Of a stretch of DNA of 40,965 nt, positions 1-40,965 are shown one piece after another. Made by a program: the position numbers and the translations under genes. Source of the stretch: Thermodesulfovibrionia bacterium (GTDB lineage Bacteria; Nitrospirota; Thermodesulfovibrionia; UBA6902); NCBI GenBank assembly GCA_945787795.1, contig CALZJD010000005.1, positions 1-40,965 on the forward strand, in the 5' to 3' direction. Every line of letters begins with the position of its first letter. Positions within the stretch are counted from its first letter, which is position 1. A model generated the notes under the pieces. That model was not told the DNA's origin, searched no databases, and saw nothing but the letters and a program-made list of their open reading frames with translations.

Positions 1-84
1 GATATGGGGAAGGTTGTTTATGAACAAAAAGGATTCAATGACTAAAGTTAATTACCGTGTTTTATTTCATTGCTATATTTATAG

Positions 85-1830
85 TTACAATGTGTCATGA
101 GCCTTGTTACTGTCTTTGTCTTCCGGCTTAATCCCAATGTTAGTAAAAACATGATGCTCCTTATCTTTCAATGCTCTCACGCGAATAATCAGGAATGTCA
201 CCACACCAAACAGGCACAAAGTGAAGAGGCAATACACAATGCTCGCAAAACTTCCGAAAAGGACATTTGATAAGGTGTGGAGGTTGTCTGAATAGCTTTT
301 CTGTTTTATCCTGGCGAGAGCAGTAACAGCGTATATACGATCCAATGGATTCCACCGATTGGCCATTTTGACAAGGTCGTCCACTGCCGTATCATTTTTT
401 AATTTTCCAAGGGTTGTAGCTGCTGCCCACCTGACGCTCATATCCGGATTAACAAGAGCTTGGATGAGTGGAACTATTGCTCGCTGATCCCTGCTGTTCG
501 CAAGCTTTTTCTGGGCTTCCCGGGAACCCTGAAGGCTCTCGTGGACCAATTTTCCTAATGGTTCTTCGATTTTATCCAGGATAATAGCCACCTCATTACG
601 GACAGTCTCATGTTTATCTCCTAAAGCCCTGATGAGATGCTCGATAACACGAGGGTTTTCTTTATACGCTGACCTCAGAGCCCAGGCTGCACCTATGCGT
701 ACGTTCGGCATATTGTCGTCGAGAGTTTTAATAAGTGGCTCAACAGCCCGCTTGTTCTTCATTCTCCCAAGAGCCAGAGCTGCTTCCTTGCGAATACTTG
801 GATCATAATCATCAAGGGCTCCAACAAAGAGATCAAAGGCTCGATGGTCTTTTATTTTCCTCAGTCCTCTTAATGCCCTAGACCGTGCACCGCCACTGCT
901 ATTGTGAAATTTCTCAATGAAAAAATCAAAAAGGCTGTTTCCTCCTATCTCTACAAGAGCATCAGTTGATGCTTTACGAAGTTCCCAGCCAGCAGAGTCA
1001 AATGCATTCTTAAGAGGCTCAATAGCTCCAGGGTCTTTTAATTTTCCCAAAGCTCTTGCCGCAACCACACGCCTGGACAAGTCCCAATGTTGCAGGAACC
1101 TGATATGAGGAGATAATGCCCGGGGATCCTGCAGTTTTGCAAGCGCTTCTGTAGCTTCAAGGGAGCCTTCAAGGCTATCGTAAATAAGCTGCCCCAGTGG
1201 TTGGTTTAATTTCGTTAATGTAGTGGCAGCCAACGTCCGTACTTGATCGCTCATATGACCAGTTAAATTAATGAGTGGATCTACAGCTCGCGGATCAGCC
1301 AACTTATCCAGGGCTATTATTGCTTCCAGCATAACAGCTACATTTGGATGCTCAAGGGATTGGATGAGAGGATCAACGGCTTTTGGATCACCAATCATCC
1401 CGAGCAGTTTGGCTGCTGCCTGACGCCTTTCAGAATTCCCATAGCCAAGGATTTTAAAAAGCGTAGTGACTGCACGCGGGTCATTTCTCTCAGCAAGTTT
1501 TTCTGCGGCTTCCAGGGAGCCATTCAGGCTATCATGCATCAGTCTTCCCAGTGGTTCACCCAGTCTCTCTAATGCATTGGCTGCTAATTCACTGGCTTTT
1601 GCATCCGGTTCTCCCAAAACTTCTATAAGTCTCCCGGAATCCCCGCTTTCTTCCCACAATCGAATGTCTTCTAATTCAGTACCAAGGACATCTTTTCCAG
1701 GGCAGAATAGCAGGAGCATCATAGTCAGGAAAACGGTACCTGCCGAAAATGACAGATGATGAAGGCAACTCCCGGACATTGTCCGGACTGTATTGATAAC
1801 CAATGTTAGAAAAGCCCCTACGATGACCAT
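85..1830 (-). CDS. HEAT (PBS-lyase-like) repeat protein with N-terminal hydrophobic/signal segment and C-terminal TM helix
   Basis: 581-aa ORF with many 'vR..AA.aLG.lgD.rAv.pLi..L' repeats; hydrophobic 'VFLTMMLLLFC' near the N-terminus; 'IVYCLFTLCLFGVVTFLII' followed by basic RVR near the C-terminus. Start codon uncertain. Confidence 0.85.
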   Translation of the reverse strand: MVIVGAFLTLVINTVRTMSGSCLHHLSFSAGTVFLTMMLLLFCPGKDVLGTELEDIRLWEESGDSGRLIEVLGEPDAKASELAANALERLGEPLGRLMHDSLNGSLEAAEKLAERNDPRAVTTLFKILGYGNSERRQAAAKLLGMIGDPKAVDPLIQSLEHPNVAVMLEAIIALDKLADPRAVDPLINLTGHMSDQVRTLAATTLTKLNQPLGQLIYDSLEGSLEATEALAKLQDPRALSPHIRFLQHWDLSRRVVAARALGKLKDPGAIEPLKNAFDSAGWELRKASTDALVEIGGNSLFDFFIEKFHNSSGGARSRALRGLRKIKDHRAFDLFVGALDDYDPSIRKEAALALGRMKNKRAVEPLIKTLDDNMPNVRIGAAWALRSAYKENPRVIEHLIRALGDKHETVRNEVAIILDKIEEPLGKLVHESLQGSREAQKKLANSRDQRAIVPLIQALVNPDMSVRWAAATTLGKLKNDTAVDDLVKMANRWNPLDRIYAVTALARIKQKSYSDNLHTLSNVLFGSFASIVYCLFTLCLFGVVTFLIIRVRALKDKEHHVFTNIGIKPEDKDSNKAHDTL

Positions 1831-1938
1831 GATATTATTTTATTGCATAACCGGGACAGGATCCCTTGCTGCGATCATAGAAAGTAATACTGATCATGTT
1901 TCTTTATCAATTTTTTTATTGCCATGGGAAATAAAGTG

Positions 1939-2145
1939 TCAATGATGGCTGTTTACAACATCTTCAAAAACTCTCAAATGTTCGGGCGCATATTTTATCC
2001 CGCTGAATAACTTCACTTTATTAAGTCCTTTTTTTACTGATAAGAAATTCCTTTTTAAGCTTGATATAATTTTAAATGAAAAAACGGAGTTGTCAATGCC
2101 TTTTTTCGGATCATTCCCCGAGATATATTTGAACATTCCGTTCAT
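1939..2145 (-). pseudogene. Probable GT4 glycosyltransferase C-terminal remnant
   Basis: 'KKGLNKVKLFSGIKYAPEHLRVFEDVV' resembles the GT4 terminal helices (G.erak.fsw...a...l.vye.v); the rest of the gene is absent. Confidence 0.45.
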
Positions 2146-2162
2146 CTGGTGGCTTGTAATTA

Positions 2163-2571
2163 TTAAAGCTTCCAAAGTTCATGGATCAAGTAATCATTAT
2201 CTATTTTATTTCGAACTGCAATTCGTATATATTCTGAATTTCCTAATCCCTTTGTATCAGTTAAATCCTTGATGAAAATCCAGTTATCATTAAGCAATAT
2301 TGTTGTTAATTCAGATGCGGTATACATGCCGGTAACTTCATATAAGAAATGATTTGATTTTATTATTCTTAACCAGCTAATGTTGCATAATGCAGAATAA
2401 AATCTTTCCCTCTCGACACATCAATTTACACGCCTTTTCATATTCACATTTATATTTGTCATCCATTGGAGAAAGTACTCTGCAATTGAGCTCAGTCATA
2501 CACTTGGTATTTTCGCTGGTCAGCTTTCCAAGCCTCTTACCCATTCCTGCCGCTAGAATAATTGCCTGCAT
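2163..2571 (-). pseudogene. Collapsed NTP-transferase / class I-II PLP aminotransferase fusion gene
   Basis: RBS AGGAG then MQAIILAAGMGKRL...NTKCM (nucleotidyltransferase start). After a frameshift near 2410 the frame reads ERFYSALCNISWLRIIKSNHFLYEV...IFIKDL...EYIRIAVRNKIDNDYLIHELWKL* (aminotransferase C-terminus). The middle is deleted. Confidence 0.8.
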
Positions 2572-2719
2572 AGTATTCTCCTAAAATAAAACTCTGCAAT
2601 TCTCCTCTTTATTTTGACGATATTGAAGAGAAATCCAAAAACTGCCTCATCAAAATCTCTAAGACAAAAAATTCCGTCCTCAAGCTGGTTTCGACGAAGG
2701 CCACTATCGTATTTCATCA

Positions 2720-4948
2720 TTAACCGCTACTTTGATGATCATCCGGCAGGCGGGACAGAACTACCTCCGACACCTCGACCGATATATCGCTTCCGCCAAG
2801 ATCGAAGTAGATGTGGGCGTTGTCTTCGTCCCCCGTTGCCGTAAAATCCGCCTGAAAGCTCTGCCATTCCGTGGTCAGCGCGATTTCCTGATACAATCCA
2901 AGTCCGGTCCATGGTTTATGAGCACGAGCGAACCCTACGAACATGCTTCGCGGGCTGTCGGCCCGTGCCCGTAATTGAACGCGGTAACTCTGGTTTGAGC
3001 GGACTTCCAGTCGGGGATGTTTCAGTTGAATGTCCCAACTGTTCTTGGTTTTGGCCTTCTCGATGGCGATCCGCAACGCCTTCGGGTCATCGGACGGAAA
3101 GACCAGTTTCGCGATGTTTCCTCCCGTGACTCCAAGCAACCATTTTAACTCCCGGGGGTCCAGACTGAGCAGGATCACCCCGGACACCTCGACCGATATA
3201 TCGCTCCCGCCAAGATCGAAGTAGATGTGGGCGTTGTCTTCGTCCCCCGTTGCCGTAAAATCCGCCTGAAAGCTCTGCCATTCCGGGGTCAGCGCGATTT
3301 TCTGGTACAATCCAAGCCCGGTCCATGGTTCATGAGCGCGAGCGAACCCCACGTAAATGCTTCGTGGGCTGTCGGCTCGCCCCCGTATTTGAACGCGGTA
3401 ACCCTGGTTTGAGCGGACTTCAAGTCGGGGATATTTCAGTTGGATGTCCCAACTGTTCTTTGTTGTAGCCTTCTTGATGGTGACCCGCAACGCCTCCGGG
3501 TCATCGGACGGAAAGAGCAGTTTCGCGAAGTTTCCTCCCGCGACTCCAAGCGACCATTTTAATTCCCGGGGGTCCAGATGGGCCAACCATTCCTCCAGCT
3601 GCTTATTTCTTGGTATTTGCGGAAAGTCAGCATCAATGATTGCCATGTCGGGAGGCAACAGCCGATCCACCCTTCTTCGCTCAAATTTTTCCCAGAGATG
3701 AATATTTTTCTTCCATCTCTTCAATGGCGAGACCTCGGCAGCGTGTACGAGTTGCTCCTTCGCCGCTTCATGATGGCCCATCGCGAAAAGCGTCTTTCCC
3801 AATGACCATCGATAGAGGGCTTCCATCTCTGGATCAGAGGTCCCGCTTAGTCGCTTGCCCTCCAGCTTCACCGCCTGAAGATAGGCCTGTTTGGCTTCCG
3901 TGGTCCGGTTCAGCACATGAAGGATTTTCCCGGTATTTCGATAAACCTCTGGATTATCCGGTTCCTCCCACTCCAGTTGTTTCTGCTCTTGAAGGGCTTT
4001 TTCATGGATTTCCCTTCCCTCTTGATCACGTCCCAACTTTAGGAGCAGAAGCCCATGATAATAAAAGGACTCCCGGTCCAGATACTCCGGATGCCGCGCC
4101 ATATAGTCAAAAAGCATACCGGCTTGCCGATACATACCATGCCTTGGGAACGCGGTGCTGCCAGAATAATTGAAGTTCCATCTAAGTTCTGAAGTATTAA
4201 AAGAAAACTGCACCAGGGGAGCGGTCAATAGCCAAACCATCCCTATCATTCCGATGGTTGCCATGACAGTGGTTCTACCGCAGGCTCGGTTGCCCATCCT
4301 GATCTTCATTACCAAATCCAAGGTCATGACAGAAACAGCAATACTGAGGAATAGTTCAGCCAACTCATGATCCCACTCAAATATAAAAAAATACTTAGCA
4401 TAGTCCAATAAGTAGACGGGAAGAAAGAAAAAAGGCCAATGCCGTACAGCGACGAGGGGAATGCCGAGTCGGTTACAATAATATCTCAATTTGACTGACA
4501 GCCTCGCCATAACCGGCAATATGAAGCCTCCCAGGAGGAGGAGATTCCCAACATACGGAAAGTATTGCTTTCCTTCAACGATGTTATGAAGATTTAATTC
4601 ACTTTGAGTATTCACGGTTTGAAAGAAAGTGGGCGATGCAATTTGAAATATTCTTTGTCCCCAACTGATTTCTTCCATCGCCATGAGGAATGCGATGAAG
4701 GCAAAAATGAAGTGCCCCGGCTTTCGGAAGTCTGAATATTTTACAAGAGCCCATGCCAACATGAAAAAGGTGAAAAGCCAAAAAATAAACGTCCCGTACT
4801 CCGACCACATGTCCTCTGTCGTAAAACAATAAACGAAAGCAACAGGTTGATAAAAGTAGAGATAGTAAATGAAGGCTAAAAACAGCCCGGCCAGAATACT
4901 ATTTCCAGCCAACTCAAAAAAATATTTCGATTTGGTTTCTGTCTCCAT
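2720..4948 (-). CDS. Multi-TM membrane protein with TPR repeats and two tandem CBM4/9-like carbohydrate-binding domains
   Basis: About 7 hydrophobic segments with an EEISWGQR motif, then TPR-like helices (PDNPEVYRNTGKILHVL...EAKQAYLQAV), then two 138-aa 'WDIQL...Y.V..RARAD.PR...PWTGLG...LT.EWQSF...F.A' domains. Confidence 0.8.
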   Translation of the reverse strand: METETKSKYFFELAGNSILAGLFLAFIYYLYFYQPVAFVYCFTTEDMWSEYGTFIFWLFTFFMLAWALVKYSDFRKPGHFIFAFIAFLMAMEEISWGQRIFQIASPTFFQTVNTQSELNLHNIVEGKQYFPYVGNLLLLGGFILPVMARLSVKLRYYCNRLGIPLVAVRHWPFFFLPVYLLDYAKYFFIFEWDHELAELFLSIAVSVMTLDLVMKIRMGNRACGRTTVMATIGMIGMVWLLTAPLVQFSFNTSELRWNFNYSGSTAFPRHGMYRQAGMLFDYMARHPEYLDRESFYYHGLLLLKLGRDQEGREIHEKALQEQKQLEWEEPDNPEVYRNTGKILHVLNRTTEAKQAYLQAVKLEGKRLSGTSDPEMEALYRWSLGKTLFAMGHHEAAKEQLVHAAEVSPLKRWKKNIHLWEKFERRRVDRLLPPDMAIIDADFPQIPRNKQLEEWLAHLDPRELKWSLGVAGGNFAKLLFPSDDPEALRVTIKKATTKNSWDIQLKYPRLEVRSNQGYRVQIRGRADSPRSIYVGFARAHEPWTGLGLYQKIALTPEWQSFQADFTATGDEDNAHIYFDLGGSDISVEVSGVILLSLDPRELKWLLGVTGGNIAKLVFPSDDPKALRIAIEKAKTKNSWDIQLKHPRLEVRSNQSYRVQLRARADSPRSMFVGFARAHKPWTGLGLYQEIALTTEWQSFQADFTATGDEDNAHIYFDLGGSDISVEVSEVVLSRLPDDHQSSG
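2769..3578. repeat. Intragenic tandem duplication, 414-bp period (two CBM copies)
   Basis: 2769-3164 matches 3183-3578; 79 bp are identical at 2793-2871 vs 3207-3285. Confidence 0.95.
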
Positions 4949-4992
4949 ATCTTGCGTCTCATATATTCTGGGAGGTTAAACTTTGTATTTCT

Positions 4993-5142
4993 CTATCGCG
5001 ACCGGCTCTTGACAAAAGTCCGTAACCGCTCGTGAAAAGACCCCCTCATGTCAAAGCGCCGGCGCACAATGTCTATGTGCTCCCGATTGGCGCCGATCAT
5101 TTCCGCGGTTGACCCTGCATCGGTGGCGACTACCGGCAGGCC
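4993..5142 (-). pseudogene. GT4 glycosyltransferase remnant
   Basis: Translates GLPVVATDAGSTAEMI...VRRRFD...FHERLRTFVKSRSR*; the GT4 'G.PVVAT..G...E.I' motif has no upstream domain. Confidence 0.7.
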
Positions 5143-5158
5143 ATCTTTGGTACCCGAT

Positions 5159-7573
5159 TCAGTCTCGAGGAACGGGGCGTAGGTTCCTTACGAGCCTAAG
5201 GAGTACACCAAGACGGACCCATACCGTTTTCCGCACGTTCGCTATGAGTGACTCCCGTTCCTCGGCTAGCCGCTGCCACTTATCCCGCTCCTGTTCCAGC
5301 TCGGCTGCGCGTGTCTGCTGTTCCGCAACAACCCGCTGCCACTTATCCCGCTCCTGTTCCAGCTTGGCTGCGCGTGTCTGCTGTTCCGCAACAACCCGCT
5401 GCCGCTCCTCCAGCAGTACTTCGATGGCCTGAACTTGCTTTTGTATGGACTCTTCACGCCCTCTTAACAGCATTTCCGGCACTTGCGAAAACCAGGAGAA
5501 TTCTACGGCCTTCGCGGCAGACACCCGCCTCACTTCGAGTCCCACATCAGGGCGTGGCTCATCAGCATGACATGACTTTGCTTTTTTCAGAAGCAGGACC
5601 ATTGTCTCACCCAAGTGTTCCAACGAATAGTGATTGCATGCCCACGTCCGACCGGCTTTCCCCATCTCCTTACAGGATTGGGGATTTTTTAGTAACTCCG
5701 TCAAAGCCTCGGCGTACCTCTCCATTTCTGTGTATTCATCGCTGCAAGGTATCAGCACGCCACATTTCAATCCCTTAAGATTACATCGATTGCCGATGTC
5801 CAGAGAGACGATGGGCAGGCCACAAGCCATCGCCTGATGAACAAAAACATCTTTTCTCTGGTTTTGTGACGGTTGAAAGAAAATGTCTGCTGCTGACATC
5901 AGTTCCCTGAGACGCTCAGTAGAGACCACCCCGAGTATACGTATTTGATCAGACAACCGGTGCTTTTCTACGAAAGAATACAACCAATCCAAATCAGGGC
6001 CATCTCCAGCCACTAGCGCAACAAAGTGTGTGCCCGATTCGCGCAGCCGTAATATAGTTCTGGCAAATATGAAGGGCTGGTTCTCGGCGTACACGCGGCC
6101 TGCATACAAAATCAGTGGTGTGGTATCATCAAGCCCCAAGTCTGAACGCACTAAGCGGCGCCGGTGTTGGTCTGGACTCCATTTCTCAATGTTGATGAGG
6201 GTGTCACACACCCCAATGCGATGGGGGGCTACACCATGCTTAACCATCGATGTTTTGAGGCCTTCAGACGCTACGACGTTAAAATCGAGCAATTCCGAGT
6301 ATAGGACCCCATCGGGGGGCAAGGCTTCAGTCTTCCTCGGCTCTTCACTGTGGGAAAGCCCCACGTACGTAACATGTGGGAAATGGCTACGAAGGTACGG
6401 CAACAAGAGGTAGCCTAATTCACATTCTGCAACTATGACTGTCTCGACCTGCCTGGAATGCATGAGATAGCGCAGGAATCTCGGGTAGTCCACGACACGC
6501 AGGAAGTGAGGCAAGACAAATATGTCTGGAGTACAGTGAGAAAATTGTGAAAGGGATGAAAGGTCTTCATTGTACGTCGTCGCAACGGTCACTTCCCAAC
6601 CTTTGTCACGCAACTTCTTCACTAACTCCAGTTTGAACACATCCGCTCCTTTGGATGTCAACCTGCGCATAAGCATCAAAAGGCGGGGGTGTTGTTCTAA
6701 TTTGAGAAGGCGATTCTCACACGGTAGGCGATCCGGTATTTTATCATTAGGTACGCTCCGACCATGCTCAATTTCTGGAAAGCCATGTTGCCATAGGCGA
6801 GGATATCGTGCCCGAGCACGAGAATGAAAGTCTCTCAACCCCTCTTCATTCCAGTTCGGCCACCGATCACGGTGGTCCGGCCGACGTCTGTACCAGTTTA
6901 AGTGTTCAGGCACGTTGCCCCCCCAATAACCTTGACTCGCACAACGTAGCCAGAACTCCCAGTCCTCGAGCCCATTTCGCATCGATTCGTCGTAGCCACC
7001 TACCGCCTCATGTACTGCTTTACGGAACATACACGTCTGGTCAACTTGGTTTTCCTCCAAGAAAGACCTGCCAAAATGAAAACCCCTTTGCCATAAATAT
7101 TCCTCCGCTCCAAAGGCCACTGAATAACCTTTAACAAATCCGAATTCTGGATAAGACTCCAAGAACCAGCACCATTTCTCAAGGGCTGTTGGCTCTAACA
7201 AATCATCACTATCCAGCTGAACGACATAATGACTTCTAGCAGTGCGGAAGCCAGTATTGCGCCCCGCGCTAGGGCCCATGTTAGTAGTGTGGTCAATAAC
7301 GCGAATCCGAGGATCCAAGCTCCGGTACTTCCCCAGAATTGAAATTGACTCTCGACATGTCGTGCCATCATTTATTATCAGCCATTCCCATTGCTGAAAA
7401 GTTTGCTGAAACATTGAGCGGGCCGTCTCTTCAAAGATGGGGCCCGTGTTATAAAAGGGGGTAATCACAGTTACGTATGGCGAAGCGGTAACATCGGCCA
7501 ACGCATAACCAAAACACGGGCGATCAATAGAAATAGGAGTATTAGTGAAATCCGGATTGCCAGGATCAATCAT
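5159..7573 (-). CDS. GT2 + GT4 bifunctional glycosyltransferase with C-terminal coiled coil
   Basis: VTVITPFYN...INDGTT, LDSDD and EDWEFW (GT2); ILYAGRV, ADIFFQPS and AMACGLPIV (GT4); heptad-rich tail. Confidence 0.92.
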   Translation of the reverse strand: MIDPGNPDFTNTPISIDRPCFGYALADVTASPYVTVITPFYNTGPIFEETARSMFQQTFQQWEWLIINDGTTCRESISILGKYRSLDPRIRVIDHTTNMGPSAGRNTGFRTARSHYVVQLDSDDLLEPTALEKWCWFLESYPEFGFVKGYSVAFGAEEYLWQRGFHFGRSFLEENQVDQTCMFRKAVHEAVGGYDESMRNGLEDWEFWLRCASQGYWGGNVPEHLNWYRRRPDHRDRWPNWNEEGLRDFHSRARARYPRLWQHGFPEIEHGRSVPNDKIPDRLPCENRLLKLEQHPRLLMLMRRLTSKGADVFKLELVKKLRDKGWEVTVATTYNEDLSSLSQFSHCTPDIFVLPHFLRVVDYPRFLRYLMHSRQVETVIVAECELGYLLLPYLRSHFPHVTYVGLSHSEEPRKTEALPPDGVLYSELLDFNVVASEGLKTSMVKHGVAPHRIGVCDTLINIEKWSPDQHRRRLVRSDLGLDDTTPLILYAGRVYAENQPFIFARTILRLRESGTHFVALVAGDGPDLDWLYSFVEKHRLSDQIRILGVVSTERLRELMSAADIFFQPSQNQRKDVFVHQAMACGLPIVSLDIGNRCNLKGLKCGVLIPCSDEYTEMERYAEALTELLKNPQSCKEMGKAGRTWACNHYSLEHLGETMVLLLKKAKSCHADEPRPDVGLEVRRVSAAKAVEFSWFSQVPEMLLRGREESIQKQVQAIEVLLEERQRVVAEQQTRAAKLEQERDKWQRVVAEQQTRAAELEQERDKWQRLAEERESLIANVRKTVWVRLGVLLRLVRNLRPVPRD
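5270..5403. repeat. 63-bp (21-aa) tandem repeat, 2 copies plus a partial, encoding the coiled coil
   Basis: Units start at 5271 and 5334 and differ by 1 base; they encode QRVVAEQQTRAA(K/E)LEQERDKW. Confidence 0.95.
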
Positions 7574-7601
7574 TTTCTTGGGTTTATCCTCAAGGCTGAA
7601 C

Positions 7602-9032
7602 CTATCTCATAAGTGCGCGGTCGTACAGCTCACAAATCTTGGAGACATGATCGTCCTGTTTTTCAATTTTGGTCATCCTCGCACCCTCAGTTATCTTCTC
7701 CAATATTTGGGGGTTCTTAAGTATGAAAGCAACCTTGTCCAAAAGATCCCCCTTTTTGTAAGGATCGAACAAAAAGCCGTTAATGCCATTCTTTATTACC
7801 TCTGGGACCCCGCCCAGATTTGATGCAATAACAGGCACGCCATGCAACAGGGTCTCTCTTATTACCAAAGGATAGTTTTCTTCCCAGAGCGATGGGAAAA
7901 CCATCACGTGATTGTTCGCCATGATTCCCGGTAGATCTTTGTCACTTCTATAGCCTCCATGAAACCTGACTACTTCCTTGGGATATATCCGCGCCTGCTC
8001 CTCGACCTTAGAAGAATAATACGGATCCTTCATACTGCCGTATATATTTATCTCAATCATATTCATGTCCGGGACCCCGCATAATTCGCTAAGGATGACG
8101 CCAACACCTTTGTTCTGCAATATATTCCCCAAGTATGCGATTTTCAACTTCCCATTGAAGGGTAGTTTATCCACTTTACGAGCTTCGTGGAATCCCAGAG
8201 GCAACACCAAAATCTCTCTATAACCCTCCCTTTCGAATCTGCTTTTTAGATGATTAGACGGGCTCAATACAAACCTAGGAAACTGAAATTGCTTTTTAAA
8301 AAACTCGAATCTGAACAAGTTTTCCCTGACAGCAGTACTGTCAGGACTCGAATCAACTTCCGCGTTACGTCTACGGGTCTTGAGTAGCTCCTCCATTTTT
8401 GATACTACCCGCAAGGGAAAGATGCCTGCCACAGCCGTAACAACCTTCGCGATTGCTTGCGCATTTATGATCTTACTCAAAAGAGGGAAACCTGGGATTG
8501 TGGACAACGCGGCCACAGACGTACCATTGCATGAAGCACAGTACATTCCGTGAGATGGCCCCGGGCAGATTCCGTGATCTGGCCTAACAAGGTTACTTCG
8601 AAAGCATATAGGCCAGTAATCATGTAATGTAAAAATGCTGGGCACTTTCAATTGATGAGCAACTTCTGGTAAATTACCCGACAAGTAAGCTAAATGCTGA
8701 AAGTGCACCAGGCCCGGTCTTTCCTCTTCGATGAGTTTTATAAACAACGACCGCACCTTCGGATCGATAAAAAGCTCAGTAAACGAACTGCATAAATATG
8801 GGGAATTCGCTATTTTAATTACTTTTATTCCATCAAAGAAGACATGCACCACCTCGTATCTTTCAAGAGACTTGTCGTCTATAGTTGTCAGCACCGTTAC
8901 ATCAAATCCTTTCAGAAGCAGCGCCTTTGACAAATGGTAAGTGTAAAACTCGCTCCCACCAGTGCTTTCCGGCAGGAAGCAAAGATTCACCATCATGATC
9001 TTGAGTTTTTTGATTTGTGTAGCTTCTCTCAT
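7602..9032 (-). CDS. GT4 glycosyltransferase
   Basis: GGSE, TLHDYWPIC with Cys cluster, YLGNILQNKG, PSLWEENYPLVIRE..GVPVIASNLGG.PE motifs. Confidence 0.93.
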   Translation of the reverse strand: MREATQIKKLKIMMVNLCFLPESTGGSEFYTYHLSKALLLKGFDVTVLTTIDDKSLERYEVVHVFFDGIKVIKIANSPYLCSSFTELFIDPKVRSLFIKLIEEERPGLVHFQHLAYLSGNLPEVAHQLKVPSIFTLHDYWPICFRSNLVRPDHGICPGPSHGMYCASCNGTSVAALSTIPGFPLLSKIINAQAIAKVVTAVAGIFPLRVVSKMEELLKTRRRNAEVDSSPDSTAVRENLFRFEFFKKQFQFPRFVLSPSNHLKSRFEREGYREILVLPLGFHEARKVDKLPFNGKLKIAYLGNILQNKGVGVILSELCGVPDMNMIEINIYGSMKDPYYSSKVEEQARIYPKEVVRFHGGYRSDKDLPGIMANNHVMVFPSLWEENYPLVIRETLLHGVPVIASNLGGVPEVIKNGINGFLFDPYKKGDLLDKVAFILKNPQILEKITEGARMTKIEKQDDHVSKICELYDRALMR

Positions 9033-9572
9033 CGATGATCCTGGGTGAAATTTACATTCGTGGAACCGATGGTTTCTTCGTCGCGGTTGACCTTGGGTTT
9101 ACCGCAAGCCTTCTGAAACATCATTGGAGATAACCCTCCTTCTCGCATCTGGAAGCCACTTAGCAGTTGCTCTGCCCATCTCGGTGGACTCGGGATGAAC
9201 CCAAACCAGACTCCGCTATTCACGCACTTAAGGTATTTCTCAGTTGACAAGCGAGCGACATGGATGTCGGTAAAAAACGCTTTTATCGTCCGTCGGGCCG
9301 CCCTACCATCCGCTCACGAAGGTCATCGTCATCGATCAACTCCTCAATGCGGTTTTGGAGCGATCTTCAGTTTCATCTTATTCTAATTTCGCGGGAGAAT
9401 ATCCTCCCCGACTATCACAGTACCCAGATCTATTCACTTCCTCGCCACCGAATTCCGAGTTCCCTGACCAGCTACTCCGCTCGGTGGTGTGCGTGCAAAT
9501 AACAACCGAGATGAGGGATGCCGTTTTTGAATCTTTGACCGTCTGTTCCTGGAGTTTTCCGGGGACGCTCAT
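9029..9572 (-). pseudogene. Degraded glycosyltransferase remnant(s): GT2 start joined to a GT4 end
   Basis: ATG 9572 gives ...LISVVICTH (GT2 start). 9360-9230 reads LQNRIEELIDDDDLRERM, then a 1-nt frameshift, then GRAARRTIKAFFTDIHVARLSTEKY (GT4 end), with stops between the parts. Confidence 0.75.
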
Positions 9573-9580
9573 ATACTATT

Positions 9581-11875
9581 CTACCTTGAAACCATTGCCA
9601 ATAATCGGTATCCGATTCTTCGAATGGAATTCTTCGCATGCCAAAACATAAAATTGATAGCGGATCTTGGGTTTCGAATGACCTTCCGAAACACTCTTAT
9701 TTGCTGTTCCAGTGTTAAACTAAAAAAATCTCCCGGCCTTATGATTTTAAAGGGCGACCCGACATTACCTCGAAAAATTGGGTTTATCTGAAATATACGG
9801 GATTCAAGAAGTTGAACCAAATACTTTGCATCGCGCGCAACCACATCTGGAAACCTCTCCAGAATATTACGGCGCATGCGGGTTTGTCCCATCAACGCTG
9901 AACCGGGAGACATGGTTTTCTCGCAAAGGAGTTCAGGATAGGTAATCGCGATCCAATCTGACGCCAAAACGGCATTGACGAGATCCCATTGCTCGAAGCC
10001 GAAATCTAACCCTATCCGGAACATTCCGGACTCAAGAAGTGCTTCTGTACGAACTGCGGTGGCGGGAACGGTTTCATTTTTCAAATGCTGGTATGGAAAT
10101 GCGGGACAGGGATGTGCGACAAAGAGATTATCGTCTCCCACGGTCTGCATCCAGGTAGAGACGAGGCCCACATCAGGGCAATGAGAGAATATGGGTTCGA
10201 CCGCTTCAATATATCCAGGATATAAATGATCGCCGGGGGCAAGAAAAACAAAAGCAATTGGATTGGCACCGGCGGCAAGAACGGTTTCGATACCGATATT
10301 TTTTCTCGCTGAAGTGGACCGGTCCATCACTTGACAGATGCGATATCCGATGGATCGAGCCCTTTGCATAACCGACTTCAAATCATCATCTGTCGGGCCA
10401 CTGTTTACAAGGATGATAACCATTGCCGGTGCGCGTGTCTGTTGTTCCAGCCTTCTCATGCATTTGGAAAGATATCGTGGTTCATTCAAGGCGTCAATTA
10501 CGACGGCAAGGCCTTTAGCAGAATTATTTTTCGCCTCGCGATGTGCCGATTCATCGGATAGGGGCTTCTTCACCCAAGGTAAATTCACCGGAATTCGATT
10601 TGTTCGTTTTACCCCCTGTTTCGCGATCTGCCTACGAAACTGTAAATGTCTCTCCACAGTTACTTTGTTATCGCAGAGTTTTCGGATTTCCAGAGCCGCC
10701 TGGCCTCCCATTTCAACAAGTTGCGTTGGAGGAGTTTCTAAAGCGCGCACCAGAGCCTCGGCAAGCCCGTCAGCATTCGAATTGGCGGACAGCCATCCCG
10801 TTTGATTGTCTGTTATCATCTCGGCCATTCCACCCATCCGGGTTGCAATTACAGGTAGCCCTGAGCACATTGCCTCTACGCAGGTGTTCGGAAAATTCTC
10901 CCAGCGTGAAGGGACCACCGCGATACGGGCTTTCTCCAGAAATCCCGGGAGATCGGTACGCTCATGCCGATCACGGAAGTGGAATCTTGGCTTCATTCGG
11001 GAAGGAATCCGTCTCTTCACAAATTGCTTGACCGATATCCCGTCAGAATAATCGAGGTCCTCACCTATAAACTCGAATTGGGCGAAAGGGTATTTATCGG
11101 CCAAGGAAACCGCAGCGTCCACCCATTCGATCACCCCTTTGCGCGGTTCCAGCCGTCCGATATAACAGATTGTACCGTTTCGCCATACCTGATTGGTCCG
11201 TTGTAGCAGAGGATTATCCCCGATCGGAAGATGAATTACATTTACTGATCCTGCCTCAAGACTGAACTCTGATTCCACCTGGCGGGCGAGGAAATTGCTG
11301 GGACACAGCCAGGCATCGGCGGCCGCAATCGAGTAATCCTCCAATCGTTTCGCCGTCAACCAGTATGGGTTTCCTCCATCCCAATCGTTGGACTGAACGA
11401 CGAATTCACTGGAGGTATGGAGGTGCACGATGCAAGGTGGGTGCCGCCTGGGTCCCAATCCGATCGCCCGTCTCAGCTGAAAGTAATATAGCGGGGCCTG
11501 AAATTCCTGGGCCTCGATGACATCTATTTCAGCTTCCCTTACCAAGTTTTCAGTGAAGAGTCCTGCCTGCCAGGAAAAAGATTGCTGCCAAAAAGGTGAT
11601 TTTCCAAGTCCAATAATCTCCTTGCGGGCAATGTCGGGTTGGGAACGGTTCCCGGTTCCAGGAATGACTTCGTCCACGGGAATGCGATGGACGATCAATC
11701 GGCCCCCACACGATTCTTCTTGTCTTCTTGTCGTCCCTCCCCACAGTCCCGCGATCACATACACCGTTTCACCGGCTTCGGCAAGCAAACGTGAGATGTG
11801 CATTACATAAGTCGCAATTCCCCCGGTAGGCATGGGTGAAGGAGGATACTCAGGGCAGATAATCAAATGATTCAA
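9581..11875 (-). CDS. GT4 + GT2-like bifunctional glycosyltransferase
   Basis: PEYPP..GGIATY, YIGRLEPRKG, PSRWENFPNTCVEAMCSGLPVI; C-terminal degenerate GT2-like domain; TTG start. Confidence 0.9.
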   Translation of the reverse strand: MNHLIICPEYPPSPMPTGGIATYVMHISRLLAEAGETVYVIAGLWGGTTRRQEESCGGRLIVHRIPVDEVIPGTGNRSQPDIARKEIIGLGKSPFWQQSFSWQAGLFTENLVREAEIDVIEAQEFQAPLYYFQLRRAIGLGPRRHPPCIVHLHTSSEFVVQSNDWDGGNPYWLTAKRLEDYSIAAADAWLCPSNFLARQVESEFSLEAGSVNVIHLPIGDNPLLQRTNQVWRNGTICYIGRLEPRKGVIEWVDAAVSLADKYPFAQFEFIGEDLDYSDGISVKQFVKRRIPSRMKPRFHFRDRHERTDLPGFLEKARIAVVPSRWENFPNTCVEAMCSGLPVIATRMGGMAEMITDNQTGWLSANSNADGLAEALVRALETPPTQLVEMGGQAALEIRKLCDNKVTVERHLQFRRQIAKQGVKRTNRIPVNLPWVKKPLSDESAHREAKNNSAKGLAVVIDALNEPRYLSKCMRRLEQQTRAPAMVIILVNSGPTDDDLKSVMQRARSIGYRICQVMDRSTSARKNIGIETVLAAGANPIAFVFLAPGDHLYPGYIEAVEPIFSHCPDVGLVSTWMQTVGDDNLFVAHPCPAFPYQHLKNETVPATAVRTEALLESGMFRIGLDFGFEQWDLVNAVLASDWIAITYPELLCEKTMSPGSALMGQTRMRRNILERFPDVVARDAKYLVQLLESRIFQINPIFRGNVGSPFKIIRPGDFFSLTLEQQIRVFRKVIRNPRSAINFMFWHAKNSIRRIGYRLLAMVSR

Positions 11876-11902
11876 AAATGTTTTCCTTGTTATAGGAGTG
11901 TT

Positions 11903-12706
11903 TCAAACCTCAATCACCTTCTCGTCCCCCTGTCGAAAACTCTCTCCACGGATGTCTGCCTGATATGCCTTTATCACTGAATCAATATCCCCGGTCATAC
12001 GGATGATCCCATCTTCCATCCAGACAGCCATCGAGCAGAGATCACTTATGTGATTGAGGTTGTGAGATACAACGACCATGGTTCCCCCATTGGAATGAAA
12101 TAACTTCAGACGGTCGATACATTTTGTCTGAAAGGACTGGTCACCTACGGCCAGGACTTCATCCAGCAAAAGGATATCCGGCTGGAGAGTAACAGCAACT
12201 GAAAAGGCAAGTCTTGCCACCATACCCGATGAGAAGTATTTTACCGGCAGCTCAATAAAATCACCTATTCCTGAAAACTCAACAATATCATCGTATTGGT
12301 GAGCAAGCTGTATCCGGGACAGGCCCATTATAGCACCGTAGAGCTCAATGTTTTCAGCTCCGGTCAGTTCGGCATTGAAGCCCGCGCCCAGCTCCATCAC
12401 AGATGCAATGCGTCCGAATGTTTCTATCGTTCCAGAACTTGGCTCATAGATGCCGGCGATCAGGCGCAATACCGTGCTCTTCCCACAGCCGTTCTGTCCA
12501 ACCAGCGCAATGGACTCGCCCTGCCGGACCCTGATGTTGAAATCTTTAAGAGAGAACTCCGCGTGCCCCGCCTTAAACGGCTGCCTTTTTATACTCCTGA
12601 TGAACCACTCCCTGAGTGAAACAGTCCGGTGTGAGTAAACATAGAATTGCTTCCTGACATTGCGGCATATTATGGCAGAATTATTAGCTCCTTCAGGCGA
12701 TCTCAT
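11903..12706 (-). CDS. wzt: Polysaccharide ABC transporter ATP-binding protein (no C-terminal CBM)
   Basis: Walker A GQNGCGKST, FSSGM.ARLAF signature, LLLDEVLAVGD..F..KC; 267 aa. Confidence 0.93.
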   Translation of the reverse strand: MRSPEGANNSAIICRNVRKQFYVYSHRTVSLREWFIRSIKRQPFKAGHAEFSLKDFNIRVRQGESIALVGQNGCGKSTVLRLIAGIYEPSSGTIETFGRIASVMELGAGFNAELTGAENIELYGAIMGLSRIQLAHQYDDIVEFSGIGDFIELPVKYFSSGMVARLAFSVAVTLQPDILLLDEVLAVGDQSFQTKCIDRLKLFHSNGGTMVVVSHNLNHISDLCSMAVWMEDGIIRMTGDIDSVIKAYQADIRGESFRQGDEKVIEV

Positions 12707-13562
12707 TACAAACCCCCTTGAAACGATTAAAAATCCAATATCCGATCAGGCAGATAGCAACAGCACTCACAAATGCCGATCCCAGCATCATTATTGATGG
12801 CCAGGCTCCTTCATATAATACAACGTGATACAATCTTAAGATGGTAACGAACGGGTTTATGTAATAGAAGGGACGTGCAACTTCAGGTATCATAGTTACG
12901 GGGTAGAAAACAGGTGAAAGGTAAAATAGCGACGTAATGAGAATTGGCAACGCATGCTGGATGTCGTAGAATAAGACGGCTAACACAGCGAGCGGAAACA
13001 TTAATCCAACGACCAATATCACCTGAATAAAAATGAGAAACGGCAAAAGGATGAGACTTGCGGGTATGGCTCCGTGATGAAAGATGAACAACACAATCAG
13101 GACAATAGTGATCTCGAGCAGAAACTCCACAAGTTTTGAGACAGCAGCGCTCAGGATCAGAACCTCCCTTGGAAAGTAAACGTTGCGACTCAGGGAAGCG
13201 TTGTTAGCAAGAATGGTTGTTGTGAAATTGAGCGACTGCGAAATAAAGTTCCATACGAAAAAACCGCTTATCAGAAAAGCCCAGTAATGATCTATTTGTA
13301 TCCGGATAACGTAGCTGAAGACGGTAACCAAAATTGTCACGGTAAACAATGGATTCAGAACTGTCCAGATCAGGCCAAAAAGCGAGCGCTGGTATTTCAC
13401 TTTCAGGTCGCGGATTACCAGGCTTCGAAACAATTCCCGATATAGCCAGATCTCCATGAGTATTGAGTTGCTGTCTCTCCTTTTTGATCTCGTTACCGAC
13501 ATACTATCCCTTAGTTGTGCCGAGTGCTTAAGGCTGCCGCGTTTATCAGCCATACACTTCAC
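12693..13562 (-). CDS. wzm: Polysaccharide ABC transporter permease
   Basis: RDLKVKYQRS.FG.IW.VLNP, VYFPRE, FYLSPVFYP, YINP motifs; about 6 TM; overlaps wzt. Start uncertain. Confidence 0.93.
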   Translation of the reverse strand: MKCMADKRGSLKHSAQLRDSMSVTRSKRRDSNSILMEIWLYRELFRSLVIRDLKVKYQRSLFGLIWTVLNPLFTVTILVTVFSYVIRIQIDHYWAFLISGFFVWNFISQSLNFTTTILANNASLSRNVYFPREVLILSAAVSKLVEFLLEITIVLIVLFIFHHGAIPASLILLPFLIFIQVILVVGLMFPLAVLAVLFYDIQHALPILITSLFYLSPVFYPVTMIPEVARPFYYINPFVTILRLYHVVLYEGAWPSIMMLGSAFVSAVAICLIGYWIFNRFKGVCNEIA

Positions 13563-13633
13563 TCCGTCGAAGATTGGCTATCCGCTGTACAACCACATAT
13601 GATCCTAATCCCCGCCAGCAATTCCACCACATC

Positions 13634-14542
13634 CTATCCATACTTAGTTTTTAAGCGACCTACAATGAAACCCAATGTTTCAATAACCTGTAATTGATGG
13701 ACAAAATACTTTTTATTCAGGGTCAACAGCTTTTTCAGGAACTCGGACATATCGCTTCTGAATTTCCTGACAGTATAATCGGGATACCCTAATAAGTTTT
13801 CATATGGGTAATCGAGCAGGAGACCGTGAATTTCTCCATAATGAAACCTCCATCTTCGAAAATACATCTTTCTCATTCGTTCTTCTGAAATACAATGTTG
13901 TACGATCACATCCGGCGTGTACAGGATGGATTCTCCTCCTTCTAAAAGTCTGCACATAAAATGTGACTCTTCTCCGGAATAAAGCTTGTCCGGAAACCGG
14001 CCTCTATCTGTAGTGAACAGACCATAGGTCTCAAAAGCAGCAGCACGAACAGCAAAGTTTGCTCCCCAGATTTCAGGCGTATTGAGAAAAAGAGGAACAT
14101 TGCCGTAGTCCAGAAGGGCTAAATAACCGTACAACTCTTCCGACAACCAGGCCGGCACAGGTTTTTCCCAGACAGGAAGGATCTTCCCCCCAATACACTG
14201 AACATCATATTCCCTGAAAGTCTTTACAACAGCCCCAATCCACTCATGGTCAACGACGACATCATCATCAGTAAAAGCGATTAGCATGCCCTTTGATTCA
14301 CGAATACCCCGATTTCGTGCAAATGATAGCCCCTGCCGCTCTTCCTTAAAAGAGAGGATGGGAAAGCTGCTGTGATCCTGAAAGCTTTTGACTACCTCCT
14401 CTGTATTATCCTTTGAGTTGTTATCGACGATCACGAGTTCCCATTTCAGATTATGTGGAATAGACGATGCCATTAAGCTGTCCAGCGTTCTTTTCAGAGA
14501 GGCAGAACGATTACAGGTGCATATTATTACGCTAAGGTCCAT
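13634..14542 (-). CDS. GT2 glycosyltransferase
   Basis: SVIICTCNR, VDNNSKD, GLSFARNRG, FTDDD, GANFAVR, GEES. Confidence 0.95.
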   Translation of the reverse strand: MDLSVIICTCNRSASLKRTLDSLMASSIPHNLKWELVIVDNNSKDNTEEVVKSFQDHSSFPILSFKEERQGLSFARNRGIRESKGMLIAFTDDDVVVDHEWIGAVVKTFREYDVQCIGGKILPVWEKPVPAWLSEELYGYLALLDYGNVPLFLNTPEIWGANFAVRAAAFETYGLFTTDRGRFPDKLYSGEESHFMCRLLEGGESILYTPDVIVQHCISEERMRKMYFRRWRFHYGEIHGLLLDYPYENLLGYPDYTVRKFRSDMSEFLKKLLTLNKKYFVHQLQVIETLGFIVGRLKTKYG

Positions 14543-14597
14543 GCTGTTGTGAATCCTTAATATTAAAAGACGTACAGTAATTTAAATTTCACTGGCT

Positions 14598-16208
14598 CTA
14601 TGCCTTCAAAATCTCCCTGATCGGTTCACCATCAACAGATGACGATTTCACTCCGAGCAAGCTGGTAAACGTCGGGGCAAAATCCATGATGGAAACAGTC
14701 CTGTCCAGACATCCAGGGTTTATTCCTGCTCCAAAGGCAATAAACAGACCTTCCGGCCTGTGGTCACCTGTTCGGCAGTAGGAATTCACGCCCTCGATGA
14801 TCCCTGTTTTTTCAGAAAAAAGACGTATCCTGCTCCCCTTTCCATCCCCGTTATCACTTGTTCCTGAATATTTTTCATCGCTCCACTCGACCAACAGGTC
14901 AGGCAGGTGGTCCATACCTTCTCCCTGATACAATTCTGATGTTCTTCGTACGCTCTTTATCATGGGAGTTCCCGTATCATAATCAACAATTTTCAATAAA
15001 TTCCGGGCAAGATCGTCACAAAAAGAATCCATTTCCGTTCCCGGCTTTATGATCCCCATGGGCTCCCGGCCAGCCAGATTAACACGAACACCACCGACAG
15101 ATAACGCATTTTCCACAGGAAAGCATTTACTTTTTTTCAGATCTATCCCTGAAATGGTGGGAGGGGGAGAGGCGTGATGAGCGTCGGCATGTCCGCGATA
15201 GCTATCACGTAGAGCCCCAAGTTTCCCCGTGATGCTTTGAGGCATACGATGCCAAACCGTTTTCAGGAGAGCATCCATTCTGTTTTCAGAACCCGATGAA
15301 GGAGAGTGAACATGGTCCATATTGTAAATCTCTGCAGCTCCCAGGCTGATGAGTACCTCGGGGAGCAGGAATTGTGCGCCATAATTATGAGCCATTCGAT
15401 GACTGGCAAGAAAAACAACAATAGTGTCGTCATCGATCTCTGCGAGAATCTCCCCGATTGCAGCATCAATGGCCATGTACACATCACGAACAGGATTGCC
15501 CGTCATTGCAGTGGTCTCGGATGAATAATTGGGATGAAACGGATCATGAAGATGCCAGCACTGATGTCCGGCACAATGGCCTTCGGTAAATACCTGGGCA
15601 AAGAAGTCCCATTTTTCTTTCTTCAGATAGTGCATGGTCAACTCTGTCTTTCGCTGCACACCCTGTATAAGCTGGTCTCTGAAATCACAAAAGTCCCTGG
15701 GAGAACGTCCTTGAACATCACATGAGTTTTTCAGGGGGTGCTGACCAAATCGGCCCAGCACGTCCTGTTTCAGCTCCTGCGGCCAGGTACAAAATCCATA
15801 ATTTGGATCATGCGAGCCCCATTCCACCATTTGAATTCCGTTGATCTTCCGGGAGATCCCTGACAAAGGGATGTCAAGGACGGCAACTTTTCGTCCGGCT
15901 TTGCTCAGAGAGTTCCAGAAAGGCTCATGCTTTATAAATTCGCCTGTGTAGCACCGATAGAGATCATAGGTCCCCGGATTCAGTTGAGTGAGTCTATGAA
16001 AGCCGTGACGGCCCGGAGTAACCCCCGTATAAAACGATGGCCAGGTAGCTCCTTCAAAGAAGCCCTCAAGACTCATCGTATTGCCAACCAGTCCCTTGCC
16101 GAGTAAAGTACGAATATTTTTCAATGTTCCTTCAGCAGCCCAGTTCTGTATCAAAAACTTGTCTCCGGCATCAATAGCGAGAAAAAGCACTTTTGCAGTC
16201 TTGGTCAT
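14598..16208 (-). CDS. Alkaline phosphatase superfamily (nucleotide pyrophosphatase/phosphodiesterase-like) protein
   Basis: LAIDAG, ATWPSFYTG.TPGRHG, H.AGHQCW, ASHRM, TGDHRPEG, MDFAPT motifs. Confidence 0.85.
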   Translation of the reverse strand: MTKTAKVLFLAIDAGDKFLIQNWAAEGTLKNIRTLLGKGLVGNTMSLEGFFEGATWPSFYTGVTPGRHGFHRLTQLNPGTYDLYRCYTGEFIKHEPFWNSLSKAGRKVAVLDIPLSGISRKINGIQMVEWGSHDPNYGFCTWPQELKQDVLGRFGQHPLKNSCDVQGRSPRDFCDFRDQLIQGVQRKTELTMHYLKKEKWDFFAQVFTEGHCAGHQCWHLHDPFHPNYSSETTAMTGNPVRDVYMAIDAAIGEILAEIDDDTIVVFLASHRMAHNYGAQFLLPEVLISLGAAEIYNMDHVHSPSSGSENRMDALLKTVWHRMPQSITGKLGALRDSYRGHADAHHASPPPTISGIDLKKSKCFPVENALSVGGVRVNLAGREPMGIIKPGTEMDSFCDDLARNLLKIVDYDTGTPMIKSVRRTSELYQGEGMDHLPDLLVEWSDEKYSGTSDNGDGKGSRIRLFSEKTGIIEGVNSYCRTGDHRPEGLFIAFGAGINPGCLDRTVSIMDFAPTFTSLLGVKSSSVDGEPIREILKA

Positions 16209-16238
16209 TTCATTACGCCTTCCACCATGTGCAGATAA

Positions 16239-17342
16239 TCATGGCCCATAGGAATACATCCAGCTGCATCGGTTACAACCTGCAAAATGCTTCTCCTTCA
16301 ATATCACGGAACGGAATTTGCATGCTTGTTCGTTATTCCAGAGATCATACAAACTATTGTTGCGGAGGTTCCCGATACTATAGTCATCTATCCATTCATC
16401 AGGGCAGAACCTGACATCACCATTCGGTTTTATAACAGCCCCGAAAAAAGGAGCAATACATCTCGTTTTCAGCCGAGGACTCTCTGAATAATACTTGACA
16501 GTATCAGCGCTTGATAAATCCGGAAACATAATGACCTTCGGCAGACTGCTCACATACATAATTTCGTTAAGGAATGCCCTTTGTTCAGTTATGCGGGAAT
16601 CTGGGAGCACATGACTGGCGGCTCCGGCAGCCCTGCACCCGAGTGTATGTCTGATAGCCGACTGGTGGATTGCCAGTTCATTTTCTGAAACATACCAGAG
16701 ATGATGTAATCGATAAAAATCAGCGCCATTTCCGGTTGACTGTTCTATTGCGTTTAACGTCTCCTTTAAACGGCCCATCAGGCTGAGTGTTAAGACTACA
16801 TTCACGGTAATAACGGGTTTCATGGATGCCTGTTTTTTTTTGTATTCAGCAATTTTTCTCAAGCTTTCAGTCGCCTTCTCGAAAACACCTCTCCCTCTCA
16901 CCCGATCATGCAGTTCTTTATTGCCATCGATGGAGAAACTGATCTCGTCAACTCCAAGCTCAACAAGCATTTCTATGTCTTTTGTTTCCAGTAACGTTCC
17001 ATTTGTTGTAAACGCTACAGACAGATTCCTGCTTTTTATATGCTTCAGGACCATCAGGAAATCTTCACGTATAAAAGGTTCAGATCCGCCTATATATATA
17101 TGAGAGATATGCCGGGCCAGCTGATCTACTATGGTGCAAACCTCGTGAGTTTTAAGTTCACTGCCTTTGTAGCGGTCACCAATTCCGTTCTCCCCATGGA
17201 ACCAGCACATCTTACAGCGTAAATTACACCTGTTGCTCAGTTCTATATCGACCTGATCCGGTCTATCACAATGAAAGTCTGATAGGGCATGAGGATAGAC
17301 ACTGAGAAGATGCTTTAATGCTCTATCTTTGCGAAATATCAC
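16239..17342 (-). CDS. Radical SAM protein with SPASM/twitch domain
   Basis: CNLRCKMC, GGSEP, TTNGTLL, SIDG..HD..RG, CIAPF...GDVRFCP...CNRC; GTG start. Confidence 0.92.
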   Translation of the reverse strand: MIFRKDRALKHLLSVYPHALSDFHCDRPDQVDIELSNRCNLRCKMCWFHGENGIGDRYKGSELKTHEVCTIVDQLARHISHIYIGGSEPFIREDFLMVLKHIKSRNLSVAFTTNGTLLETKDIEMLVELGVDEISFSIDGNKELHDRVRGRGVFEKATESLRKIAEYKKKQASMKPVITVNVVLTLSLMGRLKETLNAIEQSTGNGADFYRLHHLWYVSENELAIHQSAIRHTLGCRAAGAASHVLPDSRITEQRAFLNEIMYVSSLPKVIMFPDLSSADTVKYYSESPRLKTRCIAPFFGAVIKPNGDVRFCPDEWIDDYSIGNLRNNSLYDLWNNEQACKFRSVILKEKHFAGCNRCSWMYSYGP

Positions 17343-17360
17343 TTCCCCGAGAACCTTAAA

Positions 17361-17660
17361 TTATCTGTCAAAATGAATCGTGTCATCCATCGGATTTTGT
17401 GAATAACTATTTGGTCCCATCGTGCATTTCAGGCAGAGATCATATTTCTTTCTCCACCCTGCAATTCTCTTATTATCTGTTTATATTGCTCCAACTGCAA
17501 ATTTCCATAATACTTTTATTAAATATATTTGATTTTAGTAATTCCCGGTACATGTATTCACAGCAAAAACTCACGTCTCCATTGTAATGCATTAATAGAT
17601 ACTTTCTTGGATTGGCACAAATTCCGGTTGGGAATGTTCTCTTTTCCAACGCTTGCTCTA
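17361..17660 (-). pseudogene. Radical SAM SPASM C-terminal remnant
   Basis: ICANPRKYLLMHYNGDVSFCCE...NIFNKSIMEI, frameshift, LEQYKQIIRELQGGER, frameshift, YDLCLKCTMGP...HFDR*; no CxxxCxxC core. Confidence 0.8.
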
Positions 17661-18716
17661 TCCCCATCGCGAGCGCGGACGTGCTCCTGAAGCACCGGTG
17701 CTGCGATAATGAACCCATTTAATCCCTCCCACTGCCATTCCAGCCGAATATGCAACACGCGAAGCAAGCACAAAAGGTGACATCAAAAGCGGTTCAAACC
17801 GTCCTGCGCGCAACCAGCAGGCGAGTATGTAGACAGTGTGGGCAACAGCCAGTAACGGGCTGAATGCGATAAGCAAGGTTGGATATCGGTAAAGCCATGC
17901 CATGCGAGCTGCACCGGTTTGAGACTTGCTTTCGATTGCCGTGTAACCCCATCGATAATTCCTGCGCAGCATGTTTAGAAACCCAGGCTTATTGTAGTGA
18001 TGTGCCACAGCCCGCGGTTCAAAATAAATGCGATGCCCCGATCGGTGCAATTCGGCCAGCCAGAACCGTTCCTCATTCGTATATTCAAAAGGGGGGGTCT
18101 CTGCAAATCCAGACGTGCTTAAAAAGGCTTCTCTCCTTACGCTGATGTTCGGTGGCGGATGATGAGGCACATAACCCGCTGCCCGTTCCGGATGAATCAG
18201 GTACCAGCCGCAATAATAATCACATCTTGCCATTATCGGTAGTTCCGGTGGAAGGGCAAGTGCCCCGCCCACAACAGTCGTTTCATTGGCATGACCTTCG
18301 AGGATTGCTTTCAACCAGCCGTCAGCTACGATACAGTCGGCGTCAAGAAAAATAATAGGATCCCCGGAGGATATGGCTGCCCCCCGGTTGCGGGCGGCTG
18401 CCGGATTTCCCCGGGCACCTTTACTGTTTAACTCAAGAACCGTTGCTCCGGCAGAACGTGCTGCCTGTGCAGTGCCGTCTGTAGAACCATCGTCCACTAC
18501 AATCACTTCAATCTCTGCGCCTTTGCATTGCTGAAGAAAAATGGACTGCACAACCTTTTTGATATGTAATTCTTCGTTACGCGCAGGAATGACAATCGAG
18601 ACAAGTGGAAAGGGCAGGACATCATTATGCGATAAAGTGCTTCCCGGAGGTTCAACCATTCCCTTATGGCTGCCGCTGGCAGGACTATTACTGTATGATA
18701 AGTTAATTTCATTCAT
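17658..18716 (-). CDS. GT2 glycosyltransferase with C-terminal membrane segments
   Basis: VSIVIPARNEE, VVDDGSTDGT, AARNRGA, FLDADC. Confidence 0.93.
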   Translation of the reverse strand: MNEINLSYSNSPASGSHKGMVEPPGSTLSHNDVLPFPLVSIVIPARNEELHIKKVVQSIFLQQCKGAEIEVIVVDDGSTDGTAQAARSAGATVLELNSKGARGNPAAARNRGAAISSGDPIIFLDADCIVADGWLKAILEGHANETTVVGGALALPPELPIMARCDYYCGWYLIHPERAAGYVPHHPPPNISVRREAFLSTSGFAETPPFEYTNEERFWLAELHRSGHRIYFEPRAVAHHYNKPGFLNMLRRNYRWGYTAIESKSQTGAARMAWLYRYPTLLIAFSPLLAVAHTVYILACWLRAGRFEPLLMSPFVLASRVAYSAGMAVGGIKWVHYRSTGASGARPRSRWG

Positions 18717-19884
18717 CCGGACTACTTATTACTTTACCATTAGTCACACTATCGTAGATTTCTGATACATCTGCATTAAATCTGGTCCAGTTGAGGTTCT
18801 CTCTGGCATATGCCTGAGCCGAGCATCCAAGGTGTTTCGCCTTGCCCGGATCCTTGAGAACCTGCACAATTGCTTTTGCCAGTTTACCGGCCGAAGGTTT
18901 CACCAGTATTGCCCGGTTATCATCCAGGACCGTCCGGTGACATTCTGTGTCAGTGGCCACGATAGGTTTACCTGCAGCCATATATTCAAAAACCTTAAGC
19001 GGAAGATTACAACTATTTTCCCGTGGAGAGACCAGCACATCGGACATGGCAAGATACCGGGGAATTTCCGCTTTCGGTCGTTTTGGAACCTGAATGATTC
19101 CCTTGCAGTTTTTAATGTTTTCCGAAGATTGATTGCTGCCAACAAAAACAAATACGGTATCCGGCACTTCACTGAGAACGAGGGGATAGGCATCCGCCAG
19201 CATGTCAAGACCCTGATAAGACTCAAAACTGCCGCAGTAAAGGACAACACGGGATGTGTGCGAAATCCCGAGTTGTCTGCGCAAGGCTCTTTTACTCTCT
19301 TCTGAGACAGCATAATTCTCGCTGGCAAAGCGCCACTCCCGAACCTGCGCAGCGGGATCTATGGTGTGGACCAGTTTTTTTAATCCTGAACTGCAGGCAA
19401 TGATATCAACCCTCCTGATGAGCCACCTTTCGCACATACGGAGGATGTTTTGGACTGCGGCCGAGCGGCAGAGGAGATGCTTTTTCATTTGTTCGGGCAT
19501 ACTGGATTGCATATCATATAGCACCGGTATATTATGTTTTTGACCTAAGACCGCAGCGGCGAAGGCTGCCTCTTCAACGGCATGAATGCAATCATATCTG
19601 GTCTGTTTCAGAAGCCTCTTTAGTGCAATGGTAAGAAATGCATCGAGGAGAACTTTCCTGTAGGAAAAGCCGATTGGCACATGGCGTATGGAAAAGGGTT
19701 TGCCAACTCGAATTATTCGTAACCCAGGCAAATCGATGTCCTCTCCCATGGAAAAAGTGAGGAGATCGACCTTTCGTCCGCTCTTGCTGAGAGATTCGAT
19801 TACCTGCCTAATAGCGATCGGTGTACCCCGGTCTTCATAAAAAGGCTCAGGAGCAATGATAAGAATCTTTCCGGTTTTACTCAA
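18709..19884 (-). CDS. GT4 glycosyltransferase (first gene of the cluster)
   Basis: APEPFYEDRGTP, YCGSFESYQG, DVLVSPR, PLKVFEYMAAGKPIVAT; TTG start. Confidence 0.93.
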   Translation of the reverse strand: MSKTGKILIIAPEPFYEDRGTPIAIRQVIESLSKSGRKVDLLTFSMGEDIDLPGLRIIRVGKPFSIRHVPIGFSYRKVLLDAFLTIALKRLLKQTRYDCIHAVEEAAFAAAVLGQKHNIPVLYDMQSSMPEQMKKHLLCRSAAVQNILRMCERWLIRRVDIIACSSGLKKLVHTIDPAAQVREWRFASENYAVSEESKRALRRQLGISHTSRVVLYCGSFESYQGLDMLADAYPLVLSEVPDTVFVFVGSNQSSENIKNCKGIIQVPKRPKAEIPRYLAMSDVLVSPRENSCNLPLKVFEYMAAGKPIVATDTECHRTVLDDNRAILVKPSAGKLAKAIVQVLKDPGKAKHLGCSAQAYARENLNWTRFNADVSEIYDSVTNGKVISSPDE

Positions 19885-20244
19885 TGGTTTCGAATTCCGA
19901 ATGAGTATAGTTTCTTTTCTTCTAAACGCATTTAAATAATAGACACAGCTCCGCTTTCTCAGTTACAATCGCAGTAATGAAAATCCCCTTCTCCTGCCTG
20001 GCAATTTAGTTTATAGATGGGCTAGCGAACTTCCTTCATGAATGTTCTAGTAAATTATGATGAAGTCTAAATTTTTTCCGATTTTTTCTGAAATATTAAT
20101 ATATTAAGAGGGGCTAGCGATTAAATATTTTATAACTATCAACTTACATATATAAATGTTCTTTGATCAATTCAGATATTGCCGGATAAAAGAAAGAACA
20201 TAGTTAATATTGTAATAATAATATACATATTAATGGTTTGACTA

Positions 20245-20303
20245 TCAGATAAACCTGAACTGTTTGTAGGGTTATCCTTACGTATTGTGTGGAGAATACC
20301 TGA
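20245..20303. promoter_or_regulatory. Three phased 14-bp LuxR/NarL(RcsAB)-like boxes in the AT-rich control region
   Basis: TCAGATAAACCTGA (20245), TAGGGTTATCCTTA (20267), TGGAGAATACCTGA (20290); 22-23 bp spacing. Confidence 0.35.
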
Positions 20304-20529
20304 AAATAATAAGTGAGTAAAAAATTTACGGAGATTAATCGGTAATTGACTGATTGTTTAAAATATTAATACCATGATTCAATACGTATCGGTAATCTGT
20401 TAATAGGAATGTGGAATTGAATTTTTTTGTCGTTATTTTGGCATTTGATATATGATATTTTGGATTTATTATGATTATTTTGGTATCTTAACGGTATATC
20501 CCATACCCGTTTAGCATGAGGTTTCTTTC

Positions 20530-21291
20530 ATGAACGGCTTCATAAAGAAAAACATAATCAAAATTACTGAATCCCACAACAACACTGTTGAAGACGCTGT
20601 TGCGGAAGAAAAGAAAATCAGAATTTCGGTAAACGGCAGGGAAGTTCTGAGTTTATACTGCAGCCCGATTATGGTCAGGGAGCTTGTCGCCGGCCTCTTT
20701 ATGACAGAAGGGATTATCAAAGGAAGCTGGTGTGCCGACCGAATGAGCATTCAGTACGATGAAGATATACTTGTTGATATTCCCGCAGAAGGAGAAGTAT
20801 CTATTGAAGGCAGTGCCCGGACTTCGGGCTGTGTGGGCGGCATTACATTTGACAGGTCTGAATATAGTGAAACAATCGGGGAAGGCATAACGATAGAAAA
20901 AGATGTGCTCAGGGAACTCTTCCATGACTTCCAGAAAAGGTCTGACCTGTATAACACGACCGGATGCATTCATAGCGCTGCTGTGTCAGACGGCAGGCAC
21001 ATCCTTGTTGTTGGAGAAGATATCGGGAGACATAATGCTGTTGACAAGGTCACGGGTTACTGCTTCCTTGAAGAAATCTCGTTACAGGACAAGATAATAC
21101 TGGTAAGCGGAAGGCTTTCATCAGAAATGGCCACCAAGTGCGCCAGGTGGGGGATACCCATAGTCGTAAGCCGTGCGGCCCCTACAGCCCTTGCCATAAA
21201 CATAGCTGAAAAGCGGGGAATCACCATGGTCGGTTTTATGAGAGGGAAAAGGTTAAATATCTATACGCATCCGGAGCGAATTGTCAGATAG
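20530..21291 (+). CDS. fdhD: Formate dehydrogenase accessory sulfurtransferase
   Basis: LVAGLFMTEGII, TSGCVG, TGCIHSAA, EDIGRHNAVDK, SGRLSSEM, SRAAPT, NIYTHPERI. Confidence 0.95.
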   Translation: MNGFIKKNIIKITESHNNTVEDAVAEEKKIRISVNGREVLSLYCSPIMVRELVAGLFMTEGIIKGSWCADRMSIQYDEDILVDIPAEGEVSIEGSARTSGCVGGITFDRSEYSETIGEGITIEKDVLRELFHDFQKRSDLYNTTGCIHSAAVSDGRHILVVGEDIGRHNAVDKVTGYCFLEEISLQDKIILVSGRLSSEMATKCARWGIPIVVSRAAPTALAINIAEKRGITMVGFMRGKRLNIYTHPERIVR

Positions 21292-21314
21292 AGTGTGTCT
21301 AAACTGCCTTTTTT

Positions 21315-21427
21315 TGTCATGCCCGAAATCTGTAATCGGGCATCCAGAACCTATTGAAAAGGCTGGATTCTCGATGCGAGTCTTCGCGAGAGTCGCTTCG
21401 ACCGGTTTAAGTACTGCCGGAATGACA
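21315..21427. repeat. TGTCAT...ATGACA palindromic extragenic repeat (dRS3/REP-like), copy 1
   Basis: TGTCATGCCCGA..TCGGGCATCCAG...CTGGATTC...CCGGAATGACA between convergent genes; relatives at 29732 and 36994. Confidence 0.75.
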
Positions 21428-21458
21428 GAGTTGAGGAATTGCTACACAATCCTATATT

Positions 21459-21635
21459 TTAAAAACAGCCCAGTTCACACTTTACAATTTTTATTTTAAG
21501 TCTGTCCGCTATTATTCCGGCCATTTTATAAGTAGTATCAGCTTCTTCTGCGATTTTCCTTAGTCCTGAGCAGGTTATTTTTCCATCGGTGACTGAATCT
21601 TTAAGCCGCTCTTCTACTATTTTTTTCTTATTCAT
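21459..21635 (-). CDS. Small conserved hypothetical protein ending C.LGCF
   Basis: 58 aa from ATG 21635: DGKITC...IA...G..AD.LKIKI..CELGCF, a pattern I recognise from small proteins of anaerobes. Confidence 0.75.
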   Translation of the reverse strand: MNKKKIVEERLKDSVTDGKITCSGLRKIAEEADTTYKMAGIIADRLKIKIVKCELGCF

Positions 21636-21902
21636 AATTAACTTCGTTCCAATGGCTGCCTGCAAACGATATGTTCAATGTGGTTTAAAGTCTTTATTTG
21701 CTGATTATAACAATCTTAAACTACCCTTGAACAACTGTTGAGCCAATTTGAATTATGTCGATAAAGAATATTAACAAAAGGCAATTTAAAATGCCAAACC
21801 CATCATTTTTCTATTGCTATCCCGGAAATAATAAAAATATTAGCTCTGATTATACATACGTAATGTGGATTAGATCATTTATTACATAAAATTTTAGTGA
21901 GT

Positions 21903-21923
21903 TATCGAAGTTGAACTTCGATA
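21903..21923. promoter_or_regulatory. 21-bp perfect palindrome (putative operator), copy 1
   Basis: TATCGAAGTT-G-AACTTCGATA; near-identical copy at 36046-36066. Confidence 0.6.
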
Positions 21924-21929
21924 TATTTC

Positions 21930-21950
21930 AAGGTCACACATTTTGACCTT
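21930..21950. promoter_or_regulatory. Dyad AAGGTCA-N7-TGACCTT (putative operator)
   Basis: Perfect 7-bp arms, 6 bp downstream of the 21-bp palindrome. Confidence 0.4.
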
Positions 21951-22140
21951 AGATCGGATTTGTAAGAGATGATAACATTGCAGGCCTGAACCGCAAATCC
22001 ATCTCTTTATGAACAGTTTTTTATTGATTTTTTAATAACTCCAGCCTAATATAGAAAGGACATTACATGTGATGACACAGCCACAATAACACATGAGAAT
22101 ACGAAATGATAACCGTATACTTCTTCATGATTAGGTACTG

Positions 22141-22413
22141 ATGAGAAAACGGCAGAAAATTATTCTTATTTTTTATATGTATATGGTTATTTTATTGGGA
22201 TTTATCTATGTTCCTTATGATGTGTATTACCCTAATGGTGCGAAAAAATTTGTGGGACATCACCTCAGAGTTCGGTTGTTTGAACTCGTTCCATGGGAAA
22301 AGAAGGTATGGGGACAAACGGCTATAGATGCGAATTTGATTATCGCTGAGATATTAGCCATTACTGCTGTTACGGTGGTTATTTTTATTTTATTTAAGAG
22401 AGATGAACCGTAA
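22141..22413 (+). CDS. Small 2-TM hypothetical protein
   Basis: 90 aa; basic N-terminus and two hydrophobic helices. Confidence 0.7.
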   Translation: MRKRQKIILIFYMYMVILLGFIYVPYDVYYPNGAKKFVGHHLRVRLFELVPWEKKVWGQTAIDANLIIAEILAITAVTVVIFILFKRDEP

Positions 22414-22534
22414 TTGATATTATCACATATGCCCGTGCTGCAGCTAATCTATCACTACAATCAACATGGGTATTATTATGGTCATCCAGATCGTGGCTCG
22501 TGGCTTCCACTAATACTTTTTTTACTTTATTCAT
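22394..22534 (-). CDS. Unannotated 46-aa small ORF (possibly a frameshifted small membrane peptide)
   Basis: AAGGAGG 5 nt before ATG 22534; MNKVKKVLVEATSHDLDDHNNTHVDCSDRLAAARAYVIISITVHLS*; lies directly under a sigma-54 promoter. Confidence 0.5.
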   Translation of the reverse strand: MNKVKKVLVEATSHDLDDHNNTHVDCSDRLAAARAYVIISITVHLS

Positions 22535-22570
22535 AGTACCCTCCTTTTTTTACACAAGTAAAATAATATA

Positions 22571-22586
22571 TGCAATTTTGCTACCA
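22571..22586 (-). promoter_or_regulatory. Sigma-54 -24/-12 promoter
   Basis: TGGTAG-CAAAA-TTGCA with exact GG-N10-GC spacing. Confidence 0.75.
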
Positions 22587-22624
22587 GGAGAATCTTAAAG
22601 GTTAAAACGCCTTTTTATCATTAA

Positions 22625-22637
22625 TATCAATAAGTTG
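22625..22637 (+). promoter_or_regulatory. IHF binding site
   Basis: TATCAATAAGTTG fits WATCAANNNNTTR; lies between the promoter and the enhancer. Confidence 0.65.
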
Positions 22638-22673
22638 CCATAATGATATTGATAGTCGTGGTTTATGCTGATA

Positions 22674-22706
22674 TGTGACAATGCACAGAATTGTGCCATT
22701 ATGACA
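22674..22706. promoter_or_regulatory. Tandem enhancer sites for a sigma-54 activator (bEBP)
   Basis: TGTGACAATGCACA and TGTGCCATTATGACA (TGT-N8/9-ACA), about 90-120 bp upstream of the -24 element. Confidence 0.55.
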
Positions 22707-22730
22707 GGCTATTTACATGTAATTTTTAGT

Positions 22731-23537
22731 CTATGAGCAACTGCTGTTCAGACATGATGCTCCGGTACCTCCTGCACATACTTCATCAAACAGTATTTTA
22801 TTTCCCTTTTCAGAAATGCCGAGTGTATGAATCTCCTTCTTCAACATATCACACGTTCCATTTCCACCGAGGTATCCGTTGACTCTGGCAACTGCAGTAG
22901 AGGAGAGCAGTCCTTTAAATGAAGGATATATGGTATTTAATTCCTCCATCAGTCCCCTGTTTCCCCGCAGCATATGCTTTTGATGGTAATCTTCGGCAAG
23001 ATAAAATTCTGTCAATGGCAATATGTCGGTCCTTATCCTTTCTTGTATCGATGAAGCAAGAAGTTCTATGGAATGTTCAGCAATGCTTTTCTGTTTATCA
23101 TCATGGTACAGGATTGCCTTTCTGTACTGCCGTGACCAGGGGGGTGATGTCGGGTCGTGGCTGTCCCAGAATATATCAAGCAACTCTTTATAGGAAAGCA
23201 TTCCCGGGTCGTAATCTATTTGTATCACCTCTGAGTGATTACCCAGATTATGATATGTCGGATGAGCTGACGATCCCCCTGCGTATCCTACACGGGTACG
23301 AACAACTCCGGGCATACTCCCGAACCGGGAGTCAGGACCCCAGAATCACCCCAATGCAAATGTTGCTGTTTCTATTACTGCCGGTATAATTTTATCTATT
23401 AGCGGATGAACTGCATGTATCGAATCCGGATGTTCTGTTTTCATTATGGTATTGCCTCTTTTGTCTTCCATGAGAATCACTACTCCCAGTATAAGGGGTA
23501 ACGATATCAAGGTTATAAGTCTTAATCTGAAGTTCAT
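22731..23537 (-). CDS. msrA: Selenocysteine-containing peptide methionine sulfoxide reductase A with N-terminal membrane anchor (268 aa)
   Basis: ORFs 23346-23537 and 22731-23315 are in one frame: ETATFALG-TGA(23346-23348)-FWGPDSRFGSMPGVVRTRVGYAGG...HSEVIQIDYDP...AEDYHQK. The TGA sits at the catalytic Cys of GCFWG. Confidence 0.92.
23306..23345 (-). promoter_or_regulatory. Bacterial SECIS element
   Basis: Directly 3' of the UGA: UUCUGGG..ACUCCCG-GUU-CGGGAGU..CCCGGAG; the apical loop starts with G, 20 nt from the UGA. Confidence 0.85.
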
Positions 23538-24160
23538 TACATACCCTTCTTTTTTTCCCTCATATCATCAGGCATGGTTTGATGCTGGATATTATCCTTC
23601 ATGTCTTTACTTTCAAATAGCATCAGATATTTCCCGTATCCCTCTTCTTCGAGTTTTTTTACTGGGATGAAGCGCAGAGATGCCGAATTCATACAGTAGC
23701 GAAGTCCGGTAGGTTCAGGACCGTCATCAAACACATGGCCGAGGTGGGAATCTGCATATCTGCTTCGCACTTCTGTCCTTGTCCTGAAAAAGCCTCTGTC
23801 CTCTTTTTCAACTATGTTTTCAGGTTCAAGAGGTCTGGTGAAACTTGGCCAGCCTGTTCCTGACTTATACTTGTCCAGAGAACTGAAGAGAGGTTCTCCT
23901 GAAACGATATCAACATATATCCCCGGTTTTTTATTGTCCCAGTATTCGTTGTCAAAGGCCCGTTCCGTATCATCTTTCTGGGTCACCTTGTATTGCAGCG
24001 GTGTCAGATTTTTCTTTATTTCATCTGGTGAAGGTTTCATGTACGTTTTCTCCGACATTTTCTGTGCAGAAACGTCCATGTCTGAGGTGTATGCATTGGT
24101 CATAGCGATACACAGGAGAACGATCAGCAGTGTATTTATTAAAATTTTCATATTGAACAT
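23537..24160 (-). CDS. msrB: Peptide methionine sulfoxide reductase B with signal peptide
   Basis: [56 protein letters not shown]; RBS GGAGG before ATG 24160; TAATG overlap with msrA. Confidence 0.96.
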
Positions 24161-24189
24161 ATCCACCTCCTGAAATCACCTGTTTGACA

Positions 24190-24218
24190 GGAAAGGTGAG
24201 ACATTGCCCCACCTTCCC
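24190..24218 (-). other. Intercistronic hairpin (no U-tract on the coding strand)
   Basis: GGGAAGGTGGGGC-AAT-GTCTCACCTTTCC between the spondin gene and msrB. Confidence 0.55.
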
Positions 24219-24238
24219 TTTCTCTACTCATATTATTG

Positions 24239-24934
24239 TCAATCATCCTCCTCTTTGTCATCATCATGATAACTGCCAACCCTCTCAATGACTATCCGGG
24301 CAACAGGATTTCTCCAGTCATAAATATTGTCCAGGAGACTTCCTATTCCATGGATTCCCGGGTGGATGTGAACATATCCTTCTCCATCTTCAACACTGAG
24401 GGCATCTCCATCACACACCGGACCGGGGATGTTGGCGCACAATTCATCATTTATCTCAGTTCCGGCGTCGTATGCAGGTGACACATACATTACTGATCTG
24501 TGACCCCTGGGCGCCTTTACGCCATTCAGCGCGAAAAAACCGTCGTTTGTCGGTATCAACATGGCAGCAAGGCTAATATGGCGAAATCCTCCTGTACGTT
24601 CAAGCTTCACCACTGTAGAATCACCGGGCATAAGAAGACCTTCAGATGTTGCTATTTCTGCAACTCTCGGATTGCCTGCCATCATCGTGGATAAAGGCTC
24701 GGTATTTCCTGACTCTGCCAGTATCCCGAGCGACTTGCTTGCGGGCGATCCCGGGGTAAACAGACTGACACCTTTTTTATGGTTCAGTACTATGGTCGGC
24801 GTAAACGTCTGGTTGCTCGTCATATTCGTTATGGTTACTTTATAATAACCTCCATACCTGTCAGCATAACCATTTGTGATGAGTAAAGTTAATGCCATCA
24901 AGCACCCAATAATTATCAATACTTTCTGTTTCAT
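24239..24934 (-). CDS. Secreted spondin_N domain protein
   Basis: Signal peptide; YKVTITN.T..Q.FTP, LAESG, SLAAMLIPTNDGF, AYDAGTE.NDE, VHIHPG, YDWRNPVARI; RBS AAGGAGG. Confidence 0.88.
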   Translation of the reverse strand: MKQKVLIIIGCLMALTLLITNGYADRYGGYYKVTITNMTSNQTFTPTIVLNHKKGVSLFTPGSPASKSLGILAESGNTEPLSTMMAGNPRVAEIATSEGLLMPGDSTVVKLERTGGFRHISLAAMLIPTNDGFFALNGVKAPRGHRSVMYVSPAYDAGTEINDELCANIPGPVCDGDALSVEDGEGYVHIHPGIHGIGSLLDNIYDWRNPVARIVIERVGSYHDDDKEEDD

Positions 24935-25086
24935 TTGTCTCCCTCCTTTACATTCAATATACAGGCGTATTATAAATTAATATTTCAAGACCCCCTTTCA
25001 TTTCATTTGCCTGCTTATCAGGAGATAGTGAACAGTGTCAATACAGAGTCTCTATCCCCTGTTGATTAAGAGGATAACAGGAGAAG

Positions 25087-25126
25087 ATCACGAGTTTATC
25101 ACGAAAATATAACGTTTATGTCACAA
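25087..25126 (-). promoter_or_regulatory. Four OmpR-family direct-repeat half-sites, 11-bp period
   Basis: Plus strand: ATCACG 25087, ATCACG 25098, ATAACG 25109, GTCACA 25120; same motif at 27560/27571. Confidence 0.75.
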
Positions 25127-25132
25127 CAAAAA

Positions 25133-25305
25133 GTTCAACAATTGTTCAAAATAGTTCAAAGTTAGTTCAAGATTGTAATAAACTGACCTGCAACAAGGAG
25201 GCAGGGCATACATTTTGGAATTAATAAATAGGGAAAGAACAATTGTTGAACCACTATTGAACTACTATTGAACCACTTTTGAACTACTATTGAACAATGT
25301 TGAAC
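25133..25305. repeat. Two mutually inverted short-period arrays: GTTCAA x4 and TTGAAC x6
   Basis: GTTCAA at 25133, 25144, 25154, 25165; TTGAAC at 25246, 25257, 25268, 25279, 25290, 25300. Confidence 0.9.
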
Positions 25306-25312
25306 AGTTGTT

Positions 25313-26791
25313 TTATTTATAAACCGGCAGGTGAAAGGTAAATGTAGTCCCTGAATTCTGCACGCTCGTTACCTCGATAGACGTCCCGTGCAATTCCAGG
25401 ATTTTTTTTGTCACGGCAAGACCCAGCCCTGAATGAGAAGACTTGCCCTTTCTGCTTCTGTCAGTCTGATAGAACCGGTCGAATATGCGGGGAAGTGCAT
25501 GCTCAGGTATGCCGCAGCCTGTATCACTTACCTGTACAGTGATTTTTTCCTGATCATGGTCAGTCAGCACGATGCTGATAGATCCTTCTTCAGGTGTGTA
25601 ACGAAGCGCATTGTCCAGCAGGTTTTCCATGACCCGCTCGATCATCGCTATATCAGCATAGGCAAACGGTATTTCCTTTCCGATATTTGTCACGATGTTG
25701 ATCTTCCGTTCCCTGGCGGTTAACGCAAATTTCTGTACGATATCCTGTACCAGCTCACTCAGGCTGAACGGTTCTGCATGTACGACCATGTCATCTGCCT
25801 CAAGTTTGGCAAGTTCAAAAAGATCACTGATTAATTTGCTGAGACGCTCACAATGGCTGACCGCTATTTTTAGATAGTTTCTCCGCTCCTCTGATGACAG
25901 GCTCTCATCTTTTAACAGAAGGGTCTCAATATATCCCTGCATGGTTGCCAGAGGCGTCCGCAGGTCATGTGATACATTTGCTACCAGCTCACGTCTCATT
26001 GCGTCAGACTTCTCCAGTTTATCCATCTGGGAGTTGATTCTTTCTGTCATTTGCCAGAATGTCAGGCCGAGCCTGTCTATTTCATCATGCATGCTCTCAT
26101 GGCCGCTTAACGGTAGATGATGTTCCTGCAGAGGCATGCCGCTTTCATATTTTTCCATAACAGCTGCAAGGCGTTTTAACCGCCGTGTCAGAAATGCAAA
26201 GATAATCAATCCGGCTATCAATGCAACGATAAGGCTTATCGCTATTACCCGGATACTGAGCTGGAGAATATAACTCCCCTGGATTTTCTGAATGATAGTG
26301 TCATATGTCTCACCACCCAGAATTACGTACAGATATCCTTCAAGTCTGTCTTCCGGTTTAATAGGAGCAGCAGTAAAAACCTTTTTCCCGTTTGCATCCC
26401 GCGGATCATCGCCGAGCAGAGGCAGGGGAACCTGCCCGCTGATCATTTGTTTTACAGGCACAAGATCAACTCTCTTACGTTTTACCCTGCCGGGCTCTGC
26501 AGAAAAAGCAAGGATGCTGCCCTCGCGGTCAAGGAGGTAAATCTCAATACTTGGATTTATCACCATGAGCATATGAAATATTTCCTTGAGAGCTTCCTGA
26601 TTGACCTGATTGTCCTGCAGAATAATTTGTTCAGCTACGATGAGACCGGCAAGTTCCCGGTTGAGCTTCTGGTTAACTTCCTGCTGATATTGCTCGGTTG
26701 CATAAACGCTGATAATAATAAAAGAGACCCCTATTAAAAAAAATAATCCGAGCAGCACAAGGGCCAGTTTTGCATACAGTGATCTCAGCAT
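25313..26791 (-). CDS. Sensor histidine kinase (2 TM, periplasmic domain, HAMP, HisKA, HATPase)
   Basis: DEIDRLG (HAMP), NVSHDLRTPL, NLLDNALRYT, DTGCGI, IFDRFY, GLGLAV. Confidence 0.96.
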   Translation of the reverse strand: MLRSLYAKLALVLLGLFFLIGVSFIIISVYATEQYQQEVNQKLNRELAGLIVAEQIILQDNQVNQEALKEIFHMLMVINPSIEIYLLDREGSILAFSAEPGRVKRKRVDLVPVKQMISGQVPLPLLGDDPRDANGKKVFTAAPIKPEDRLEGYLYVILGGETYDTIIQKIQGSYILQLSIRVIAISLIVALIAGLIIFAFLTRRLKRLAAVMEKYESGMPLQEHHLPLSGHESMHDEIDRLGLTFWQMTERINSQMDKLEKSDAMRRELVANVSHDLRTPLATMQGYIETLLLKDESLSSEERRNYLKIAVSHCERLSKLISDLFELAKLEADDMVVHAEPFSLSELVQDIVQKFALTARERKINIVTNIGKEIPFAYADIAMIERVMENLLDNALRYTPEEGSISIVLTDHDQEKITVQVSDTGCGIPEHALPRIFDRFYQTDRSRKGKSSHSGLGLAVTKKILELHGTSIEVTSVQNSGTTFTFHLPVYK

Positions 26792-27507
26792 CAGTCACCT
26801 TCCCGGCTGAAGTCGGCAAATTTATATCCAACTCCCCAGACCGTGAGGATATAGCGCGGCTGGGCCGGGTTTTCTTCTATCTTGGAACGAAGGCGGTTAA
26901 TATGAGAGTTGACGGTATGCTCATACCCTTCATGACTGTATCCCCACACCAGGTCCAGTAATTGCGACCGTGTATAGACCCGTCCCGGATGCTGTGCAAA
27001 ATGTAACAGCAGGTCAAATTCCTTCATCGTTACATCAATCGGTTTGCCATCAAGCGTCACACTCCGCTTTTCAATGTCTATTTCCATATCCCCTGCAAGG
27101 ATATTATCAGGCACCTCTTCAGTTTCATGATTCTTCATCTTGTCCACCCGCCGGATTATTGCTTTTACTCTTGCCATAAGTTCCATAATGCTGAACGGTT
27201 TTGTCACGTAATCATCAGCCCCGATTTCAAGACCGATGACACGGTCCATTTCAGAGGATTTTGAAGTCAGCATCAATATGGGAACATAGGAGGATTTACT
27301 GCGCAGGCGTTTGCAGATTTCAAGGCCGTCAAGACCGGGCAGCATAAGGTCCAGAATGATAAGGTCATACTGGTCAGCTTCTGCCTTTGCAACACCAGAG
27401 ACACCATCAAGCGCAATGTCAACGATAAATGAAAGATCCCTCAGGTGCAGCTCAAGCAGTTGGGCGAGTTCCCTGTTGTCTTCGATGATCAGAATACTTT
27501 TTCCCAT
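26791..27507 (-). CDS. OmpR/PhoB-family response regulator
   Basis: IIED, LDLMLPGLDG, GADDYVTKPF, winged-helix HTVNSHINRLRSKIE..ILTVWGVGYKF. Confidence 0.97.
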   Translation of the reverse strand: MGKSILIIEDNRELAQLLELHLRDLSFIVDIALDGVSGVAKAEADQYDLIILDLMLPGLDGLEICKRLRSKSSYVPILMLTSKSSEMDRVIGLEIGADDYVTKPFSIMELMARVKAIIRRVDKMKNHETEEVPDNILAGDMEIDIEKRSVTLDGKPIDVTMKEFDLLLHFAQHPGRVYTRSQLLDLVWGYSHEGYEHTVNSHINRLRSKIEENPAQPRYILTVWGVGYKFADFSREGD

Positions 27508-27559
27508 AGTAACAGACCTGTATCCTGTTTATATTACAATTTTATTATAATCATCAATT

Positions 27560-27576
27560 ATCACAGAAAAGTCACG
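27560..27576 (-). promoter_or_regulatory. Probable autoregulatory response-regulator site
   Basis: ATCACA-N5-GTCACG, 11-bp period, same orientation as the 25087 array, 53 bp upstream of the regulator ATG. Confidence 0.65.
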
Positions 27577-27586
27577 AAATAGAAAT

Positions 27587-27614
27587 GTAAGGGCACGTAG
27601 CAACGTGCCCCTAC
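27587..27614. repeat. GTAG-type REP palindrome
   Basis: GTAAGGGCACGTAGCAACGTGCCCCTAC hairpin just after a stop codon. Confidence 0.7.
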
Positions 27615-27617
27615 GGG

Positions 27618-28418
27618 TTAGATCTGCAGCGTCAGGCATTTTGCGCTTCCCCCTGCCTTGATGAATTCCGAGAGGTTGGTTTCATGAATGCGGAATCCAC
27701 GATTAGTCAACAGCTTTACTGTCTCAGGGCAGCGATAATGCATGATGATATCTTTTCCAATAACTATGGCGTTGCAGACAAACCTGTTTGCTTCGTTTTT
27801 CGGTACAGGAATGGGATCAGGAATATTTTCTTCTATGACTTTCTGTCCGTACCTGTCAAACGCAGGGGGATAATACAGTACGGTTTTTGATGAGACAGGC
27901 GCGAAACAGGTATCAAGATGATAATATCTTTTCTTTGCAAGCTCAAGAGAAAGGACCTGTACCCCCAGTGTTTCTGCAATCAGGCTATGCGCCCTGATGT
28001 CTGATCTGAAGCGGTAAGCTGCAAAGAGTGTATTACCGACAAACAGGGCATCACCTGCTCCCTCAAAAAAAATATCAGGTGGCATTTCTATTACATTCAA
28101 TCCCTGCTTCTCAAACCATTTCCTGAAATGTTTTGCTTCTGCTTCACGTTCTTTATGTCGAAACCGGGAAAGAAAAACCCTGTTATGCACGGGCAAGCCT
28201 GCATTGGCCGTAAAAACCATATCAGGGAGCCCCTTCTCAGGCTTAATGAGATCGATCTCACAGTTTAATCCTGTAAGAATATCAAACAGGTTTTTCCACT
28301 GGCGGTCTGCCCTGGCAGGATCGCTTGGCCGGGTGAGCTTCATCCAGGGATTGATGACATACCGGATTGCGTATTGGTCCGGCGGACACATAAGGAGCTT
28401 TACTTTTTGATTATTCAT
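27618..28418 (-). CDS. Amidinotransferase-fold enzyme, arginine dihydrolase-like (ArgZ/AgrE N-domain)
   Basis: LMCPP..Y.I.Y.INPWM, PDMVFTANAG, FEGAGD, YHLDTCF, FVCNA, EFIKAGGSAKCLTL; the ATG at 28418 avoids overlap with the upstream gene. Confidence 0.85.
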   Translation of the reverse strand: MNNQKVKLLMCPPDQYAIRYVINPWMKLTRPSDPARADRQWKNLFDILTGLNCEIDLIKPEKGLPDMVFTANAGLPVHNRVFLSRFRHKEREAEAKHFRKWFEKQGLNVIEMPPDIFFEGAGDALFVGNTLFAAYRFRSDIRAHSLIAETLGVQVLSLELAKKRYYHLDTCFAPVSSKTVLYYPPAFDRYGQKVIEENIPDPIPVPKNEANRFVCNAIVIGKDIIMHYRCPETVKLLTNRGFRIHETNLSEFIKAGGSAKCLTLQI

Positions 28419-28422
28419 GAGA

Positions 28423-29646
28423 TCAAACTTTTGATGTAACCAGCATGCGGGAGAGTTCACGCAGGAAAAGCTCGGCATCTGTGACAACTCCTGCGGCCTG
28501 AAAGCTTCCCCTGTCTATGAGTTTGGTAACGACTGAAGGGTTTATATCGACACACACGACGTTAACCGATGCCGGTAGAAGATTGCCAACCGCAATGGAA
28601 TGTAATGTGGTTGCTATCATTAAAACAAAGCCAACGCCCTTTAATCGCTTACGCATCGCCTGCTGTGCCTCAATTACATCAGTAATGACTTCAGGAAGAG
28701 GTCCGTCATCACGGATCGAACCTGCGAGGATAAAAGGGATTCTGTTTTTGACACATGTATACATGACGCCGCTCTTTAAAATTCCCCTGTTAACTGCTTT
28801 GCGGATACCGCCTGCCTTCCGGATTGTATTAATTGCCCGTACATGGTGGCCATGGCCCCCTTCAGCGCTTTGACCGCGATTCAGGTAAATACCCAAGGAA
28901 GTTTTATACAGGGCATACTCAATATCATGGACCGCGAGGGCGTTGCCGGCAAACAACAGGTTTATGAACCCTTTTTTCAGCAATTTCTCGAGATACACCC
29001 CGGCATCTGTGTGTACAATGGCCGGACCGCCAACCAGCAGTATTTTTTCACCTTTCTTCTTTGCCTGTTTCATGCGGAAGGCTATCTCCTGGATGACTAT
29101 CTCCTTGGGTTTTTCAGGAGAAACCCGGCTCCGCATAAATTGAAATTCATCTTTTTCTTTTTGCTGCGTCTGAGGTATAACACGAATCCCTTCATCTCCC
29201 ACAACCACGAAATCACCTTTCCTGATATCAGCCATGGGCGCTGTTGCGGCCCGCTTATGTTTCAAATCAACAATAATAGCACAGTCCATTTCAGGCCTGC
29301 CAACAGGTATCCACCTTTTGCCAACCAGAATATCTGTTTTCAAATTTGTTGTGGAATAAAAATTATCAGGCAACATACCGTTTCGTGTCGCCCTGACAAG
29401 CACAACCTCATGCGCTTTCTCTATCTCAATGCCCTGTCTCTTTATACGCATCATGATACGTTTTAAAAGTTCAGGGCTTGAAGCAGAAACCTTTATCAGG
29501 GCTTTTGAGGGATTTTGTCTGGTTCTGCCGATCTCGATTTCTTCAATCGAAAAATCTCCGCCCAGCTCTGTAATCTCATCCAGTACCTTGGGCAGGGTCA
29601 GGGAGTCAATAATATGTCCGGATAATATGACTGTCTCAGAAATCAT
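28423..29646 (-). CDS. TIGR00300 / LOR-SDH-domain protein, ornithine cyclodeaminase-like (ArgZ/AgrE C-region)
   Basis: GHIIDS, PDNFYSTTN, EMDCAI, FQFM.S.VSPEK, GPAIVHT, GNALAVHDIE, LAGSIRDDGPLP, LHSIAVGN, CVDINP..VTKL.DRGS. Confidence 0.88.
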   Translation of the reverse strand: MISETVILSGHIIDSLTLPKVLDEITELGGDFSIEEIEIGRTRQNPSKALIKVSASSPELLKRIMMRIKRQGIEIEKAHEVVLVRATRNGMLPDNFYSTTNLKTDILVGKRWIPVGRPEMDCAIIVDLKHKRAATAPMADIRKGDFVVVGDEGIRVIPQTQQKEKDEFQFMRSRVSPEKPKEIVIQEIAFRMKQAKKKGEKILLVGGPAIVHTDAGVYLEKLLKKGFINLLFAGNALAVHDIEYALYKTSLGIYLNRGQSAEGGHGHHVRAINTIRKAGGIRKAVNRGILKSGVMYTCVKNRIPFILAGSIRDDGPLPEVITDVIEAQQAMRKRLKGVGFVLMIATTLHSIAVGNLLPASVNVVCVDINPSVVTKLIDRGSFQAAGVVTDAELFLRELSRMLVTSKV

Positions 29647-29731
29647 TTAGACCTCTTATGCGTTTTCATAAAAACCAAACCATGATAGAACCTATCTCAA
29701 AATCTAAGTTTATCCTAAATAAGGCAACTGT

Positions 29732-29798
29732 TGTCATTCCCGCAAGCGAAGCGCGACGGGAATCAAACGTGTAAGATTCTGGACAAGCCAGAATGACA
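29732..29798. repeat. dRS3/REP-like palindromic repeat, copy 2
   Basis: TGTCATTCCCGC..CGGGAATC...GATTCTGGACAAGCCAGAATGACA. Confidence 0.75.
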
Positions 29799-29970
29799 GG
29801 AGTTTCTTCAGAGATGACAGGACATATCAGCTGATAAAAGTGTAACCCCGGCTTTCTGCCAGCAGATAAATTTTATCATATTGCTGCTGAATAATTTCGA
29901 TTTTTTCGTTATCTCTTGATATACTTTTTAATATTGAACAAAACATCTATTTTCAGATAAAGAATACAAC

Positions 29971-32910
29971 ATGTTAGAAAACAGGATTCAGGACATAGGG
30001 GCCGAGATATTTTCCTTAGTGAAGGGTGAAGTCCCCTCTGTTTTTGATAAGAAGAAATGGACAGGCGAGCTCATGGAGTGGGCAATGAAGGATGATGATT
30101 TTAAGGTCCAGCTCCTGAGGTTTATTGATGTATTGCCGTCACTGCAATCTGATGCACTTGTCGTAAGAGTGCTGAAAGAATATTTTGCAGATGAAAAAAT
30201 AACCCCGATGCTTCTCAAGTGGGGCATTAAAGGCCTTTCTGAAAAAGGACTGCTCCCGAAAATCGCAGGAAAAGTAATACATGCTAACGTGGAAGCGCTT
30301 GCAAAACAGTTTATTGCAGGCAAAGATCCAGAGGCGGCGATACCGGTTCTTCATGCACTAAGAAATCAAGGGTATGCAGTGGCTGTTGATCTTTTAGGCG
30401 AAGTTGTCCTCAGTGAAAGAGAAGCCGGCGCATACACTGCAAGATATATGGAACTTCTGGATTTTCTCGAAGGGGAAGTTGCCACGTGGGAGCAGACCCC
30501 TGTTCTGGACATGGACCACAGCGGCCCCATTCCCGGACAGAATATCTCCATTAAAGTATCCTCTCTTTATTCACAGCTTGATCCGATTGATTGGGATGGT
30601 TCAATAGAAGAGGTCAGGAAAGCCCTGAGACCGGTGTTTGACAGGGCACAGGCAACCGGAGCATCCATAACACTGGACATGGAGCATTACCATATTAAGG
30701 ACCTTACCATTGCGATATTTAAGAGTATCATGGAGGAGTATAAGGACTATCAGCATGCAGGCATTGCCCTGCAGACATATTTACATGATACCGGGAAAGA
30801 CGTTAATGATCTTATAACATGGACAAAAAAGAACAGGACACGGATATCAATCCGTTTGGTGAAAGGCGCATACTGGGATTATGAAACAGTCATAAGCAAA
30901 GACCGGGGATGGCCCCTTCCTGTGTTTTTAAATAAAGCAGAAACTGACCTGAGCTATGAAGAACTCACAAAGGTGCTTCTGGATAATACGGAATACATCA
31001 GGCCTGCCCTTGCTACACATAATATCAGAAGTATCAGCAACGCGATTGCACATGCTGATACACTGGGTCTGCCGAAAAATGCATATGAGTTCCAGGTGCT
31101 CTATGGCATGGCTGAACCGATACGGGCAGCCCTGCAGAAAATGGGCCATCGGGTCAGGGTGTATGCTGCAGTGGGCGAATTAATCCCTGGAATGGCCTAT
31201 CTGGTAAGAAGACTCCTTGAGAACATCTCCAACGAGTCATTTCTCAGGAAGTCATTTGTTGAAAACATGACAGTCGGTGAACTGATACAGGCTCCTCAGG
31301 CAGTAACTGACAGACCGGATGAAGAACCTCAGGACATCGATACGTTCAGAAACGAGCCCTTCACGGATTTTTCAAAACAGGAAAACAGGGAGGAAATGCA
31401 AAAGGCATTAACAAAGGTAAAAAAGCATTTTGGTTATGCGTATCCTCTCTATGCAGGGGGAAAAGAACTGCGAACCGATAGTATGATTGTCTCGAAAAAT
31501 CCAGCGAAACCTGATGAGATTATAGGATCAGTTTGTTCGTCAACAAGGGAAATTGCTCAACAGGCCCTTGAAGAAGCCGGATCAGCACAGGAAGCCTGGA
31601 GAAATACTCCGGCTGAGGAACGTGCCGGGTTATTATTCAGGGCAGCTGAAGAGATGCGGAATAACAGATTTGATTTGTCAGCGCTTGAAGTATTTGAAGT
31701 TGGAAAGACATGGCCGGAAGCTGATGCTGATGTGGCAGAGGCAATAGACTTTCTTGAATATTATGGCCAGGAGATGATAAGACTCGGCACCACCCGCCAC
31801 CTTGGACATTATCCGGGCGAGTACAATGAGTACTGTTATGAGCCCAGGGGCATTGGTGTGGTCATTTCTCCATGGAATTTTCCGATCGCCATACCAACGG
31901 GTATGATTGCAGCAGGGATTGTAGCCGGCAACTGTGTTCTGTTTAAGCCCTCGGGATTGTCACCTGTTTCAGGGTTTAAGATCATGGAGATATTCAGGCG
32001 TTCCGGATTGCCGCAGGGAATATTACAGTTTCTGCCAGGCCCGGGCGTTGAGGTCGGTGAGTATCTCGTCAGTCATCCGGATACAGACTTTATTGCGTTT
32101 ACCGGATCAAAGGATGTGGGATTAGGAATCGTCAGACATGCGGGTGAAGTAAGGTCAGGACAAAGAAATGTAAAAAAGGTCATAGCAGAAATGGGAGGGA
32201 AAAACGCCATCATTGTTGATGAAACAGCTGATATTGATGAGGCTGTTAAAGGTGTGCTGGGATCTGCGCTTGGATTTCAGGGTCAGAAATGCTCGGCCTG
32301 TTCCCGGGTGATCGTTGTCGGTGACATGTACAGCCGGTTTTGTGAACGGCTTAAAGAAGCAATGGAGAGCATACGCATAGGCCCTCCGGAAGATCCGTCC
32401 AATGTTATGGGGCCTGTAGTTGATAAGGCGGCACAGGACAAGATCAGCGCCTATATTGAACTTGGCAAAAGCAAAGAACAAACCCTTCTGTTAAGAAAGG
32501 TTGAGGAAGAGGGGTATTTCTGCGGGCCTGTTATCTTCACTGACGTTCATCCTGACTCCAAAATTGCACAGGATGAAATATTTGGCCCTGTACTCAGCGT
32601 GATGAATGTTAAGGATATTGATGAAGCTTTAGCAGTGGCCAATAATACCATCTATGCATTAACAGGCGGATTGTACTCGAGGAGTCCATCCAATATCACA
32701 AAGGTAAAAAATGAACTGAGGGCAGGGAATGTATACATAAACAGGAAGATCACGGGCGCCATGGTCGGGAGACAGCCATTTGGCGGGTTCGGCATGTCCG
32801 GTGTTGGTTCCAAGGCAGGCGGACCGGATTATCTCCTTCAATTTATGAATCCCAAAAGTATAAGCGAAAACACGATGAGAAAGGGGTTTACACCGGAACA
32901 GCATTCGTAG
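29971..32910 (+). CDS. putA: Bifunctional proline dehydrogenase / P5C dehydrogenase (short form, no RHH domain)
   Basis: VDLLGE, LDME, RLVKGAYWD, ATHN, EFQVLYGM, YLVRRLLEN; ALDH motifs SPWNFP, FTGS, AEMGGKN, GQKCSACSR, EIFGP, QPFGG. Confidence 0.97.
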   Translation: MLENRIQDIGAEIFSLVKGEVPSVFDKKKWTGELMEWAMKDDDFKVQLLRFIDVLPSLQSDALVVRVLKEYFADEKITPMLLKWGIKGLSEKGLLPKIAGKVIHANVEALAKQFIAGKDPEAAIPVLHALRNQGYAVAVDLLGEVVLSEREAGAYTARYMELLDFLEGEVATWEQTPVLDMDHSGPIPGQNISIKVSSLYSQLDPIDWDGSIEEVRKALRPVFDRAQATGASITLDMEHYHIKDLTIAIFKSIMEEYKDYQHAGIALQTYLHDTGKDVNDLITWTKKNRTRISIRLVKGAYWDYETVISKDRGWPLPVFLNKAETDLSYEELTKVLLDNTEYIRPALATHNIRSISNAIAHADTLGLPKNAYEFQVLYGMAEPIRAALQKMGHRVRVYAAVGELIPGMAYLVRRLLENISNESFLRKSFVENMTVGELIQAPQAVTDRPDEEPQDIDTFRNEPFTDFSKQENREEMQKALTKVKKHFGYAYPLYAGGKELRTDSMIVSKNPAKPDEIIGSVCSSTREIAQQALEEAGSAQEAWRNTPAEERAGLLFRAAEEMRNNRFDLSALEVFEVGKTWPEADADVAEAIDFLEYYGQEMIRLGTTRHLGHYPGEYNEYCYEPRGIGVVISPWNFPIAIPTGMIAAGIVAGNCVLFKPSGLSPVSGFKIMEIFRRSGLPQGILQFLPGPGVEVGEYLVSHPDTDFIAFTGSKDVGLGIVRHAGEVRSGQRNVKKVIAEMGGKNAIIVDETADIDEAVKGVLGSALGFQGQKCSACSRVIVVGDMYSRFCERLKEAMESIRIGPPEDPSNVMGPVVDKAAQDKISAYIELGKSKEQTLLLRKVEEEGYFCGPVIFTDVHPDSKIAQDEIFGPVLSVMNVKDIDEALAVANNTIYALTGGLYSRSPSNITKVKNELRAGNVYINRKITGAMVGRQPFGGFGMSGVGSKAGGPDYLLQFMNPKSISENTMRKGFTPEQHS

Positions 32911-32942
32911 GGGTTTGATGAATCAAACCCGTCAACGCATGA

Positions 32943-33056
32943 TGGAAATCTTTTGTTATAATCAGAGGGGTACCTGAAGGCATGCCTTCATTTGAAGGTG
33001 AAATAACTGTAGAAGAAAGGGAACTGATCATACAATACATGAAAGGTTTAAGGTGA
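32943..33056 (+). pseudogene. Cytochrome c domain C-terminal remnant
   Basis: WKSFVIIRGVPEGMPSFEGEITVEERELIIQYMKGLR*; has the MPxF axial-Met motif and terminal helix but no CxxCH; stops upstream; its stop overlaps the next gene's GTG. Confidence 0.7.
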
Positions 33057-33988
33057 GCATGGATTCTATTGATAAGATATATGGATACAGATCGTACGAC
33101 ACGCATAAGGCATTAAAACAAAAGGCTGATGTTCTAAAAGTGTACAGTCAATTGTGCAAGGTAAGGATATCCACGTTTGCTGCACTTTCTGCTTTAACAG
33201 GCAGTATCCTTGTATCAGGAGACATAACATCTGCAATGCTTATTACGATGGCGGGAGTATTCTTTCTGGCCTGTGGTGCCGGCTCACTCAATCAATACCA
33301 GGAGAAAGATATAGATGCCATGATGATCCGAACACAATCCAGGCCGATCCCGGCAGGGGAAATAAAGGCGTCTCATGCAATACATATGACGGGTGTCTTC
33401 TTTACCATTGGTTTCTCAACACTTGCTGTAATGGAAAATTTCCTCCTCATGGGTCTCGGGCTGTTCGCTCTTGTCTGGTACAACCTTGTTTACACAAACC
33501 TTAAACAGGTGACCGCCTTTGCTGCTGTTCCAGGAGCAATCGTAGGTGCCATCCCTCCTGCCATGGGATGGGTTGCAGGAGGAGGCAGTCTGTATGACCA
33601 CGCATTACTGCCAATATGTTTATTTTTCTTTATGTGGCAGGTCCCTCACTTCTGGTTTTTGTTATTTTCCCATGAAGAGGACTATAAAACGTCTGATTTC
33701 CCTGCATTAGTAAAGATATTTAACAGGGATCAATTTGGCAGGATAGCGAGCATATGGACGATGGCAACGGCAGTGGCATTGTTTTTAATCCCTTTATTCG
33801 GAATTATGCTCTCTGATATTGCACTGTTGCTGCTGGGCATTGCATCAGTGTGGCTTGTATGGCGTGGATCATCTCTTGTGCATAGGACAAATGAAGGCGA
33901 TGCCTGCCATGCAGCATTTAAAAGTATGAATATGTATATATTATTTGTTATGGCTGTTCTCAATATCGAAAGATTATTTAACCTGTAA
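33053..33988 (+). CDS. ctaB: Protoheme IX farnesyltransferase (heme o synthase)
   Basis: LNQYQEKDIDAMM.RT.SRPIP.G, YNLVYTNLK, GAIVGAIPP.MGW, FFMWQVPHFW, DY; start is GTG 33053 or ATG 33059. Confidence 0.92.
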   Translation: MSMDSIDKIYGYRSYDTHKALKQKADVLKVYSQLCKVRISTFAALSALTGSILVSGDITSAMLITMAGVFFLACGAGSLNQYQEKDIDAMMIRTQSRPIPAGEIKASHAIHMTGVFFTIGFSTLAVMENFLLMGLGLFALVWYNLVYTNLKQVTAFAAVPGAIVGAIPPAMGWVAGGGSLYDHALLPICLFFFMWQVPHFWFLLFSHEEDYKTSDFPALVKIFNRDQFGRIASIWTMATAVALFLIPLFGIMLSDIALLLLGIASVWLVWRGSSLVHRTNEGDACHAAFKSMNMYILFVMAVLNIERLFNL

Positions 33989-34015
33989 TCAAGAAAGAAG
34001 CCATCTGAAGAATAG

Positions 34016-34744
34016 TCAGGACCATACCTGCGTTTCCAGGTATAAGCGCAGGGCTGTAGCAGTACGAAACTTCTTGAGAATAAGTGAACGTTTAAGACCA
34101 CAGCAGATTTCTTTCACCTCCCGGGGCTGTTTACTGTATCGAGCCCGGCCGCCCAGCGCATCATAGAAGATTCTGATAAGATCGCATATGTCATCGTTCA
34201 TATTTTCCCTGCGCGCTCTACCCCAGTGAAAAAAGTCGAGCAGCTTAAGCTCATATGATAATCCATGCCTGCGCATAATAATATTTTCTGGATGCAGGTC
34301 ACCATGATATTCTCCAAAACGGTGCATGCACTCCAGACTTTCGCTCAGCGCGTGCAGCAGATGAATCCCCTGAAAGATATGCAGTCTCTTTCCCGGAAGA
34401 CGGGACAAATAGTCTGACAGGAGTTCACCTTCAACATATTCCGAAATTAAAATGGTAAGGGGATTTTTTTTATATGTTATAGTTTCACGTGTATGATATT
34501 GAATTACTGAAGGACATTCTCTCAGGGCATACAGTTTCCTTGCATAAGCATCAGATGCCCTGTTTTTTGGATTACGCTCGGGAAAGAACAGCTTGGCTGC
34601 ACGTTCAATATTAGTACCCAATTCCCTTATATTGTAAACTTCACCCTCCCATCCGCTGCCAAGCCTGGATATTACCTCATATTTCCTTGCCAGAATACGG
34701 CCGGGCTCCAGATTGAAAGATTCTTTGATTGTTTTCTTATTCAT
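34016..34744 (-). CDS. Ser/Thr protein kinase-like single-domain protein
   Basis: LGSGWEGEVY, AAKLF, SEYVEG, HGDLHPENII, KLLDF. Confidence 0.85.
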   Translation of the reverse strand: MNKKTIKESFNLEPGRILARKYEVISRLGSGWEGEVYNIRELGTNIERAAKLFFPERNPKNRASDAYARKLYALRECPSVIQYHTRETITYKKNPLTILISEYVEGELLSDYLSRLPGKRLHIFQGIHLLHALSESLECMHRFGEYHGDLHPENIIMRRHGLSYELKLLDFFHWGRARRENMNDDICDLIRIFYDALGGRARYSKQPREVKEICCGLKRSLILKKFRTATALRLYLETQVWS

Positions 34745-34951
34745 GTAAGATCTTGCATCACCTGTAAGGTTAATTCATTATATGCAACATACATGAATGA
34801 TTGATGTTACGGTGATCTTTTTTATTCACTCTTCCATCAATAACAGCATAATCATTTAATCAGATTCTGCAAGAGATTCAGAAAAGGATTCCCCCTGCCT
34901 GCATTAAATAATCCCGAATCCTGAGACCTCTCTTATTTGAAATCATTTGGT

Positions 34952-35353
34952 TCATGTGACTTTCACAACAGCCTCGCCCTCAACAACAATCAGTCCCTCA
35001 GTGTTGATGCAAAGGGTGCGCAACGTGACTATCGGTTTGTCCGCTCTAATTTTTACTATTTCTACCGAGGCGGTGACTTGTTCCCCAATCAAAACAGGTC
35101 CTTTGAAACGCAGGCTTTGTCCTAAGTAGATAGATCCCTTTCCTGGAAGTTTAACGCCCACAAGCGCCGAGAACAGACTGGCAATGAGCATTCCATGTAC
35201 GATTCGTTGACCAAAGACAGATTCTTCTGCAAAACTTTGGTCCAGGTGAATCGGATTGGTATCTGCAGAAAGGTTGGCAAACTGATTGACATCCTCTTCG
35301 GTAAACGCTCTACTCAGCGAGGCCCTGTCTCCAACTTTTAAAGTATGTATCAT
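34952..35353 (-). CDS. MaoC-family dehydratase ((R)-enoyl-CoA hydratase-like)
   Basis: FANLSADTNPIHLD, FGQRIVHGML, LPGKGSIYLGQSLRF. Confidence 0.92.
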   Translation of the reverse strand: MIHTLKVGDRASLSRAFTEEDVNQFANLSADTNPIHLDQSFAEESVFGQRIVHGMLIASLFSALVGVKLPGKGSIYLGQSLRFKGPVLIGEQVTASVEIVKIRADKPIVTLRTLCINTEGLIVVEGEAVVKVT

Positions 35354-35417
35354 GTCAAGGCATCTCAAATTATGAAAAATTGATTTTTAGTAATGGATAT
35401 AGTTTCAGGGGGATTTT

Positions 35418-35834
35418 TCATTCATCTTTTGACTGTCTGCCTTTTCCTTCCAGATAAGCACGCCATGGTATCCAGTAGTATTTTTCCCATCCCTGATTCG
35501 CGTCATCAAAGTCATGGTCCGGCACATTTACGTGGACAAGTTCAATGCGACAATTTTCTCCCTCAGGCCAGAAAGTCAGGATGAGCGTTGAATCAAGGTC
35601 TTCAGACTTCCAGTGTGCTGCACGCCATGACTGGACAATCAGCCGGCCGGGGATAACATGCAACATCTTCCCCAGAAGCATCTTATTGAAGGCATGAAAC
35701 TCAGCGCCGGCTTCCCTGCTGATCTGTACAGGTGAACCGGTAATCTCACCGTGGATTTTGGCGTCCAGATACATATCATATAGCTGTTCTGCCGGGCCAT
35801 GAAGAATGACTGTCTGCTGAATGATACGAGGCAT
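35418..35834 (-). CDS. SRPBCC / AHSA1 domain protein
   Basis: LYDMYLD..H..ITG, LIVQSWR..W, LVHVNVP, GWEKYYW.PW; RBS AGGAGG. Confidence 0.88.
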   Translation of the reverse strand: MPRIIQQTVILHGPAEQLYDMYLDAKIHGEITGSPVQISREAGAEFHAFNKMLLGKMLHVIPGRLIVQSWRAAHWKSEDLDSTLILTFWPEGENCRIELVHVNVPDHDFDDANQGWEKYYWIPWRAYLEGKGRQSKDE

Positions 35835-36039
35835 ATGTGTAAAGTCCTCCTGATTATAAAAATGCTATTCTTTTGGAAACTGAAAAGATATGATTTAAAT
35901 CATACACGTTAGACGGATGACCGTATCTGTTCTTTGGGCAGGGTCGCTTCAATACTTTTAACGGGTAACTCCTGCAAGCCATTTTAAAGTATAAACCTGC
36001 CGGACTACCACTAATTACTGAAATTGGAAGGAATCCGCT

Positions 36040-36072
36040 ATATTCTATCGAAGTTCAACGTCGATAGAATAT
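36040..36072. promoter_or_regulatory. Extended palindrome containing copy 2 of the 21-bp motif
   Basis: ATATTCTATCGA-AGTTCAACG-TCGATAGAATAT. Confidence 0.6.
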
Positions 36073-36177
36073 GTTTAATTGCTTTTTGAGGAGTTGTAAT
36101 GTGTCTCTTTGATATATAAGAGCAGAAACAGGGAGGTTTTGAAAAATTATAATCCGGAAATTATAATATTAAAACAA

Positions 36178-36477
36178 ATGGCAATGCATAAAAGGGGTGA
36201 TACACAGATTAAGCGTGAGTTCTGGCTTCGCCAGGGACGTCAGTTTCTGGCTATAGCGGTAGCGCTCTTTTTTGTTATATTGATGGCCGTACTCTATAAA
36301 CGCAATGATCTGGTGGGAGAATTCTCAAAAAATGCTCTTGTGGCAGGGCAGCTTTCAGTAATAATTGCATTTATCGGTTTTACCGCATTTAACTGGAGAT
36401 GCCCCTCATGTAAAAAATATCTTGGCAGTGATATTAATAAGCGTGCATGCAGGCATTGCAATAGCAGATTAAGATAA
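36178..36477 (+). CDS. Small 2-TM protein with C-terminal zinc ribbon
   Basis: Two hydrophobic helices, then WRCPSC...ACRHC. Start uncertain (the ORF opens at 36109). Confidence 0.75.
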   Translation: MAMHKRGDTQIKREFWLRQGRQFLAIAVALFFVILMAVLYKRNDLVGEFSKNALVAGQLSVIIAFIGFTAFNWRCPSCKKYLGSDINKRACRHCNSRLR

Positions 36478-36485
36478 TAGATCTG

Positions 36486-36960
36486 CATGGGGCGCTGCCC
36501 CAAACCCCGGTTCATTCTTTTGTGCGGCCAAAAGAACGGAACCAAGAAAAGGCCGCCCCAGCACCGATTTCTTCACGGTTCTTTACACAAGCTCGGGGAA
36601 TTAATTGAAACTCCCCTCGGTCAGACACCAATTAATTCTATTCCCTCAACAAGCCAAGAACCTAAAATCGCTGAAAGGGGAAGTCAAATCCCCCCTGACC
36701 CCCCTTTTCTAAAGGGGGGACTTCGAGAACATATTCATTAATGTATCTTTAGATTTTTTTAATTCCCCTTTAGCGAGTTTAGGTGATGAAGGGAGCTGGA
36801 GGGATAAGAATTTGTTTGTGTCTGACCGAAGGGAGTTTAAACAAATTCCCCGGAAGCGGACTGAAGAGCCGTTTAAAACTCGGTATTGGGGCGCCTTCTT
36901 TTGGTTCCGTTTTCTTGGGCGTGCAAGAAAATGAACCGGGGTTTGGGGCAGCGCCCCATG
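36486..36960. mobile_element. Two inverted, diverged copies of a ~200-nt structured non-coding element (MITE/ncRNA-like)
   Basis: 31-bp perfect terminal inverted repeat CATGGGGCGCTGCCCCAAACCCCGGTTCATT; arms ~36486-36688 (+) and ~36757-36960 (-) align throughout, with compensatory changes. Confidence 0.7.
36686..36721. repeat. C-rich/G-rich REP-like hairpin nested between the arms
   Basis: AAATCCCCCCTGACCCCCCTTTTCTAAAGGGGGGAC. Confidence 0.6.
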
Positions 36961-36993
36961 GTAATAAATCAATAACTCATTTTGAAACCATGA

Positions 36994-37019
36994 GATTCTG
37001 AAATAAATTCAGAATGACA
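36994..37019. repeat. dRS3/REP-like half element, copy 3
   Basis: GATTCTGAAATAAATTCAGAATGACA, matching the 3' half of the 29732 element. Confidence 0.65.
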
Positions 37020-37195
37020 CTGAAGCCATATGCCGAATTGTCGGACAGTCTCCTTGCTGCGGGGGAGTTCATTTGACAAAAATTTAATGAATAGCGAATA
37101 TGTAATAGCGAATTCATGGCAGCAATGCAGCATGGTGATGCAGCTGTATGCCGGCCATATACATCTATGGTAATCTCTACAACAGGAGATATGTT

Positions 37196-38278
37196 ATGGT
37201 GAAATTATTTCACAAGGTTTCAAAAAAGGCAGGACTTATGCCCGGCTCGCCTGTATTTGTGGGAGAACAAAAGGCTGATGAGGTAAGAATTACAGTCATC
37301 GACTATGATACGGAACACTATGAAGTCAAAGAACTGGATAATGTCGAGGAGTGCTGCCCCTTTAAAGAACAGCAGACCGTAACGTGGATCAATATTGACG
37401 GCCTTCATGAGATCGAGGTGATACAGGAACTGGGTAAGTGCTACGGCTGGCATCCGCTTATAGTTGAAGATATCCTGAATACCCATCAGCGCACCAAAAT
37501 GGACATATTTGATGATCATATTTTCATGGCACTTAAAATGCTCATGTATAACAGCAGGGAAAAAAGCCTGGGCGCAGAACAGTTAAGCCTCATCATGGGG
37601 GGAAATTATGTTATCACCTTTCAGGAAATACAGGGGGATATCTTTGACCCGGTTCGGAAGAGAATAGAAACCAGCAAGGGTAAAATCAGAAAAATGGGGG
37701 CCGATTACCTTGCGTATACAATAGTCGATGCAGTCGTGGACAATTACTTCACGGTCCTTGAAAACATAGGGGATGAAATTGAGGACATGGAAGAGGAACT
37801 GGTGTCTAACCCTTCTCCCGATACATTGCAGCGAATTCACGATCTGAAAAGAGAAATGATATTTATTCGTAAATCAGTCTGGCCGCTGAGAGAGATCATT
37901 AGCGGTTTGCAGCGCGAAGAAACGCCGTTGATACAGGAGTCGACCACTATATACCTCCGGGACCTCTATGATCATACGATTTCGGTAATAGATACGGTGG
38001 AGACGTTCAGGGACATGATATCGGGCATGCTTGATGTCTACCTTTCGAGCATCAGCAACAGGATGAATGAAGTAATGAAGGTCTTAACGATCTTTGCGGT
38101 AATCTTTATACCCTTAACGTTTATTGCCGGCATTTACGGGATGAACTTCAATCCGGAAAAAAGCCCTTTTAATATGCCCGAGCTGAACTGGTATCTGGGT
38201 TATCCGTTTGCCCTCGGCCTGATGGTGATTGTTGGAGTTGTGATGCTGTTTTATTTCAAACGAAAGAACTGGATGTAG
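37196..38278 (+). CDS. corA: Magnesium/cobalt transporter CorA
   Basis: GLMPGSPV.VG, WINIDGLH, HPLIVEDI, GADYLAY, YLRDLYDH, MNEVMKVLT, GIYGMNF, MPEL.W; RBS AGGAG before ATG 37196. Confidence 0.96.
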   Translation: MVKLFHKVSKKAGLMPGSPVFVGEQKADEVRITVIDYDTEHYEVKELDNVEECCPFKEQQTVTWINIDGLHEIEVIQELGKCYGWHPLIVEDILNTHQRTKMDIFDDHIFMALKMLMYNSREKSLGAEQLSLIMGGNYVITFQEIQGDIFDPVRKRIETSKGKIRKMGADYLAYTIVDAVVDNYFTVLENIGDEIEDMEEELVSNPSPDTLQRIHDLKREMIFIRKSVWPLREIISGLQREETPLIQESTTIYLRDLYDHTISVIDTVETFRDMISGMLDVYLSSISNRMNEVMKVLTIFAVIFIPLTFIAGIYGMNFNPEKSPFNMPELNWYLGYPFALGLMVIVGVVMLFYFKRKNWM

Positions 38279-38319
38279 GAAACAGCTGCCCCCGGGCTTA
38301 TACAGCAGGCGACAGTCCG

Positions 38320-40540
38320 TTATTCCGTGCCTGATTCATCCTGCTGGTTCAAGACCCGCACATCGAGAGGCTTCAGCGTATCAAGGTGGACATCTCTCTG
38401 AGGAAATGCAATGATGATACCTGCCTCGCGGAAGAGGTTGTCAATGCGGAAACGTAAATCGCTTTCTATCATTCTCCGGTCCATAACCCGCTGTATGCGT
38501 ACCCAGAAATAGAGATCGAACACCAGAGAATTGTCTCCAAAATCACTGAAGAGAACAAACGGTTCCGGGGAATCCATAACTTTTTTATGCTCTTTTGCAG
38601 CCAGTAGCGTCAACTTCTTCACCTGCCGGGTATCTGATCCGTATATTACTCCCACCGTAATCTGCGCGCGGATCTCATGATCGGCAAGGGTCCAGTTAAC
38701 AATATTCTTTTCCAGAAAACTGCTGTTGGGAACAAGGATGTGCATATTGCCCGGGGTCCTGACGCGGGTACATCGCGTCCCGATATCCTCTACGATGCCG
38801 TAATTGTTGTCCACTTCAATAACATCGCCGATCTTGACCGGCCGCTCTACCATAAGAATAAAACCGCTTATGAAATTGTTGATCAGGTTCTGGGCGCCGA
38901 ACCCGACACCAATAGCAATCGCGCCGCCAAAAAGCGTAAAAACCGTTAAGGGTATATTGACGGTCCGTAGTGCAAAGAGGATGATGAACAGGAGGGCAAC
39001 ATAGTACAGCACCTTCTCAACTGCCGCTGCTGCTGTCTGGTCCAGATGTGTGGCTGTTAACAAACGTACGTTCATTAATGACCCACAATTCAAATTCCCA
39101 TAATTTCAATATATTGTTCCACAGACCCTCGAGTTTGCCCTTTAAGGGGACGGTTCTCCGCTTTGAATCAATTTCACTGATCAGGCGCTGCTGCAGTTCT
39201 CTTGCCTCGAGGACCAGAGAGAGAAATTCCAGGTCACGGTCGCTGGACGTGCGAAGGGCGTTCATCTGCGTTTCCGCATTCTCTTTTAAAACAGGATCGG
39301 CCCCTTCTTCAGACAGCTGTTTTTCTACAGCTGTCATTTGCGACTGCAGTTTGTTCTGACGGGCCTGAACGACACGCACTCCTGCTTCCACGCTTTTTAT
39401 AAACGAAGCTGCCTCATCCTTCCAGAGCTTCAGTTCACCGTAGTCAAGGTCGGGACTCAGGAGGGCATAACGCCGCTGCCATAGCTGTTCTTGCAGATTC
39501 AACATCTGGTTAATGATTTCAGTCTGTTCCAGTACACTCTGATATGTACCTCGCCAGGCCTCCCGTGCTTTAAGGTAAGATGAGGCCCTGGCCCTGATCT
39601 CGACTCCGGCCCCCTGCGAGGCTTCATACTGTTTCTGGGCTTCCAGCCACTTACTCTCCACTTCCTCCTGCTCCTGCATAAGAACCGAGATACGATCGCG
39701 GAGGTCATTCCGTTTCCCATTTATTTTAGCGAGATGATTATTCAGGTCTTCCTGATCAAATGCGAGATGTGCCTTAATCCAGTCAGCGTCTTTTTGCGCA
39801 AGCTTCTTTTTTAATTGTGCAAGGGTTATGAGTGTATCTGTATTTTCGCGTGATATTTTCTGGAATCGAAGATTGCCCTGGGCAAGCTCCTCTTCAATTT
39901 TTGCTGTTGCATATTTCCAGTTCAACAGCAGAAGGTCCTTACCTTTTTTTTCGGAATCAATCTGTTCTTTGATACCGCGCAGTTTCTGGCTGATGAGTTC
40001 ATGCCTGGTTTGTGCATCCTCGAGACTTCTTTTTATGAATTTCAGGGTCGCATTTGCCGTTAGTTCCTCCTGGTCGGCTGCAGTCAATTTATCAAGAACA
40101 GGATCAAATACGCTTAGTGAATACGGAGGGGCATCGGTGACCGAGCGGTCATGTTCGGCATCGGACATCCTGCGCAGGTTTTCTTCTTCTTTTTTTAAAG
40201 ATGCCCTCCTGTTCAGCGACGTGATGAGACGCTGATAAACAGCCTCAAGACTCCGGAGTACCGCGTTTCTTTCTTTTATGTCATTCAGCGGCACGTCAGG
40301 TTTCCGGTCTGCCCGGCCCTTCCCGTCAGCTTCAGATTCTTTTAATAATTCCCTGATGTCCTTTAATCTGTCTTGAACCTGGGATGACGGGTCTGTTTCG
40401 GCGGAGGAGAGTTCTTTTATAATTAATGTTGATCCATTCTCTTGAGCATGGCTGCGGTCCGGAGAGATGAAAATACAGGCGGTCAGAGAAATGGTGATTA
40501 ATAAAATGGATAGGATATGTTGACGTTCTGTCTGATTCAT
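38320..40540 (-). pseudogene. Large MscS/MscK-type mechanosensitive channel broken by a frameshifting internal deletion
   Basis: A signal-peptide + coiled-coil ORF ends ...LWEFELWVINER; the frame changes near 39066-39073 to RLLTATHLD...GAIAIGVGFGAQNLINNFISG...ERPVKIGD...IAFPQRDVH. Confidence 0.8.
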
Positions 40541-40601
40541 AATAAATATTTCTTCAAACTTTAAAATGACCCTCAAATTTTATTATTATCTTCGGGTTTA
40601 A

Positions 40602-40630
40602 TACCCCGTGGCTTGCTGCGGGGTAGTTCA
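40602..40630 (+). mobile_element. Isolated IS200/IS605-type end hairpin
   Basis: TACCCCGTGGCTTGCTGCGGGGTA followed by G-TTCA; no tnpA or tnpB adjacent. Confidence 0.6.
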
Positions 40631-40652
40631 TTCAGGGCAATCTTATAATATA

Positions 40653-40964
40653 TCATTCAATCAGAATTCTCTGCTGGGCTGAAACGAACAGAACATCATT
40701 CAGCTCAGGATGACGCAAGAAGAGTTCAATCCCTTTTTCCTTGAGGAGTTCATCAGTAAACCCTAATATAACAAGATCAGCCATGGAAGAACGTAATTCT
40801 ACAAGCTGGTCAAAGTTATCCCTATCATCGGTGGGAATGATCTTTATATTCTTTTCAGATATGGGGATGCGGCCTGCTGCAAGCATTTCCTTGAGCTTTA
40901 TCGTCTGTTCATTTGCCTGATCGCTGGGGAAAGCCGCAAACACGCTGATTTCTGCATGATGCCA
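40653..40964 (-). CDS. C-terminus of a probable amino acid permease / cation-chloride cotransporter-like protein (partial)
   Basis: Frame is open to the window edge: WHHAEISVFAA...GRIPIS...SSMADLVILGF...DVLFVSA. Confidence 0.6.
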   Translation of the reverse strand, partial: WHHAEISVFAAFPSDQANEQTIKLKEMLAAGRIPISEKNIKIIPTDDRDNFDQLVELRSSMADLVILGFTDELLKEKGIELFLRHPELNDVLFVSAQQRILIE

Positions 40965-40965
40965 A

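Follow-up and report, generated by a model that had tools for sequence, protein, structure and literature searches.

To our knowledge, the only selenocysteine (Sec)-containing peptide-methionine (S)-S-oxide reductase (MsrA) to have been studied is a cytoplasmic, Cys-free enzyme that is recycled by glutaredoxin. Methionine sulfoxide reductases that work outside the cytoplasm reportedly include PilB of Neisseria (Trx-MsrA-MsrB), MsrAB2 of Streptococcus pneumoniae with CcdA and Etrx, and MsrPQ of E. coli. These systems use Cys or molybdenum, and a thioredoxin-like or membrane electron donor is fused to them or encoded alongside. The nearest solved structure to the protein described here is that of CoMsrA from Clostridium (Alkaliphilus) oremlandii OhILAs (PDB 4U66, 4LWJ-4LWM, and 7C13), which aligned with residues 56-243 with an E-value of 8.6e-57. 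CoMsrA is cytoplasmic, contains no Cys at all (1-Cys type), is reduced by glutaredoxin and not by thioredoxin, and has been produced in E. coli in native selenoprotein form (PMC4479559). It carries a C-terminal helical domain that is missing from other MsrAs. Sec-MsrAs of the same family also appear in the available portions of selenoproteome surveys covering Syntrophobacter fumaroxidans, Olavius symbionts, and marine metagenomes, where they were found through TGA/Cys exchange and a SECIS-like hairpin (PMC1794560, PMC1976440, PMC2398784, PMC13188914); the last of these, a review, names a GUFWG MsrA as a known selenoprotein. The term 'signal peptide' goes unmentioned in the available main text of all four surveys, and 'periplasm' in that of two; their supplements may list N-termini. 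An exported bacterial Sec-MsrA was not found in the literature searched, the supplements of the selenoproteome papers lying outside that scope.

We analyzed a 40,965-nucleotide stretch of DNA (the window) from the assembly of a Thermodesulfovibrionia bacterium, one gene of which encodes a protein that, judged by its sequence, is a member of this known two-domain selenoprotein-MsrA family. The nearest named relatives of the bacterium are MAGs of Nitrospirota. Like CoMsrA, the protein would have Sec at the catalytic position of a GUFWG motif, and its catalytic domain appears to be joined to a C-terminal helical domain. The CoMsrA residues Tyr47, Glu55, Gln89, Tyr90, and His137 (as numbered in PMC4333827) correspond to Y95, E103, Q137, Y138, and H185 here, and the Tyr140 position of CoMsrA is occupied by His188. 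The family itself is already known; what appears to differ at this locus is an N-terminal extension with a putative signal anchor, a four-Cys tail, and the operon. CoMsrA has 209 residues and begins 15 residues before Sec, whereas the window protein is extended N-terminally by 55 residues that include the candidate anchor; CoMsrA is Cys-free, whereas the window protein has four conserved tail Cys and so falls outside the 1-Cys type, which has no further Cys. An operon shared with a signal-bearing MsrB and a spondin-like protein further sets the gene apart from that of CoMsrA. The likeness to PilB, MsrAB2, and MsrPQ would lie in pairing MsrA and MsrB activities outside the cytoplasm for the repair of envelope proteins; in contrast to those systems, the enzyme has Sec, and an electron-donor gene is neither fused to it nor present in the cluster.

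On the minus strand, 23537..22731 is a single 268-codon frame whose sole interruption is a TGA at 23348..23346. Under translation table 11 it appears as two ORFs, 23537..23346 (63 aa) and 23315..22731 (194 aa), with a frame common to both, and with TGA read as U it gives a 268-residue protein with one recoded codon, U64, in the context TTTGCATTGGGG TGA TTCTGGGGT (FALG-U-FWG). This agrees with an earlier note on the window, which had proposed that the two listed ORFs are one gene split by the ORF caller, with the TGA in place of the catalytic Cys codon in the MsrA motif GCFWG. The same note held that the downstream ORF alone lacks an active site, as is the case: the Pfam PMSR match spans residues 57-192, and the 194-aa ORF therefore begins past the active-site motif. 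The coordinates of these and neighboring features are collected in Table 1. Among public sequencing runs, none with the exact sequence was found; the best listed run contained at most 0.09 of the sampled words, and none of the listed runs was of RNA. In four runs compared at 85% likeness, no contig piece spanned the TGA with 31 letters on each side, so the reads are uninformative on TGA versus TGC in this organism. A peak of read depth over 23284..23397 in the same four runs comes from contigs of other organisms.

Table 1 Features of the Sec-msrA locus and its neighborhood (window coordinates).
Feature	Position	Strand	Basis
msrA long frame	22731..23537	-	268 codons with U64; stop TAG 22733..22731; PMSR and TIGR00401 matches
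Codons 1-23, candidate signal anchor	23469..23537	-	MNFRLR followed by 17-residue hydrophobic stretch L7-M23; kept in 4 relatives
AAGAGG, Shine-Dalgarno-like, 10 nt upstream of M32 ATG	23455..23460	-	Duplex -5.8 kcal/mol
Internal in-frame ATG (M32), candidate second start of a 237-residue form without the anchor	23442..23444	-	Matches starts of short homologues
MsrA catalytic (PMSR) domain, residues 57-192	22962..23369	-	Pfam E 1.2e-41; invariant active-site residues
UGA (Sec) at catalytic Cys column of GCFWG	23346..23348	-	Frame; TGA in 70/80 and Cys in 9/80 related loci
Whole two-stem fold	23304..23347	-	Fold of this sequence; lower 9-bp stem pairs 23347..23339 with 23312..23304
Upper SECIS-like hairpin, 7 bp, GUU loop	23316..23332	-	Fold; covariation over 70 sequences; Sec versus Cys contrast
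Probable C-terminal helical domain, with a Cys-rich tail (C229, C254, C262, C267)	22734..22961	-	Aligns to CoMsrA up to its residue 195
msrB, Cys type, N-terminal signal peptide	23537..24160	-	SelR E 1.3e-47; AGGAGG precedes the likely start, which is ATG codon 3 or 6 of the ORF as listed
Spondin-domain protein with signal peptide, first gene of cluster	24239..24934	-	NF038123 E 6.3e-42
Histidine kinase (25313..26791) and OmpR-type response regulator (26791..27507)	25313..27507	-	Upstream, same strand as msr genes

The recoded protein matched PF01625 (PMSR) with 143 bits against a cut-off of 23.7 (E 1.2e-41) and NCBIfam TIGR00401 with 128.3 bits against 108.1. The GUFWG motif occupies residues 63-67, Y95, E103, Q137, Y138, and H185 are invariant in the alignment of homologues, and the two halves of the frame both retain all invariant MsrA residues. 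The match to the helical domain PF20939 was below threshold (18.2 bits versus 23.7; E 0.0022), and the alignment to the CoMsrA helical domain reaches residue 195. The four tail Cys counted in the earlier note are present as C229, C254, C262, and C267 and are kept in 4 same-family orthologues. A tie between tail Cys and export was ruled out, as Cys occurs in the last 25 residues of 17 of 52 signal-bearing homologues and 6 of 18 others. A second MsrA, of Cys type, with 198 codons and lacking an N-terminal extension of this kind, is also encoded in the genome.

The spondin-like gene that heads the cluster also adjoins Sec-msrA in four other loci (L082, L102, L103, and L105). When we ran tblastn over 85 loci, MsrB was found in 18 (17 without the window's own) and the spondin-like protein in 5 (4 without its own). 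A connection between the histidine kinase/response regulator pair and the msr genes is only a guess. Scanning 22300..25400 for promoters and terminators gave nothing above chance that would define an operon, and the only minus-strand 'terminator' in that interval was rejected as part of the SECIS region. Thioredoxin, CcdA, and DsbD are encoded neither beside the gene nor in the window. CcdA was beside 0 of the 85 loci by tblastn with the genome's own CcdA, and thioredoxin, DsbD, and CcdA were absent from the 150 of 289 flanking ORFs, drawn from 24 of 46 signal-type loci, that were compared with Pfam (E 1e-8), a set whose filter keeps the longest ORF and may hide real genes in G+C-rich loci. 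Genes with DsbD_TM domains occur elsewhere in the genome, and a DsbD_TM fusion protein adjoins a second signal-bearing MsrB on another contig. Candidate internal starts in the two msrB genes have only moderate Shine-Dalgarno scores (-6.6 and -5.3).

Exchange of Cys and TGA at the catalytic column, which the earlier note had proposed as a check, is evident among the 80 most similar genome loci: they span many phyla and carry TGA in 70 cases and Cys in 9, with 1 unresolved. The 4 same-family orthologues likewise have TGA at this column; the gene is absent from three same-genus genomes. Members of the homologue set include a MAG of Syntrophobacter (L077), a symbiont of Olavius (L060), and the cultivable Desulfosarcina alkanivorans PL12 (L061). 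Among database proteins, the four relatives of the 63-aa N-terminal piece all terminate after FALG and the nearest C-terminal pieces all start with MPGVV; the closest of these proteins have no recorded name. Six database homologues (P0008, P0012, P0013, P0014, P0019, and P0044) print W at the catalytic column, which, from the protein entries themselves, presumably reflects TGA translated by gene callers under another table.

Downstream of the UGA, the hairpin ACUCCCG-GUU-CGGGAGU lies at 23332..23316. In its minimum-energy fold, the 64-nt segment that starts with the UGA combines a lower 9-bp stem, which includes the GA of the UGA, with this upper 7-bp stem at -26.1 kcal/mol (z -2.06); 7 of 200 shuffles were as stable, and the hairpin taken alone is thus only moderately unusual. 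All 7 upper pairs form in 0.6% of synonymous encodings of the peptide DSRFGS at the codon usage of the window. Over 70 sequences, 86.1% of the cells in the upper helix are paired and 3 of the 7 pairs show compensatory changes, with a covariation of 0.161 compared with 0.087 in shuffles (0 of 500 reached the observed value) and at most 0.092 in slid controls. Of the 74 Sec forms, 60 keep six or seven pairs and 70 the GTT loop, whereas the corresponding counts among the 9 Cys forms are 0 and 4; TGA and hairpin, whose absence from close homologues the earlier note had named as counter-evidence, are thus kept together in the TGA forms. The lower stem is 70.3% paired across homologues, with neither covariation nor a compensatory pair, so that it is seen in this sequence only and a conserved two-stem fold was ruled out. 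The earlier description of a two-stem hairpin right after the TGA therefore stands as regards a conserved hairpin and is corrected as regards its position, the upper stem starting 13 nt downstream. An Rfam scan of 23150..23450 (E up to 10) returned chance matches only (pRNA, SNOR75) and no SECIS family.

The genome contains most of the Sec machinery that the earlier note had suggested looking for. Genes for selA (621 bits), selB (354 bits), and selD all scored above curated cut-offs; selA and selB adjoin on contig C45, and selD itself has an in-frame TGA where its Sec is known to lie (GGUAAK), with a similar hairpin 11 nt past that UGA. Of selC, a 26-nt 3' piece was assembled (C181:4319-4344), identical to tRNA-Sec of relatives; the complete gene is expected to sit at the opposite end of the island whose assembled edge is C181:4344. 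A complete tRNA-Sec is absent from the assembly (best Rfam score 37.4 bits versus a cut-off of 47; none by ARAGORN), the sub-cut-off Rfam matches being tRNA-Ser, -Leu, and -Arg; the completeness of this assembly is 86.8% and its contamination 5.45%, and it has only 32 tRNA genes, those for Ile, Thr, Trp, and Tyr also being missing. A tRNA-Sec scored above the cut-off in 3 of 4 relatives with an orthologue, and none did so in a closed same-genus genome.

At the N-terminus, the M1 ATG overlaps the msrB stop by one base (TAATG). The hydropathy of the protein peaks at 2.79 (residues 7-21), compared with a maximum of 1.53 among 80 mature domains (0 of 80 reached the observed peak), and the charge pattern fits an N-in anchor. 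In four close relatives M1 is retained, as is the hydrophobic segment, in which the substitutions are conservative. The claim in the earlier note that this segment exports or anchors the enzyme thus holds insofar as it resembles a conserved signal anchor, with the caveat that a start at M32 would give a cytoplasmic form. Its further claim that Sec-MsrA does not usually carry such a signal was not upheld: by hydropathy and reading by eye, on which our export calls rest, the N-terminus is signal-like in 52 of the 70 fetched Sec-type homologues that are complete, and such an N-terminus is unusual only relative to the one characterized enzyme.

Could the frame instead be a Cys-type msrA broken by a nonsense mutation or a miscalled base and yielding only fragments that lack an active site? 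The gene caller did split it, the assembly is fragmented and incomplete, and no public run with the exact sequence was found; yet TGA recurs at the same codon in related loci and family orthologues, four other assemblies have the identical split point, rare synonymous choices preserve the downstream hairpin only where the codon is TGA, and every invariant MsrA residue is kept in both halves, all of which makes damage extremely improbable. Equally improbable is that the UGA is read as Trp, Gly, or Cys, whether under an altered genetic code or by a suppressor tRNA. The W entries and the missing complete tRNA-Sec would fit such a reading, but TGA terminates 11 of the 26 Pfam-supported ORFs in the window and does not occur inside long ORFs, which reach 979 codons, selA, selB, and a selD with an in-frame TGA of its own are present, and Trp in the catalytic Cys position would abolish the enzyme. 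From these comparisons of sequence, the TGA is a selenocysteine codon and not damage, and the gene is almost certainly a genuine Sec-MsrA.

A less remote alternative, which we nonetheless consider unlikely, accepts Sec and places the true start at M32 (ATG 23444..23442, behind AAGAGG), giving a 237-residue CoMsrA-like enzyme that is only cytoplasmic, the upstream hydrophobic codons being hardly translated. The M32 ATG falls where short homologues, with N-extensions of 27-34 codons, begin, and stops lie just upstream of the short-form starts in L048, L057, L072, and L093. Its Shine-Dalgarno duplex (-5.8 kcal/mol) is no worse than that of M1 (-5.4 kcal/mol), an ATG with a strong Shine-Dalgarno sequence lies 29-36 codons ahead of the catalytic codon in 26 of 54 long forms, and the characterized CoMsrA is, in the available text of PMC4479559, cytoplasmic and glutaredoxin-reduced. 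Against this, 54 of 80 loci have an open upstream frame that encodes a charged n-region and a hydrophobic stretch, with lipobox-like motifs in at least 16, and the upstream frame is thus probably translated, because untranslated DNA would not preserve these elements. The retention of M1 and the hydrophobic segment in close relatives, the overlap of the M1 ATG with the msrB stop, the signal peptides encoded by both neighboring genes, and the presence in this genome of a Cys-type MsrA without the extension also argue for initiation at M1. The long, exported form is likely made.

Production of the long form would be compatible with use of both starts. In most long forms an internal Shine-Dalgarno sequence and ATG coincide with the start of the short cytoplasmic forms, and this arrangement is kept across phyla; two isoforms are therefore possible, and the retention of the internal start in long forms is, with them, what may be new here. 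In a single species, E. coli, ribosome profiling has located internal in-frame starts downstream of the signal sequence in speA, bamA, ivy, and yghG, so that the shorter products lack it (bioRxiv 10.1101/520783). The likeness to those genes is that a second start past the signal sequence would keep some enzyme cytoplasmic; the difference is that M32-type starts are recognized here from sequence alone, yet are kept across phyla. We tentatively suggest, as an idea with somewhat less than an even chance of being right, that the exported Sec-MsrA genes of many anaerobes each yield an exported or anchored selenoenzyme and a cytoplasmic one, and that in this clade the four-Cys tail lets the exported isoform recycle without glutaredoxin.

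For the locus itself, we regard it as highly probable that one functional gene spans the region and encodes a Sec-containing peptide-methionine (S)-S-oxide reductase, with Sec inserted at UGA64 and an M1-initiated, anchored or exported product. Translation from M1 would be coupled to the msrB stop. At UGA64, SelB with Sec-tRNA(Sec) would bind the G+C-rich, GUU-loop hairpin 13 nt downstream, and Sec would be inserted in place of termination. The N-terminal signal anchor would direct the enzyme into or across the cytoplasmic membrane, where it and the signal-bearing MsrB may repair oxidized methionines of envelope proteins. By analogy, Sec64 would attack methionine-S-sulfoxide to give a selenenic acid, which one of the four tail Cys or an outside thiol reductant would resolve; the latter is perhaps supplied by a DsbD-like membrane protein encoded elsewhere in the genome.

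Public protein sets split or mistranslate this selenoprotein: its nearest entries are fragments of 63 and 194 aa, and others have W at Sec. The repair capacity of these organisms is consequently underestimated. The findings extend a known family and overturn no current ideas. Export signals on most of the fetched Sec-MsrAs raise the question of how a selenoenzyme is recycled outside the cytoplasm in strict anaerobes, and the conserved internal start offers a testable case of bacterial dual targeting through alternative initiation.

Reading the in-frame TGA as selenocysteine (Sec, U) turns the minus-strand interval 23537..22731 into a single 268-residue protein whose sole recoded codon is U64, and the two called ORFs are therefore one frame joined by the TGA, as the earlier note had proposed. 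Residues 57–192 match Pfam PMSR (E 1.2e-41), and the protein scores 128.3 bits against the NCBIfam MsrA model, passing the cut-off of 108.1. The downstream piece opens at M75, C-terminal of the GUFWG motif, and thus lacks the catalytic residue when alone, as the same note had stated.

Coordinates of the Sec-msrA locus, its neighbor and the selA/selB genes
Feature	Position	Strand	Remarks
ORF, 63 aa	23537..23346	minus	table 11; frame shared with the 194-aa ORF
ORF, 194 aa	23315..22731	minus	table 11; frame shared with the 63-aa ORF
In-frame TGA	23348..23346	minus	DNA context TTTGCATTGGGG-TGA-TTCTGGGGT
Internal ATG, M32	23444..23442	minus	AAGAGG 10 nt upstream, energy -5.8
Spondin-domain protein (NF038123), signal-bearing	24239-24934	minus	directly adjoins Sec-msrA
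selA	own-genome contig C45		adjoins selB; 621 bits
selB	own-genome contig C45		adjoins selA; 354 bits

A genome scan with an alignment of family members as query (one genome per species; best 80 loci retained) returned TGA at the catalytic column in 70 loci (66 by a strict motif and four by a looser one), TGC or TGT in nine, and one unresolved case (L027), establishing the Cys/TGA exchange among homologues. The TGA loci came from MAGs and genomes labeled Chloroflexota, Nitrospirota, Desulfobacterota, Actinomycetota, Synergistota and others. Thirty genomes related to that of the window were compared: an orthologue with exactly one TGA (52–61% identity) occurs in G010, G013, G015 and G016, which belong to its family, and Sec-msrA was absent from all three same-genus genomes. 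The closest entries in a large protein collection are 194-aa pieces running from MPGVV (identity 94, 89, 79 and 66%), accompanied by four 63-aa pieces (73–90% identity), every one terminating in FALG; this split at the identical codon in other assemblies argues against a sequencing error. TGA terminates 11 of the 26 Pfam-supported ORFs in the window, and its use as a stop there counts toward the Sec reading of the msrA TGA. Six database homologues (P0008, P0012, P0013, P0014, P0019 and P0044) are printed FALG-W-FWG, the W most likely being TGA translated as Trp by a gene caller under another table, so that public sets would hold mis-translated as well as split Sec-MsrAs. In an Anaerolineae MAG (L079:3187-3234), Sec-msrA is frameshifted a few codons past the UGA (FWGPETPSSGAPLA, then a stop), either as a pseudogene or through an assembly error. 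Window positions 23284-23397, and just these, attract contigs from several sediment and marine metagenome runs at ≥85% likeness, which diverge from the window on either flank; the region of UGA and hairpin is unusually conserved between organisms at the DNA level.

Two stems form when the 64 nt counted from the UGA are folded: a lower one of 9 bp and an upper one of 7 bp, ACUCCCG-GUU-CGGGAGU (-26.1 kcal/mol, z -2.06; equalled by 7 of 200 shuffles). The earlier note's observation holds throughout save for one point: the upper hairpin does not come right after the UGA, the spacing being 13 nt. In an alignment of the window with 69 TGA loci (n=70; L079 was excluded because of its frameshift), the upper helix is 86.1% paired, with two-sided changes in three of its seven pairs (C-G/A-U/U-A; U-A/G-C; G-C/A-U) and a covariation of 0.161 vs 0.087 in shuffles, a value reached by 0 of 500; sliding the partner by 1–3 columns gave ≤0.092. 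The lower stem showed no covariation across the 70 sequences and is a peculiarity of the window sequence. Because the PDSRFGS peptide is conserved, the pairing was also tested against coding constraint alone: seven pairs arise in 0.6% of synonymous DSRFGS encodings under window codon usage, the mode being four. Six or seven pairs form in 60 of 74 Sec-type loci; the nine Cys-type loci reach at most five, with three pairs in six of them, and the GTT loop occurs in 70/74 vs 4/9. Two Halanaerobiaceae loci (L097:3055-3102 and L098:3061-3108, the latter a Sec-MsrA-MsrB fusion with 366 codons past Sec) carry the TGA without the conserved hairpin (0 and 4 of 7 pairs), and their SECIS must be of a different build.

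The window's own genome (349 contigs, 86.8% complete, 5.45% contamination) contains selA, selB and selD, the last divided between two contigs. selD is a selenoprotein gene too (L009:1531-1560, contig C194): its in-frame TGA lies in GGUAAK, and 11 nt further on there is a 6-bp G+C-rich hairpin whose 3-nt loop begins with G, a build similar to that of the msrA element. The weak point of the Sec reading is selC, of which the assembly holds no intact copy. The best own-genome hit to the Rfam tRNA-Sec model reached 37.4 bits, under the cut-off of 47; at the eight loci from these hits ARAGORN called tRNA-Ser, -Leu, -Arg or -His in seven and nothing in L003, and over the whole genome it called no tRNA-Sec. 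With just 32 tRNA genes in the assembly, and those for Ile, Thr, Trp and Tyr missing too, this absence carries little weight. tRNA-Sec scored above cut-off in three of the four orthologue-bearing relatives (G016, G015 and G013), and in neither G010 nor the closed same-genus genome G002; Sec use seems patchy across the genus. When the G016 tRNA-Sec was searched against the own genome, 26 nt (C181:4319-4344, L204) proved identical to its 3' end from the T arm to CCA, preceded by unrelated A-rich DNA and by genes for ParE, a Fic/DOC protein and a nucleotidyltransferase/HepT pair. This fragment resembles the repeat that an island inserted into selC leaves at its far end, in which case intact selC would lie beyond the 4.9-kb contig. 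On the basis of the homologues, the RNA hairpin, the sel genes and the use of TGA otherwise as a stop, the msrA TGA is a selenocysteine codon, and the gene is a genuine selenoprotein gene, missed by annotation, in a known family.

Clostridium oremlandii MsrA (CoMsrA; 4U66, 7C13 and 4LWJ-M) provides the best-matching solved structures (E about 1e-56, residues 56–243). CoMsrA is described as natively Sec-containing, with a catalytic domain (1–144) and a helical domain (145–209) reported as absent from other MsrAs and required to hold the active site (PMC4479559, PMC4333827). The window tail scores 18.2 bits against PF20939 ('Selenoprotein MsrA, helical domain'; cut-off 23.7), and several homologues score above the cut-off. 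The CoMsrA active-site residues correspond to Y95, E103, Q137, Y138 and H185, all invariant in the family alignment; Tyr140 is replaced by His188. The proteins differ in the residues ahead of Sec (15 in CoMsrA, 63 here) and in cysteines, CoMsrA having none and the window protein the four tail cysteines noticed earlier (C229, C254, C262 and C267), whose pattern, GxC ... VC x7 C x4 C, recurs in all four family orthologues; these may act as resolving residues, form structural disulfides or serve some other role. The own genome also encodes an ordinary Cys-type MsrA (G000:C32:8666-9103; 198-codon open frame, 39% identical) without the N-terminal extension. A 2026 review describes MsrA with a GUFWG/H motif as a known prokaryotic selenoprotein (PMC13188914) and older surveys report Sec-MsrA in Syntrophobacter, Olavius symbionts and marine metagenomes (PMC1794560, PMC1976440, PMC2398784); the kind is therefore already known.

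The N-terminus reads MNFRLR, 17 uncharged, mostly hydrophobic residues (L7–M23), then EDKRG; by eye it shows no small-residue cleavage site and is a candidate signal anchor with its N-end inside. Hydropathy over 15 residues peaks there at 2.79; across 80 mature domains the highest value is 1.53, so that all stay under 2.0. Four close relatives retain the segment with conservative substitutions, and a comparable one occurs in 4/4 family orthologues. The proposal of an export or anchor segment is plausible, with M32 as a second candidate start; the claim that this is unusual for Sec-MsrA does not hold, since 52 of 70 complete Sec-type homologues peak at ≥2.0, in a sample enriched for exported forms given that sequences of that type served both to retrieve it and to rank it by similarity. 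At least 16 of the 80 loci carry a lipobox-like motif. The msrA ATG overlaps the msrB stop (TAATG), and typical signal peptides open both MsrB (start most likely at ATG codon 3 or 6, behind AGGAGG) and the upstream spondin-domain protein, which has a C-x7-C pair close to its C-terminus. Among named matches to RpoB, Nitrospirota MAGs come closest (72, 68 and 67% identity); we take these to be diderms, so the export target would be the periplasm.

The spondin-like/msrB/msrA cluster occurs, whole or partial, in three family relatives; a spondin-like gene directly adjoins exported Sec-msrA in the family (L102:51-707, L103:713-1372, L105:3048-3674) and lies beside Sec-msrA in a Desulfobacteraceae MAG (L082:2091-2729). 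No thiol donor gene is adjacent to the window msrA. Elsewhere in the own genome (L114:612-3438, contig C10), a 725-residue DsbD_TM protein is encoded directly upstream of a second MsrB, also with an N-terminal signal, and may be a candidate electron route for extracytoplasmic Msr enzymes, nothing more. A molybdopterin oxidoreductase (Oxidored_molyb) gene, from the family to which the periplasmic reductase MsrP belongs, adjoins exported Sec-msrA in a Dehalococcoidales MAG (L021:2130-2915) and a Deltaproteobacteria MAG (L051:4214-5257). The window also carries a solitary FdhD/NarQ-family gene (20530-21291, plus strand), with no formate dehydrogenase gene seen among the scanned window ORFs.

About 32 residues ahead of Sec, the homologues show a recurrent '[KR]E..M' or 'GG..M', in DNA a Shine-Dalgarno motif plus ATG. 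A peptide motif is ruled out: the GGAG-type core, 2–11 nt ahead of the ATG, occupies all three codon phases (8, 13 and 9; n=30), as expected of a nucleotide signal. Scored as duplex energy with a generic anti-Shine-Dalgarno 9-mer (kcal/mol), the best in-frame ATG 24–45 codons upstream, present in 64/83 loci, averages -6.85 (66% at ≤-6), far-upstream starts (n=66) -4.87 (38%) and in-frame ATGs within the mature domain (n=218) -2.89 (11%). Such an ATG is found in 43 of the 54 long signal-bearing forms (energy ≤-6 in 32), and in 26 of the 54 it lies 29–36 codons upstream, the distribution peaking at 31 and 33. GGAGG precedes an ATG at -31 in three of the four family orthologues, and in the window the energies are -5.4 for the first start, M1, vs -5.8 for M32.

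Short forms have N-extensions of 27–34 codons that correspond to the same ATG, with stops just upstream of it in L048, L057, L072 and L093. Three readings stand side by side. Production of both long and short forms is one of them, rated as less likely than not; in E. coli, loss of a signal sequence through an internal start is documented for speA, bamA, ivy and yghG (bioRxiv 10.1101/520783). Production of the long form alone, with the motif a relic or pause site, remains an alternative, against which the motif is conserved inside a poorly conserved linker. The short form alone likewise remains a rival, which is at odds with an upstream frame that is open and signal-like in 54/80 loci.

The window gene thus encodes a probably exported or anchored Sec-MsrA variant with a Cys-rich tail, of which the literature searches returned no description and which is widespread among public genomes of anaerobes. 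This outcome is correct and useful, and would not surprise a selenoprotein specialist; the conserved internal start, by which long and short forms may both be made, is the single point with potential to lead further.

Follow-up and report, generated by a model that had tools for sequence, protein, structure and literature searches.

An inverted pair of structured, multi-copy arms with a predicted pseudoknot and triple helix in a Thermodesulfovibrionia genome

Bacterial MITEs and REP/REPINs, such as the Correia elements and the REPINs with RAYT, are multi-copy, intergenic, ORF-less repeats that occur singly or as inverted pairs, have a patchy distribution, and may carry terminator-like hairpins. 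The ends of IS608 and the attC sites of integrons are simple imperfect hairpins for which folding as a single strand is needed, and their enzyme is known and encoded nearby. ENE-like elements occur in the transposon RNAs of plants and fungi.

Triple helices are part of several folded RNAs. According to the available part of PMC7583470, the SAM-II, SAM-V, and preQ1-II/III riboswitches and the telomerase RNA pseudoknot share a pyrimidine loop 1 that lies alongside the purine strand of stem 2 in parallel orientation, giving U·A-U triples, and this pyrimidine-parallel motif is the form seen in folded RNAs inside H-type pseudoknots. The same part of the source gives two canonical U·A-U triples and one to four non-canonical ones for the riboswitch triplexes, lists a G·U-A triple for SAM-V, and describes 9 U·A-U triples and 1 C·G-C triple for MALAT1 (PMC7583470). 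As far as that part covers them, long triplexes have so far been found in eukaryotic and viral RNA stability elements, while the bacterial ones are very short and lie in riboswitches (PMC7583470).

Here, we analyzed a window of 40,965 nt (i.e., the whole stretch of DNA studied) from a Thermodesulfovibrionia bacterium and detected in it one head-to-head dimer of a modular multi-copy unit of ~215 nt, hereafter called the arm. The inverted pair seen in the initial annotation is real: a repeat finder returned 36486-36558 and 36888-36960 (73 nt, 85% complementary), together with a second, inner inverted pair at 36594-36647 and 36799-36852 (54 nt, 83%). When the left arm was aligned to the reverse-complemented right arm, the mean column identity was 86% over 218 columns, the first 31 of which are identical, in agreement with the 31 shared terminal bases counted before. 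The compensatory changes previously read from the two arms are legible in both, namely TTCTTTTG/CAAAAGAA to TTTTCTTG/CAAGAAAA, GAATTAATTG/CAATTAATTC to GAATTTGTTT/AAACAAATTC, and CGATTT/AAATCG to CGAGTTT/AAACTCG, and CCCC/GGGG closes both arms. With the covariance model R1, which was built from copies of other genomes only, the terminal module (T) of the right arm (36884-36973, forward strand) scored 102.1 bits and that of the left arm (36473-36562, reverse strand) 99.0 bits. Since both arms reach ~100 bits against a model that holds none of the copies of this genome, their similarity and compensatory pairing are well beyond chance.

The boundaries originally proposed, 36486 and 36960, enclose the inverted pair but not the complete unit. 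The conserved unit extends ~12 nt further outward on each side, as the U/A-rich tail is conserved across phyla; in both phyla, conservation covers the 12 nt that follow this hairpin at the arm end (144 and 25 distinct flanks). In the window, this tail is intact in the right arm and degenerate in the left arm.

In our structural model, each arm, read 5' to 3' on its outward strand, combines a long hairpin (type A or B) with an H-type pseudoknot and, at its end, a GC hairpin plus tail. The long hairpin has a basal and an apical G·A motif, while the terminal hairpin, of 6 bp of GC, is nearly invariant and is followed by the short U/A-rich tail. On the reverse strand, the long hairpin of the left arm is of type A and occupies 36561..36684 (nhmmer match to the A module, E 2e-33; a row of alignment A2). 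Its apical motif on that strand is GUGUCUGA, a mini-hairpin, and GAGUUU, with the CCCC/GGGG closure, and its basal helix is Watson-Crick here, where most other copies have a double tandem G·A motif. The left T module (36473..36562) comprises the putative pseudoknot stem P1, a 6-bp complement read from the sequence in which 36551-36556 pairs with the hairpin loop 36524-36529, the candidate pyrimidine third strand at 36544-36550 (7/7 positions compatible with the purine strand in alignment A4), the hairpin P2 (36509-36513/36539-36543 and 36515-36522/36529-36536, then a G-tract), the terminal GC hairpin at 36488-36502, and the degenerate tail at 36473-36487. Between the arms lies a variable centre (36685..36763, no strand assigned) that includes a small GC hairpin repeat (36699-36719), also present in this genome at C156, C87, and C147. 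On the forward strand, the right arm has a long hairpin of a diverged A type at 36764..36891 (nhmmer match to the A module, E 1.4e-9; also a row of A2), with a basal tandem G·A motif, GGUGAUGAAGG / CUGAAGAGCC, and an apical motif shared with the left arm. Its T module (36884..36973) has P1 at 36892-36895, predicted to pair with the loop 36918-36921, a third strand at 36896-36902 (triplex positions 7/7 compatible), P2 at 36903-36907/36933-36937 and 36910-36917/36924-36931, then a G-tract, a terminal hairpin at 36944-36958, and a tail at 36959-36973 that agrees with the cross-phylum consensus.

Outside the element, at 36982..37073 (no strand assigned), lies a separate multi-copy repeat with a 7-bp palindrome, the '36994' type, which was also found in genomes G001 and G002. 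The observation that two other repeat types adjoin the pair was borne out by blastn, with the 36686 type at 3 and the 36994 type at 15 other sites of the genome. An ATG-started frame of 84 aa (36487-36741) was considered as a gene and discarded, given that its variants differ by non-multiples of three and that the ATG is replaced by GTG, TTG, or CTG in part of them. Because these length differences are not multiples of three, the arms are non-coding.

The suggestion that each arm folds on its own holds for the family, since single arms of the same architecture stand alone in Bacteroidales and the arm is thus an independent unit. Selection on structure, likewise proposed earlier, holds at the level of the family, where paired covariation was found in A-type arms, B-type arms, and T modules. 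RNAalifold predicted 42 pairs for 25 A-type arms, 21 of them with compensatory changes, and 51 pairs for 21 B-type arms, 15 of them compensatory. In 129 distinct terminal modules, 97.5% of the cells were paired, a share that is inflated because alignment A4 was fitted to the model; it was reached in 0 of 500 shuffles, counts of this kind not being probabilities as related sequences are not independent, and the slid controls gave 49-74%. Double changes occurred at 15 of the 18 pairs of the terminal modules (190 cells). Besides, the copies in this genome are only 84-96% alike and have kept their pairing.

These results bear on a further explanation, an ordinary double-stranded MITE or a recent inverted duplication whose palindromes have no function as a single strand. 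An element of ~475 bp that has no ORF, is multi-copy, and lies among other repeats would fit such an origin, but it is contradicted by the covariation controls and we consider it very improbable. The arms of the window are different structural variants, each internally consistent, and arms also occur singly, so that the exclusion of a simple recent inversion made in the initial annotation stands at the family level. Moreover, the G-U excess and the folding energy detailed below are asymmetric between strands, and no dsDNA constraint or known mutational process yields a pseudoknot and a parallel third-strand covariation.

The latter two features were absent from the earlier reading of this DNA. 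As judged from the sequence alignments, the arm contains a candidate pseudoknot and a putative, co-varying triple helix. In the pseudoknot, 4-6 nt are predicted to pair with the hairpin loop that comes next. In 82 distinct pairs, the longest uninterrupted Watson-Crick complement of this loop and the segment 5' of the hairpin averaged 4.60 nt, compared to 3.08 nt (sd 0.11) after shuffling (0/2000), the helix is represented by >10 different sequences, and in the gapless alignment P1 has double changes at 5 of its 6 pairs. The 7-8 pyrimidines that follow P1 would lie parallel to the purine strand of the hairpin, predicting a major-groove U·A-U / C·G-C triplex. Its predicted length is 7-8 triples, rising to 14 in variants such as L149, L159, and L241, where 14 positions match, and a G is predicted opposite a U-A inversion.

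With a parallel mapping of the two variable columns, compatibility with the triplex was 93.7%, with 84 double changes and 0/500 shuffles reaching this value, whereas the antiparallel control gave 59.9%, zero double changes, and a value that 500/500 shuffles reached. On the basis of this control, an alternative in which the third strand enters an antiparallel Watson-Crick helix was rejected. Based on the alignment, 738 of 791 cells were compatible, against a shuffle mean of 646.6 (sd 8.1; 0/5000), and based on parsing, 31 of the 36 distinct combinations of stem and third strand matched at 6-7 of 7 positions (0/10000 permutations). A shuffle of distinct combinations on the model-fitted alignment was not significant, with 1991 of 5000 shuffles reaching the observed value. 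In that alignment, length variants of low frequency have their unpaired third strand out of register, and the parse-based test copes with these. Overall, the helices, the pseudoknot, and the triplex are all above the shuffle and slide controls. Pairing of the loop with a flanking segment and parallel third-strand covariation were both found, which would assign the module to the structural class of H-type triplex pseudoknots.

The strand running from the centre outward is favored by the G-U excess, the folding energy, and the triplex chemistry. The left arm of the window folds with -87.9 kcal/mol (z -3.58) on the outward strand versus -61.6 kcal/mol (z -2.05) on the other, and the alifold energies are -29.8 versus -17.7 for the A arms and -42.0 versus -24.0 for the B arms. 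The ratio of G-U to A-C, counted over the union of pairs predicted from either strand, is 56:23 in the A arms and 62:13 in the B arms, and it is a modest 20:8 and 7:5 if the count is restricted to pairs shared by the predictions for the two strands. The apical motif was detected on the outward strand of 20 of 30 Bacteroidales-type and 62 of 121 Nitrospirota-type arms, compared to 0 and 5 for the opposite strand. Our first reading, in which transcription runs inward from a -10-like box outside ATGGGG, was abandoned because the same flank motif is conserved in Bacteroidales and the evidence on the strand points outward.

That the preferred strand is an RNA is less direct. G-T wobble, tandem G·A pairs, and pyrimidine-motif triplexes form in DNA too, so the structural evidence is also compatible with folded single-stranded DNA. 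No conserved promoter was found for the presumed transcription start, the centre of the dimers being a variable mosaic and the scan for the sigma-70 consensus being empty inside the element of the window; the promoter consensus of Bacteroidales is unlike the sigma-70 type. Contigs of three metatranscriptome runs of the same study (80% likeness) contained a few short T-like or repeat-like pieces, which carry no strand or end information. At least 5 T within the first 8 nt were found in 49 of the 146 tails of Nitrospirota type and in 2 of the 30 tails of Bacteroidales type, and a U-run is absent from both tails of the window element, which makes a reading of the arm end as a terminator weak.

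The family behaves as a non-autonomous repeat: it is multi-copy, patchy in close relatives, present across phyla, and without a gene of its own. We detected 18-19 terminal modules in this genome, 0-37 in each of 41 Thermodesulfovibrionia relatives, zero in a complete genome of the same genus, and 10-16 in three genomes of other phyla, together with related single arms in Bacteroidales and Gastranaerophilales. Each of the 19 T matches of this genome falls within a short element or at the end of a contig. As many copies are located at contig ends, the 215-nt units break the assemblies of Thermodesulfovibrionia MAGs, and they merit annotation rather than being called as spurious ORFs. In all dimers found, the arms are inverted with the T modules at the outer ends. 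In the other dimer copies, the centre measures 40-120 nt and is made up of various small hairpins in mosaic fashion, while the interior between inverted arms ranges from ~40 nt up to 2-2.8 kb and holds, in a Gastranaerophilales genome, either a DndB-like gene with an uncharacterised gene or a radical SAM gene. A possible element of 30 kb between two outward arms in a Bacteroidetes MAG was rejected, its contents being housekeeping genes (EF-P, ArgG, ArgR, UvrA, galactokinase).

The multi-copy, patchy, and cross-phylum occurrence, the constant inversion with outward tails, and the variable interior with cargo genes would also suit the main rival explanation, in which the arms are the folded single-stranded DNA ends of a non-autonomous mobile element, recognised on one strand by a trans-acting enzyme during replication or transfer, in the manner of IS200/IS605 ends, REP/RAYT pairs, or integron attC sites. 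The dimers with a short centre would then be internal-deletion (MITE-like) derivatives of cargo-carrying elements. This explanation gains from an 80-nt mini-element (L072) with one hairpin common to its two ends, from the inverted hairpin loops of copies L154, L167, L216, and L242, which point to events at the DNA level, from the negative search for a promoter, and from the ability of DNA to form the motifs listed above. Terminal inverted repeats, as in MITEs, are present as well. However, none of the full copies inspected, on C5, C73, C147, and C186 and at L018, L019, and L036, had a direct repeat next to it that would mark a target-site duplication, and the AT-rich flanks of the copies belong to the inverted arms themselves. 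Three loci were compared with three congeneric genomes; synteny at these loci ends next to the element, and no empty site was seen. The persistence of pairing in old copies that are 84-96% alike suits selection on every copy better than decaying relics, and the single arms of Bacteroidales sit amid housekeeping genes.

The search for a protein partner also weighs against mobile DNA. No recurrent linked protein emerged from the clustering of 441 flanking ORFs, the largest cluster comprising 7 loci of one lineage, and no nuclease gene adjoins any copy. The Y1 HUH transposase (PF01797) occurs in 35 of the 41 genomes, including G002, which has no element, but was not found in the element carriers G003, G008, and G024; hence, Y1 genes do not track the element. 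Three Y1 genes close to copies are flanked by other palindromes, their own REPs, and no RAYT gene flanked by this repeat was found that would connect it to REP/REPINs. The sole transposase inside a copy belongs to an IS481-like insertion with different ends of its own, and no autonomous partner with the same ends and a transposase was found among the 19 T matches of this genome. The T pattern had 0 matches in viral contigs, and the element had no blastn match in plasmid and phage collections. Taking both sides together, we regard the mobile DNA explanation as rather unlikely.

With respect to described RNA families, comparison with Rfam 15 yielded no match anywhere in the window or among 14 related loci of three phyla. 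With relaxed thresholds, 7 matches were obtained (E 0.66-9.5), the best having 21 bits compared to a gathering score of 50. Weak, far sub-threshold matches resembling C/D boxes at 36779-36826 are attributed to the UGAUGA/CUGA motifs of the right long hairpin. The element is undescribed in the open-access papers searched, and the two possibilities raised initially, an undescribed ncRNA or a non-autonomous element, are both still live.

A guide-RNA origin, with the arm as an orphan scaffold of a TnpB/IscB-type transposon nuclease, was also considered. The arm would, under our structural model, be a structured RNA reading outward at the end of a repeat, with a multi-copy behavior like that of HEARO-type RNAs. 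The available part of PMC10711439 describes a 'Triplex-Loop' and a pseudoknot beside the guide in the ISDra2 TnpB guide RNA. However, TnpB (PF07282) was found in 1 of the 41 relatives and in none of the 21 genomes carrying the element, this genome included, and copies have no nuclease gene beside them. Besides, the terminal hairpin is followed by a conserved tail and not by a variable guide, the topology of the pseudoknot is different, its loop here pairing with a segment 5' of the hairpin, and neither HEARO nor related guide-RNA families of Rfam matched. This origin is largely refuted and hardly tenable.

The genes around the arms give no functional hint, as their orientation is inconsistent. 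On either side, neighboring genes have no consistent orientation and vary by locus (CorA, acyltransferase, housekeeping genes). A riboswitch or cis-regulatory leader would have a fixed place upstream of a coherent gene set, and such an arrangement was not found, orientations being mixed and neighbors variable. A cis-acting role of another kind can be envisaged, in which the arms are REP-like RNA modules, the read-through mRNA of a flanking gene being ended and stabilised by the distal arm and the dimer serving both directions. The arms are intergenic, with the nearest gene directed toward the T end at 56 of 123 Nitrospirota-type T modules, away from it at 32, and absent within 400 nt at 35. 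In two Gastranaerophilales cassettes, the downstream arm comes directly after the stop codon and on the strand of the gene, the upstream ORF in the window stops 9 nt before the element, and the element has no detectable promoter of its own, all of which is in line with cis action. On the other hand, only 7 of 31 Bacteroidales arms have an upstream gene on the same strand (7 divergent, 17 with none within 500 nt), the U-tracts are weak, and read-through of a dimer would include the proximal arm as a partly complementary antisense copy. The conservation of ~215 nt and of internal-loop sequences over three phyla also exceeds what termination or stabilisation needs, and we therefore see cis action as improbable, though not negligibly so.

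Considering these findings, we propose that the arms are outward-read structured RNAs of a family resembling non-autonomous repeats, with a 3' triplex-pseudoknot and hairpin that terminate the transcript and shield it, a proposal for which we see about an even chance of being correct. The working form of each arm would be one strand, read outward from the centre and most likely RNA. The terminal hairpin and the tail would end the transcript, and the triplex-pseudoknot immediately upstream may block 3'-to-5' decay; its U-rich, U-rich, A-rich order is that of triple-helix RNA stability elements. To the long hairpin we would assign the function of the arm, probably the binding of a protein, and the copies would have spread as a repeat. 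Of this picture, the data show the anatomy, the covariation, the strand preference, and the distribution, whereas the RNA nature of the strand, the transcription start, termination, the protection from decay, and the spread of copies are inferred.

More tentatively, and with a probability that we place below even, the arms could be the genes of a widespread new class of bacterial structured RNA in Nitrospirota, Bacteroidota, and Melainabacteria. Their 3' module might then be the first long bacterial major-groove RNA triplex, with 7-14 consecutive U·A-U / C·G-C triples clamped by a pseudoknot, a counterpart of the MALAT1/ENE devices for 3'-end protection on a self-propagating, RNA-coding repeat that can do without a protein gene. 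If the RNA triplex forms, long major-groove triple helices would extend to bacteria. The natural variation in the position of the G, in triplex length, and in the G opposite a U-A inversion offers a ready mutational series. More generally, a large, multi-copy, structured element that occurs across phyla and has no linked protein makes the spread of repeats and the selection on each copy testable.

The comparison with known systems gives a mixed picture. The arms share with MITE/REP-type repeats the multi-copy, intergenic, ORF-less, single-or-inverted, and patchy pattern, but differ in having a conserved multi-domain fold of ~215 nt and a strand-specific covariation with a predicted pseudoknot and triplex, and in that neither a target duplication nor a cognate transposase was found. 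As in IS608 ends and attC sites, structure is more conserved than sequence, while the fold of the arms is much larger and no linked enzyme was found. The TnpB omega RNA/reRNA of IS200/IS605, as far as the available part of PMC10711439 describes it, is likewise structured, directed outward at the end of an element, and equipped with a pseudoknot and a triplex, although the arm has a conserved tail where the guide would be, another pseudoknot topology, and TnpB in only 1 of 41 relatives. The predicted topology of the arm is that of the H-type triplex pseudoknots of riboswitches and telomerase RNA, as these are presented in the part of PMC7583470 cited above. It differs from the riboswitches in its 7-8 consecutive canonical triples (up to 14) predicted, in being multi-copy, in having no constant downstream gene, and in matching no riboswitch of Rfam. 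Unlike MALAT1 and the ENEs, the arm comes from bacteria and has an internal A-rich strand that lies ~35 nt before the predicted 3' end, with no terminal A-tract or poly(A), and its triplex would be clamped by a pseudoknot stem. Nevertheless, it resembles the MALAT1/PAN ENE, within what the same part of that source covers, in the U-rich, U-rich, A-rich order, the occasional C·G-C, the position near the RNA 3' end, and the comparable length predicted, and it resembles the ENEs of transposons in its association with repeated or mobile DNA.

The inverted pair reported in the initial annotation was recovered in the window by a repeat finder, both as 36486-36558 with 36888-36960 (73 nt, 85% complementary) and as 36594-36647 with 36799-36852 (54 nt, 83% complementary). 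In a pairwise alignment, the left arm and the reverse complement of the right arm share 86% column identity over 218 columns, and columns 1-31 are identical, which bears out the 31 identical terminal bases described there; the four compensatory stem changes that it listed are all readable directly in the sequence. One arm matches 14 places in the window's own assembly (DNA search of 349 contigs, 3.0 Mb), and blastn and nhmmer resolved three modules: a terminal module T of ~75 nt and two long hairpins, A, the type present in the window, and B, which is unlike A in sequence and has the same architecture and apical loop motif. The commonest layout in this assembly and its relatives is T-A-centre-B(inverted)-T(inverted), while the window copy is a T-A-centre-A'-T variant. 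Most dimers span 454-494 bp with a variable centre of 40-120 nt, and the remaining copies are truncated, located at contig ends or interrupted. Since Bacteroidales carry single arms, intergenic and amid ordinary genes, the arm and not the pair is the unit, which fits the earlier inference that each copy folds independently. On the outward strand (i.e., read from the centre to the ends), a 6-bp GC hairpin and then a tail make up the end of each arm; the tail consensus, roughly UUUU-AAUAAAU, is common to the Nitrospirota and Bacteroidales types. The same strand carries the apical motif in 20 of 30 arms of the Bacteroidales type and 62 of 121 of the Nitrospirota type.

A covariance model of the T module (R1), built from 31 T copies, none from the window's genome, retrieved 19 T modules in that genome at E up to 0.01. 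The same search found T modules in 21 of 41 relatives (0 to 37 copies per genome) and none in one complete same-genus genome. When one genome per species was scanned for the exact pattern, 44 loci emerged, most of them in Thermodesulfovibrionia or Nitrospirota MAGs and the others in Bacteroidales, Paludibacter, Prevotella, Porphyromonadaceae and one Gastranaerophilales MAG; three genomes outside Thermodesulfovibrionia/Nitrospirota hold 10, 16 and 10 modules. At least 123 loci were found in a scan of metagenomes, and no element in the viral contigs, plasmids and phages searched. Two unusual forms were observed. Locus L072 (genome G016, contig C60, 5937-6044) is an ~80-nt mini-element with two inverted terminal hairpins and a single purine/pyrimidine hairpin between them. 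In the Gastranaerophilales MAG, inverted arms with outward tails surround a cargo of 2-2.8 kb (loci L267, 679-3562, and L268, 776-2802), consisting of a DndB-like (DGQHR) gene and one further, uncharacterized gene at one locus and a radical SAM gene at the other, with an extra tandem T on one side.

The patchy, multi-copy distribution, tails that always point outward, interiors ranging from 40 nt to 2-2.8 kb, including cargo, and the existence of a mini-element all favor the main rival explanation, in which a non-autonomous mobile element carries this fold at its ends and uses it as single-stranded DNA; we consider this possible but rather unlikely. Target duplications were not seen beside the full copies inspected (contigs C5, C73, C147 and C186 of the window's assembly; loci L018, L019 and L036), and no empty site was found at three loci compared with same-genus genomes, where synteny ends beside the element. 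Clustering of the flanking ORFs revealed no protein family recurring beside copies, and Y1 transposase genes occur in 35 of 41 relatives, whether or not these carry the element. These RAYT-like genes (~320 aa, up to 17 matches per genome) have, where they lie near copies, their own palindromic repeats, unlike the element studied here (contig C91 of the window's assembly, 7370-8650; L040; L043). A 'Triplex-Loop' and a pseudoknot have been described for the ISDra2 TnpB RNA (PMC10711439), but a guide-RNA reading is largely removed because TnpB was found in only 1 of 41 relatives.

The fold is supported by covariation throughout the arm. RNAalifold predicted 42 pairs in A-type arms (n=25), 21 with compensatory changes, and 51 pairs in B-type arms (n=21), 15 with compensatory changes. 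When 129 distinct T modules are aligned to R1, standard pairs fill 97.5% of cells, and double changes occur at 15 of the 18 pairs (190 cells); this pairing level was reached by 0 of 500 shuffles and falls to 49-74% when the partner is slid by 1-3 columns, although these counts are not probabilities, the alignment being fitted to R1 and the sequences related. In nearly all intact copies, the T hairpin loop is complementary to a stretch beyond the purine/pyrimidine run, forming a pseudoknot helix that varies by copy (for example GCGGCC, CGCC, CGCA, GCGCC, GTGCCC, GTGGCC, GCAGCC, TGTC, CCAC, and TCTTGAT in Bacteroidales). The mean longest Watson-Crick run between the loop and the 5' segment is 4.60 nt over 82 distinct pairs; shuffling the loops among copies lowers it to 3.08 (sd 0.11), and 0 of 2000 shuffles reach the observed value. 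Five of six pseudoknot pairs show double changes in a gapless alignment of 31 sequences. In four T copies (L154, L167, L216, L242), the hairpin loop is inverted and the complementarity lost, as is expected from recombination between stem strands or between arms.

Between the hairpin and the pseudoknot strand lies a run that mirrors the purine strand of the hairpin and co-varies with it. In a per-sequence parse, 31 of 36 distinct stem/third-strand combinations match at 6-7 of 7 positions, and the match count was reached by 0 of 10000 permutations. In the complementary-strand reading, a pyrimidine stretch lies parallel to the purine strand, with U opposite A-U and C opposite G-C; purine-motif triplexes are generally disfavored when all-RNA. 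A variant with a U-A inversion has G opposite the inversion, and DNA triplexes classically accommodate a T-A inversion by placing G opposite it. The two window arms represent different variants (left, UUUUCUU with AAAAGAA; right, UUCUUUU with AAGAAAA), each compatible at 7/7 positions. In the model-based alignment, the parallel mapping of the two variable columns is 93.7% compatible, with 84 double changes and 0 of 500 shuffles reaching this value, whereas the antiparallel control gives 59.9%, zero double changes and 500 of 500 shuffles reaching the observed value, which excludes the third strand as an alternative Watson-Crick helix. Over all seven triplex columns, 738 of 791 cells are compatible (shuffle mean 646.6, sd 8.1); a shuffle limited to the 18 distinct combinations of this alignment, which misplaces rare length variants in the unpaired third strand, was not significant (1991 of 5000 reach the observed value). 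In some metagenomic variants, 14 positions match, two G/C positions being in register (L149, L159, L241), and in others 11 do (L161, L205). The pyrimidine parallel triplex is a motif of folded RNAs, typically within H-type pseudoknots, and the triples listed for the SAM-V riboswitch include G*U-A (PMC7583470).

The outward-read strand folds better than the opposite one. The left arm in the window reaches -87.9 kcal/mol (z -3.58) on the outward strand versus -61.6 (z -2.05) on the other, and alifold energies are -29.8 versus -17.7 for A arms and -42.0 versus -24.0 for B arms. On the outward strand, G-U outnumbers A-C by 56:23 (A arms) and 62:13 (B arms) in the union of pairs from either strand, and modestly in shared pairs only (20:8 and 7:5, respectively).

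Other repeats lie beside or within the copies. The neighbor noted earlier as a repeat type is indeed multi-copy: this separate repeat (36982-37073; 7-bp palindrome, ATTCTGA..TCAGAAT core) occurs at 15 other places in the window's genome and in two same-genus genomes, and occupies the place where many other copies have a different palindrome. In many same-genus copies, a GTTTACA..TGTAAAC-core palindrome, its stem as long as 17 bp, is found 25-50 nt beyond T (contig C91 of the window's assembly, 6725-6763 and 7305-7335; C186, 2225-2263 and 2765-2790; L016, L033, L049). A conserved spacer separates it from T, so this sub-family may have a longer unit that reaches further outward, unless two families of repeats are travelling together. 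A small C6-T-rich-loop-G6 hairpin (window 36699-36719; also C87:9088, C156:5235 and C147:4970 of the same assembly), found alone and in several dimer centres, resembles a fusion of the A-arm and B-arm 5' starts. Tiny repeats also nest in the element's loops: a ~20-nt GC-rich palindrome of the CCTGCC..GGCAGG type lies at two symmetric places of one A hairpin (L020, 191-438) and in other copies (L120, L169). In a T sub-family, an insertion of ~65-100 nt, bordered by a short duplicated motif, interrupts the third strand (C147:4690-4765 of the window's assembly; L085, L132, L168, L218, L227, L244, L248, L253); this insertion may represent an additional domain or a small nested element. Finally, inside T, between the GGGG run and the pseudoknot strand, lies an IS481-like insertion sequence that has inverted ends of its own and a DDE transposase ORF (L003, C73:19886-21071 of the same assembly). 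It also occurs in L175 and L245, and the hits on three different copies at nearly the same position, in both orientations, suggest target specificity.

Copies within the window's genome are 84-96% alike and keep the helices, the pseudoknot and the predicted triplex, which argues that selection maintains the fold in the copies, or in many founders of sub-families, and that these are not relics in decay. Given this anatomy, covariation and strand preference, our preferred reading, held at roughly even confidence from sequence data, is that the arms are outward-read structured RNAs. The terminal hairpin and tail would end the transcript, the triplex-pseudoknot might shield its 3' side, by analogy with U-rich/U-rich/A-rich triple-helix stability elements, and the long hairpin with its conserved G.A motifs would bind some putative partner. 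No conserved promoter was found in the variable centre between arms, and a consensus scan of the element in the window gave neither promoter nor terminator inside. The U-tract is weak: five or more T in 8 nt were counted in 49 of 146 tails of the Nitrospirota type, in 2 of 30 of the Bacteroidales type and in neither of the two in the window. A third reading, a cis-acting terminator or stabilizer for neighboring mRNAs, seems improbable to us. The neighboring genes have no consistent orientation relative to the copies.

In line with the earlier suggestion of an undescribed RNA, no Rfam 15 family matches the window or the 14 related loci, and no published description was found within the open-access literature searched. 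On the features tested, the element fits none of the named families. Its behavior is closest to that of bacterial MITE/REP-type repeats, and its fold most resembles triple-helix H-type pseudoknots and ENE/MALAT1-type elements.
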